Below are positions 1 through 64,000 of a stretch of 64,000 nucleotides of DNA, in pieces. Within the stretch, counting starts at the first letter, position 1; each line of letters starts with the position of its first letter. The stretch spans positions 4,030,001-4,094,000 of the forward strand of contig JAWMAR010000103.1 of assembly GCA_036785375.1 (NCBI GenBank), given 5' to 3'. The notes under the pieces were generated by a model that was not told the origin of the DNA, made no database searches, and saw only the letters and a list, made by a program, of their open reading frames with translations. This DNA comes from Leucoraja ocellata (taxonomy: Eukaryota). The position numbers and the translations under genes were made by a program.

Positions 1-1112
1 TAGGGACAGAAGCTGATGGTGTGCAAAGTGCGTCTTGGTCTTGGGGTTGCGGATGAGGGGGCGCAACTCGGGCTGTGACGTCTCCGGACACCCCCCTGTA
101 CAGGAGCTGAGACTGGGAACTGTGGGGTTGTTTGCAGTTGCAGAGGGAGGGGGTAAGGGCGGTACAGTTCCCGGTCTCAGCTCCATTCTAGGGGGTGACC
201 GGAGACGTCAGGACCAACGGGACACCGACTGCAAGCACGGAGATCCAAGAGACTCACAGCCAGCCGCAACTCTAGCCCAGCCCCGCTCCAACTCCAGAGG
301 AACCCGGGTTGCGGATGAGGGGGCGCAGCTCGGGCTGTGGGCGAACTGTCACTTGTCGCTGTAACGGCCCATCGGGGAGCGGGTTCCTGTTGGTCCTGAC
401 GTCTCCGGCCATCCCCCTGGACAGGAGCTGAGAGACGTCAGGACCACCAGAAGCCGCTCCCCGATGCGCCGCTACAGCGACAAGTGGCAGTTTGCCCACT
501 GCCCGAGCTGCGCCCCCTCATCGGGACATCGACCCCCAGGCCCACTGCAAGCACGGAGATCCCAGAGACTCACAGCCAGCAACAACTCTAGCCCAGCCCC
601 GCTCCAACTCCAGAGGAACCCGGGTTGCGGATGAGGGGCCGCAGCTCGGGCTGTGGGCGAACTGCCACTTGTCGCCGTAGCGGCCCATCGGGGAGCGGGT
701 TCCTCTGCAGTTGGAGGGGGAGAGGGGTATTGTGCTGTTTGATCGCCCCCTGCTATCCCAGGGACAGGAAGACACAGCGGCTTTTGAGAATGGTGGGCAA
801 TCACTTCCAAAGCTCTGCCCACACAGTCAGTACACCTCTCCTACACTTGTCTCCCGCACTAAGATCATCTCGCAGAGAATGATCCCAGCCTAACCCTCCC
901 TATTCTCTCCTATTCTGCAAGAAAAAACTACATTGAAGACTCAAACTCGCGATTGAGTAACTGCCGGGATCGAGGCGCAAACTCGCGACCTTGCGGATAT
1001 GAGCCGAGCACTCTACCACTACGCTAAAAATCTTCCATTCCGAAAGTCGAAAAATTCTGAATTACGAAAAGTGTCTGGTCCCAAGGCTTTCGGATAAAAG
1101 GTTGTGCACCTG
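1..1112. mobile_element. Right part of a non-autonomous TcMar-Tigger/MER2-like DNA transposon (left end outside window) with GC-rich internal repeats
   Basis: Ends ...TTCGGATAAAAGGTTGTGCACCTG|TA at 1112. Its reverse complement CAGGTGCACAACCTTTTATCCGAAAGCCTTGGGACCAGACAC resembles the MER2/Tigger terminus as recalled, followed by a TA target. Internal direct repeat ~228-388 / ~545-703 and inverted repeats. Confidence 0.65.
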
Positions 1113-1149
1113 TATTATCTGTAGGAATAGCATTGTTCAAAATGTTGTT

Positions 1150-1975
1150 TAATTTATTGATACGTGTACAAATTAAAAGGTGCAGTGAAAGGTTGCATGC
1201 TATCCAGTCAGCGGATAGACTATACATGATTACAATCGAGCTGTCCACAGTGTACAGATACAGGATAAAGGGAATAATATTTAGTGCTGGATAAAGGCCA
1301 GTAAAGCTTGATTATAGATAGTCCGAGGGTCTCCCAAGTAAGTCAATGGTAGATCAGGATTGTTCTCTTGTTGTTGATAGGATAGTCCTGTTGCCTGATA
1401 ACAGCTGTGAGGAAATTGTCCCTGAATCTGGAGGTGTGCGTTTTCACACTTCTGTACCTATTGCCTGATGGGAGAGGGGAGTGACCGGGTTCAGATTCAT
1501 CCATTATTATGCTGGTGGCCTTGCCGAGGCAGCGGGAAATGTAGGTGGAGGCAATGGAAGGGAGACTGATTTATATCATGATCTGGGCTACGTCCACAAT
1601 TTGTGCCATTCCATGCCATCTTGGATGGAGCTGTCCCCGAACCATATTCTGATGCATCCTGATGACATACTTTCCACAGCTCATTTGCAGAAGTTGGTGA
1701 GAGTTGTTGGGGCCATGTCAAACTTCCTAAACCTTCTAAGGAAGTGGAGACGTTGGTGTGTTTTCTTGGCCAATGCTTTGAAATGGCAAGTCCAGGACAA
1801 GTTGCTGGTGATATTTACTCCTAGGAGGCTAAAACCTTCAACCATCTCTACTTATGCGGGTTTAAGTGTATACCGGGATATGTGTACCGCTTTGCTTCCT
1901 GAAGTCAATACTATCCTCTTTGTCTTTCTGACAATGAGAGGAAGGTCGTGGTCTCGACACCAGGTTATGAGGTTC
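1150..1975 (-). mobile_element. Degenerate Rex1/Babar-type LINE 3' fragment
   Basis: Minus strand shares the C-terminal RT region and 3' UTR (…ATTGTAATCATGTATAGTCTATCCGCTGACTGG…) with the copies at 6660-7150 and 16213-16830; similar to the 9185 ORF. Confidence 0.7.
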
Positions 1976-2251
1976 CTAATAAAAATGTGATTATTTCCAC
2001 TGCTGAAGAAGAATGTTTTCCATTGAGAAAAGGGTACATTCAAGGCTGATGTTTACATGAACCCTGCAATCAAACTGTTCATCTAATTAAGCTAAAAGAT
2101 TCCAAAGCAATGTGCGATTATGAAAGGCACTGCATAAATGTGGGTTATCTCTTTCAACATACATTTTCTTGTGCATTTATGGTGACATATTAAATTAATG
2201 GTGGGATTGATCTTTTCCCTACACTGCTTAAGCATCCAAGAAATGGCCATT

Positions 2252-3296
2252 GAAGACACAAGAGGCTGCAGATGCTGGAATTTTGAACAAATAACAGCAA
2301 AGTGCTGGTGTACCTCAGCAGGTCAGGCAGCATCTGTGGACAGAATGTTTTGAGTCGGAACCTTTCTTCAGACTGATTGTAGTTGGAGGCTCAAAAAAAG
2401 GTGGGGCCGAGACAAAGCCTGGCAAGTGATAGGTGGATTAAGTGGGGTGGTTTAATTGGTAGATGGGTGGACAAATGGTAGAGATAAAAATAAGACAAAA
2501 GGACATGAGATAAAGAAAGTAGAGATGTGAAATGTAAAGCCAGAGGGAGAGATATAGGTGGATGAGGATTGAGGGAGATGGAAGAATAGGAAAGGTGGGC
2601 TGTATGTGGGAGAAATAGGTTCACACTGGGGTAGAAGGGGAACAGAAACGTGAGAGAGGGAGAAGCAAGGGGGGTGCACTTAAAATTTGAGCATTTAATG
2701 TTCATACCATTGCTACCCAAGTACCCTGGCAGAATATGAGATGCTATACTTTCAATTTTCACATGATCTCAGTCTGACAATGAAGGAGGCCCAGGACAAA
2801 AAGGTCAGTACAAGAATGGAAGGGGAGTTGAGATGGTTAGCACCTGGACAACCATCAGGCCTGGGTGGACCAAGTGCAAGTGTTTGGTAAAATGGACGGC
2901 TAGTCTACGCTTGGTCTTGCCTATGATTAGGAGACCACAACAGGTATGTGAATGCAGCGGATGAGATCAGAAGAGGTGTATATGAACCTCTGTCTCATGT
3001 GGAAGAGCCGCTGGGTCCTTGGATGGAGGTGAGGCTGGAGGTGCAAGGGCATGTGTTACATCTCCTGCAGTTACAGGGTTAAATACCTGGGGAGAAGATG
3101 GGTTGAGTGGGAAGGGATGAGTGAACCAAGGAGTTGAGAACCTTGCAAATTCCATGCTTTGTTCCACCCCCTGCCTCTTTTCAAGCTTCCATCCCCCCCC
3201 CCTAGTCTGAAGAAATGTTCCGACTTGAAACAGCGCCTGTTCATTCCCTCCACAGATGCTGCCTGACCCGCTGAGTTACTCCAGCGCTTTGATTTT
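2252..3296 (-). mobile_element. Degenerate Penelope-like element (GIY-YIG remnant and 3' pLTR on minus) with an inverted pLTR copy at its 5' end (~3145-3296, +)
   Basis: Minus strand 2760-3090 reads PCNCRRCNTC…IQGP…GKTKRRL, homologous to the 39852 ORF. The pLTR motif GCTGCCTGACCCGCTGAGTTACTCCAGC occurs in opposite orientations at the two ends. Confidence 0.7.
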
Positions 3297-5619
3297 TAGC
3301 CCAAGTAATGGCTGTTGTTTTGAGCTTGACAATTTCAGGCCCCACATCACAGGCATTTATCTACAGTGAATTAAACCAGCAAAGGAGTTGGTTTCTATCA
3401 GGGAAACTTTCTGCTTTTACACAGAAGCAGATTTATGATTTTATAGCAACAGTTCCCCTCTTCTCTCACCTCATCTACAAAGACAGATGTAGGAATGTAT
3501 TTCAATACTGTTCCAAAACCCTTTTTACAAAGACTACATTGTTCACTACAGCTCATCGACTCTCAATATCATCTGCAGGAATATCAGTCCACCGGATGCA
3601 GGAAGAGCACTTATTTACACAAGAAATGACATCTATTCATGGACCATAAGATGGATTTCAGGCTGAATTTTATGGACTGAAGACAAGGTAATCAGTCTAA
3701 TTAACAATAGCATAATTGATTATTAATGTCAAACTGTTACTGTATATACAGTATTTTTTGAAGGTGAAATGAAAAACATAAAATGCTGGAAAAAGATAAA
3801 TATCTGACTGTGAGCTTTCCAACTTTTTATACTTTTATTTCACATTTCTACCATTTGCTGTTTGTTTAATTTTCACATTTGAAAGTGATTTAGGATTCTA
3901 AAACGGCATTTCTAGTGAATCAAAATGACTTAATTCTGATTTTCCCAAAGGTTTTTCATGGATTAAAAAAAATTCTTCTTGTTTTAAAACGTAAATTATT
4001 TTCTTTACTTGGCAAATTAAATGTAGCCACCCCACGCTCAACCAAACGTGTGATTGCTGTAACGCAAGAGATTTACAATTAATTATAATGAGCATTTTAA
4101 ACTCAAAAGAATGAAATACAGGTTTAAAATCATAAAATCAGGTTTAAAAGAACTGCCTTGAAAATTATATTATCTCGAGAAATATCCACTTAAACCATAA
4201 ATTAATTTGTGGTCAATTCAAAATAAATACGTTCACTGCTGATTCAGTGGAGAAATCCATGTTAAAACATCTTTTGTTGCTGAATACACTACTTATTTAA
4301 GGTCTTTGAGTGTTGGTTTGGAGTGTTGGAAATTATGGTTTGCTTAATGTGCATAAAGAGAAATCCTCCAATGTTGAAGATGTTCAACAAAATAGTTGCT
4401 GTTAAACTGTTTACTGACTACAGTGGGAAGTACAATGCCTGCGTGAGAAATGACTTAAGTTGCAGCATTAAAGCAGTGCAGGAAGCCATGAGGTTATTCA
4501 ATGGAGTTTCTTCATTCCTCAGTAAGTGAGAACTGGCAGTACTGTTGCTTTTGGATTCAGTGTAAAGAATGAATCTCTGTTCCTACTGCAGGAAATTTCA
4601 TTTTTTGAAAATTCCATGTCACTCTTAAAAATTGGATGGCCCAGCTTGTTTTGATTGACTAACTGTATTAATAATATCCATCCAGCTATTATATTACAGA
4701 ACCAATAAAAGAAAAAGTTTAACAGAAGTTGGTTTATATTAAATCACAAAGTAACCTTGTTGAACAGAACATACCGGGATCGCCAAAAACATTATCGCTG
4801 TATCTGAACTGTTTTACCATTATTAAACCCCATGGGAATAAATGAATAAAAATAGATTATGACTGAGCAGGTGAATGAGACAAGTAGAGAAAGAGTATCC
4901 ATTATTGCTATTATTTTAAGGTTTTTTTTTCCCCCAATGTGAATGTTAGGAATTTAATACAGAAAAGAACATTACTAGGCAGGAAATGTGCATAGATAGT
5001 TAAAGACCCTTTTTGGGGAACTAGTGAGATAAGCCTACAAAAACATGGGCCTGACCTCCCATTCAGAGTTAGAGGTTATTCATACAAAGGAAAGAGAATA
5101 CTTTAAAGTGCTGGCATTTGTTTGAACTTTGAATAAGGAGGTTTGGGCCAATATATCACTTAATTTGTTTTAACAAAGTGCAAACATATTAGCTATCATC
5201 GGAGTGGTCATTTTGAAATGATTGAACTCGATAAAATGATTCCCGCATGTAATTTACTCTCAGGCTTACAGAACAATTGCCTATCCATTAACAACATAGG
5301 ACCAACAGGCAGTAGTTCAATTTTCCATGTGAAAAAACTAGTGTGACCAGGTTTTGAAGAATAATTTTGAAAATAAAATATCCAAATTAATTGATTTTTG
5401 AATTTGCTCATTCATTGAAATATGGGCGTTTATTGGCCATACCAAATTGCCCCTGATCTGAATGATGAGGTGAGTTTCTTCAAGAATTTCCTATAGGTCT
5501 CTGTTACGTTTGGCACAGAATGTAGTTTTCCTTTCTTGAAGGAAATGAGTGATCGGGACAGATTGCACAAGTGAACATGCGATCACTAATACTGATTCTG
5601 TCTCTTCAGAGTTTTTTTA

Positions 5620-5870
5620 AACTTTAGAGATAAAGTGCGTCCCCATTGACCAGCAGTTACCCTGTACACTTGCACTATCCTACACACTAGGGACAATTTA
5701 CAATCTTTACCAAAGTCAATTTACCTACAAACTTGTCTGACTTTGGAGTGTTGGAGAAAACCGGAGCACCCAGAGAAACCTCGCACCGTCACAGGGAGAA
5801 TGTACAAACTCCGTACTGGCAGCACCTGTGGTCAGAATTGAACCCAGGTCGGTGACGCTGTTGCTTCCAG
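5620..5870 (-). mobile_element. tRNA-derived V-SINE (HE1-like) copy
   Basis: Matches the recurrent SINE body (GGAGAAAACCGGAGCACCCAGAGAAA…GTACAAACTCCGTAC…GAACCCAGGTC). Confidence 0.75.
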
Positions 5871-6139
5871 ATGAATCCATTAATTTAATTTAGATTCCTC
5901 GACTGCTGTAGGATGCTTAATCCATGACTCCAGATCGATTTTATGGACCTCCGGATAATTTTCCAATAAATTAACCACTAAACTGGCAAATCCCAAAATG
6001 AATACTTTGTTCCCAAACAGACTATTTAATGCACCACAAATATTATGCCTCATGTAACAATTTAATCAACCATGAATTAGCTTGACTGGGACAGTATTCT
6101 ATTTCAGTCCAGCGGCCAAGAATTTCCTGTTGGCTGACA

Positions 6140-6655
6140 GAACTGCAGATGCTGGTTTAGAAAACTCGGCAGGTCAAGCAGCATCTCTGGAGAACCTAGA
6201 CAGGCAGCATTTTTGGTCAGGACCCTATTTCAGTGATTGAAATGGGGGGGGGGGGGGAGGTGGGGGGGGTGGGGGGAGTGTGGGTGGGGGGGAATGTAGG
6301 TGGGGGGGAGTGGGGGTGGTGGGGGTAGAGAAAACTGGAAGAGAGGTGGGGCATATCAAAAAGTGCTGGGGTAACGCAATGGGTCTGGCAGCATTGGATT
6401 AATTGTGACTGGGCAGGTAAACGGGACAAATAAGAATTTAATTTAATGAATTAATCTGGCAGCAAAAGACTGAATCAGTAATCGTGATTGTGAAAGGTCA
6501 TGATTAGGGGCGGGACAAAGCCAGACAAGCGATAGCGATGGGTGGATAAACGCCAAAGATGAAAAGACTAAGCGGGGTGACATAAGGATAGAAGAGTCAT
6601 GGCATGTGGAGACAGAGGAAAGAGCATAGATGGAAGGAGAGGGGGGTTATGAGGA
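6140..6655 (-). mobile_element. Penelope pLTR/3' UTR fragment with G-rich tract
   Basis: GAACTGCAGATGCTGG…GCAGCATCTCTGGAGAA motif; G-tract 6243-6325; purine-rich UTR like 2400-2660. Confidence 0.55.
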
Positions 6656-6659
6656 AGCA

Positions 6660-7150
6660 TCACAGCTTGGTTCGGGAACAGTTCCATCCAGGACTGCAAG
6701 AATTGCAACAAATTATGGACGCAGCCCACACCATCACTCAAACCAACCTCCCTTCTATTAACTTCATTTATACCTCTTGCTGCCTCAGCAAGGCCAGCAG
6801 CATAATCAAGGATGAGTCGCACCATGGCCACTCCCGCTTCTCCGCTCTCCCATCAGGCAAAGTTATAGAAGTGTGAAAACACACACCACCAGATTCGGAG
6901 AGAGTTTCTTCCCAGCTGTTATCAGGCAACTGAATCTTCCTCCCACAACCAGAGCAGTGCTGAACTACTATCTCCCTCTTCGATGACCGTTGGACTATCC
7001 TTGATCAGACTTTGCTGGCTTTACCTTGCACAAAACCTTATTCCCTTATCATGTATCTACATATTGTAAATGGATCAAATGTGATCATGTATTTTCTTTC
7101 TGCTGACTGGTTAGAACAAACAAAAAGCTTTACACGAAAACTAAACTGAA
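6660..7150 (+). mobile_element. Rex1/Babar LINE 3' fragment
   Basis: Translates LQQIMDAAHTITQTNLPSI…SIIKDESHHGH…LPSG, matching the C-terminus of the 9185 ORF, followed by 3' UTR. Confidence 0.75.
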
Positions 7151-7714
7151 CTGATCTGAGGAGGAAGGGGAAAGCAAGAAATGGATGTGCATCATGGTAG
7201 GGCACAGGGAAGACAGGGGGGAAAAGAGTTGGGGGAAATTTCCTCATGGGTTATCTTGATCAAAGCTTGTGCAAAGCTTATCTACACTAATGTCATAAAT
7301 ATCATTGCTGTGTAATAACTGTGAAGTGCAACCCACAATGAAGGATTGGCGATAAAAAAAATCTACCATAAAATAATCAGTGATTGGCTTCAGATTTACA
7401 ATTTGTTTCAAGTACAAACACGGCAAATGAACTGTGCCACGCATCAGAATATGAAATGCATTTCCATAAGATATATAAGACATTCCCAGCATCAATTCCT
7501 TCAGACTACAGTTCAGGTACATGGACAGGAAAATTGGGAGAGATATGGGTCATGTGCGGGTAAAAGGATTAAATTAGATGGGACAATTTAATCGGCATTG
7601 ACAGGTTTGACCAAAGGGATTGTTTCCTTGCTGAATGACTCAATGATTCCAGCTCAATGATCTGTAGCTTGTTATTTCAACGGTCTTTATCTTTAGATTT
7701 TAAATTGTATACTT

Positions 7715-7980
7715 TATACTTTAGAGATCCAGTTCGAATGCCGACCCTTCAGCCCAACAAGTCCGTGCCGACCAGCAATCACCCCGTATACTAACACTAT
7801 CCTACACGCTAGGAATATATATTTTTACAACTTACCACAACCAATTAACCTACAAACTGTATGTCTCTTGAATGTGTGGGGAAACAGGAGCACTCAGAGA
7901 AAACCCACGTACAAATTCCATGCACACAGCACCTGCAGTCAGGATCAAACCCCGGGCCTCTGGTGCTGTGGGGCAGCAAT
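7715..7980 (-). mobile_element. V-SINE (HE1-like) copy
   Basis: Same SINE body and tail as the other copies. Confidence 0.75.
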
Positions 7981-8506
7981 TCAAAGAACCTTATGTATTT
8001 CAGTTATCTTCTAGATTGTAGTTTTTAATTTGCACTTGGATATTAAAAGTTTTCACAATTAAGTAAAATATAATTTTTCTGTGATAAGGAGTTATGTCGT
8101 TGAGTTAAAGGAAACCTTATTTGAAATTAGTGGCTCAGCTGTCTTTGCCAGTGCTTTTATACATCACAAGTCGTAGAGTTGTACTCTGCAGAAAAAAGCC
8201 ATTCAGACCCTGCCAATTATCAAGCAACCATTTACACTAAACCTACATTAATCACACCTTCCTTCATCTCACTTTAGTACTATATCTTTCATTTCTTACT
8301 CTCTCAACTACTGATTTAGTTTCTTAAATATATCAATGATGTTCTCTTCAGCTACTCCCAATAACAGTGAGTTCCACTGTCGAGGTTAAACTGTTTCTCC
8401 TCAATAATTCATTAGACTTAAAAATGATTATTTCTTGTTTAATAATTGATTTCATATCAGTATATTTGTTGATTATTCCAAATGTGAAAAGGCACAAAAG
8501 ATACAT

Positions 8507-8596
8507 GGTAGACAAAAATGCTGGAGAAACTCAGCGGGTGAGGCAGCATCTATGGAGTGAAGGAAATAGGTAAAGTTTCGGGCCGAAACCCTTCTT
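8507..8596 (-). mobile_element. Short Penelope-derived pLTR fragment with hammerhead remnant
   Basis: Reverse complement of the 15890 and 43216 units (AAGAAGGGTTTCGGCCCGAAAC…CTCCAGCATTTTTGTCTACC). Confidence 0.7.
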
Positions 8597-9184
8597 ATAT
8601 ACAGAGTTAATACATGCATGATTTACTTTTTAATTCAAATTTGCTTAATATACGTTAGGTGATAATTTAAATTTAATTAGCTCTGTCTTACTTTTGCTAT
8701 GTATTTAAAATTGCATAGTTAGAAATTTTAACTAAATAATTTCTCAGCACAGGAAATTGCTTTGAAATTTGAGATGAAGATTATACAGTTTCCATGCTTC
8801 TGAAATGGTACCTTTCCAATTAAATTACATCTGTAAACACTTATTCTCTCAAATTAAAATTGTATTCTTGCAGCAATAGTTTTCATTTCCATACAACATC
8901 CCATGCACAAGGAGGTGGGACCAGGCTCTTTGTATTAGAAAGAAAAGAACAATGCAAGCAAGCTACAATGTTTGAGAGATAGTGTGCAGTTCAAGTTCAA
9001 GTGAATTTATTGTCATGTGTCCCTGTATAGGACAATGAAATTCTTGCTTTGCTTCAGCACACAGAACATAGTAGGCATTTACTACAAAACAGATAAGTGT
9101 GTCCATATACCATTATATAAATATATACACACATGAATAAATAAACTGATAAAGTGCAAATAACAGAAAATGAGTTATTAATAA

Positions 9185-10067
9185 TCAGAGTTTTGTCCGA
9201 GCCAGGTTTATTAGCCTGATGGCTGTGGGGAAGTAGCTATTCCTGAACTTGGTTGTTGCAGTCTTCAGGCTCCTGTACCTTCTACCTGAAGGTAGCAGGG
9301 AGATGAGTGTGTGGCCAGGATGGTGTGGGTCTTTGATGATACTGCCAGCCTTTTTGAAGCAGTGACTGCGATAAATCCCATCGATGGAAGGAAGGTCAGA
9401 GCCAATGATGGACTGGGCTGTGTTTACTACTTTTTGTAGTCTTTTCCTCTCCAGGGCGCTCAAATTGCTGAACCAAGCCATGATGCAACCGGTCAGCATG
9501 CTTTCAACCGTGCACCTGTAGAAGTTAGAGAGAGTCTTCCTTGACAAACCGACTCTCCGTAATCTTCTCAAGAAGTAGAGGCGCTGATGAGCTTTCTTGA
9601 TAATTGCATTAGTGTTCTCGGACCAGGAAAGATCTTCAGAGATGTGCACGCCCAGGAATTTGAAGCTCTTGACCCTTTCAACCATCGACCCATTTATATA
9701 AATGTGGCTGTGGGTCCCCCTCCTACTCCTTCCAAAGTCCACAATCAGTTCCTTGGTTTTGCTGATGTTGAGGGCCAGGTTATTGCACTGGCACCATATG
9801 GACAATTGCTCGATCTCTCTTATATACTCTGACTCATCCCCATCAGTGATACGCCCCACAACAGTGGTGTCGTCAGCGAACTTGATGATGGAGTTTGCAC
9901 TGTGACTGGCTACGCAGTCATGAGTATATAGTGAGTACAGCAGGGGGCTGAGCACACAGCCTTGAGGTGCTCCCATGCTGATTGTTATTGAGGCTGACAC
10001 ATTTCCACCAATACGAACAGACTGTGGTCTGTGAATGAGGAAGTCGAGGATCCAATTGCAGAGGGAT
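9185..10067 (-). CDS. Rex1/Babar reverse transcriptase, C-terminal part (open but 5'-interrupted)
   Basis: 271-aa ORF with RT domains 4-7 and a DUF1891-like '[13 protein letters not shown]' region. Confidence 0.85.
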
Positions 10068-10627
10068 AATAATAATAATAATAATAATAAATTTTATTTA
10101 TGGGCGCCTTTCAAGAGTCTCAAGGACACCTTACAAAAATTTAGCAAGTAGAGGAAAAACATGTAAGCGGAATGAAATAAATAGTAGAGACATGACTAGT
10201 ACACAAATTAAAGACAGAATTCAATTCAAAACACAATATGAGGCAATTCAAGCAAAGATGAAAAGGGAGGGGGACGTGGGGCTAAGGATAGGCAGAGGTG
10301 AAGAGATGGGTCTTGAGGCGGGACTGGAAGATGGTGAGGGACACGGAATTGCGGATCAGTTGGGGGAGGGAGTTCCAGAGCCTGGGAGCTGCCCTGGAGA
10401 AGGCTCTGTCCCCAAAACTGCGGAGGTTGGATTTGTGGATGGAGAGGAGACCGGCTGATGTGGACCTGAGGGACCGTGAGGGTTGGTAGGGGGAGAGGAG
10501 GTCAGTGAGATATGGGGGGGCAAGATGGTGGAGGGCTTTGTAGGTGAGGACCAGGATTTTGTAGGTGATCCGGTGGGAGATGGGAAGCCAGTGAAGTTGT
10601 TTGAGGACTGGAGTGATGTGATGGCAG
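10068..10627 (-). mobile_element. L2-clade LINE 3' fragment with (ATT)n tail inserted in Rex1
   Basis: Minus strand encodes [14 protein letters not shown]…[14 protein letters not shown]…[17 protein letters not shown], a typical L2 C-terminus. TAA repeat at 10068-10088. Confidence 0.85.
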
Positions 10628-11121
10628 GACCCAGTTCTGTGAGTTTGGTAACGAGCTTGGAGGGGATGATTGTGTTAAATGCCGAGCTGTAATCGATGAA
10701 TAACAGCCTGACATATGAGATTTTGTTGTCCAAGTGGTCCAGAGCAAAGTGGAGGGCCAGCAAGATTGCATCCACCGTTGATCTGCTGTGGCGATAAGCG
10801 AACTGCAGTGGGTCCAGGTTTTTGTCGAGGTAGGAGTTGATTTGCTCCATGATCAACCTCTGAAAGCACTTCATCACCAGTTGAAGAGGCAATGTTGAGA
10901 CAATGGAAATGGGTATAGATTTTGGTAGAAGAAATGAATATATTTGACTTTCCTCCACTAATAGCATTAGAAATAATGTGGTTATGTTACGGTGTGAAGG
11001 TAGTGTTGGAAAGATCTGATGGTGATGAATTCACTTGGAACAGATTATACTTCTTCGTTGAAGGAAAGTAATTGTATAGGTGGGTGATAAGAATTTGTTC
11101 AATATTGTTTTGGGTAATCTT

Positions 11122-11415
11122 GGGACGGCGCAGTCGTGCAGCTGGTAGAGCTCCTGCCTCATAGCGCTAGAAACCCAGGTTCGATCCTGACCGTGGGTGC
11201 TGTCCATGTGAAGTTTGCACGCTCTCTCTGTGACTACGGAGGTTTCCTCGAGGTCCTCCAGCTTCCTCACACATCTCAAAAGAACATGCAGGTTTGGGCT
11301 CTGCAAAATAAATGTGTTGGGAGTGGTTGAGAAAGTAGGCTAACTCAGAACTAGTGGTTGGCATGGAGGTTGGCATTGGCCGAAGGTCATGTTTCCATAC
11401 TCTATCTCAAAACCA
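11122..11415 (+). mobile_element. V-SINE (HE1-like) copy
   Basis: tRNA-like head GGTAGAG…GGTTCGATCC (A and B boxes), V-domain-like core and CR1-like tail. Confidence 0.8.
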
Positions 11416-12696
11416 AATTAATTATTTTTGCTGTACAAGAATTTTGGCCATTTGCATGTGGATAATAATTTAACAAGTTGTTATTATTACTACAATATGA
11501 GGGAACAATAACTACAAGAACACTACATTCTCTCATATGGGGATAGTTCAGAACTGTTCATGTACACTGCAGTCAATAAAAGTTCACAAGAACAAGTATG
11601 GTTAGAGGAAAGGACACACAAGTTGCATGTGTATATGTGGTGTTGCCAAAAAAACAAGATTACACGTGTATATAAGATAAATGGCTTTCAAAGTCACTGA
11701 TCCTCTTTTGGCAGAGAAAGGAAATCTACAACGTCAGCAGCAATCAAGAGGTCAGAGAAAAGAGGAATGATTCAGCAAAAGAAACAAAATATAAGTGAAA
11801 AATCCTAAAGTGAATGATGATCCAAGAGGTGGGTGGTAACAAGTGTTACTTTACATTGACAACAACCAGTGGCAAGAGAAATTCAATTATTAAAGCTATC
11901 TCATTTTCCACTGTTTAATAAGGGCAGAGGCACAGAGCTTGACTGCTGTGTCTTTGGTCCTGCTTTCTATTGCCTGATAAGTAAAAATGATTGCTGCAAC
12001 CAAGCTTTTAGCATGACTTCTGGCAATAATAAACCAGAGTTTCTGGACAGATTATTTTTATGTTCCTTTCCTCAGTTATCCAAGAATGCAAATTTATAGG
12101 AAGTCTGATTAACCCGTTATATGCAACTTATGTTGAAGATTCCCATAAAAAAGTGATTAGAGTGTTTGTTGCTTTGGCATCATAGGTTGACAAAATAACA
12201 CACCTGACCTTCCATGTTGTTGGCCTTCTGAGTTCAGCTTAGTTTAACTTAGAGATACAGCATAGAAACTGGCCCTTCAGCCCATCGAGACCAGGCCCAC
12301 AATCGATCACCTGTACACAAGTTCTATGTTATCCCAATTTTGCATCCCACACACGTGTGGCAATTTACAGAAGCCAATTAAAGATTACCTTATTGGTAAT
12401 GATGTTGGTATAGGTTTCTTAGTGTCACATTTAGTGAGATGCATTCTGTTTTGCATCTAGACATGTAACATATATGTAGAAAGGGTTTCTACCCTAAATG
12501 TCACCTATCCATGTTCTACAGGGATGCTACCCAACCTACAGAGTTATTCCAGCACTTTGTGTCCTTTTGGGAACAAATATATGGATGCCTTCATTTACAG
12601 TAGTATGAGAAGGGCAACCAGGAATGTGTACTTATTATAGTGGTTATATGTGATGATGTGATGATGTGATTTGATTGTTGCCAAGATGCATCGCAC

Positions 12697-12758
12697 AGAA
12701 GAGAAACAAACAGCGAACAAAGATAGGATGGGATGATGGAGAGGTATTGACTGAGAAA
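12697..12758 (+). repeat. 62-bp target-site duplication, left copy (right copy 15656-15717)
   Basis: AGAAGAGAAACAAACAGCGAACAAAGATAGGATGGGATGATGGAGAGGTATTGACTGAGAAA is present identically at both L1 ends. Confidence 0.95.
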
Positions 12759-15347
12759 TTACTAATATTACCTAAAGATATTAATAATAGATTTGCCCAA
12801 TTTTACCAAAACTTATATACATCTAAAATTAAAATAGAAGATAGCAAAATAAAAACATTTCTAGATAATTGTAATCTTCCAATACTGGACCCTTTGGAAC
12901 AAGAGGAACTAGGAGCTCAAATTACAATCAAAGAAATAAGTGAAACAATAAAATCGTTGAAAAATGGTAAGACACCGGGACCAGATGGTTTTAATAATGA
13001 ATTTTATAAAAAATTTCAGGAGATAACGGCCCCTTATTTATTTAATTTATACTCCCATGCTTTTAAAGAAAACAAACTACCTGAAACACTAACAGAATCA
13101 ACTATTACGCTTATTCCAAAAAAAGATAAAGATTTAGAAGACCCGGGCTCGTACAGAGCTATATCACTTTTAAATACAGATCAGAAAATTTTAGCAAAGA
13201 TTTTAGCAAGTAGATTAAGCAAATATATTAGTAAACTGATAAACCCTGATCAAACGGGGTTTATACCTAAAAGATACTCATTTAATAATCTGAGACGCCT
13301 GTTTAATATAATGTACTCGCATAAAGTAGAGGAAGAAGATATATCAATTATTTCTTTGGATGCAGAGAAAGCATTTGATCAGGTAGAGTGGCAATACTTA
13401 TATAAAGTACTACAAAAATTTAACATGGGAGAGAATTTTATAACATGGGTAAAATTATTATATGATAAACCGATGGCAAGAATTTTAACTAATAACATGT
13501 TATCTCAAAAATTTCAACTATCAAGGGGTAATAGGCAGGGATGTGCACTATCACCCCTGCTATTTGCCCTTATGATAGAACCCCTGGCTGAAAGTATAAG
13601 AATTCATCCGAATATTCAGGGCTATAATACCAGGGACTCAAAGAATAAAATCTCATTATATGCAGACGATATACTTTTATATATTACAAAGTCACAAACG
13701 AGCATACCAAATTTATTAAACTTAATAGAGGAATTTGGGTCTTTTTCTGGATATAGAATAAACTGGAACAAAAGCGAAATCATGACATTAAAACCTCAAG
13801 AACCTACACACTTACTGAAGTTCCCCTTTAAAATCGCAACAGAAAAATTTAAATATTTGGGTATTCAGATTACTAGAAAATATAAAGCATTATTCAATGC
13901 TAATTTCATACCTTTATTAAATAAACTTAATACACAGATTAAATTTTGGAAAACACTTCCCTTATCATTATTAGGTAGAATAAATGCAATAAAAATGATC
14001 TTCTTACCACAATTACTATACCTATTTCAGTCTATACCGGTATATATACCAAAATATTTTTTTAAAAAATTAGACTCTAACATTACAAATTATATTTGGG
14101 ACTATAAATCACATAGAATCACAAAAAAACACTTATGTAAACCAAAAGAGGTCGGGGGACTTTCACTTCCGAATTTTATGTATTATTACTGGGCAGTGCA
14201 TATTAAGAATATGATTTATTGGTTGGATAGTTCTACACAACAGACAGAATGGATAAAAATGGAGAAGGAGGATTGTCATCCTTGTAATATAGGAACGATC
14301 CTCTTTTCCCCCAAAAAACTGAATAACACAATATATAAGAAGAACCCAATTATATATGGTACAATAAGAATTTGGAAACAAATAAAATTATCTTTAAAAT
14401 TAAGAAATCTATCACTGTTAATGCCAATTGCGAATAACCCTTTATTTAAACCATCTCTTATTGATAAGACATATAACCAATGGGAAAGTCTCGGAATTAG
14501 AAGGATCAGGGATATGTACGAAACAGGAAACCTACTATCATTCCAACAACTACAATTAAAATTTAAATTGAAAAACAACCAATATTTTAAATATCTTCAG
14601 ATTTGCGACTTTGTGAAAAAATATATACAAGGATATCAAAAAGTAACTCCTGACTTATTGGAAGAAGCAATGAATATTGAAGCTGACTCACAAAAATTAA
14701 TATCCTATTTATATAATAGTATTCTAAATATAGACCTACCATCGACAGAGGTACTTAGAGAAGAGTGGGAACGGGAATTAATGATAAAAATTACGAAGGT
14801 TAAATGGGAAAAATACCTGATATATATTCACAAATGTTCAATTAATGTAAGACATAATCTAATACAATTTAAAATTGTACATAGATTATATTATTCAAAA
14901 ACAAGATTGAACAAATTTTATCCAAATATATCCGCCACTTGTGATAAATGTCTAGCCCAAAAGGCAACTATAACACACTCCTTAGTTTCCTGCATAAAAC
15001 TTTATAGATTTTGGAATGATATTTTTGAAATACTTACAAAATTATTCAAGACAAGAATGGAACCTAATACTGAAATGATTATATTTGGTGTAATGGAAGA
15101 TGGGAATAAATTGAACACATCTCAAAATCTATTCCTTAATTATGGTTTAATAATAGCAAAAAAATTAATACTTAAATTTTGGAAGGGTACATCAATACCA
15201 ACACTTAAAATGTGGATTGCAAGTATGTTGGACACCGCTCATCTTGAGGAAATGCGATTCCTCCTAATGGATAAATCAGACCAATTCATAACGAGTTGGT
15301 CTCCATTCGTCGTTTTTTTGGAATCATATGGTGCAACACAATTGTAA
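12759..15347 (+). CDS. L1 ORF2 fragment (RT plus C-terminal CCHC, endonuclease missing)
   Basis: Motifs GKTPGPDGF, YRAISLLNTDQKI, SLDAEKAFD, RGNRQGCALSPLLF, LYADD, FKYLGI and C-terminal CDKC…H…SC. Confidence 0.93.
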   Translation, partial: LLILPKDINNRFAQFYQNLYTSKIKIEDSKIKTFLDNCNLPILDPLEQEELGAQITIKEISETIKSLKNGKTPGPDGFNNEFYKKFQEITAPYLFNLYSHAFKENKLPETLTESTITLIPKKDKDLEDPGSYRAISLLNTDQKILAKILASRLSKYISKLINPDQTGFIPKRYSFNNLRRLFNIMYSHKVEEEDISIISLDAEKAFDQVEWQYLYKVLQKFNMGENFITWVKLLYDKPMARILTNNMLSQKFQLSRGNRQGCALSPLLFALMIEPLAESIRIHPNIQGYNTRDSKNKISLYADDILLYITKSQTSIPNLLNLIEEFGSFSGYRINWNKSEIMTLKPQEPTHLLKFPFKIATEKFKYLGIQITRKYKALFNANFIPLLNKLNTQIKFWKTLPLSLLGRINAIKMIFLPQLLYLFQSIPVYIPKYFFKKLDSNITNYIWDYKSHRITKKHLCKPKEVGGLSLPNFMYYYWAVHIKNMIYWLDSSTQQTEWIKMEKEDCHPCNIGTILFSPKKLNNTIYKKNPIIYGTIRIWKQIKLSLKLRNLSLLMPIANNPLFKPSLIDKTYNQWESLGIRRIRDMYETGNLLSFQQLQLKFKLKNNQYFKYLQICDFVKKYIQGYQKVTPDLLEEAMNIEADSQKLISYLYNSILNIDLPSTEVLREEWERELMIKITKVKWEKYLIYIHKCSINVRHNLIQFKIVHRLYYSKTRLNKFYPNISATCDKCLAQKATITHSLVSCIKLYRFWNDIFEILTKLFKTRMEPNTEMIIFGVMEDGNKLNTSQNLFLNYGLIIAKKLILKFWKGTSIPTLKMWIASMLDTAHLEEMRFLLMDKSDQFITSWSPFVVFLESYGATQL

Positions 15348-15655
15348 AAAATAACTGTTTCAGGACTGGACGAGGGTTGGTCAAGACTATAAATAATGAT
15401 CTCCTTTTCTTTTCACTATTTTCTCTCTCAACTTTCTTCATTTACTCGTTTTCTTTCTTCACACACTATATATTTCACATTTTTCTATCCCTTACTATCT
15501 AACCTCTTTTTCTTATTCTCATCTTTTTTCAATGTAACAAAAAAAAAAGAAGTTGTACATAAAATGTATTATGAAAATATATATTAGGCACTTTGGTGCC
15601 ATATGACTGTGCTTACTTCTAATAAAATAAAAAAAAAAAAAAAAAAAAAAAAAAA
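12759..15655 (+). mobile_element. Young 5'-truncated L1-clade LINE with 3' UTR, AATAAA and poly(A)
   Basis: Uninterrupted ORF2 to 15347; AATAAA at 15621; ~27-nt A tail; flanked by an identical 62-bp direct repeat. Confidence 0.95.
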
Positions 15656-15889
15656 AGAAGAGAAACAAACAGCGAACAAAGATAGGATGGGATGATGGAG
15701 AGGTATTGACTGAGAAAGGTAGAAGAGGAACCCTCTCTTTCGTGTTCGTTTTCTAGGTCTGTACAAAACTTGAGAGTCTTTAGTTTACAACAGAAATCTT
15801 TAATGTTTCACTCAAAGCTGGCAGCAAGACTTAGTCACAATGGCTACCCGCATACTCTCTGCAGACAGGATAAACTATATACAAGACAT

Positions 15890-15974
15890 GGTTTCGGCCC
15901 GAAACGTTGCCTATTTCCTTCGCTCCATAGATGCTGCTGCACCCGCTGAGTATCTCCAGCTTTTTTGTGTACCC
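15890..15974 (+). mobile_element. Short Penelope pLTR insertion with 9-bp TSD
   Basis: ACAAGACAT at 15881-15889 and 15975-15983; begins inside the hammerhead (GGTTTCGGCCCGAAACGTT). Confidence 0.75.
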
Positions 15975-16212
15975 ACAAGACATCTCCCTTTGTCCTGTGC
16001 AGCGCCGCCTGCTGCACGGGAGGAGCAACGGGTCATCCCACCCCACACAGTCCACCATGCAACACGCTCTCTAGTGAGAGGAAAGCAAAAATGTTGGATG
16101 CAGAGGTAAAAAAATAGGATAGTTTCTCTACAGGAAAATTAACAGCAATTCTCAGAGAAAGATTGGGGTATAAATTCAACTTGGTTTAATTAATTTTAGT
16201 CACTATACTAAG

Positions 16213-16830
16213 CTACAGTGAAAAGCTTTTGTTGCGTGCTAACCAGTCAGTGGAAAGACTATACATGATTACAATGGAGCCAACCACGGTGTCCAAATAC
16301 ACAATGAAGGGAATAATGTTTAGTGCAAGATAAAACCAGTAAAGTCGGATTGAGGATAGTCTGAGTGTCTCCAATGACATAAATAGTTGCTCAGGACTGC
16401 TCTTTAGTTTTTGATAAGATGGTTCAGTTTCCTGATAACAGCTGTCCTTGAATCTGGAGGTGTGCGTTTTCACATTTCTGTACTTCTTGCTTGATGGGAG
16501 AGAGGAGAAGAAGAAATGTGATTGGTGTGAGGCTAATCTTTGATTATGCTGGTGGCCTTACCGAGGCAGCGTGAAATGTAAATGGTGTCAATGGAAGGGA
16601 GGTTGGCTTGTATGATGGACTAGGCTGCGCCCGCATTTTCTGCAATTTCTTGCGGTCTTGGATGGAGCCATCCCCAAAACATGCTATGATCCATCCTGAA
16701 TAAAAATGCTTTCTAAGGCAACTCAGTATAGGTTGGTGAGAGTTGTTGGGGACATAAGCCAAACCTTTAAGACCCTCTAAAGAAGTAGAGGCATTAGTGT
16801 GCTCTCTTGGCCATTGCTTCAATATGATAT
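16213..16830 (-). mobile_element. Rex1/Babar LINE 3' fragment
   Basis: IQDRKKLQK and KTHTSRFKDS motifs plus the shared 3' UTR. Confidence 0.75.
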
Positions 16831-17719
16831 TTTTTAAAATGATATTTCACATCTCTCCTGTTGCCTAATTTGCACCAATGTTAATGCAACTGAAAAGCAG
16901 CTCGGGGATGTAATTAGCGACTAATGCAAAACTACAAAATATCCAAGATAAATTTGTACCCCACTGATGAAAATGTAATATTGTCACATATCAATTTATA
17001 CTATCTGCAGAGATCACCTCAACATTAAGAACATTGTAATAAGGCAAAGAATGAACAAGGAATAAAGTAATATAGAAAGAGAGCAAGCTTAAGTGATTTG
17101 ATGAGAACCACTGTACAGGATAAACTCTATCACGAACTGCTGAGATATAATTGCAATATACAAATGCATATGTATAAATATGGCACATCTGCAATCTAAA
17201 ATCTTCATGGTTATTTAGGAAAAAAATAAGTTTGAGTAGCGATAGACTAGAGTATAGTCACTACCTCAAATGCATAGCATGTGGTGATTAATAAATATGG
17301 GTGGTTTTCCTCACAAAAATGCATTTAATAAAACGCAGATGGATGTATCCATTTCACAACGTATAAACAAGATGCCGTCTGTAAAAGGACTGACAGACTA
17401 AAAGAACAGATATATTTTTATTTGTACTCAGGATGTAAACAATATGAATGAAGCAACATTTAGTGTCCAATCGACCTAGTACGAATAAATTGGGTGTCTC
17501 AAGTGAGCCGAAACGCATGATGCTGCAGGTTGTCTCCTCAAAAGGAAACACTTGGACCTCGTGGATTTTTTAAAGATGAACAACAGATGTTGTTATGAGC
17601 CCTGGCATGAGCCCAATAGATTTATTTAAATTTAATTACATAGCAAATCCATGCTTGGATATTACTTGTATAAACTCTGGTTTACCAGCGAAGCACCACA
17701 TACACTATGCCATTGTTTA

Positions 17720-18250
17720 GTTCATAAGTAATAGGAGCAGAATTAGGCCCATCAAGTCTACTTCGTCATTCAATCATGGCTGATGTTTCTGTCCCTCTCA
17801 ACCCCATTCTCCTGCCTTCTCCCCATCACCCCAGAAGTCCATACTAATCGAGAATATATCTATCTCTGCCTTAAAATATGCACTCACTTGACCTCCACAG
17901 CCTTCTGTGGCAATGAATTCCACAGATACACCACTCTCTGCTTCAAGAAATTCCGCCTTATCTCCTTCCAAAAGGAACATCATTTTATTCTGAGGCTATG
18001 CCCTCAGGTCCTAGACTTTCCCACTAATGGAAACATCCTCTCCACATCCACTCTATCCAAGCCTTTCACTATTCGGTAAGTTTTAAAAAGCCCCTCCCCC
18101 TCTTATCCTTCTAAACTCCAGCGAGTAGAGGCTCAGTGCGGTCAAACGCTCATCATATTTTAACCCAATCATTCCTGGGATTATTCTCGTAACCTTCCTC
18201 TGAACCCTCTCCAGAGCCTGCACATCCTTCCTCAATATGGGGTTTCTGCA
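17720..18250 (-). mobile_element. CR1 LINE 3' fragment
   Basis: ALERVQRKVTRIIPGM…YDERL…LYSLEFRR followed by CR1 3' UTR. Confidence 0.8.
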
Positions 18251-19072
18251 TTTCATGATTCTCATTCACCAAAATTCATCAACAGAATAAAGTTTACTTC
18301 AGGAGTAATTGATGTATTTTCCACAAAATTGTAAGACTAAATCAATTTGTTTGACAAGAACAGAAAATACTAGGTACACAGAAAAGCTCAAGTAACACTT
18401 CTCAAGAGTGAAAGAGAGATCTAACAGGTCAATGACTGCTAAGGACATTGCTTCTTGGGACTGACTTTTGTCATGTGTTGGAAGAGAGAAAGGATCACGA
18501 TGAGCAATTAACCTGTGTCTGGTGATTGGAAAGCAGGCTGTGTGCCAACTTTGTGCTCATTTCCAATAAATAATTATCCAGTGCTAGCTGCATTATCTTT
18601 TGATTGTAAATATCAGTTTAAGATATGATTGTGCCAGAAGCAGTGCAAAGTAGATTGACCAGGATGTTGCCTGGATTGGAGAATTTCAGTTATGAGGATG
18701 AGATTGGATAGACTGGCATTATTTTACCAAGGTCATAAGTGATAAGAGTAGAATTAGGCCATTCGGTCCATCAAGTCTACTCCACCATTTGATCATAGCT
18801 GATCTACAGTATCTTTCTCTCCTAACCCCATTCTCCTGCCTTTTCCCCATAACCCTTGCCAACTATACTAATCAAATGTAAAGAAACACAAAGGGTGACT
18901 TGATAGAAGCAGATACATTTAAGAGACGCATAGATAAGATAAACAGTCAAAATCTTTTTTGCATGGTCGGGGTATCAAAATCAAGAGGGCGTAGTTTTAA
19001 GGCGAGAAGAAATAGTTTTAAAGGGGCTATGTTGTTTTACATGGAAAGTGGTTACAAAACACTGTCAAAGGA

Positions 19073-19165
19073 GGGATTCAAGCAGAAGCCTCCACGTGGC
19101 GCATCCCGGGCAATGCTGACGACAGAAACTGTACCACAGTGACTGACTGAAGTATCTAATTCTGC
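19073..19165 (+). ncRNA. HDV-like (nested double pseudoknot) self-cleaving ribozyme motif
   Basis: P1 GGGAUUC/GCAUCCC (one mismatch); P2 GCAGAA/UUCUGC; P3 GCC/GGC; L3 UCCACGU; P1.1 GG; extended P4 (AUGCU/AGUAU, CAG/CUG, ACUGU/ACAGU); J4/2 C-UAA with the putative catalytic C at 19156. Confidence 0.85.
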
Positions 19166-19239
19166 AACCACCAACCTTCAACCGTCACTGACTGATCGGA
19201 AAGACGTGATATAGAAGATGGCCGGACACGAGGAAGAAG
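19073..19239 (+). mobile_element. 167-bp non-autonomous Vingi/Ingi-like retroposon
   Basis: 12-bp TSD ACTGTCAAAGGA (19061-19072 and 19240-19251); 3' end GGACACGAGGAAGAAG; 5' end is an HDV-like ribozyme fold. Confidence 0.8.
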
Positions 19240-19748
19240 ACTGTCAAAGGAGGCAATCGACACAGATACAATCAGTATGTTTTATAGACATTTAGATAAC
19301 ACTTGAATAGGCAAGGTATAGAAGGATATGATCCTAATGCAGACAAGTTGGGCGGCACAATGGTGCAGCTGGTAAAGCTGCTGCCTTACAGCCGCCCAGG
19401 TTCGATCCTGACTTCAGTTGCTGTCTGTGTGCAATTTGGAGATCATAACCGAGATGGTGTAGTCCACAGTCAGTATTCTGAGGCCCAAAGCTCTCTTTAA
19501 TCTTCAGCTTTGGAAGAGTTTGGAAACTTGAATAAACTTTTGCAAGTTTCTGGAATCACAATGATAGTCAACACAAATCAATCAGTGACTAACCACTGGC
19601 AGATTTTCAAATTATGTCTACTAACACCTATGGTCAATACTCTTTCCATTGAAGGTCATCACAAGGAATAGAAGGATATGATCATAATGCAGACTAATTG
19701 GGCAGTACAGTGGTGCATTTGCTGGTTGACGGTAGAGTTGTTGCCTTA

Positions 19749-20511
19749 AGGGGTTGTCCCACTGTGGCGACCTAATCTGCGAGTTTAGAAGAGTTTGCTC
19801 TCGACTCAAACTCGCAGCATTTTCGAGACGTGGTCCTAGGAGGTCACTGGAACTCTCTTTCATGCTCGAGGGAAGTTTTCGCATACTCAGGGCCAGTTTG
19901 GTCATGGAAAAATTTTCAGCATGTTGAAAAATTTTCTGCGAGTAAAAATTGGTCGGCATGGTCTTTTGAACTCTTAGTGCAGTGGAGTACGGTCGCTATG
20001 TAGTTACAGGCAGTTGAGGACAGGCGTAGGCAATCTCCTTCGCTGACTGGGCATTTTAATTGGCTCATTGGAGTTTTCAGGACCAAGGAAAACCGACCGG
20101 TAATGTAAAATGCCCGTTAAACTTTATTATAAGTTGTCTGGCTTCTTAAAAGTGTCTCCACTCCTTCTCCCCNNNNNNNNNNNNNNNNNNNNNNNNNNNN
20201 NNNNNNNNNNNNNNNNNNNNNNNNNNNNNNNNNNNNNNNNNNNNNNNNNNNNNNNNNNNNNNNNNNNNNNNNNNNNNNNNNNNNNNNNNNNNNNNNNNNN
20301 NNNNNNNNNNNNNNNNNNNNNNNNNNNNNNNNNNCCCCACTTTCCCTGCCCCCCACCTTTGCGATGTGTTTGTGTTTGTGTGTGTGCGGTCGGTTGATTC
20401 AGCTCGCGGTTTCATCGCTGACGGTCGATCCAGCTCGTGGTTTTTCTGGCGAGTGCCATCCAGCTTCAAGGTGGAAGACACCTGAAAGGTTGCGTCAGTG
20501 GGACAGGTGCT
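19749..20511. mobile_element. PIF/Harbinger-like non-autonomous DNA transposon (spans an assembly gap)
   Basis: TIRs AGGGGTTGTCCCACTG…CAGTGGGACAGGTGCT; 3-bp TTA TSD at 19746-19748 and 20512-20514. Confidence 0.75.
20173..20334. other. Assembly gap (162 N)
   Basis: Run of N. Confidence 1.
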
Positions 20512-21669
20512 TTACTATGCCAGACACTCGGTTTCAATCCTGACTATGGGTGCAGTCTGTAGGACATTTGTACGTTCTCCCTGTGATCATGTGAGTCTTC
20601 TCCGGATGCTCCGACTTCCTCCCACACTCCAAAGACGTACAGGTTTGTAGATTAATTGGCTTATGTTAAAAAAATAATTGTAAATTGCCCCTAGTGTGTA
20701 GGATAGTGCTAGTATATCAGGTGAATACTTGTCGGCACGGGCTCGGTGGGCCAAAGGACATGTTTCATAAGTAAGTTCATGTTCATAAGTTATAGGAGCA
20801 CAATTAGGCCATTCAACCCATCAAGTAGTTTGCCATTTAGTTATGGCTGATCCATCTTTCCCTCTCAACCCTGCCTTGTCCCCATAACTCCTGACGCCCG
20901 TACTAATCCGCGCTGTATCTCTAAACTAAACTAAGCTAAATCTCATTATTTTGCAACCGGCTCTAAGAGCGTTCGCAGCATTCAATGTCTGAACTCTTGT
21001 TTATTTGGACGGTCAATGGAAACAAATTTCACTACTACATTTTTAGCACCAGCTAAGAGTGCAATTATATCCTGGAGTGTGTGTCTGCTCTACATATGGC
21101 CTTTGCAAAATCTTCTGAAATTACTGCCAATAATTAAGTCAATTGAGTGCAGATTGTGTGGTGCCAGTTTGTTGAACTGTTGCCTGGATGTGTAAACTTG
21201 GATGAGATGATCTTCTGGCCAACATCTTGCAGCATTTTTCTAGAGACACATTGATATATTGGCCACACGGGTTGACCATCTGCAGACATTAATGTACCAA
21301 TAACACTTGGGGAAAGTACAAAACTATGCCATCATCTTCCCAATCAGAGATTGGTTCAGCTAGAACTGCTTATTAAGGACATGCTGATGGGTCATTAAAA
21401 GAATAAATTATTGCCACAGACTTCAGTGGTGACCACATAAAGACCTGCTTGTGGTTATATACTTGAATGACTTCTAAATGTTGGATCTTACTCAAAGAAC
21501 ATTTTAGGAACATCTCATCACAAGAAACTGCAGATGCTGTAATCTGGAGCAAAAAAAGATGAAAAGTCTCAACCCGAAATATTGACTGTCCATTTCCTTC
21601 CACATATGCTGCTTGACCTGCTGACTTCCCCCTCACTTTTTCCTTAATGAATATCTAAGTGTTTTTACA

Positions 21670-21930
21670 CTAGTTTATTATTATTGTCACATGTACCAAG
21701 GTCCAGTGAAAAGCTTTTATTGTTGCATGCTATCCAGTCAGTGAAAAGACTATACAAGAAAACAATCAAGACATCCACAATGCATAAGTACAGGATAAAG
21801 GGAACAACATCAAGTGCAAGATAAAGTTCATTTAAGCCTGATTAAAGATATTCCAAGGGTCTTCAATGAGGTAGATGGTAGGTTAGGACTGCTCTCTAGT
21901 TGCTGATAGGATGGATCAGTTGCCTGAAAA
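21670..21930 (-). mobile_element. Rex1/Babar 3' UTR fragment
   Basis: Homologous to 1150-1400 and 16213-16440. Confidence 0.65.
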
Positions 21931-23559
21931 GATCAGTGTGCAATAAATATATCCATGCTTTGTATACAATAAAATCCTCAGTACGTAGGTATACTTCCTG
22001 CTAATAGATTTAGATTTCTTATTGTCACATGGTCAGAGGGAACAATGAAAAGCATTGTTTTGCATGCTATCCATTCAGATAAATCTATACAGAAATATAA
22101 TTAAGACAAACACGAGTACAATAAATAGAGTGATAGAGATGCAGAGTACACAATATAGATCTCAGCATTGTGGCGTAATAATTCTACAGAGAAAATCCAT
22201 TGTCCACAATAAGGCAGAGGAGAATCGGATTGTACCCTAGATTATGGAAGCCTGATAATAAAAGGTAAGAAAGATCCAGAGTCTGGTGGTGTGTAATTTC
22301 AAGCTTCTGATCGATGGGAGCAGGGCAAGAAGGAATAACACTGATGGGAAATATTGTGTTTGCTACGTTCCCTGTCCTGGTAATTGCTTGTAAAAAGCCA
22401 TTTTGACTCACCCTACCACAATCATTCCCTTTGATCCACATTTTCCTCCCACACCTACTCACCTACTGAAAACTAGCTGTATCTCACACTTTCCCGTTCT
22501 GATGAATGAACACACGTCTGAAAAGTTCACCGTTTCTCTCCCCGCAGATGCTGACTGACCTGCTGAGTTTTTCCATAATTTTCTGTTTTATTTCAGATTT
22601 ACAGCATCTGCATTTTTTAAATTTGCATTTCAGTGATTATATCTCTACTATCTGCCTCTCCTTTCCAAAACCACTTTGCAATGTTACTTTAGCCTTGGGT
22701 TTTCGAAAGCAAACTCATCAATTATGGCTTTGGTTGTGTTTTTCTAAGATTCTGGCTCCCAATTCATCCTTAGAGTCACGCAGCATGGAAACAGGCCATT
22801 CAACCCAACTTGCCCATGCCAACCAAACTGTCCCATGTACATTAGTCCCACCTGCCTGCGTTTGGCCCACAGCTCTCTAAAACTTTCCTGCCCATGTACT
22901 TGTCCAAATGACTTCTAAATGTTGTTAAATGTGTCAGCTCATTCATATACCCACCACCCTCTGTATAAACTGTTCCCTTTGTAATGAGAACTGCTTTACT
23001 AATGGCACTGAACTGAACCCACTGACCCAGCACTGAGCGCTGTACCTTTTGGCCTACACTTAACTTTTCATCAAGTGAAGGCCAGAATGCCTTTGGCCTT
23101 TGCTATTGTGAAGTGTCTCTTGAGTGGGCTTCAAGCATCAAGTTGGAGGCCAGACTTGTGCTCTTTGACCACCTGTCACTACCTGAGAATATTGAACCAC
23201 TTTAAAAGTACATTGGTGCTCAGAGATATTTAATGATTATTCCAATAATTAAAATCATAAATTTTTAACAAAATTTGAATAATAAAAAATAAATGTAATT
23301 AAAAATAGCTAAACATGATTTTAAATATTAAAACAGAGTAACTTATTTCTACTATTTATGTGCACTTGCATGTTCCCACAGATTCTGTAACTGCATTCAG
23401 ATGAATTACATCCCTTAATGTACGCTACAATATCTTTATCTCAAGCTGAGGGAACAAATGCCAAGTTCATCCAGTCTCCCTCACCATCATTCCAATGTTC
23501 CACCAATAGGCTCCATTTCAATCCAGTGGGAATTCAGAAGTACTGGCTTCAAAACTTTA

Positions 23560-23912
23560 AACGTTAGAGATACAAGCCCTTCAGGCCACTGAGTCCATGC
23601 TGACCAGCGATCATCTAATACACTAGCACTATCCTACACACTAGGTACAATTGGCTTTTGTGTCTATCTTTGGTTTAAACCAGCATCTGCAGTTCCTTCT
23701 TACACTGGGACAATTTGCAATTTCACCACAAACAATTTATCTACAAACCTGTCTATCTTTGGAGTGTGGGAAGACACCAGAGTATCCAGAGAAAACCCAT
23801 GCGGTCACAGGGAGAATGTACAAACTACTTACAGACAGCTCACAGACAGGATTGAACCCAAGTCTCTGGTGCTGTAAGGCACCAACCCTCCCGCTGCACC
23901 ATTATGCCACCC
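23560..23912 (-). mobile_element. V-SINE copy with a small Penelope pLTR piece inside (~23655-23705)
   Basis: SINE body interrupted by TTTTGTGTCTATCTTTGGTTTAAACCAGCATCTGCAGTTCCTTC. Confidence 0.7.
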
Positions 23913-24519
23913 CCCCTGCTCTAGTTAGCTTTTTCATTTATTCATTTTTTGTTACCCGGTAATACTGTCCAGCATTTATTATTCTTTGATGATGAGGGGA
24001 ATAATTTTCAAAGCTTCTTCTACACAAAAGTTATTGAGAGCGAGCAACCCTCTTGAACTGCTGCAGCCAAGGAATTGTTAGACTTTGTGCTTGGCAGAGT
24101 ATGCGTTGCAGATGAAAATAATCTGAGCCTTGAGTGGCTTAACTGACAGTTAATATAGGACATAGAACAGTACAGCACAGGAACAGGCCCTTTGGCCCAC
24201 AATGTCCGTGCTGAACATGATTCCAAGTTAAATTAATCTTGAATTAATCATACAGTGAACACTAAGTTCAAAAATGTTTCCGACCTTGTTGGCAATGTAG
24301 ATATTTGACTAAGTCATTAATGGACGGGGTAAATAGGTTGTGGTTCCCAACCTAGATCTGAAGGGTATCACTCTTCACATCTTGAAGACTCCTGTTCCTG
24401 CCCATATAACCCCTGCTCCCCATCTTTCATTGTCTGGCAAATTTTCTAACCAGGTTGATGACATCTCCAATTTGATGAGCTTTAGATTTATCTTACAATC
24501 TCTATGAGATACATCTTAA

Positions 24520-24805
24520 GTTCACAAGTTCATAAACTATAGGAGCAAAATTAGGCTATTCATCCCATCAAGTCTACTCCGGCATTCAATTATGGCTGAT
24601 CTATCTATCCCTCCCAACCACATTCTCCTGCCATCTCCACCTGTACCAATCAAGAATCTATCAATCTCCACCTTAAAAATATCCTTTGACTTGGCCTCTA
24701 CAGACTTCCATGGCAATTAATTCCTTAGATTCACCACCCTCTGGCTAAAGAAATTCCTCCTCATCTCGTTTCTAAAGGTACACCCCTTTATTCTGAGGCT
24801 ATGGA
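24520..24805 (-). mobile_element. CR1 3' tail fragment
   Basis: Homologous to 17720-18010 and 46605-46870. Confidence 0.7.
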
Positions 24806-25611
24806 AGAATCTGGAAGCATGTGGAAGAAAGCTCCATGGACATTCTCCTGTCCACTCCTTTATTCACCACTTCAAAAAAAATTGAACCATCAAGATCATA
24901 TCCATTCTGACTCTCTGACCGAAATAAGAATTTCAAGGGTCCTTCTGCAGAAAATTTAACGTGTAGGTTTTATTGTGAAAAATACTCAGTAGTGAACACC
25001 AACAGCACATATTATAAAATATGTGGGACTTTACATTGCAGTTTCTCGCTGGCTGGACTATGTTGGCACCGTCCGTCCCTTCTCAGAGATTCTTCGTCTG
25101 TGGAAGCGAATTGGAAATATTTTTGTTTCTGTGTCATTTCAGCTGTAAAACTATCATCAGAATCCAGTCATCACGTTGGGCAAATTGATTTAAATATGAC
25201 ATTCCGACGTGAAATATTTTATTATGGAGAAATAAAGACTTTGCCTGAAATGAAACACTCATGAGAGCACGTGCTGACAACTTCTGTGTTGTTTTTGGGA
25301 GAAGGTACATTGAAAGGTTCACAGGAAGCTCAGTATTTTCATGCCAGCATCCTGTATTTTTAAAAGTGAGACATTTGCATTATTATGCTTACATAACCAC
25401 TTCTGTGACTGGATAATGTGAGCCATAGTGCTTACAACTTCCCAAATATTTTCACAAGATGTGTTAAGATTTCTGGATGTGTGGGGAGGGTGAAGGAGGG
25501 GTACGTGTCGTTCACAGCACCCGTGCACACACAGCACCACTAAGCAGGCAAGATGTGGGTCTAATGGCAAGGATTCTACATCTGGTGTCTTTCCAATCTT
25601 AGTCTTGATTT

Positions 25612-25930
25612 TCGGTTTAGTTTAGTTCAGTTTTGAGATACAGCACGGACACAGGCCCTTCAACCCATCAAGTCAGCGCCAACCAGTGATCCCTGCTCAC
25701 TAACACTATCCTATACACAATATGGACAATTTACAATTTTACTGAAGCCAATTAGCCTACAAACCTGTACGCCTTTGAATGTGCAGGAAAAACGGAGCAG
25801 CTGGATAAAACCCACACAGGTCAAAGGGAGAACGTACAAACTCCATACAGTCAGCACCTGTAGTCAGGATCGAACCCAGGTCTCTGGCGATGTAAGACAG
25901 TAACTCTATCGCTGCGCCACTGAGCCGCTT
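25612..25930 (-). mobile_element. Near full-length V-SINE (HE1-like)
   Basis: Minus strand reads GTGGCGCAGCGATAGAG…GGGTTCGATCC (A and B boxes) through to a (CTAAA)n tail. Confidence 0.85.
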
Positions 25931-26181
25931 GATGTGAAGATCTAAGGGCTGAAGACCAGACATTTCCCAATTGGGAAGAGGGAAGGGCAATTATATGGTG
26001 AGCCAGAAGTCATGAGTGTTAATCCTGGCTAAATTGGAGCAGCTAGGACTTCAAAATGGGGTTAAGTTTCAGGGTTGCTGGGAGATTTGGTCAAATTGGA
26101 ATTTCTGCAGAGTTGGGACAAGCTGCAGAGAGGTGCCAGAGTGTCTGGAGCTTAGATACAATTTGCAAGCAAAGAATGGGA

Positions 26182-26770
26182 TGATCTGAAAACCCTGTCA
26201 ATTTGGTGCAAAATGCATAGAATGGATTGGATGGCTGCAAACCAGACATACACCTTGTAAATAATGTTGCAGAGTTTAACTTCCTCAAGTGTTGATTAGA
26301 TGAGGTGTTGATCGTTGTCTGGGTTTTCTGTAAATCAGGGTAAATGTTTCTAAGTTGACTTCCTCTCGAAGTCCGTTTCAAATACAATGTATTGAACTGT
26401 TGTATCATTGGGTTAGGGGAATGCCTGTTATGGGGTTAATCAATATCTGTAATTGGGTTATTGAGAGAACACCACCATGTGGTTTGGCCCCTCGAGGTCC
26501 CGGGACATATAAAAGTCCGCGATCATGAGGCTCAGCGTCGATGTTCTGGAAGAGTCCTCGGGACTGCGTGAACTTCTGGTGTGTCTCTGTCTGAGCGACG
26601 CCTAGAGGGCTTGAACAGGAAGACGCAAGGATCGAACCCGCAGTGGGATAGGTGCAGTGTTTGATCTGTGATGCGCTTTTGGTAAAATAAAATGTTGTTG
26701 TTTCAAGTGCTTGATTCGGTGTTTTTAATGAAACTAGACTGGGGGGAAGCTTAGAAATGAGCAATTATCA
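26182..26770 (+). mobile_element. 5' LTR of an endogenous retrovirus (left boundary tentative)
   Basis: TGAT…ATCA termini; TATAAAA at 26508; AATAAA at 26686; immediately followed by a PBS. Confidence 0.7.
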
Positions 26771-26771
26771 T

Positions 26772-26789
26772 TGAGGGCTCATCCGGGAT
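26772..26789 (+). promoter_or_regulatory. Primer-binding site for tRNA-Pro
   Basis: TGAGGGCTCATCCGGGAT is a 16/18 match to the canonical PBS-Pro TGGGGGCTCGTCCGGGAT, one base after the LTR-terminal CA. Confidence 0.85.
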
Positions 26790-28351
26790 CTCAAAAGACC
26801 CCCAAACACAAGTTTGCGATCAAGGGTGTTGAGCTGTTTCGATCGCGAGTGCAGAAATCGGGCCAACGGTGTGGTTTTTGCATTGATTTTCAGCACTTTG
26901 TCAGTCGGAGCGGATCGATCATTCGCGGGCTTGGGAAAGGGTCTAATTGAGATCATTAGAACAGAGTCTAGCAAGCACGGGGGAGTGGTTAGCATGCCTT
27001 TGGGTTGGAGGTCCTGGTGGGGTTGGGTTAGAATCTTTTCCTGGGATAGAGGCCTAAAACTGGTCGTAGTTGGGCAGAATGCAGCTGCCTTTTCGAGAGC
27101 CAAACACGCTTCATTGGGCGATGAGTGGCCCAGGATTAGACTTGGTATCCGAATTGGCGGGGTATTAAAAGACAGGTCTCACCTTCGATTGGATCGCCGC
27201 CGGGAATACGAATTGAAATGGTGTGTTTTGAAAGACGGCATCGATAATTCACAGCGCGAAGCGGCTAGGCGCTGGATCCTCGGTACTTAGCAGAAGGGTG
27301 TATCTGTGTGTAGGTATCTGAGTCTCTCCCTCAAGTGACGGGCAAAGAACCTTGAGAAGGTACCGAGCTTGGACGAACAGAGTATAGATTGACCAGAATA
27401 CTTCAGTTCATTCAATTTTTTCAATTCACGTTTAATCGGGCAATTTTAGCTGATTCAAGAGCCCACTTAGTAAGAGAGATACGCACTAAAAGTCTGAGTC
27501 TATATTTGTAGTTAAATTTTCAAATTGGATTTCATATTGAAGTTCTGCGTAAGGTGGAATTTGAATTCCTGTATATAAAGCTTTGAAGTTGGTGCATGTC
27601 CATGATCGATTCTGAATAGTGGCTGATCAACAGTGAGTAGTAATCCTCTGGTCGATTGTTGATTAGTGCCTGATAGCGAAGAGTACCTGAGAGATGGGAG
27701 CCTCCTTGCTTGAAGAAAAGTAATCCAAATAGCGAAGGGTACCCCTAATTCTGTCGAACTTAGAGAGGAGGGATAGAGGACCCCCTATAGAAGTCCAGTC
27801 TTAGCAGCGGGATAGTAACATTCGGGAGAAAAAGTAATCATTTAGGGAATAGTACCCCTCAACAAAGAGTAAACTTTCCGAGGGAGAGGTTCGCTGCGTG
27901 ATACCAGCGCTTTGCTTTAATTCATTTTGTAAATTGTAAAAATCTAATTATCCGTATTGTTATAGGATCCGAATTTTGTAAATAGTCTCTGTATGTAAAT
28001 AAAATTAGAGTAATTAAAAGTTAAAATTTAGATCGTGTTAAGTCCGCGGACCGTCATTTGCATTGTTGCTTGGGCGAGTGTTTACAGATTTAAAACTTGA
28101 AGCGAGAGTGTGTTTAAGTTAGATATTCGTATTTGTTTAATATCGTTTTGTAAGAATCTGAATCGGGGTGGTTTGATCAGGGGTTGTACTCCTTCGATTG
28201 CTTCATCGGGGGAGGAGTTATCCTGCCGATTGATTGCACCACGAGGAAGATTAATTAGAGTGGGGTTTACTGGATGCTTATAGTTTATATTAGGTTGTGT
28301 TTTAGGTTGTTGATAATCGGGGAAATATTTTCAATCTTAATTATAGTTTAG

Positions 28352-28703
28352 CTAGATGCAGGAAGATTGTTCCCGATGTTGGGGAAGTCCAGAACAAGGG
28401 ATCACAGTTTAAGGATAAGGGGGAAGTCTTTTAGGACAGAGATGAGAAACACATTTTTCACACAGAGAGTGGTGAATCTCTGGAATTCTCTGCCACAGAA
28501 GGTAGTTCATTGGCTATATTTACGAGGGAGTTAGATGTGGCCCTTGTGGCTAAGGGAATCAGGGGGTATGGGGAGAAGGCAGGTAGAGGATACTGAGTTG
28601 GATGATCAGCCATGATCATATTGAATGGCGGTGCAGACTCGAAGGGTCGAAGGGCCGAATGGCCTACTCCTGCACCTATTTTCTATGTTTCTATGTTTCT
28701 ATG
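28352..28703 (+). mobile_element. CR1 3' fragment in the ERV leader
   Basis: Nearly identical to 31665-32000; (TTTCTATG)n tail. Confidence 0.9.
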
Positions 28704-29104
28704 TTAGCATGGTTTGGGTTCGTCTCTTTGTGCCAACTTAAAGTTAATTAAGCGAGAGAGAGACTGCTGCTTGAGAGACTGTGAGTGGGAGTTCGACCCT
28801 TTGTTTGAAAGTTTGGAATTGAATGCAGTGATTGTGATTTAACTGATAAGAGAGTTGGGAGAGACTGAATAGGAGCGAGTGGTTTGAATAATTAAACATG
28901 AGTGATTGGGAGATAGTTGAAAGGAAGCAAGTGCTAGAGTAAGTGTGAGTCGGAAAGATCATTGACCATTGTGTGGGAGAGATTCCATTGACCCTGGAGT
29001 CTGAGAGGAGCAGTGAGAGAAAGAGTTGTTAGTGTCTGGAACCTTCATTTTGCAAATTGTGTTTTGTGTTGTGTTTTTAAAGGGCCACTTTTCACCATCA
29101 TTGT

Positions 29105-32000
29105 ATAAGGGATAAGAGTGTTGTAAAAACAAGCCTGAAGGCTTTATGTCTCAATGCAAGGAGCATTCATAATAAGGTGGATGAGTTGAATGTGCAGATA
29201 GCTATTAATGACTATGATATAGTTGGGATCACGGAGACATGGCTCCAGGGTGACCAAGGCTGGGAGCTGAACATCCAGGGATATTCAATATTCAGGAGGG
29301 ATAGACAGAAAGGAAAAGGAGGTGGGGTAGCGTTGCTGGTTAGAGAGGAGATTAACGCAATAGAAAGGAAGGACATTAGCTAGGAGGATGTGGAATCGAT
29401 ATGGGTAGAACTGCGTAACACTAAGGGGCAGAAAACGCTAGTGGGAGTTGTGTACAGGCCACCTAACAGTAGTAGTGGAGTTGGGGATGGCATCAAACAG
29501 GAAATTAGAAATGCGTGCAACAAAGATAAAACAGTTATAATGGGTGACTCCAATCTACATATAGATTGGGTGAATCAAATTGGCAAGGGTGCTGAGGAAG
29601 AGGATTTCTTGGAATGTATGCGGGATAGTTTTCTAAACCAACATGCAGAGGAACCAACGAGAGAGCAGGTTATTCTAGACTGGGTATTGAGTAATGAGGA
29701 AAGGTTCGTTAGCAGTCTTGTTGTGCGTGGCCCCTTGGGCAATAGTGACCGAAATATTGTTGAGTTCTTCATTAGGATGGAGAGTGACATTGCTAATTCA
29801 GAAACAAGGGTCCTGAACTTAAAGAAAGGTAACTTTGAGGGTATGAGATGTGAATTGGCCAAGATAGACTGGCAATTGATTCTTAAAGGGTTGACGGTGG
29901 ATATGCAATGGAAGGCATTTAAAGACTGCATGGATGAGCTACAACAATTGTTCATCCCAGTTTGGCAAAATAATAAATCAGGGAAGGTAGTGCATCCGTG
30001 GATAACAAGGGAAATCAGGGATAGTATCAAAACAAAAGATGAAGCATACAAATTAGCCAGAAAAAGCAGTCTACCAGAGGACTGGGAAAAATTCAGAGTC
30101 CAACAGAGGAGGACAAAGGGCTTAATTAGGAAAGGGAAAATAGATTATGAAAGAAAACTGGAAGGGAACATAAAAACTGACTGCAAAAGTTTTTATAGAT
30201 ATGTGAAGAGAAAAAGATTAGTTAAAACAAATGTAGGTCCCTTGCAGTCAGAAACAGGTGAATTGATCATGGGGAACAAGGACATGGCAGACCAATTGAA
30301 TAATTACTTTGGTTCTGTCTTCACCAAGGAAGACATAAATAATCTGCTGGAAATAGCAGGGGACCGGGGGTCAAATGAGATGGAGGAACTGAGTGAAATC
30401 CAGGTTAGCCGGGAAGTGGTGTTAGGTAAATTGAATGGATTAAAGGCCGATAAATCCCCAGGGCCAGATAGGCTGCATCCCAGAGTACTTAAGGAAGTAG
30501 CCCCAGAAATGGTGGATGCATTAGTGATAATTTTTCAAAACTCTTTAGATTCTGGAGTAGTTCCTGAGGATTGGAGGGTAGCTAATGTAACCCCACTTTT
30601 TAAGAAGGGAGGGAGAGAGAAAACGGGGAATTACAGACCAGTTAGTCTAACATCGGTGGTGGGGAAACTGCTAGAATCAGTTATTAAAGATGGGATAGCA
30701 GCACATTTGGAAAGTGGTGAAATCATTGGACAAAGTCAGCATAGATTTATGAAAGGTATAGAATTTTTCGAGGATGTAACTAGTAGAGTGGATAAGGGAG
30801 AACCAGTGGATGTGTTATATCTGGACTTTCAGAAGGCTTTTGACAAGGTCCCACATAAGAGATTAGTATACAAACGTAAAACACACGGTATTGGGGGTTC
30901 AGTATTGATGTGGATAGAGAACTGGCTGGCAGACAGGAAGCAAAGAGTAGGAGTAAACGGGTCCTTTTCACAATGGCAGGCAGTGACTAGTGGGGTACCG
31001 CAAGGCTCAGTGCTGGGACCCCAGCTATTTACAATATATATTAATAATTTGGACGAGGGAATTGAATGCAACATCTCCAAGTTTGTGGATGACACGAAGC
31101 TGGGGGGCAGTGTTAGCTGTGAGGAGGATGCTACGAGGCTGCAAGGTGACTTGGATAGGCTGGGTGAGTGGGAAAATGCATGGCAGATGCAGTATAATGT
31201 GGATAAATGTGAGGTTATTCACTTCGGTGGCAAAAACAAGAAAGTAGACTATTATCTGAATGGTGGCCGATTAGGAAAGGGGGAGATGCAATGAGACCTG
31301 GTGTCATGGTACACCAGTTATTGAAAGTAGGCATGCAGATGCAGCAGGCAGTGAAGAAAGCAAATGGTATGTTAGCATTCATAGCAAAAGGTTTTGAGTA
31401 TAGGAGCAGGGAGGTTCTACTGCAGTCGTACAGGGTCTTGGTGAGACCACACCTGGAGTATTGCGTACAGTTTTAGTCTCCTAATCTGAGGAAAGACATT
31501 CTTGCCATAGAGGGAGAATAGAGAAGGTTCACCAGACTGATTCCTGGGATGTCAGGACTTTCATATGAAGAAAGACTGGATAGACTCGGCTTGTACTCGC
31601 TAGAATTTAGATGATTGAGGGGGGATCTTATAGAAACTTTCAGAATTCTTAAGGGTTTGGACAGGCTAGATGCGGGTAGATTGTTCCCGATGTTGGGGAA
31701 GTCCAGAACAAGGGGTCACAGTTTAAGGATAAGGGGGAAATCTTTTAGGACCGAGATGAGGAAAACTTTTTTCACACAGAGAGTGGTGAATCTCTGGAAT
31801 TCTCTGCCACAGAAGGTAGTTGAGGCCAGTTCATTAGCTATATTTAAGAGGGAGTTAGATGTGGCCCATGTGGCTATGGGGTATGGGGAGAAGGCATCAC
31901 GGGGTATGGAGAGAAGGCAGGTATAGGATACTGAGTTGGATGATCAGCCATGATCATATTAAATGGCCTACTCCTGCACCTATTTTCTATGTTTCTATGT
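29105..32000 (+). mobile_element. CR1-clade LINE: almost complete ORF2 (APE endonuclease and RT) and 3' tail
   Basis: LNARSI…GITETWL…GGGVAL, YRPP, KSPGPD, NYRPVSLTS, YLDFQKAFDKV, GVPQGSVLGP and FVDD motifs; (TTTCTATG)n tail; possible TSD CATTGT at 29099 and 32002. Confidence 0.95.
29135..31900 (+). pseudogene. CR1 ORF2 pseudogene
   Basis: Stop at 29381, an in-frame deletion after QHRFMKG, a frameshift near 31293 and further stops. Confidence 0.9.
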
Positions 32001-32014
32001 CCATTGTTCCGAGA

Positions 32015-32790
32015 ATGGGGAATGTCTGCGAGAAGGATCGATCAAACAGATTAGAAAGCCCAATAAGGATAATTTGCGGGGAGTTTCCAAATGAAGCGGA
32101 TAGACTGAGGGGATTATTGGGGAACTTAAATGCACTTTTGAAAGACCAACTTTGGCCATTGTGGGGAATAAAGTATTTAATCGGGATAAACTATATAGAG
32201 ACGATCGTTAAATATGGGAATAGTGAAGAAGCCAACAAGTTAATTGAAATGTGGAAGATATTCTTCACTAAAAGAAAAATAAATAAAGAAATTGTTTTGC
32301 TGTCCACTCTAAGAATGGCGGCTTGTAAATTGGGAATAGGAGGAGACAATTGAACTGATACTTCTCGGACATTTCAGAGTGGGGACAAGGAGAACTAGTA
32401 AACCAACAGCAGGAGCAGGAGGAGGAGAGAGTGTCGTCTTTCGAAAAGGAGACTGCTGAAATTACTCTTAAAGGGAAGGTGTCAACGGAAATTAAATCGG
32501 GTAAATTGGGTATGAATGAGAAAGGGAATTATATGCCAGGGTGGGCAGAATTTTTCAGAGTAGATATAGAGCCACAGTATTCCTCACAGAACTCTCATGT
32601 TCCCTATGTGGAGAAACCGTGTGCAACCTGCACACTTCGGCTCCTCCCCCTAATATTAAATCTGACATAGAAACATCAGGGAGAGATCATCTATCTGCCA
32701 GGATTGCCGCACAGGTGGAGGGCAATAGGGGAAACCAAGGAGCTAGAAAGGGCTTCATCGACATGGGTGCCAAATCTAATTAGGGATTCT
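32015..32790 (+). pseudogene. ERV gag (MA and late-domain-like) and protease remnants
   Basis: MGNVCEK…QLWPLWG (Met-Gly start, WPxxG matrix motif); TSAPPP; then GFIDMGAKS, read as a degenerate D(T)GA protease active site at 32760-32771. Confidence 0.6.
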
Positions 32791-35309
32791 AGTAGTGAAG
32801 AATAAAAGAATCCTTCTTGGGGTACTTGGATAAAACAAATAGCCTTTCAGGGGGTGAAATAAGGGGAGAATATGGATGGATTGGTTCGGACATAAATAAT
32901 ATTATGGTGTCAGAACAATTCACCATGGAGAGGATTTAGTAAGAACTCCCCGTAGACAATGTGGGAAATGCCCACATCAGGTATAAATGTTCCCCAGACC
33001 ACAGACTATCAGACATCAAGGCAGCCTGGTTCAACGGCAGCACGGAGATTAGAGGTCCAAATAAAAGAGATAAGAACAAATGAGGATAAGGCGGAAGAAG
33101 ACCTCAAGGCCTGGATAGACCTCCCATTTACAGAACAACCTTTCCTATGTTTGGCTGGCGAGGTTGTAGAGCAGTCCGGCCCGATTTGTGTTTTAGCTAT
33201 GGAGGACTAGGGCACTGGAGCTGACCGTGACCCATGAGAGAATATCATCAGGAATGAAGGGGGCAGAGAAGGAGGCCACGGGGTCACGGAAACCAATGGA
33301 TTCCAAGAGGGCACCGAGGCTCCTGTGACCCTGAAGGTAGAGGACGGGAACACTGGCAGGGGGATCAGGGGGAAGGGACATTCCAACAGTCCAACACATT
33401 TTGGTGGCCCTGATCTGCCAGTTAGCAGCAATACCATCTGATTAAATTAAAAAGCGTCCTCACCTGGCCTAAGAAACAGTACTGTACATTAAACAGGAAT
33501 ATCACCCCTTCCAAGTAGGAGAAGATACATCGAATCCAACTCTCAGAGAACCTTCATTAAAGGAAGAAGTACGGGGAAACATAGTAGCTAGCATGAGGAG
33601 AGATAACGACTAAGGAATGGAAATGGCCCTAGGGAGAGAAGAGACAAGCTTGCCGTGCAGGAGGAATGGGAGTGGGGAAAGAAGTTATTGAATTAACGTG
33701 TTGCTTTGTTTTGTGCCTGCAGGACAATATGTCAACAAGAGACTGTCTGGGGAGTGAGGTAAATGAATGTACAGAACCCGAAGAACGGGAAGAAGACAGC
33801 AAAAGGTAATGTAGCTCGCCAGAAAAAGGTGAACAGCAGGAAGAATGAATACTGTCCTGCCCCTTAAGACATTTGGGAAGGCCAGCAGGCAGAGCAGCAT
33901 GCTCCTCAGTATCTCCACTCCCTAGTAACCGACACCATAATCAGAAAGGAGGAAGAAAAGGACCTACCTAGTGCCCAACTTTAATATCACCTAGCTACTG
34001 GAGGAATAAAAGGAAGGAGAATAAAGGACACTTTAATCATCTTTGAAAGAAACGACACCAACGACTTATAATGACTTCTGGGACAAACCTCACTCTAAAA
34101 GACTGATTTCAAGTAAAATATTTATCTGTGGTTTGGAGTAAAATACCTGAATTGCATCTAAATTATGCGTATTAGAAATAAAGTTATAAATTTGGGATTC
34201 GGTCTCGAAATTGTGCGGTGATGAATTGAAGGGACTTTAAAAAATTTCAAGATTTGGAATAGACTTGTGGAATCTGACTTAGGACTAATTGGAGATTTAT
34301 TATTAACTGACATTGTTATTATCTCACCCTCAAAAAGGCAGACAAAGATGGAAAGGATTGTTCAAAGGGCAACAAGAAGGATGAAACTTGGTCTGTGAAA
34401 AGGTGCTGGAGGAACTCAGCAGGTTAGCCAGGATCTGTGGAAGGAAATGGACCATTGATATTCTGGGTCAAGATTCTTCATCTAAATTGAAAGCGTAGAG
34501 GGGAAGTAGCCAATGCCTCACTCACATTCACTCTGCCTTAATACCAACTTGCTTTCTCCCTTTCTCAGGTCCATTGAAGGACCTGTGCCTTGAGAAAGAC
34601 ACAAAAAGCCGGGGTAACTCAGCGGGTCAGGCAGCATCTCTGGAGAAAAGGAATAGGTGACATTTTTGGTCGAGACCACACCAGACTATGATATGTACTG
34701 TATGATGGGCCAGATGTAAGTTCTGCATCAATACAGTCAGTTCTGTATACTTGTTTAATTTACTTGCTTATAGACCTGTTTTAGACCAAGGGAAGTTTTT
34801 GAGTTCCTAACAAAGAGCTGCACTTAATTAAAATGTACAAAACTGATACAAGAGAACTACTTTGATCTGTTAATGAACCCAAGCTCCCCCCCCCAGCCCC
34901 CACACACCCCACCCGCACCTACCCTCACCACTGTTCTCCATTGAATAGTTATATAATGATTGCTGGGTTGTTTGAAGGCATAGTAAATATGCATTTAGCC
35001 AATGCGCTATGGCATTACGGTTGATAATTATCACTTTGCTGTACATGGGAGAATGCTGTATTTTCTTATATCATGGTGATTACATTTTTAAAATATCCTA
35101 ATAGCGCTAAAGTGACTGGGAGATTCAAAAACATGTTAGGGAAATGCAAGACTTCTTTTTCGTACATTTTTGTCAACACCAATTAAGGATGTATCAGTTT
35201 TTTTTTTTAAATGTTGGATATTTTACTTGAGTTCCCAGCAATATAGGTTGTTCTGGAATGAAGGTAGCATTCATTTGTAGCCCACAAGAGACCACTGTGC
35301 ATTTCGAAC

Positions 35310-35690
35310 ATAAAACATAAAACATGCAACAGTTTAGGACAGAAACAAGTCCTTCAGCACACAAAGTCAATGTCAAACAATGCCAAGTTAAACTAATCTC
35401 CCCTTTGCTTGCAGGTGACCCATATTCCTCCAGACCCTCCATATCCATATGACTATCTAAAAGCCTCTAAAACACCACTATTAAATCTGCCTTCACTACC
35501 ATCCCTGGCAGCACGTTCTGGGCACCCACCCCCCTGTGCAAAAAACTTGCTCCACAAATCTCCTTTAAACTTTCCCCCCTCCCACCTGAAACCTATGCCT
35601 TATTTGTGAATTTGTGAAACCTATGCCTAAGCCTTTGACATTTCTACCTAGTGAAAAGGTTTCTACCCTCTCAAAGTCTCTCATAATTGT
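35310..35690 (-). mobile_element. Degenerate CR1 3' fragment
   Basis: Homologous to the CR1 tails at 41180-41400 and 53632-53990. Confidence 0.6.
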
Positions 35691-35946
35691 ATATCATTGT
35701 ATATGAAAAAATAACACCATAATCAGTTTTTATTGATTTTTAATGAAAAGTTTGTAAATGCATAGAAATTGTGATGACTATCACCAAGGTTGGATATAAT
35801 GTTCAGCTTGAGTGGAGGTAGAAAATTAAAATTCTTTAGCCAAGTTTCATTTTACCTCTGACTCTGTTGCCACTTTTGGTAAGGTTAGCAAAGCAGTCAA
35901 CCAGATTACTGTAACATTTCTATAGATGTTACTGTCAAGCGTGTTT

Positions 35947-36108
35947 NNNNNNNNNNNNNNNNNNNNNNNNNNNNNNNNNNNNNNNNNNNNNNNNNNNNNN
36001 NNNNNNNNNNNNNNNNNNNNNNNNNNNNNNNNNNNNNNNNNNNNNNNNNNNNNNNNNNNNNNNNNNNNNNNNNNNNNNNNNNNNNNNNNNNNNNNNNNNN
36101 NNNNNNNN
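35947..36108. other. Assembly gap (162 N)
   Basis: Run of N. Confidence 1.
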
Positions 36109-36324
36109 TTGGCAAACATATATAAACAAGTAACTGCTGATGCTGGTTTACAAAAAAAGACAAACATATGCAAGACATAATCTAGTTTGATGATAATTTC
36201 CTTTCTGTAATTGCATTTTATCTATTCAGGCATTTGACTTTAATGTGTTTCCCGGTATCTGTCAGATTGAACACATATTGCCTGGCATATTACAGCAACT
36301 GGACTATTTCCATGTACAGTATTC

Positions 36325-36580
36325 TTAAGTTTAGTTTAGAGACATCTAGCGCAGAAACAGGCCCTTCTTCCGACCAAGTCTGTGTAGACCTGTTATCCCC
36401 ATACACTTGCACTATCCTGCACACTAAGGACAAATTACAATTTTACAAAAAACCTGCAAACCTGTACGTCTCTGGAATGTGGGAGGAAACCGGAGCATCT
36501 GGAGAAAACCCATGCGGTCACAGGGAGAACGTACAACAGCACTTGTAGTCAGAATCGAAGTTGGGTTTCTGGAAGTGGAA
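36325..36580 (-). mobile_element. V-SINE copy
   Basis: Shared SINE body and tail. Confidence 0.75.
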
Positions 36581-37789
36581 GGCATTATATATGTAAGATA
36601 TTCTAAACAGCGATTTTTACCCTTCCTTCAAACTCATTTGTTGCAAATATTAATTTAGTTTCAGTCTGCTACAGTACAGACTTCATTATATCAATACTTA
36701 TTATATTGCCCATATTATTCCAAATTAGAACAATTTATGTTGTGGATTCATTGCTGCTGGAATCATGGATTAATAGAATTCTTTACGCATAGTGAGAGAC
36801 CAGTGAACCCATCAAGTCTGATGCTTTTTGTGTAAATAGTTCCGTTTGTCTCATTCCCTGCCTCTTTGTTTGTCTCCCTATAAATTTGTTTCCTTGACTG
36901 TGGTTTCTGAATTACATATTAAAAGCCATGTTTTAATCTTCTTCCAGAGACTGCGAATGTTCAGCACATGCAAAATAAAAACTGCACTGGATGTGTCCAA
37001 ACCCAATGGGATCCAGGAGCAGTGATAAACCCCCCATAAGTTCCGGGCATTGTTTGCCACTGGGCTACTCAGCCCATTAAACTTGTTATACTTTATCAAT
37101 TATTAACCTTAATGCCAAACTATCCAGTTACCGCGTCAATGTGATAAGCTTGTGACTCGTCTTGTTAATGATAATTTTGCATCCTACAAAGACATGAAAA
37201 ACATGGACATTTGCTCTGCTCATTTTGATATAATGGATTGCAAATGAACAACATATAAACACCATAGCTTTGAAGTGAAATCGTATGTATCTACAAATGC
37301 AACCGTCCTACTTATGCCATTGCACTCAATATATATTGAAAGAAAAATAAACAGAAACTAATTCGTATTTGGGGATGTGATGTTGAAAAGCTGCAATAAA
37401 TCCAACTAGACAAATGTTAGTAAATGTTCCCACTGATTAATGTAAGTTGGGACGTGGGACCTCACAGTCAGTTTTATGATAAAACGTTGGTTTACTGCGG
37501 AGAAGTTAATTCATGAATGATTTTCTTTTCCATTTTTATATAGTTTCCTTAAGTAACATTACCTTGTTAAAGCCATTAACCCAAAATATGATTTTCTTAA
37601 AAAAATACTTTTATTGTTTTAATTGAGAGAACTAACTATGAGAGAAAAAAATACAGGAAAGAGGGGTGAAAGATCAAGCAAGCATTAACTTTAAAGATGG
37701 GTGAACTTTCTGTGGATTCTGTTACTGTTGTAAAAGCTTGACATGTTACATTCAACTGATTTAATAGTACATGGTTGCTTATTAAGGCT

Positions 37790-37953
37790 TCTTCTTCTTA
37801 TCGAGTCCACACAATCAGATTAGAAGTTGTTCAGCCAGAACTGAGCACACTTCTCGGCATCTGCACAATGGTGTCTGTCTTGTGCTTCTTGTGCGTGGTG
37901 GTGGAAAGATTGGTGGAACAGGTCCGCGACGTGAACGTTCTTTCCTTGACCCC
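37790..37953 (-). mobile_element. 164-bp non-autonomous Vingi/Ingi-like retroposon
   Basis: 9-bp TSD ATTAAGGCT (37781-37789 and 37954-37962); minus-strand 3' end GGACTCGATAAGAAGAAG; 5' end is an HDV-like fold. Confidence 0.8.
37903..37953 (-). ncRNA. Minimal CPEB3-like HDV-type ribozyme motif (P4 essentially absent; degenerate P1 and P3)
   Basis: GGGGUCA-A-GGAAAGA-ACG-UUCACGU-CGC-GGACCU-GU-UCCA-CCAA-UCUUUCC: perfect 7-bp P2, L3 UUCACGU and GU at P1.1. Confidence 0.72.
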
Positions 37954-38484
37954 ATTAAGGCTCAATAATATAAATTAATCATGGCATCCGCATGGCCTAA
38001 TTCTTGCAGTAACATCAATACCAACAGTTTACTTCTGACTTTTTTAGAATTTGATTCACTTTGGTTTACTAATTTTTCCCTAATGTGTTATATTTTGATT
38101 TTAATTTGATTAATTTAGAGAGGAATCTGGTTATTGCTCAAAATGGAGCCCTTCTTTGAAATAAATTTGATGAATATGGGTATGGCATTAATCCTGTAAA
38201 TTAGAGGTGTAACCTAATCACTCAGCATTTTAGGATCTAATCAGGGGCGAGAGGAATTCACAGAGGTGAATTCACCAAACATTAAAGGCTAAAACTAAAT
38301 TTCACTCACAATATTTAAAATAATCAATCAATACTCCCCATCACAATTCAACAAAAAAGGTTTCAATAGAGAAACCCTATTTGTAACTATGTGATCTATG
38401 GGGCCATATGTTGCATTAAACTGTTAAGAGATTTTTTCATTATTATTCTTTAGAAGCCCTGTAACCCACCTCAATTTTTACTTA

Positions 38485-38665
38485 GAACACAAAATGCTGG
38501 AGTAACTCAGCGGGTCACGCAGCATTTCTGGAGGACATAGATAGGCAGCATTTCAGGAGCCTTCTTCAGACTCCATGTTTTCCAGAAATGCTTCCCGATC
38601 CGCTGAATTACTCCAGCACATTGTGTTCTACGCAAGGTTCCAGCATCTGCAGTTCCTTGTGTCTC
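38485..38665. mobile_element. Palindromic Penelope-pLTR-derived mini-element
   Basis: TGCTGGAGTAACTCAGCGGGTC…GATCCGCTGAATTACTCCAGCA inverted arms. Confidence 0.7.
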
Positions 38666-38859
38666 AATTGTTACTGCTTGTCTCAAGATATAAGTTCTAA
38701 ATGTCATGCACGACATCAGCAGTTGACGTTTCAGAAGTGTCCAAAAACAGTAAAGTCCTGGAATCTGAGCTAAAAAACTTGGAATTAGTATCAGAAAGTA
38801 AAGACGGAGAAATGTTGCTAGGTTTTTTTTTAATGAGGGTTCTATCTTTTATGCAACAC

Positions 38860-39400
38860 AATGTAGACATATGGATAGGTGAAGTTTCATGTTGGGACCT
38901 TTCCTCAGACTGGTTGTGCTGGGGGGGGGGGGGGGGGGGGGGGGGGGGGATAGAAAGCTTGAAGAGAGGGGAAAGTGGGACAAAGCCTGATAAGTGATAA
39001 AATGTAGTTGAAGAAAGTTTTGGATTGACAGATGATTGGACAGAGGCCAGATATGAAAAGACAAAAGGTGTGAGTTTAGGCATTTACGGATAGAAGAGGC
39101 ATGAAATGTGAAGCCAGAGGAAGGAATATAGGTGGAAGGGGATAGGAAATATATAAATAAAAGCACTTCTAGGTGAGGCACACGGAAGAGAGGGGGGAGA
39201 AATGGAGGGGTGGGATTGTTTTTGTAGGTCTGTTATCTGAAATTGGATAATTTAATGTTCATACCATTGGATTGTAGCTACCCAAGCGGAAAATGAGATG
39301 TTGTTCCTCCAGTTCACATGTGCCCTCACTCTGGCAATGGAGGAGGCCCAGAACAATAATGAGAATGGGAAGGGGAGTTAAAATGGACAACAAGACTTCA
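38860..39400 (-). mobile_element. Penelope 3' fragment with poly-G tract
   Basis: Minus strand encodes …EEQHLIFRLGSYNPMV followed by UTR and a degenerate hammerhead. Confidence 0.75.
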
Positions 39401-39584
39401 ATAAGATTTCATTGGCTCTAAACTGGTTTAGGACATTTCAAGTTTTCGAATGGCACTATATTAATTGTATTGATAATTATTTGTTCTTTTGAGTTGAAAT
39501 TATAGCCCCTTACTTTCAAATTGCTTATGCAGGTTACAGCATGAAAGAATTGTTTTGAAGAGAAGTAGAAATCCAGAATATAGG

Positions 39585-39785
39585 ACCAGTGCTGGAGAAA
39601 CTTAACGGGCCAGGCAGCATCTCTCGAGAAAAATAAACGAGTGACGTTTTGGGTTGGAACCGTTTGCCAGACGGGAATTCCGACTAAAAATGTCACCAAT
39701 CCTCTTTCTCCAGACCCGCTGAGTTACTCCAGCACATTGTGTCTATCTTCGGCATAAGCCGGTATCTGCAGTTCCTGCTGACACA
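39585..39785. mobile_element. Palindromic Penelope-pLTR-derived mini-element
   Basis: GTGCTGGAGAAACTTAACGGG…CCCGCTGAGTTACTCCAGCAC inverted arms. Confidence 0.65.
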
Positions 39786-39919
39786 CTAGAAATCCAGTTA
39801 TGTGTTTGTTTAAAATAATGAGTTGGTTGGTCTTGGTTAAAGTAGAAGAGTGTGGGAGATGTCAATAGTAAAGCGACAAATAGTAACGCGCCAAGTGAAA
39901 AATCTACACTTGTTGCTTT

Positions 39920-40467
39920 ACCCTCCCCCCTTGACTCCACTCAAGGACACAAGCAGTCTGTCCAGGTGCGGCAGAGGTTCACCTGCACCTCCTCCAACCT
40001 CATCTATTGCATCTGCTGCTCTAGGTGTCAGCTGCTCTACATCGGTGAGACCAAGCGTAGGCTTGGCGATCGCTTCGCCCAACACCTCCGCTCGGTTCAG
40101 AATAACCAACCTGATCTCTCGGTGGCTCAGCACTTCAACTCCCCCTCCCATTCTGAATCTGACCTTTCTGTCCTGGGCCTCCTCCATGGCCAGAGTGAGG
40201 CCCACCGTAAATTGGAGGAGCAGCACCTCATATTTCGCTTGGGCAGTTTACACCCCAGCGGTATGAACATTGACTTATCTAATTTCAGATAGTTCTGGCT
40301 TTCTCCCCCTTCCCAGCTCTCCCTCAGCCCACTGTCTCCCGCCTCTTCCTTTCTTCTTCCCGCCCCCCACCCTCACATCAGTCTGAAGAAGGGTCTCAAC
40401 CCGAAACGTTGCTTCGCTCCATAGATTCTGCCTCACCCGCAGAGTTTCTCCAGCAATTTTGTCTACC
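39920..40467 (+). mobile_element. Penelope-like element 3' part: GIY-YIG endonuclease, UTR and hammerhead-bearing pLTR
   Basis: ORF to 40292: NLIYCICCSRCQLLYIGETKRRLGDRFAQHL…VAQHF…RKLEEQHLI…GMN. Confidence 0.92.
40380..40415 (+). ncRNA. Minimal hammerhead ribozyme motif in the Penelope pLTR
   Basis: CUGAAGA-A-GGGU-cuca-ACCC-GAAA-CGUU: hammerhead core boxes, 4-bp stem II and palindromic ACGU stem III. Confidence 0.7.
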
Positions 40468-41179
40468 TGGGAGATTTCAGAGTTATTTTGAGTATTTACT
40501 CAAATAACAAACATAAGACGTGACCACTCTTTAAAGTATCCAGTCCTCCTGTCATATAAGAAGCTTTCCAATAAACATATTATTATACATTGATCAAGGA
40601 GTAAACGAGATTTTATTATGGACTGTCTTCACTAGATTTGTTATTGACATTTTCCAATTCATGTGAACATTATAAAAAGCAATACCAAAGCAAACACACC
40701 ACCATCCCATCTGTTATGATGCATCTTGGTAGTAATTCGAACTTGGTCGATGGTCAAACAGGCATTTGCCAATCAATAGCCAGGCTCCACATCTCTGCTC
40801 ATGTCTGTGGCTATGAGTGGCATTGAGACAGTCTGGTAAAAGAGTTGACCATTTCCTAAAGGCTATTGCATATATCACATGAAAGTCAAAATTACATTGT
40901 ATGAATGGTACACATAGGAACAAAATGAAGAAGGGTATTCTGGCTCATCGGGTTCACCTTTTACATGGAGCATATAAGGCAGTCTGAGCCATTCCTTTCA
41001 TATCCTGAGGAAGGGTTCCTCTCTGTCTCCCCAAATGAACAAGTGGCAAGGATTCTCTAATGTCATAACTTCCATTATATAATCCTGGCCAGTTGCCTTC
41101 AACGGCTCAACGTTCCCATGGATCTATTAATGCAAACAGCATCTGCTTTATTTTATTGGCAAAAGGCTAAATGTTGGAG

Positions 41180-41400
41180 AACCCAGAGGGTGGTGAGTGC
41201 CTGGAATGTGGTGCCGGACGTGATGGTTGAGACAATTATGTTAGTGGCATTTAAAAAAACTCTTGGATAAGCATATGGATATGCAGGGAATGGAAGGATA
41301 TGGGATATGTGCAGATAGATAAGTGGTGGCTTTAGCATCATTCAGCAAGGGAATCATGAACCAAAGGGCCTGATTTTGTGTTGTACTGTTCTATGTTCTA
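41180..41400 (+). mobile_element. CR1 3' tail fragment
   Basis: AGAGGGTGGTGAGTGCCTGGAAT… ending in TGTTCTATGTTCTA. Confidence 0.7.
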
Positions 41401-41775
41401 TTAAACTTTTGTTAAACGATGTGATGTAATTCTTAGTTGGCTATGTACACTTGCCAACTTATATTGATGACATAATATCGTAAACTTTCCCAGTTTTCCC
41501 AGGAAGGACAAAGGAGGGCCTGGCCTGGGGGCATCGCTGTGAGGGAGTGGGAAGAACAATGGAGAACCCGGCATGAGGGGACCACCGTGAGAGAGGGGGG
41601 GAAGAGGGGAGAGAACAATGGACAATGGGGACCTGGCGTGGGGGGAACCACTGTGAGGGGGGGGGGGAGAACAAAGGGGGGCCTGGATACCGTGTATACT
41701 TCGTAACTTTGTAAGTGCCTTGTTTGTGGTGAATATGCATACCTTAGGTATGCAAGCCAAGAATTTCACTGTGTA

Positions 41776-41960
41776 GTAATAATAATAATTCTAATAATGC
41801 ATTTTATTTATGGGCGCCTTTCAGGACTCTCAACGACACCTTACAGTCAAAACAAGCATGAAGCAAAAACAACATATACAGCAACAATACACAATTCGGA
41901 GAGAGAGCAGCGGCAGCCAATCGCCCCAGCGTTCACTCTCACCTCCAGCAGCCATGTTTT
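41776..41960 (-). mobile_element. L2-type 3' tail fragment
   Basis: (TAA)n plus ATTTTATTTATGGGCGCCTTTCA…GACACCTTAC, shared with 10068-10135. Confidence 0.65.
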
Positions 41961-42104
41961 CATTGTTCATAGTTCATTATTCATTGTTCACTGTAAAGTA
42001 TTCATTCATTTCTTGAAATTGTGCTGTAATCAATATCCAATGACACTAGTGAGGCGATACAAAGAGTCAGCAGTCACAAGAGAGTGCAAATGAAAAACAG
42101 ATAG

Positions 42105-42995
42105 AAGAACATGGCTGATTAAGCAGCTTCTGTGAAGGCAAATGGATGGTTGATATTTTGGGTTGAGGACTGAGGATATAGAGGGAAAGATAGCTGGTGT
42201 ACAGAAGTGAGAGGGATGGACAAGATAGAGACTGGGAAGAGGAAAACCACAGTTGGAAACAAGCTTTGGAGGATGATGGCCAGGTAGAATCTGAACAAAT
42301 TTTGAGACAGACATTGTTAGGTTAGATGATAGAAACAGATGAACCTCCTTGAACCAAATCTTTTGTATTCAGCTCATACAATGGGCCCCCTCTATATTGG
42401 CGAGACTAAGCACAGACTGCATCAATGTTTTGCCGGACATGTTTTGTGTTTTGTCTGCAATGGTCATCTTGAGCATTTAGTTGTATGTCATTTCTATTCC
42501 CCTTCCCATGGCTACACCAACTCGTATTTCCTTGGCCTTCTTCACTGCTGTGGTTGAGGCCAAACGCAAACTAGAAGAACATTTCATATTCTACTGTGTG
42601 GCCTACAACATCAAATTATCCAATTTCAATTAACCCACCTCCTTGTGTTCCTTGCCCACTCCCACCAGTCTACTAGGTTCTCTCTCTTTTCCATTCCTTT
42701 CCCCCAATTTACCTATTTCCATCTGTCCATCACTCACACATATATACACACATATAATTTCTCCTTTGGTTCACCTATCCTATCTCCTCTCCCACCTCGC
42801 TTCATCATCCCTCCTTTAACTAGTCCACTGACAATCTACCAGCCTCTGTCTCACATCTCCCTCCCACTAGTATTCATTGCCCCTCTTCTCTCTACACTCT
42901 CACTCTTGGTGTAGAATCTCAATCTGAAGTGTTGACCATCATTCTACTCCTCTGATGGTGCTTGATCTGCTGAGTTCTTCCAGCAGTTTGTTTAT
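42105..42995 (+). mobile_element. Old Penelope fragment (GIY-YIG remnant) with an inverted 5' pLTR
   Basis: PLYIGETKHRL…VVCHF…FLGLLHC; pLTR-like sequence in opposite orientation at 42105-42180 and 42915-42995. Confidence 0.65.
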
Positions 42996-43215
42996 TAATG
43001 TAAAGAACAAGTTTTTCAAAACACTGCCTGCAGGAATCACTCAGAAACATAGATGCAATGGTCAGAAAATTAGCTTGCTAGGTCTCAGTAATGGAGTTCA
43101 AGATATTTCTTATGGAGCAATGGATCAAGAAGCCTGTTTGAGCCATTTCAATAAAGAGCAGAAAAGGAACTAACCTCTGACAGTGGAGTGTCCTCAGTGG
43201 AGTAACCTCAGACAG

Positions 43216-43311
43216 AGTCTGAAGAAGGGTCTCAACCTGAAACGTTGCCTATTTCCTTCATTCCATAGATGCTGCCTCACCTGCTGAGTTTCTCCAGCAT
43301 TTATGTCTACC
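43216..43311 (+). mobile_element. 96-bp hammerhead-headed Penelope pLTR insertion with 13-bp TSD
   Basis: TAACCTCAGACAG (43203-43215) and TAACTTCAGACAG (43312-43324); begins AGTCTGAAGAAGGGTCTCAACCTGAAACGTT. Confidence 0.8.
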
Positions 43312-43869
43312 TAACTTCAGACAGTAATGACATTTCCAGCATGACCATTGAAGGTAACGAATTGCAGATATCTTCATAACTTTACATCATAACTTGTTTC
43401 TGAACAAATGTTGCTGAAAAATGCTCTTGGATTCTGGGAACAGTCTGAAACAATGACAATGGCCTTTCATTTTTCAACCCTTTTTACTCCTCAGGAAGTC
43501 TGATCGAAAATGGATACAAAGGAGTCCTGATCTGCAAAATTTCACATGCGGCTGGGCTTGTGAGAAGTCTTCAAGATACATCTGACATTCATGTCTCCTT
43601 CTACTCCATCAAGTTAAAGTTATGTGTCAGGCTGGCATTTGGTGTGTAGGTGACCAACCTGAAAATGCGTACCTTCATGTATAGTCTTTCCGCTGACAGG
43701 TTAGCATGCAACATTCACCGTAGCTCAGTACACATGACAATAAACAAAACTCAAAACCTCAAACTAAAACCCTCCCTTCTTGTCTTGGACAAAAGCAACA
43801 CCTTTTGTGGTTATTATTTCAGTGTTTCCCTTCTTACAGCCCTGGGTTTAAGACCCTCCTGTCTCTCCA

Positions 43870-44235
43870 GCCTCACCTCCGGTCACTCCCTTTTCTCTCC
43901 TCTCTCATCAGGCAGGAGATACAGATGTTTGAAAGTGCATAACTCCAGATTTAGGAACAGTTTCTTCCTAGCAGGCAATTGAACCGTCCTCTCATCAGCT
44001 AGAGTTCGGCCCCGACCCCCTATCGACCTCATTGAAGACTTCTAAACATTCTTTAACCAGACTTTATTGGACTTCAATGTTATATCTTTGCACTAAATGC
44101 TGTACCCTTTTTCTTTACCCTGTGGATTGCTTGATTGTATTCATGTGAAGTCTTTTTTGGACTGGAGAGCACGCAAACAAGCGCTTTTATCTACGTATCG
44201 GTACTTATGACAAAAAAATAAACAAAGTTCATAGA
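43870..44235 (+). mobile_element. Rex1/Babar 3' fragment
   Basis: GHSLFSPLSSGRRYRCLK…SRFRNSFF followed by 3' UTR. Confidence 0.75.
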
Positions 44236-46604
44236 ACTACCTGCCCCTTCTCCATCCAAGCACTTGACTCTTGTCCTTGTAGAGCTGGTCTTCCAACCTT
44301 TCTGTGGCGCAGACATAGAAAAGTCAACTCTGATTTCAATGGAGTGATGCTTACTTTTCGAAACCAGAAAATAAGTTAACATTAAGGCAAGGAAAAACAC
44401 TTTAACACTCAAAGTGAACATTTTCCTAGTTGCCTAAAATAAGCCCCTGAGATATCCCTTTCTGCGAAACAAAGAACACGACCATTCAAGACATAGAACA
44501 GGTGAGCCACACTCCAAGATGCCTGGCAACATAGAACAAAGACATGCTAAAATTATGCGGAATTAAATTGTGATATTATCCATGCAAAATTCTGCAGCGG
44601 TTTTTAGTTGATCCCATGCCAGCGAACTACAGGCCGCTGGACGATGCTCATCCAAAGCAATTCTTTTTCAGAACAGGTGTTTATCATGTCTCTGGCTGTT
44701 CTGTTTACGTAACCCTTGTTAAAGTTGGAAGAGAAAGAAAAATTACCTAGCCTATTGTAAACAGAGCACGTTACATTAAACATTCAAATAAAAGGTCACA
44801 AGATGAGTCATAAAGTAAATATTTGTTCTGCTGCTTGTTCAGAGCCAAGCTTGCCATCATCACTTCTGTATTGCTTTATATTATGATGGACTTTAGATGG
44901 CAGAGTGCTTAGAGCAAGAGAAGCTATGGTCAAGATGTTAAATTATGTGTAATATGCAGTTGGTGAGTAGTTCTGGCAACGTGTGAGGTCTCGCGTGCAG
45001 GATGAGTGTTGGCAATCAGTTTCAGCTGAAGAGTGGAATTGGCATTTTGACCAACTCCATCTAGTTCCAATTGCCGACAATTTCCATTTGATTTTTTTTT
45101 TATAACTTTCCTGACAAACAATCATGAATAGGAGCCTTTTTTCATGGGAAGACAATCTTTTATTATGACAGAACTGGAGCCAGGGATTCCTTTAAAGAAG
45201 AGGCCTTCTAAAGTAGAGAACAGTCTGTACATGCAGAAGAAAAATGACACAGCTTATAAGGTAAGATTTACTGACCTGATGGTTCTTGAGATTTAACCCT
45301 TAATCCTACATTAGTATTGAGTCCCAATGGCCAATAATTTTAGCAAATATGCAACAGAGCAAAAATCGCAGAAAAAATCACTCCACTAACAATAAATACA
45401 TCTTCTGTCATTTACTTATCCCGGATTTGACAAACAGCCAAATCTCATCCAAACTGAAGCTAAGATGGCTAAGATATAGACACAAACAGACTTCTATATA
45501 AACCAAAAAGGGTCAATGTCTATAATAATAAGTTTTAGGGAACTATTGTATAAGATAGCTTATTTGGAATAAGTTAGTTTTTATTCATTTCCATTAAAAG
45601 CAGAGAATAAAAGATTTAATTGTTTTAGTATTCAACTTGTGAGACAAAGTATTTGAATCAGCAAAACACATTTGAAATGATCACTGACTTTTAGAACTAA
45701 CTCTGTTTCAAATATTTTGGAGATGGTTGATTTTACATTATAAAAAGCATGCTTAAGCATCAAGAATATTATTTTTTCAATAGTTAGTGTAAACTCTCAG
45801 CCCATAATACCATAAGACAGTACTTCGTAAACTGGTGAATGGTTCACACAAGGGCAAATTAAATTATTTTGGGGTGAATTAAACTAGAGGGGTGAATGAA
45901 GGGTGAATGACTTAATTTATTCATATATTTTTTTTTTTCTATACTTATAAAAGGCATTGCCATTAAAGTGGTTAGTGAGCTCTTTTTGGTTTTAATGGCA
46001 GTGGAGCTGGAAATCAGATTTTTTTTTCCTCTTTACCAATGTTTTTTTAATTTCAAAGTAGCAGGATATTTCCCAAATTTACTGTAATATAACCTTTTAG
46101 GGAAGATCAGACAAGCTAGTGGGATCATAAATGTATAAATGACAACACTGGAGGATCACCGTAGGCAACTTTTGAACTATAATTTTATTTTGTGTTGCCA
46201 ATTTACATACTCCACTAGCTGTTTTGAGCTAGTTTTCCAAGAAAAAACTGCAAAAAATCAAAGCCCGAAAGTGTAGGATGTTTAGACGTCGGAATGGTTT
46301 TTCATCATTCTAACAGAATGATTTTCCAACTCCAGTGGTAATTAAACTTATTTTTTTTTTCATTCCTAGTTTTCTTTACATATTTTTAGGATGTTCAAAA
46401 AGTTGAATAAAATAAACACTTAAGAAATTAGATAATTTAAGTTTTTTTCTCATGTGACAAAATCAATGATATATAAAATTATACACTAGGAGAATAAGAC
46501 AAAAAATTACCAAAAAACATAAGAAAATATAGTCAAGGGTGAATGAAATTTTGTGATAAAGTCTCAAGGGTGAATGACACTGAAGTAGTTTAAGAAGCAC
46601 TGCC

Positions 46605-47060
46605 ATAAGACACAGGAGCAGAAGTAGGCCATTTGTCTGATCGCGTCTGCTCCACCATTTGATCAAGGCTGATCTATTTTTCCCTTTCAACCCCATTCTC
46701 CTGCCTCCTCCCCATAATCTTACTAACCAAGAACCTATTAATCTCCACTTTAAAAATACCCAATGACTTGGTCTCCACAGCCGACTGTGGCAAAGAATTC
46801 CACGGATTCATCACCCTCAGACTAAAGGAATTCCACCTCATCTCCATTCTAAAGGTATACTGAGGCTGTGCCTTCTGGTCCCAGACTCTCCCACTACTGG
46901 AAACATCCTCTCCACATTCACTCTATAAAGGCCTTTCATTAGTTGGTAGGTTTCAATGAGATTACCCCCTCATCCTTCTAAACTTTCAGCGAGTACAGGC
47001 CCAGAGCCAGCAAATGCTCCTCTTACGCTAACCCAATCATCCCTGGGATCATTCTCATAA
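46605..47060 (-). mobile_element. CR1 3' fragment
   Basis: Homologous to 17720-18200. Confidence 0.8.
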
Positions 47061-47920
47061 AGAATTGTTAGAATTATATTACATTTCCGGAAAAACCACA
47101 TCAGCTGTTTAGCAAGGCAGATATTGTCAAGTTTTCTCTTACCTCAGTTTTGATGATTGCTTCTCCCTCAACAGATGCTGCCTGACCTGCTGAGCATTTC
47201 CCACATTTTGCTTTTTTTTCTTCAGATTTCAAACATCTGCAGTATTTTGCTTTTGAAATATGGTCGAGACTCAGCTTGAAAACTTCCCACAGATTCATTC
47301 GCTATGCCTAAGAGAAACAGTTTTATTGAGGCTAAGTTGTTGACTCACGTCATGAAGGTGGGGGAGAACTGACCATTTTAAAATGTTGTTTGATGCAACA
47401 AACCAAACCACTATCTGGAGAAAAAAAACAACCCTGCCCAGCTTAATAGCATTTTCTGACAAAGCAAATTGATCTGGGAAGTTTATGTTAAGTCTCAGAT
47501 GTGAAATTAATACAAGATCCAGCGATAAAGCAATTTAACATACATGCAATTAAAATAACTTTCTGGCCTAAATGATGTGTAATGAGGTCCCATTTATAAA
47601 AAGGACTTTCTTCCACTGAACATTATGTCACTACTTTATATTGCAACGGTATTAAAATATGCCAGGTAAAGTAATTTTGTTCTTGAGAGTGCCAAATGTG
47701 AAACTTCTTCACACATGTTGTAGAATAGTCACGATTTAATTCTGATTATTGTAAGTTCACACTAGTGTGGATACTAATGTTATAATATGTACATTTTAGT
47801 CTTGAAATTGTTGAGTATTTAATGGACTGGATGTCTAAGAAATTGCACACTACATCTTTTACTTTCTGATTTCTCTTTCTGACGTATCTATTTTGCAGAA
47901 AACGAAGATATGCAACTGTT

Positions 47921-48091
47921 TAAGAAGGAACTGCAGATGCTGGAAAAATCGAAAGCAGACAAAAAATGCTGGAGACACTCAGCGGGTGAGGCAGCATCTA
48001 GGGAGAAAAAGAATAGGCGAAGTTTCAGGTCGAGACCCTTCTTCAGTCTGAAGAAGGGTCTCGACCCGAAATGTCGCCTATTCCTTTTCTC
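47921..48091. mobile_element. 171-bp palindromic double-hammerhead Penelope-derived insertion with 18-bp TSD
   Basis: CGAAGATATGCAACTGTT at 47903-47920 and 48092-48109; palindrome centred at 48047. Confidence 0.88.
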
Positions 48092-48699
48092 CGAAGATAT
48101 GCAACTGTTCAGCCATTAGGTTTTTGGGGTAGAACCCTGTTAGCAGTGACCTATTGGAATTAAACAGTTGGAATGCTGTCATTGCCAAATGCAAGTATTT
48201 GTGTTTGATGTTCTTTGGTCCACTGTGGGCTGTCGTCTCTCGGAAACAAAGATTTTTGTACCCAAGTTCCATTCTCTTTCCACGCTGACAATTGACTGGA
48301 TCATTGAGGGAACATTGTACAATTGCAATCAGTCGAGCACCTGCCCCTGTTCAAAATTCAACCATCTATCACTTACCATTGAAGTAAGTAAAAGAGATAA
48401 ACATGGTTTGTGAGACTTTGCCTTGTATACTTGTTGTCTGCTTCATTTGCCTGCTAATAAACAGTGTACTTAAAAAAAAACATTGGTTACTGTAATGTAA
48501 TGCTCTTACATCTGCCAAGAAACTGAGGCCACCAGTTCATGAGATCATCACTTCGTATATCTTTAATATTGTATTCAATAATGTGGCGATTTATAACTTA
48601 GAGGCAAAAAGCTACAGTTAGTTCTGCTACAACGTGTGTTTCCATAAGATTAATTGGATGGAAAGCGAGTGATAAATTTGGAGACGCCATTTCCATTTG

Positions 48700-48935
48700 A
48701 CACAAAAGACTGCAAATGCCGATATGCAAAAAAAGGTACAAAGTAATGGAGTAACTCAAATGGTCAGGCAGCATTTCGGGAGAACATGGATAGGCATCAT
48801 TTCAGGTCAGGACTCTTTTTCAGGACCCAATTCTAAGTCTGAAGAAGGGTGCCAACCTGAAGCATCACCTGATCACCTATCCATGTACTTCAGAGATGCT
48901 GCCTGACCTGTTGAGTTACTCCAGCACTTTGTGAT
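48700..48935. mobile_element. Degenerate palindromic Penelope-pLTR mini-element
   Basis: GGAGTAACTCAAATGGTCAGGCAGCAT…ATGCTGCCTGACCTGTTGAGTTACTCC. Confidence 0.65.
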
Positions 48936-50427
48936 TATTTACATTACACAGGCTAAATTGGCTTTAACATGATTTTGATCAGGAACTAGCGAACCTTAAA
49001 AACTACTTTGGAAATTGGTAAGCAGAAAAATAACTGTATTGGAACTAGACAGTGTAGAGGGAAAAAAAGTTTCCATATAACCACCCTATAGTTATCAGGC
49101 ACCATTGTCTCTTTAGAACACAACCTGTCAGTTTCATCACAAATAGCCATTGAAACTGGCTTGATAACTTCTATTGGTACATGTACAATGATACTCTATT
49201 AACCAATGTAGCATACAGCCTTCAGTATTTTTAGTTTGGAGTAACAAAAATAAACGTATAACTTTAAAAAAGATCTTTAGTTTTGAAAATGCTGCAGGGA
49301 AAAATAACTGTTTTTGTGGTTCGGTAACTCCCGAGCTCCTGGCCATCTTTCCCCATTGACACAATTGGGTTTATAACGTGATTTTCTATAACACAAGGTT
49401 TCTTAAGAAGGCAACCATCACATTATCACAAAGCCACCTGTATGACATTATAAGATAACATTTTGTTGTAACTACCCAAATGGGAAAGAACCTAGTACTA
49501 TTATTTAGTCTGGCTTATATAAGATTCCAATCTTCACCTTCAATTTTCTGTCCTTCCTATCAATGGTCTATCATGCTGAAATGATGAAGCATGTGAAATT
49601 TGGTCACCGGATGCACTAATTTATCTAATTTTGATTCTATAGTCCTCTGTAGAGTTGCCTGGAGGAGGTGATTGATACGCATGTAAATGTTTGGATGTAA
49701 GATGCCAGATGCGATTCCTCCTCAGTACTTTTGTTTGGCGTAGAAAAGTTCATAAAATGACAGGCCCTCACCCAAACCCTACATCAGTGGTCTGTTTTAC
49801 TTTAATCTGCTGATGGGCACTTGGAATCTGCACACTCTACAAAATATTGGCTGGGCCAGGGAAATTTACTCGTCGAAGTCTAATGTCTATCCTCTTAATG
49901 TCAGTGCAGATAAAGAGTTAGAGTTTTATCACAATAACAGATCAATGCCAGAGATCCATATTCGCATTTGATATGTTTTTTACAGTCTTTCAATCACTAC
50001 TCACGTGCACTTACCATAAAAGAGCCGCTGCCTACTTTTGGACAAAAAAATAAATCTGTGTAAACTTGAAAATGTGTTTGTTTTTTCAGTAATCTATTCA
50101 ACTGGGTATTTAAAAAATCTTAAATTTCATTTCAATTATTTTATGTGAAAGAAACTGACACTTGCTGCATAGTTTTGCAAGAGGATATGGCAAAGATTGA
50201 TTACTGACTGAATGTAAACAGTTAAGTAATAGTCAAACAGTGTGCACTTTTCCATATATATTATAATCATCCGTTCTTAGGTTATTACTGAGAGAATAAA
50301 CTGAAATATAGATTCACAAATTTTACTGGGCAAACAAGCCATTTGGCCAATTGTGTCTGCGAGCTGCCTACTGTGTCATGTCATCCTGAATATCAACGTT
50401 TTAAATATTCCTCTATCAAGTTATTGT

Positions 50428-50680
50428 GCCACTGTGGTGCAGCAGTGGAGCTGCTGTCTTGCAGGGCCAGAGACCAGTGTTAGATCCTGATCCCAGGTGC
50501 TGTCTGTACAGAGTTTGTACGTTCTCTCCTTAACCTGCATAGGTTTCCTCCCACACTCCAAAGATGTACATGTTTGTAGGTTTTTGGTAATATTGTAAAT
50601 TGTCCCGTGTGTGTGTTGAATGGTGTTAGTGTGCGGGGGCCCGGCACTGTTTCTATAACTAAACTAAACTAAACTAAAAA
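50428..50680 (+). mobile_element. V-SINE copy
   Basis: tRNA-like head, core and (AAACT)n tail. Confidence 0.8.
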
Positions 50681-52469
50681 AGTTATTTTTTACTTCTACC
50701 ATTTCAGGAAGTTTACTAGATTCTGCACCACAATTTGTGTCTAGTAATATCTATGGTACGAGTTTGAACTGATTATATCGGTTCAGATTATATCGGTAGA
50801 GCAGATCTGTTTGGATCACATACAAAGCAAATATTTTTTCGTACCTCGATACATGTGACAATAGTAAACTTAAACCTAGTTTAAACCTAAACCTAAACCT
50901 GGAAGGAACGCAACTAGATATTCTAGTGCACCAAAGCAGGTGCACAAAACAGTCTTTAAAGTGAGGTGGTGGTGGCTCTTACACGTTTGGCCTGCTGCTG
51001 TAAACTTTAACAGCATGAGAGGGTAGTTGTATACTTTTGGAATTAAAACATCTAGGACTAAAACTGCCAGCAGGAAGGATGAACTAATGTATGCACACTG
51101 AGGCACTGCTCCCTATTTCCATTGGTACAGACATGCCCACTACCACTCTGGACCAACTTAAAAGGTATTGTGAAGTTTATCGTTCCATTGTGCATGAAAT
51201 TTAAAGCTTAGAAACAAACCATTAACTTTATTAAAAAAAACATGCTCCACATGAACTTCAATTCAACGACAATTACACTATGTCTTTCTAATTCTTCCTC
51301 ATTCCTGTAATTAATAATCTTCCAATAGGTGTACCTGTGCTAGGCATCTCAACCTGTTCTCGAGCTGGAGGGTCTCATGTTCCAATAACTGGCTGAATTA
51401 TAAATGTCTCATGGATTTCTTATTGCATTTCTTGGTAATATCTAACATTTCTGGCTCTGTTTTCACTCTTCACAAGTAGAAATATTTTCCTCTGTGATTT
51501 CCCAATGGCAAATTTTCATCATTTTGAAATTCTCTCTCTAGTCTTACTTCATTCTTCCCAGTTTCAGAAAAATAATTTTGTCTTGTTTGACGTAGCTTTA
51601 CCCTCTCAGTCCTAATATTACCCTTGTTTAAAAGGTAGGCACAAAATGCTGGAGTAACTCAATGAGTCAGGAAGCATCTCTGGAGAAAATAGATAGGGGA
51701 CGTATTATCTTTATAAACCTGGCTTTGCAATTTGTCAAATAATTCTTAGTAATAAGGAACCCAGAGCTCTTCACAGAATTCTAAGCATGGTTCAACCAAC
51801 GTAAGGTAAACATCCTATGACAGTAAGGACGAAACGTTGATTCAGATTGCGAATGTACTTGAATCTGAATGGAAGTGCATCACATAAGATATAAATGAGG
51901 TTGATTAAAAAATTGTTTTAGCGCTTTCCGTTAAATTTTCTACAAGCAAATCGAGTAGGCAAGCATACAAAGTAGGAGTCAGACAGTAGGTTTCCCACAT
52001 TGACATGTCTTTACTGCACTTAAATATAATGTAAACACAATATGGGAGCCTTTCCCAGTGAGACTCCACTGGATCAGTAGTGTACATACAATTGACATGG
52101 CACAGATGTTGCTTGATCGTTACCCGCCTGCCTAATTCTAGAGTTTGAGGGCCCAGTTCTGTCCGCCAAAATAAAGTGTGTCCACATAAACACTTTGTAG
52201 TGTGCAGTGAAGATATATCAACTTTAAAGTCATACTTGTTCCTTGCATCCAAAATGAACTGAAAGACACTAGCTGAGAGTGGAAAGTGCATTGATTGAAA
52301 GTGCAATTGCTTTGCAGTATGAAGTTATGAATTCCAGACCTTGTAATGTTTTAGTGTCTTGTTAATTTCAATGACCCTTGCTGATATCTGCCTAGCCTAG
52401 TTCTCTTTCTTAATTAAAAAGATGAGTAGACTAGAGGCTTTGCTCCAGAGTTTCCTGCGTTTAACAGTA

Positions 52470-53990
52470 TTAATGTACAGAGAGATCTTGGTGTCCAAGA
52501 CCAAAGCTCCCAGAAAGGGGCAACACAAGTAGATAGAATGATAAAGAAGGCATAAGGTATGATTGCCTTTATTAGTCGGGGCATTGTAAATAAGAGTCGT
52601 GAACTCATGCTGCAGCTTTATAAAACTTTAGTGAGGCCGCATTTGGAATTTTGTAAGCAGTTCCGGTCACCCATTATAGGAAGGATGTGGAGGCTTTAGC
52701 GAGGGTGCAGAAGTGGTTTATCAGAATGCTGCTGGCCTGGATTAGAGGGTATTAACTACAAGTAGAGCTTGAACAAACTTGGATTGCTTTCTTTGGACTG
52801 TCAGAGGTTGAGGGGAGATATAAGGGGCAGCCTCTGATTACAGTTTGGCTGTTTTTCTGTCATTTTTTTAATTTTTAGTCTGTTTTAAACATTTGTGTTT
52901 GAGATTTCTTTAGCTTTTCTATGTGGGGGAGGGGGGCAGGTTAAGGGGAAACCGTTTCCCAGTCACTTCCTGGCGAGGACGCAACTATTCTCCAAGTTGT
53001 GTCCTCGCTCCCCCCCCCCCCCCCCCCTCCCTCGTGGCCTACCACCTGGATTGGAGCGGCCTTCCCTGCCGGGGTCACGGACCAGAGCTTCAGCAGCAGT
53101 GGATACATCACGGGGCGGGCAATGCCTTACCTGGTATCGCCGTTGAAGCTCCGGAGTGGTTTGCTGAGCTTCCTGCATGGGCGGCGCTGACTTCAACATC
53201 GTGGAGTCCTGGGGCCCTATGCCGAGGGCCGCCAGTGTTGAATCTCCGACCAGCGCGGCCTGTGGACTTCGGGAGCCGCGGACTCCAGCAGGAGGTGGCC
53301 GATTCGGATGTCCAAGCCGTTGAGGATGTTGTCCAGTCCCGACGTCGGACTTCCATCACCCCGGCGAGTGGGCCTGAATATCGGGCCGCCCATAGCGGTG
53401 ACAGCGGGGGGTTTGGGAGCCCCCCGAACACGGGAGGACAACAGAGGAGGATGAATGAATTTAGGAGCCTTCCCTCACAGTGGGAAACTTTGATCCCGCT
53501 GTGTGGGGATGTCTGTGTTAAAGCCTATCATGTTCTGTGCTCTTTATTATTTGTATGGCTGTATGGTGACCACACATTTCACTGTACCAATTGGAACATG
53601 TGACAAATAAACGTATCTTTTATCTTGTATCTAGAAATATATAAAATTATGAGAGGCATAGATAGGGTAGTCAGTCAGGATCGTTTTAACAGGGTGGGAA
53701 TATCAAGAACTAGAGGGCATAGCCGTAAGATCAGAGAGGGAAAACTTAAAGGAGATGCACGGGGCAGGTTTCTTTACGTAGAGAGTGGAAAATGTCTAGA
53801 ATGAGCTGCCAATGGTGGTGGTGGAAGCAGATGATAGTGGCGCTGAATAGGTTTTTGGATAGCTGCATTAGTATGCAGGGAACAGGGGGATTTAGATCAC
53901 ATGCAGGCAGAGGAGATTAACTTGCATCATGTTCATCACAGACATTGTAGGCTGAAGGGCCTGTACCTGTGCTGCACTCTTCTATGTTCT
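52470..53990 (+). mobile_element. CR1 3' fragment interrupted by a GC-rich insertion (~52822-53631)
   Basis: LYKTLVRPHLEFC… to …RLRGD at ~52820 resumes as …EIYKIMRGIDRV at ~53632. Confidence 0.75.
52822..53631 (+). mobile_element. GC/CpG-rich non-coding retroposon with a Rex1-like 3' tail
   Basis: Ends TTTCACTGTACCAATTGGAACATGTGACAAATAAA plus short repeats, similar to the Rex1 tails in the window. Confidence 0.55.
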
Positions 53991-56127
53991 ATTCCTATCA
54001 CAGTGTAAATGATAGTGTATTTCCCAAGGACACATCCCATTCCTCTGCCTCCGCATAATTTAGGTGGATTATTGGATTATTTTCATTTTTGCAAAAGTTA
54101 CTGATAAATTCAAGGTGTGGAAAATAGGGCACATTCCACATTGCACAGAAAGATCATCCGGTTTTACATCCGGACCATCAAGGTGAAAAATGTCCCTACA
54201 AGCAGAGCAGAAACTGCTGCATGTGTGAATGAAAGTAATCCGGGCACTAACATGTCAAGTCACCACAGAATACCAATGACCACTTTAAACTGAATCCAAA
54301 ATAGTGGGTACCATTTGTTGAAACTTTGTAAGTCATTCTGCTTCTCGAGCTGGTACTGCCTTTTCATAAGACCCATCTGGTCTATCCCATTCTGTGGCTC
54401 TTTCTCCATGGGAACACAAATGGTTTTCATTCAAGTGCTGATCTTAATTCCTGCTTAAATGCTATCATTGAATCTGTTTCCGTAACCCATTAATTCTATG
54501 AGTTCCTGATCAGAATCACTCATTGTGTGAAAAATATTTCTTGTGTCACCTCTGGTTGCTTTGCTAGTCTCCGTCAATCTGTGTCCTTTCAGTTTATGAT
54601 CTCCTGCAAATGGGAACAACTTCTCTTTATTCACTCTCCCTGGATTTTTTCATAATTTGTTCATGATGTTGACATTTTTATCAAACCTCTCACTTCTGTC
54701 TATTCAACCTTTCCCCCTCATTAACGTCTACAGACCCTTCATGTGGGTGGTGCCCTGAAATGGTGCCCTACAGATTCAGCAGAACTGAGTTGCATTATCA
54801 CCCTGTGCCACACAAAATGTGCTTTTTTTTTACATTAAGAGCATATGAGAAAGAATAAGTTACAGATTATGGAGCAATGAGGGAGATGCAATTGATGGGA
54901 TTGGTGTACTGGGAGCTGGCATCAAACATTAGACAGAATGGCCTTCTTCTGTGTCGTAATAAGTAAGTTATGGAAATTCAAAGTGTAGTTTAATCAGTAA
55001 ACTTTGAGAGATGACTTTCTATCCTAGCAGGAAGGATGTTCATCTGGATCCTGTTAGACTTTCATTTCTTTGGAGAACTTCCAAGATCCAACAACAGTGC
55101 AGGCTTAAGATGATGATGGCGCATTACACTATGCTACATGTGTTGCTGCACTGTTCCAATTGGTTTTCCATAGAGTCCTTCCGGATAGTAAGAAGTTTAA
55201 CCATCTTGCCAGCTCTCAGGCCAGGGAACCATACCTGCTGAATCAGCAACTGGTCAAACCTGATGCAAGAAGTGTAGCCCCTTAGAAATCCATGGGCAGA
55301 AATGGCTGTTCACTGAATGACACATGGACAATTTTACTTGATCGAGTTCAGTTCATTTAAATGTGTTTGATTTTTAGTCTTTGTTCGTATCAGTGCATGT
55401 GTTTCATGCTTTTGTTTTCTTTGCGATGTTTTAATAATTTTGATTTTAGAACTTTGCTTGTGTTTTTAACTGTTGAACATATTTGTGGATGTCAAAGACT
55501 GACGCAAATATTTATCGACAGCATTGGTAGCCGGTGAACCCAGGATTCTCTCCTCTTCCTCAAATTAAATACTGAAACAAAGAAATCATGTAACATTATT
55601 TTTTTTAAAAACAGATGAAACTGTAAATGCTGGAAGAACTCAGCCAATTAAGCAGCATCTGTGAATGAGAAAACAGTTAGCATTTCAAGCCAAAGATCCT
55701 TCATCGGAACTGACATCTTAAATCTTTCTCTCATTCTCAGTTCCAATGAAGGACACAAGGGACTGCATATCATGGAATCTAAGCAGAAACACTGCTGGGG
55801 GAACTCAATGGGTCAGGCACTCCACTGATCACGTCCCAGCATGTGTTGCTATCGCCACCCTTCCCTCGCCATCTTGCCTCCATTTGCCAATCAGTCCCTC
55901 CTTACCTGGATCCATTTAACCCTCCCATGCACCTCCTTATATTCCTTCCAGTCCAGACATCGTTTCTCAAGGCAACATTTTGACTGTCCATTTCCCTCCA
56001 CAGATGCTGCCGGAGCCATTGAGTTGATGCAGCCATGAATGCCTGTTGCAGCAAATGACTGGCATGGCAAATGGTGTGTTTGCCTTTATAACAAGTCCTA
56101 GTTAAGCGCAGGACTTAAGAAGCAAGG

Positions 56128-56395
56128 GGATGGCACAGTGTTGCGGCTGGTAGAACTGCCGCCTCACAGTGCTAGAGACTCAGGCTCGATTCTGACCACG
56201 GGTGCTGTCTGTGTGGAGTGTTCACGTTCTCCCGTGACCATGTGGTTGGGTGTTCTGGTTCCCTCCCACTTCCTAAAGATGTGTGAGTTTGTAGGTTAAT
56301 TGGCCCCTGTAAATTCCCTCCAGTGTGTATGGAGTGGAACTAATGTCACTGGGTGATCGATGGTCTGCATGCTGTATCTTTAAACTAAAAACTAA
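56128..56395 (+). mobile_element. V-SINE copy
   Basis: tRNA-like head and shared core. Confidence 0.75.
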
Positions 56396-58984
56396 TATTG
56401 TCTACTGCTCTATGAAACCACAACCACACCCAGAGATTTGTACAGTTTTGGTCTCTATACCTACGAAAGGAAGCATTTACTGAAAGGGAATGCAACAAAG
56501 ATTTAGTAAACTAGTTCCAAGAATGATGGGTTTGTTTATATGAGCAGAGATTGATTAGACTTGGAATTATTCTTTAAGAGTTAGCAAAATGAGAAAACTT
56601 AGAAAATTACCAAACTTGCTGCTGATGAAACTGGATTGCCGCTATCTTTCAATTTGTTTTCCTCTTTATATAAATCAAATCTCCTTGTTGCTTGTATGGA
56701 GGTGGACATTATAACAACAGCAACAAATATTTATACCAGAACCAACATCAATGATTATAATCCCACAACTATTTTAGGACCCTGTGGTTTACTTTAAGTT
56801 AATCTTTCATGGGATGCAGAGACGACTGGTAATTGCAGCAACAATTGTGAACCTGTAAATAACCCTAAGGCAGTTTTATCTCAACCTCCTTGATGGTAAC
56901 TAGAGGTGAATTTACTTGGAAAAGGACTTTGTCATCCAGATAAAATTTAAATACAATCCAATAGATTTTCAGCTATCATTACTGATACTAAGCATTTAAT
57001 TCCAGATTAATGTTTGAATTTGGATTCCCTAGCTGATGCGGTGGGATTTGGCTTTCCATCCCTGGATTAATTGTTCAGGCTTCTGCATACTAGTCCATTG
57101 CTCTGCTGCTTGCTATGCATCTGCTATTTTTGGCCTATGTTTGTAAGAGTGACAGTATTCAAGGGGAGTAAAAACAAAAAATAATGGAAATATTGTTCAG
57201 ATCATGTTGCATCTGTGGGAAGAGAAGCAGGATTAAATATTAATCTGACCTAATCAGTATTCCCAGCATTTTCTGTTTTATTTTAGATTTCCAACATCTG
57301 CAGTTTTGTTTTACTTTCATGCACCTCAAAGGCATTTCCTTGGTTGTAAAATGCTTCTAATTATGCTATGACCTTAAACAATTATATAAAAGTGTAAAAA
57401 TGTATTCTAAATTTCTGTCTTTGCTCTCTCAACCCTTATACTTACTCCAGCATTTAGTATCTTCCACATTTTTATTGTTGTATTTGCTGTATTATCAATG
57501 CTTGACTAATTTCTAAAATAAATTCCCATTAATTCACTACTTGTACTTTTCCATACCCATTTTAATTGTGCTTGTCTGAAGTCTGAAGAAAAGTCCTGAC
57601 ACAAAATATTATCTATCCATGTTCTCCAGAGATACTGCCTGATCTGTTAAGTTACTCCAGGACTTTGTGTCCCTAACTGTGCTTGAACTGTCCACTCCCT
57701 TAAATGTTTAATTTTCATTGTTACTTTCGAAATATATAATTTGAGCTTGTAACACCACGCTCTAACATAGTTAGTCTGCAAAAGTGTAATGAAATAGAGA
57801 GGATGTCCTCAGGATAAATAAAATGTATGGACAAAAAGATTTCTCAGCACTTATTTGTTATTAATTTATCTACATGTGGATGTGAATAAGATAACTAAGG
57901 CTGGCTTTTGGTAAATTCTGTAAAAAGTTTATGAGAGGACCTAATTACATTTTTCCTTGACAACAAAATGCTCTGTCTCAGGTTTATGGTCAACAGTTGC
58001 CATGAGAATTCATAAATTCTGTGCTGTTTGCCTTTTGTCTTTGTGACAGATACTGAGTTGGGAGCAATGACATGTTGAGAGATATGAGTTCTTTCAGCTT
58101 TTGAATTATGAAAATCAGAGCCAGAGCTTAATTAACTAATGTCAGAAAGTTCATCTGAGAAGCATGAACAATTACGGTCAATTGGTCCACCAAAGGAACA
58201 AATGTTCACATTGCATAGAAAAGAACTGCAGATGCTGGTATATACCGAAGAGAGACACAAACTGCTGCAGTAACTCACCAGGTCAGGCAGCATCTCTGGA
58301 GAAAAAGGATCGGTGACATTGCACCAAGCAGAATTGGCTTATGGGTTCAGCTGTAAATTTCATTCATTTAAAACTAAACTATTTCGGCAGATAACTCCAA
58401 GTGCGAATGCAGACATATTAGAGCTAGGGCCATAGACCAGGAGAATCGGCTCAATTTACTGGCACGGACTTCCACATAGTAGTGAATATATATAATGACT
58501 CTAATAGCAATTCTGGAGCATCCACATGCACATTTGAATGCAAACATTAAAAAGCTGCAGTCAGTGATTCCTGCTTCATCCAAAGATTGCATTGTTTTGC
58601 AATGTTTTCAGAGGCAATTCTCAGAAATCTGTACTTGGATGAGAAGTCAAGGTTTGTATCTTGATCATCACAAGGACTGCAGCAGTTTAAATAGGTGGCT
58701 CAGCACTACTGTGTAAAAGGTGATTAACAATGGGAAATTAATACTGGCCTTGAATGCTCGACTGCCTACATCTTCAATAACAACCAGTGAGGAATAAATT
58801 ATAATAATTAGTGACAGGAATGTGATTAACTTGTTCCTTCTTCTTTGGCCACTCAGTAGGTCCCTTAGTGTTCGAGTATATTGTTGCTTATTCAGCCTCC
58901 ATTTCGCCAAACAAATAAAGAATATTAAATTGCAATAATTGGACTTCTCCACATCCATGACTAAATACCATAATTCGTGTTATT

Positions 58985-60800
58985 AATAGTAAGATTAAAC
59001 GAGAATTTACCAGTTTGAAGTTTGATTGTCATTTTATGAGGAGTAACGTTGAGGGATTACGTGAAGAACCCGCCAGGACGCATGCGTGTCATTCTTCAAA
59101 GCAATGGTGTGAAATCACAGATAACAGTAATGACTGAACATAGTAAGATTAGAGAAGAGGATACCAGTTGAACTTTATGATCAAGGGTGGTAGCGGAGGG
59201 CATGTAATCCCTCAAAGTTACTCCTCATAAAATGACGATCAAACTTCGAACTGGTAAGTTCTCGTTTAATCTTACTATTTTACTTCGGAGTCACGTGAGT
59301 GACTACGTGAAGATTTCAAAGCTCTGCGATTTCATGCCGTGGAAACGAGTCCATGCATCACATCTGCCTTAATTGACTAAGGGAGGAATTGTGTTAACAT
59401 ATTTAAACATGAATCTGACATTGAAAACCCATGATAAATTTATTAACAACAAATTATAGCCCCTATTTCATGGGGTGAAATCATAATACAGAACTTAAAA
59501 TTGTTTCTGCAAAAGTTCCAGGTTTAACCACTGGTTTACAGTAGAATTGTTGGAACGTTTTTTCCCTAGATCATCCTGCTGTCTCCAGGATTTGGTCCAT
59601 CGGTACGTCCAATTCCATAGCTGCCGATGTAGCTGCAGCCCTGGTGGAATGATATTTGAATATGTTAGTATCCACCCCAGCTGTTGTTAAAACCTGTTTC
59701 AGCCATCTGGAAATAGTTTGAACCGACACCTTTTTGTGGGGTTGTTTATGGCTGATTAGTAGTGCCATCTCATTGCCTCTGATATTTTTGGTGTTCTCAA
59801 TGTATAATAATAAATGTCTTATTATACAGAGACGATCATCCATAGGGTAAGCCCTAAATTCTATTTTGAGGCCTGATGATCCCGGTCTGTTCTGTTTGAC
59901 TAATTCGTGAATATGAAACATTATATTTCTTGTTGAAGAAATCATATCGTCCAGCCTTAACTTATGTAAAGACTGTACCCTTTGTGCTGAGACCAAAGCC
60001 ATCAGCATTACTGTTTTATGCATCAGTTTTTGCAGGGACAGAGCTGTTGCTGGAGACCAGTTCCTTAGTAACGTTAGGACAATACTCACATCCCATATAT
60101 TAGAGTACCTGGTTCTTGGGGGATTGGATTAAAAATTCCCCTCATAAGTTTGGTTACCAGGGGGTGAGTCCCAACAGAATGACGCTCTGATCCTCGCCAC
60201 AGATATGCTGAAAGGGCACTTCTGGCGCAGTTAATGGCACTATAACTGAGCCCCTCATCATAATGGAGGCCTGCCAGGAATTCCAGGACAGACGTTATGT
60301 TCATCGTGCTGTAAGTGATGTTGTTTTTAAAACAATATATCTCTAATTTCCTGATGTATACCAGATATTGGTTTTTGGTAGACTGCCTGTGGGCCGCTGA
60401 CATAATGTTCAATGTTCGGTCCGTCAGTCCCAGTTCCAGTAGAGGTTTCTTTAGACTCTACAAATTAATAAGTTTGTCGTATTATGACATGGATGGCTAT
60501 CCCCCGTTACGTGATGAACCAACAAATCTGGTTGTTTCAGAACGGTGATACATGGTTCTAAGACCATGTCGAGAATCACAGGGAACCATGGTTGAGTAGG
60601 CCAATCGGGCACTACCAAAATACCAGACTTGTTGTATTTTGTGTAATACCTGACTGATGAGGCAGAAAGGAGGGAATGCATAGAAAAACAATTTTCCCCA
60701 ATGCAGCGAAAAGGGATCTATCGCTGATGCCCCAGGGTCTGGTTCCCAAGAAACATAGTTTGGTAACTGGTGATTGAGTCTAGATGCAAATATATCATGT
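58985..60800 (-). mobile_element. 5'-truncated DIRS1-like tyrosine-recombinase retrotransposon
   Basis: Minus strand: (D)IFASRLNHQLPNYVSWEPDPGA…YAFPPF…LVVPDWPTQPWFP, then a YR domain; terminal ~79-bp inverted repeat 58985-59063 / 59201-59279. Confidence 0.9.
59500..60412 (-). pseudogene. DIRS tyrosine recombinase (frameshift near 60089, W-to-stop at 59571)
   Basis: SYSAINCARSALS; ALVSAQRVQSL (catalytic R); HSTR; AG*SREKTFQQFY (catalytic Y). Confidence 0.88.
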
Positions 60801-60869
60801 TATCTGTCATTTGAATGAGATTTTCACTTCACACAACTACATATGATCTGTACACTGGGCACAAGGAGC

Positions 60870-61176
60870 GTAGTTTAGTTTTGAGATACAGTGTGGAATC
60901 AGGCCCTTCAACCCAGCAGGCCCTTCACGCTGATCAGCCAACAATCACCCATGCACTAGTACCATGCTATACACTAGGGACAATTTACAGAATCCCATTA
61001 ACCTACCTGGACGCCCTTGGAATGTGGGAGGAAACCGGAGCACCCGGAGAAAACCCATGCAGCGCAATCACAGGGAGTACGTACTAACTCTGTGCATACA
61101 GTGTCCATAACCAGGATCAAATCCAGGTCTCTGATGCTGTAAGGCAGCAACTCTACCGCTGCACCATTATGCTGCT
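60870..61176 (-). mobile_element. V-SINE copy
   Basis: Shared SINE head, body and tail. Confidence 0.8.
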
Positions 61177-61714
61177 GAAAGAATTTTAAATCCTCTATTT
61201 CAAAGATGAAATAGATAGCCACTTCCTAGCATAGTAGATCAGGCAAGGCCTGGTGGCATCTTGGGCTGCTGAAACTCTATTCCAATCCTCAATTCATCAA
61301 GGAATTTTTAATTTCTGAAAGAAATTGTGAATGACCATTGGCATTGTCTTTGATGTTGCCTTCCATTGCGAAATGATTTTCCTATTCCTTCAAGAAATTG
61401 GTAATGCAATCTACAAAGTTAATCAGTCAGCTCAAATAGTTGTTGTGACTTTTGATGGCAGAGCACTGTGTGCAAATGAAACAATTTCATTGTTAATGTC
61501 ATGGTGCATAGTAGGATCAAACTAAATGGATCTTAATACACATTTCTCTGGTAATCCCAATCATCCTTACATCAACCTCAACAGTCATGACAACTCTTAA
61601 AGGCAAATGAGATAGCAATGGTCGTTCCAGAAAACTATTGTTTTCCAGAAAGAAAGGAACTAGGCTTAAGGGAAATCAAAATAAAATTTGCAAACTGGAT
61701 ATTTGTAGTAAAAA

Positions 61715-61960
61715 CAGAACAGTGGGCCAGCTGGTAGAGCTGCTAGAGCCAGATTCACTCCTGTGTGGTTTGTGTGTTGTCCCTATGACCACGTGGGTTT
61801 CCTCCCACATCCCAAAATGTGCAGATCAGTAAAATTGCCCTTCGTATGCAGGAAGTGAATAAGAAAGTGGGATAACATAGAACTAATGTGCACGGGTGAT
61901 TAGTTCTCAGCATGGGCTCGATGGGCCTAATGGCCTGCTTCCATGCTGTATCTTTCAAAA
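61715..61960 (+). mobile_element. V-SINE copy (degenerate)
   Basis: GCTGGTAGAGCTGC…GGTTTCCTCCCACATCCCAAA…GCTGTATCTTTCAA. Confidence 0.7.
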
Positions 61961-62639
61961 AAAATGTCAGCAGAATCGGTGGAAAGAGAAACAGTTAATG
62001 TTTCTAGTCAAAGAATCTTCATCGGGACATATTGTAATTACTTCCAGCACCAGATCTTATGGGCCATTAGATGGTCTGAAATAAAAAGTACACACACTTA
62101 GTCAAATTAAAAGCATTGGTGCATTTACTATTTATTTTAATTGATATGGAATTATTGGCCAGGACTGCATGCTTACTGCTACACATTTCTCGCAAATGCT
62201 GGGGACGACATTAGAGAATATTTTGTTCCAATATTGCCGTTATAGGTTGCAAAATACCTTTGAGAGCACAGGAGGAATCCATGGGGCATTGTTGAATGAA
62301 CTGCTGCTATAAAGGATAATCATTTCCTTGTCTGTTAACATTGACAATTGGTAAGTATGGCCATTACACATCAGACTCTGGCAAAGTTCACAGTTTCCAT
62401 TTTATCTTCTTTAACACACATTATTTCAATAGCATTAAAGAATTACAGCAACTGTGTCACTCTGTGGCAATATTCATTAATATGGAATAAGGATAAGGGA
62501 CTAAAAGGAAATAACCAAAAACAACTCCCATTACATGGGCTTTTTGCATTCATGTTTGAATTCTACAGCATTAAGAAAATCTCTGATGATCCACTTCTTT
62601 TCAACAGTAAAGCAGAGAGGTAATTTGATTGGATTCAAA

Positions 62640-62825
62640 ATACTGGACGAACTCAGCAGGTCAGGCAGCATTTCTGGAGAACATGGATAAGTGATGTTTC
62701 AGGTCGAGACCATTCTTTCATCTGAGGAGGGGTTCCAACACAAAACAACACCTATCAATGTTCTCCAGAGATGTTCCTATCCCCTTGAGTTACACCAGCA
62801 CTTTATGGCCTTTCGTGTAAACCAA
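62640..62825. mobile_element. Degenerate palindromic Penelope-pLTR mini-element
   Basis: CTGGAGAACATGGATA…TATCAATGTTCTCCAG inverted arms. Confidence 0.6.
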
Positions 62826-63672
62826 CATTTCATTGTTTTTACAGGTGAATTGGTGAAATTGGTGAATTGGTGAAATTACTGGTGTATAATTAAGTTTTGT
62901 TCTCATCTCACGTAGATACTTTAATATGAAAGAGTAATTCAGTAGTTTTTAACCCAGGGCACTGGTTAAACAATTTTCACTATGAATGTGGAAAATGCAG
63001 CCAGTAAAAATCTAGTGCAAATTGCTGAGGTTTATACTGAGGTTCAGACCTACCTGAAATTCTCAACAATATTTCACATTAGTAATTCAGTGACAGTGTC
63101 AATGAGACAGTGGTCCAATTTTCACAGCTGAATCGTATGCCACATGTTTTAACCAAACGTGCATTCCTTCAGGTTTAACTGCAGTATTTCTCCAGGGAGC
63201 GTATTCATAAAACCTTTATGGTTTTCAAAATATAAAACTATTCTTTACTATTTTTAAAGTGTTCTTGACTTAGGAATATAGTTATGACTAGCATCATGTT
63301 GCCTATATTGTTTACTTAGCTAGGCAATAATGTTGTTAAAGAATTCATACATTTGTAGCGTATATCCAAAATAATGATACTGGGAGGGTTTCTGACACAT
63401 TTACAGTGTGTAAAAAAATCCAGTGCAGACGCAATGTATTTTATGATTGATTTATGCTCTTGAATGAAAGCATAGAATTATCCTTCTGCCAGGAACCGAC
63501 ATACAGTATCTGGCTCTTGCTACTGACATGGAATAATATCTCTTCTATGAATGCCCAATAATTTTTTTATCTTTCCTGTGGTACCGTATTTTCTCATCCT
63601 TCCTCGAACATAAAAATTAGTCTGTTGAAAAGCGAGGGTCATCATCTGTATTATAGCATAGTTGGCTGTTCC

Positions 63673-63916
63673 GTTGTGTGTAGGAAGGATCTAAATATTC
63701 TGGTTTACACTGAAAATAGACACAAAATGCTGGAGGAACACAGCGGGTGAGGCAGCATCTTGGAAGAAAAGGAGTAGGTGACGTTTCGGGTTGAGACCCT
63801 TCTTCAGACTGGAGTCTGGCAGTCTGAAGAAGGGACTCTACCCAAAACGTCCCCTTTTCAATTTCTCCAGAGATGCTGCCTGACCCGCTGAGCTGTTCCA
63901 GCATTTTGTGTCTATC
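63673..63916. mobile_element. Palindromic double-hammerhead Penelope-derived element with 11-bp TSD
   Basis: TTGGCTGTTCC at 63662-63672 and 63917-63927; ~95-bp inverted arms, each with CTGAAGAAGGG…CCC(G/A)AAACGTC. Confidence 0.82.
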
Positions 63917-64000
63917 TTGGCTGTTCCATGGTTGCTTATCACCTTGCAATTTTTACCCCATCCATACCTTGCTAAATGGGCAATATCTGGGAACCATTAT

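Follow-up and report, generated by a model that had tools for sequence, protein, structure and literature searches.

A short retroposon of Leucoraja ocellata with a predicted HDV-type ribozyme head, its probable derivation from Vingi-type LINEs, and the CPEB3-like heads predicted on autonomous relatives

Results and Discussion

A mobile element of 164 bp, located on the minus strand of a 64,000-nucleotide stretch of Leucoraja ocellata DNA (hereafter the window; contig JAWMAR010000103.1, positions 4,030,001 to 4,094,000, of assembly GCA_036785375.1), belongs to a dispersed, multi-copy family whose members begin with a sequence of HDV-type ribozyme fold. It is very probably an internally deleted, non-autonomous Vingi-type LINE, because its last 73 nt match the ORF end of a Vingi-type family of the same genome, designated family S. 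Sequence comparison furthermore indicates that autonomous Vingi-type LINEs outside mammals carry predicted ribozyme heads of the CPEB3 family, the short element representing a reduced offshoot. The mammalian CPEB3 ribozyme, which has been linked to memory, probably descends from such a Vingi-type head.

The window copy

The element runs from G1 at position 37953 to its last base at 37790, and its parts are listed in Table 1. A first-pass annotation of the window had quoted the letters of the head, a target-site duplication, a GAA tail and a length of 164 bp, all of which were verified in the sequence. The 51-nt HDV order with almost no P4 that it had described was likewise confirmed, the helices following one another as P1-P2-P3-L3-P3'-P1'-GU-loop-CCAA-P2', with a P1 of 6 bp and a 4-nt loop in the place of P4. 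The mismatches that it had reported in P1 and P3 are also present, as C31A and G16A relative to the consensus; together with a 1-nt loop deletion they constitute the damage of this copy, which is probably inactive since single changes in the 3-bp P3 of the CPEB3 ribozyme are strongly deleterious (PMC9901934). By analogy with C57 of the CPEB3 ribozyme, C37913 in J4/2 is the predicted catalytic C (PMC9901934). The linker that separates head and tail probably originates from the 5' UTR of the parent LINE; an ACCACC run like that of the linker is also found 3' of the head in the autonomous family I and in the translation of protein P0014.

The window locus (L001) is duplicated as L002, 332 kb apart on the contig, with 97.5% identity over at least 3.2 kb, and the duplicate has G at position 16, i.e., it does not contain G16A. 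Many other loci also occur in near-identical pairs, which represent segmental duplications or uncollapsed haplotypes. ORF remnants at 12675-15347, 29384-31294, 9185-10093, 39846-40292 and 59571-60457 of the window are presumably L1/Tx1-like, CR1-like, Rex1-like, Penelope-like and DIRS-like, respectively.

Table 1. Parts of the window copy (window coordinates) and CPEB3-type heads at other loci
Feature	Position	Strand	Description
Target-site duplication, 5' side of element	37954..37962	.	9 bp, same letters as 37781-37789
Target-site duplication, 3' side of element	37781..37789	.	9 bp
HDV-type ribozyme head (predicted)	37903..37953	-	51 nt in window copy, 52 in consensus; predicted cleavage 5' of G37953
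P1, 5' strand	37948..37953	-	6 nt, partner 37920-37925; G1-U wobble; C31A mismatch at 37923
P2, 5' strand	37939..37945	-	7 Watson-Crick pairs with 37903-37909; compensated relative to families C and I
P3-L3-P3'	37926..37938	-	3 bp and 7-nt loop UUCACGU; G16A at 37938, one pair lost
GU, 4-nt loop instead of P4, J4/2 CCAA	37910..37919	-	G37919 pairs with L3 C as P1.1
Linker	37863..37902	-	CAC/CAAGAAG repeat-rich; length varies among subfamilies
Vingi-type LINE 3' end	37790..37862	-	last codons (DAEKCAQFWLNNF), short 3' UTR, GAA tail
Stop codon of LINE-derived tail	37820-37822	-	within 37790..37862
GAA tail	37790-37800	-	end of short element
Family C head	L241:4044-4117, also L240, L239, L287	-	~3.1-kb autonomous Vingi-type family
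Family I head	L329:162-239, also L325, L326, L330, L331		second full-length family, CPEB3-type
L191/L194 head	4001-4079		metagenome locus, near-perfect CPEB3-type ribozyme, 66.5 bits on RF00622

Copies and insertion

A similarity search of the 3.44-Gb genome returned 2,633 candidates, 40 of which were scored, while the exact 36-nt consensus head was found to occur 456 times (0 for the reversed control) and a looser head pattern 987 times, overlaps included. The mean divergence of the copies is 5%, and with so many exact heads the family probably numbers about 3,000 copies at least; contig depths in sequencing runs were left out of this estimate. Removal of partial and duplicated copies from 129 loci yielded 91 distinct full-length copies. 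Duplications of at least 7 nt, mostly 11-13 bp long, flank 72 of these, compared with 2 of 91 when flanks were mismatched as a control, and the boundary lies at G1 or one base inside in 56 of the 72. In runs X1 and X3, contigs likewise end within one base of G1, and run X3 also includes the L103 locus as an empty site, at which the duplication is present once. The exact heads and the duplications bear out the mobile multi-copy family that had been proposed from the single copy. In addition, the short element has a simple-repeat tail and no long ORF, which, together with the duplications, are features of bipartite LINEs.

Fold of the head

The 52-nt consensus head parses as an HDV-type double pseudoknot in which P1 has 6 bp and a 5-nt loop takes the place of P4, and the pairing of both P1 and P3 is restored in it. 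Position 31 is C in 88 of the 91 copies and position 16 is G in 82, while C42 is found in 83, G1 in 84 and U34 in 90 (the sample being partly chosen for an intact head); the copies possess both the C of a C-N-A-A J4/2 junction, expected to be catalytic, and a purine G1 paired with U. A strict HDV descriptor (nested P1, P2, P3 and P1.1) is passed by a consensus-type copy, L091, and failed by the window copy. Of the 91 copies, in which intact heads are over-represented, 40 pass it, as do only 15 of 45 copies picked by similarity and 0 of 3,000 dinucleotide shuffles of a whole element. Non-pseudoknot folding of the window copy gave a z of 0.48, by a method that is blind to the pseudoknot fold.

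The P1 helix is 6 bp long in the short element and in L185/L187, compared with the 7 bp that define HDV-like ribozymes and that are present in the CPEB3 model and in autonomous relatives (7 bp in family C, L191 and L196). A 6-bp P1 beside the cleavage site may make for a slow or dead ribozyme, and P1 of the CPEB3 ribozyme is described as mutation-sensitive (PMC9901934). When scored on the Rfam CPEB3 model (RF00622), the window copy alone reaches 19.4 bits (E 0.076) and copies L091 and L004 reach 29.8 and 26.9 bits, so that the short element, at 19-30 bits, remains below the cut-off of 35. We consider it probable that the source copies of the element cleave.

Tail donor and class of the element

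The tail of a consensus-type copy is 84-92% identical to family S over 65-74 nt at all eight fetched loci, and a 3' end taken over from a co-resident autonomous LINE is a hallmark of bipartite LINEs. Family S was found via the C-terminus of a public relative of family C, such proteins ending in CVQLWLNHI. Viewed over its last ~150 codons, the ORF ends in AEKCVQLWLNNI-like codons at each of the eight loci, which were taken from the best matches, and it encodes a zinc-knuckle-like C-terminus with the final residues CVQLWLNNI. Family S loci diverge from their majority by 3.5-7.4%, comparable to the 5% of the short element. A tRNA-type or Pol III SINE was ruled out, no match to tRNA, 7SL or 5S being returned by Rfam at E values up to 10 over 36500-39200. 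The earlier description of a ribozyme-headed, SINE-like family is thus upheld as regards the ribozyme-headed family, while 'SINE-like' is replaced by an internally deleted, non-autonomous Vingi-type LINE.

A search of the genome with the RT of locus L189 gave 122 matches, 90 of which were fetched and represent eight families. The tail of the element is absent from all eight families among these 90 of 122 matches, and its nucleotide alignments with families A-H and L189 are weak, 9-187 of 500 shuffles scoring as high. All 20 loci recovered with a start-codon pattern were copies of the short element, a 3'-anchor pattern revealed no recurring LINE sequence among the first 100 of 290 matches, and the four matches of a DL-codon pattern were all short-element-like; the latter two patterns failed because family S differs inside both anchors. 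Matches to Pfam PF14529 were rejected as parent, representing a two-ORF family that has no link to the short element. Loci L141-L170 constitute a young LINE family with two ORFs, whose 1,268-aa frames are intact and of RNase-H-type length and which probably belongs to the Nimb or I clade.

An autonomous partner sharing both ends of the element, for which the first-pass annotation had suggested looking, was found for the 3' end (family S, eight of eight loci) and not for the 5' end, as an N-terminal search did not find that of family S and its best matches belong to the other full-length family I. For this reason, the derivation of head and tail from one parent is something that we infer. In a quick tree, with an outgroup row that is 20% filled and with family S itself absent, protein P0014 is placed in a clade with the closest proteins of family S (support 98), and this clade is sister to that of family C (support 91). 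P0014 starts with a translated head that is compatible with 31 of 33 nt of the short-element head, and likewise with 31 of 33 nt of that of family C. Only about four codons separate P3' from the likely P2' in P0014, which suggests a short P4 in this clade.

Autonomous relatives and their heads

A metagenome scan with the core pattern returned 35 loci, six of which (four elements) exhibit an HDV-like fold, while none was recognized by eye in the other 29. In L189, the head immediately precedes an ORF of ~1,000 aa that encodes AP endonuclease and RT but lacks RNase H, and Pfam searches of L189, P0005, P0014 and P0046 returned endonuclease and RT families only. Family C measures 3.13-3.15 kb in five of six measured copies and is 54% identical to the Anolis protein P0046, presumably an Anolis Vingi element. 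The Vingi architecture is described as a single ORF with AP endonuclease and RT, without RNase H, in an element of ~3.1 kb (PMC13708176), and the Pfam results are those expected of this clade.

The same fold was parsed in families A, C and I and in L189, L185/L187, L196 and L191/L194, with mismatches in some decayed copies. Across seven autonomous or metagenomic heads, 94.4% of cells pair, and in 7 of 18 pairs both partners vary; covariation amounts to 0.458, compared with 0.153 in shuffled alignments (0 of 500 as high) and at most 0.135 in slid ones, a count that ignores relatedness. The proposed covariation test is in this sense positive for the heads of the relatives. Alignment A1, in which P4 is misplaced, was left out of the count.

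Family C heads comprise 74 nt, with a 7-bp P1, a full P4 and a CGAA junction, and the three that were given to RF00622 score 53.5-56.2 bits (E about 1e-12), above the cut-off. Family I, whose P1' is the same as that of the CPEB3 model, scores 45.6 bits in one of three copies, despite 5' loss, and 29.1 bits in two 5'-truncated copies. The highest-scoring head, L191, has a P4 region of 30 nt, LINE remnants around it and an upstream flank unlike that of the model, and because of these features its DNA does not look like a mammalian CPEB3 intron; no Vingi ORF was found behind it, and either a lone 5' fragment or a separate domestication may be represented here. Family A (24.7 bits, two of four matched), L189 (26.5), L196 (28.3) and L185 (23.9) remain under the cut-off, and families B and F returned no RF00622 match.

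Several further features of these elements were observed. L185/L187 is a short, bipartite, non-autonomous element consisting of an endonuclease start and an ORF end, with a 6-bp P1 and the same core, while L196 is a short non-autonomous element of ~100 nt with a CAA tail, a duplication and, again, the same core. Family B (L221, L223, L227, L289) carries a different HDV-like head, with a P1 of about 7 bp, a P2 of 9-10 bp, a C-rich L3 and no obvious catalytic C in most copies. In L189 (200-330) and in L207 of family A, the ribozyme lies within an open frame that is continuous with the ORF, its core reading RSRR, and this may have a bearing on the translation of uncapped RNA. The proteins nearest family S (clusters P0009, P0012, P0076 and P0082) cluster with icefish, eel cod and hagfish entries at a level of 90% identity, and for family B an eel protein proved nearly identical; P0012 relatives were not found in viral contigs. 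Sequence resemblance suggests that Vingi-type elements may have undergone horizontal transfer among marine animals.

RNA evidence

Sequencing runs were chosen with a query composed of 36 nt of head and 144 nt of flank, and run shares are a poor guide to spread. In the poly(A) run X23, 275 reads in both orientations fall on the short element; 90% of them continue into the flanks, and most of this RNA is therefore read-through. The single-cell run X24 (548 reads) contains 85 reads, to be counted as reads and not as molecules, with loose letters before G1 (median 31 nt), the consensus of which has an agreement of 0.51 and is joined to all four Gs of the short element. This consensus is presumably a template-switch oligo. 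The three Gs of the oligo before the four of the element are more readily reconciled with a genuine 5' end at G1 than with strand invasion, and the signal fits a (capped) transcription start at G1 equally well. The table of sites at which many molecules begin was empty for the runs examined.

Proposed mechanism

As a whole, the short element is likely to be explained as an internally deleted Vingi-type LINE that keeps its ribozyme head and last ~73 nt. Internal deletion of such a LINE would have left these two parts, the 3' end being retained as the portion that the LINE protein would recognize. The element would most likely ride on host transcripts by co-transcription, its HDV-type head would cut 5' of G1 and free an RNA with a defined 5' end, and a Vingi-type protein, most likely that of family S, would insert this RNA by target-primed reverse transcription, leaving duplications of 9-15 bp. 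The head would represent a reduced form, with a 6-bp P1 and no P4, of a ribozyme family borne by many Vingi-type elements. This scheme builds on the multi-copy insertion, boundaries, fold and 3' donor observed above, while cleavage, the host-transcription route and the mobilizing protein are modelled on what is described for L1Tc/NARTc and R2 (PMC4035085, PMC6765202, PMC8256844).

Two other readings of the short element have to be weighed. The head might be a non-cleaving relic, or mainly an internal promoter, with transcription start providing the defined 5' end; the 6-bp P1 and lost P4 are consistent with this, as is the template switching at G1 in X24, which fits a capped start, and the Pr77 head of L1Tc is described as promoter and ribozyme both (PMC3383444). 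However, the P2 of the short element is still fully paired although several of its pairs are not those of families C and I, P1.1, the G1-U wobble and the C-N-A-A junction are all retained, and natural minimal HDV-like ribozymes without P4 are described (PMC10879173, PMC6326823), so that we regard a relic or promoter as unlikely, if still a serious contender. Less probable again is a chimera, in which the head of one Vingi family was template-switched onto a family S tail. Tail exchange among short elements is described (PMC5786205), and the tail is 84-92% identical to family S while the head is clearly unlike every autonomous head found; on the other hand, the head and the short P3'-P2' spacing of P0014 place a compatible head with a suggested short P4 in the very clade of the closest proteins of family S. 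We favour the internally deleted LINE.

Origin of the CPEB3 ribozyme

The first-pass annotation had proposed that the CPEB3 ribozyme could descend from a Vingi-like retroposon on account of the core of the short element. The link is supported by families C and I and L191, which pass the Rfam cut-off, and not by the short element, which does not. In the printed alignments, 34 of the first 40 positions of the Rfam consensus are matched by L241 (family C), as are 11 of the last 13, and seven of its eight differences keep the pair; L191 matches 38 of the first 40 and 13 of the last 14. The differences from CPEB3 in the high-scoring heads are mostly compensatory. P2, J1/2, the P4 base and J4/2 were outside the search pattern. 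As RF00622 was the sole mammalian sequence compared, descent of the mammalian ribozyme is likewise a matter that we infer. We lean, if only slightly, towards the fullest version of this account, according to which the CPEB3 ribozyme would be a domesticated Vingi 5' end that inserted in intron 2 before the marsupial/placental split, its outgroup would be the Vingi-type elements that survive in a fish-like vertebrate and in further animals, and the short element would be a 52-nt form that is still active with 6 bp in P1 and without P4.

A separate origin of the mammalian ribozyme, with convergence imposed by the HDV fold, would be rather improbable. In its favour, the active site comprises or adjoins P3, L3 and the G-rich P1, this core was what the patterns used here looked for, the score of the short element is below the cut-off, and R2 and HDV are described as sharing 21 of 27 core positions (PMC8256844). 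Yet P2, J1/2, the P4 base and J4/2 agree as well, regions that lie outside the patterns and in which other pairs are described as tolerated (PMC9901934), HDV-like ribozymes have about six invariant nucleotides (PMC8256844), and the core pattern gave just one match in viral contigs and, in a stricter form, one in prokaryote genomes, both without the whole fold by eye. A P1/P3-like core at L316:1480-1580, on a Stenotrophomonas contig, is followed by a hairpin without a C-N-A-A junction and was set aside as probably due to chance. The reverse direction, i.e., capture of the ribozyme by Vingi elements from a host CPEB3 gene, would accommodate the near identity of the sequences and the apparent movement of Vingi-type elements between hosts, but heads of this kind are found on either side of the Vingi-type tree, with family A and L189 on one and families C and I on the other, as well as in non-mammalian DNA, and reports of the CPEB3 ribozyme are limited to mammals (PMC8233481); we hold it to be very improbable indeed. 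Descent from a Vingi-type head is the reading that we prefer.

A trace of Vingi in the human genome, X12_LINE, is described (PMC5753468; also PMC9004415), and structure-based searches are described as having found HDV-like ribozymes in sea urchin, lamprey and lancelet (PMC8256844), some of which may be Vingi heads. Ribozymes are listed for six LINE clades in the portion of PMC5786205 consulted, Vingi not being among them there. A survey of titles and abstract openings encountered no link between the CPEB3 ribozyme and Vingi, and an earlier remark is possible. Vingi-type heads over the Rfam cut-off would provide the CPEB3 ribozyme with an outgroup and a testable origin by retrotransposon domestication, and a Vingi origin would weaken the case for CPEB3 as a uniquely mammalian source of the HDV ribozyme (a proposal cited in 10.1101/2022.09.22.508989). 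If active, the short element would supply a single vertebrate genome with very small ribozymes by the thousand. Vingi elements are furthermore described as gene-insertion tools (PMC13708176), for which the design of templates would be affected by a 5' UTR ribozyme.

Comparison with known systems

By its tail, the short element belongs with the bipartite non-autonomous LINEs; by its score, it falls outside RF00622. NARTc, RIME and SIDER, of the trypanosomatid L1Tc/ingi clade, and the R2 SIDEs are described as short, internally deleted LINEs which likewise combine a 5' HDV-like ribozyme with the 3' end of the parent (PMC4035085). The short element differs from these in its vertebrate host, its Vingi-type parent and its 52-nt head with a 6-bp P1, no P4 and a CPEB3-type core. 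The non-autonomous derivatives of hedgehog Vingi-1_EE, also bipartite LINEs, are by description alike in arising through internal deletion of Vingi (PMC5786205). Minimal HDV-like ribozymes such as drz-Mtgn and the theta ribozymes resemble the short element, by description, in their lack of P4 (PMC10879173); these come from metagenomes and phages, theta beside tRNAs, whereas the ribozyme considered here heads an animal retroposon. With the CPEB3 ribozyme (RF00622), finally, the short element has in common an identical P3 and L3, the G1-U wobble, a single-pair P1.1 followed by U and a C-N-A-A junction, while it is distinguished by the absence of P4, a 6-bp P1, another P2 and a score below the cut-off, and by being mobile and present in many dispersed copies, each with its own duplication, where the CPEB3 ribozyme is single-copy and resides in intron 2 of its gene.
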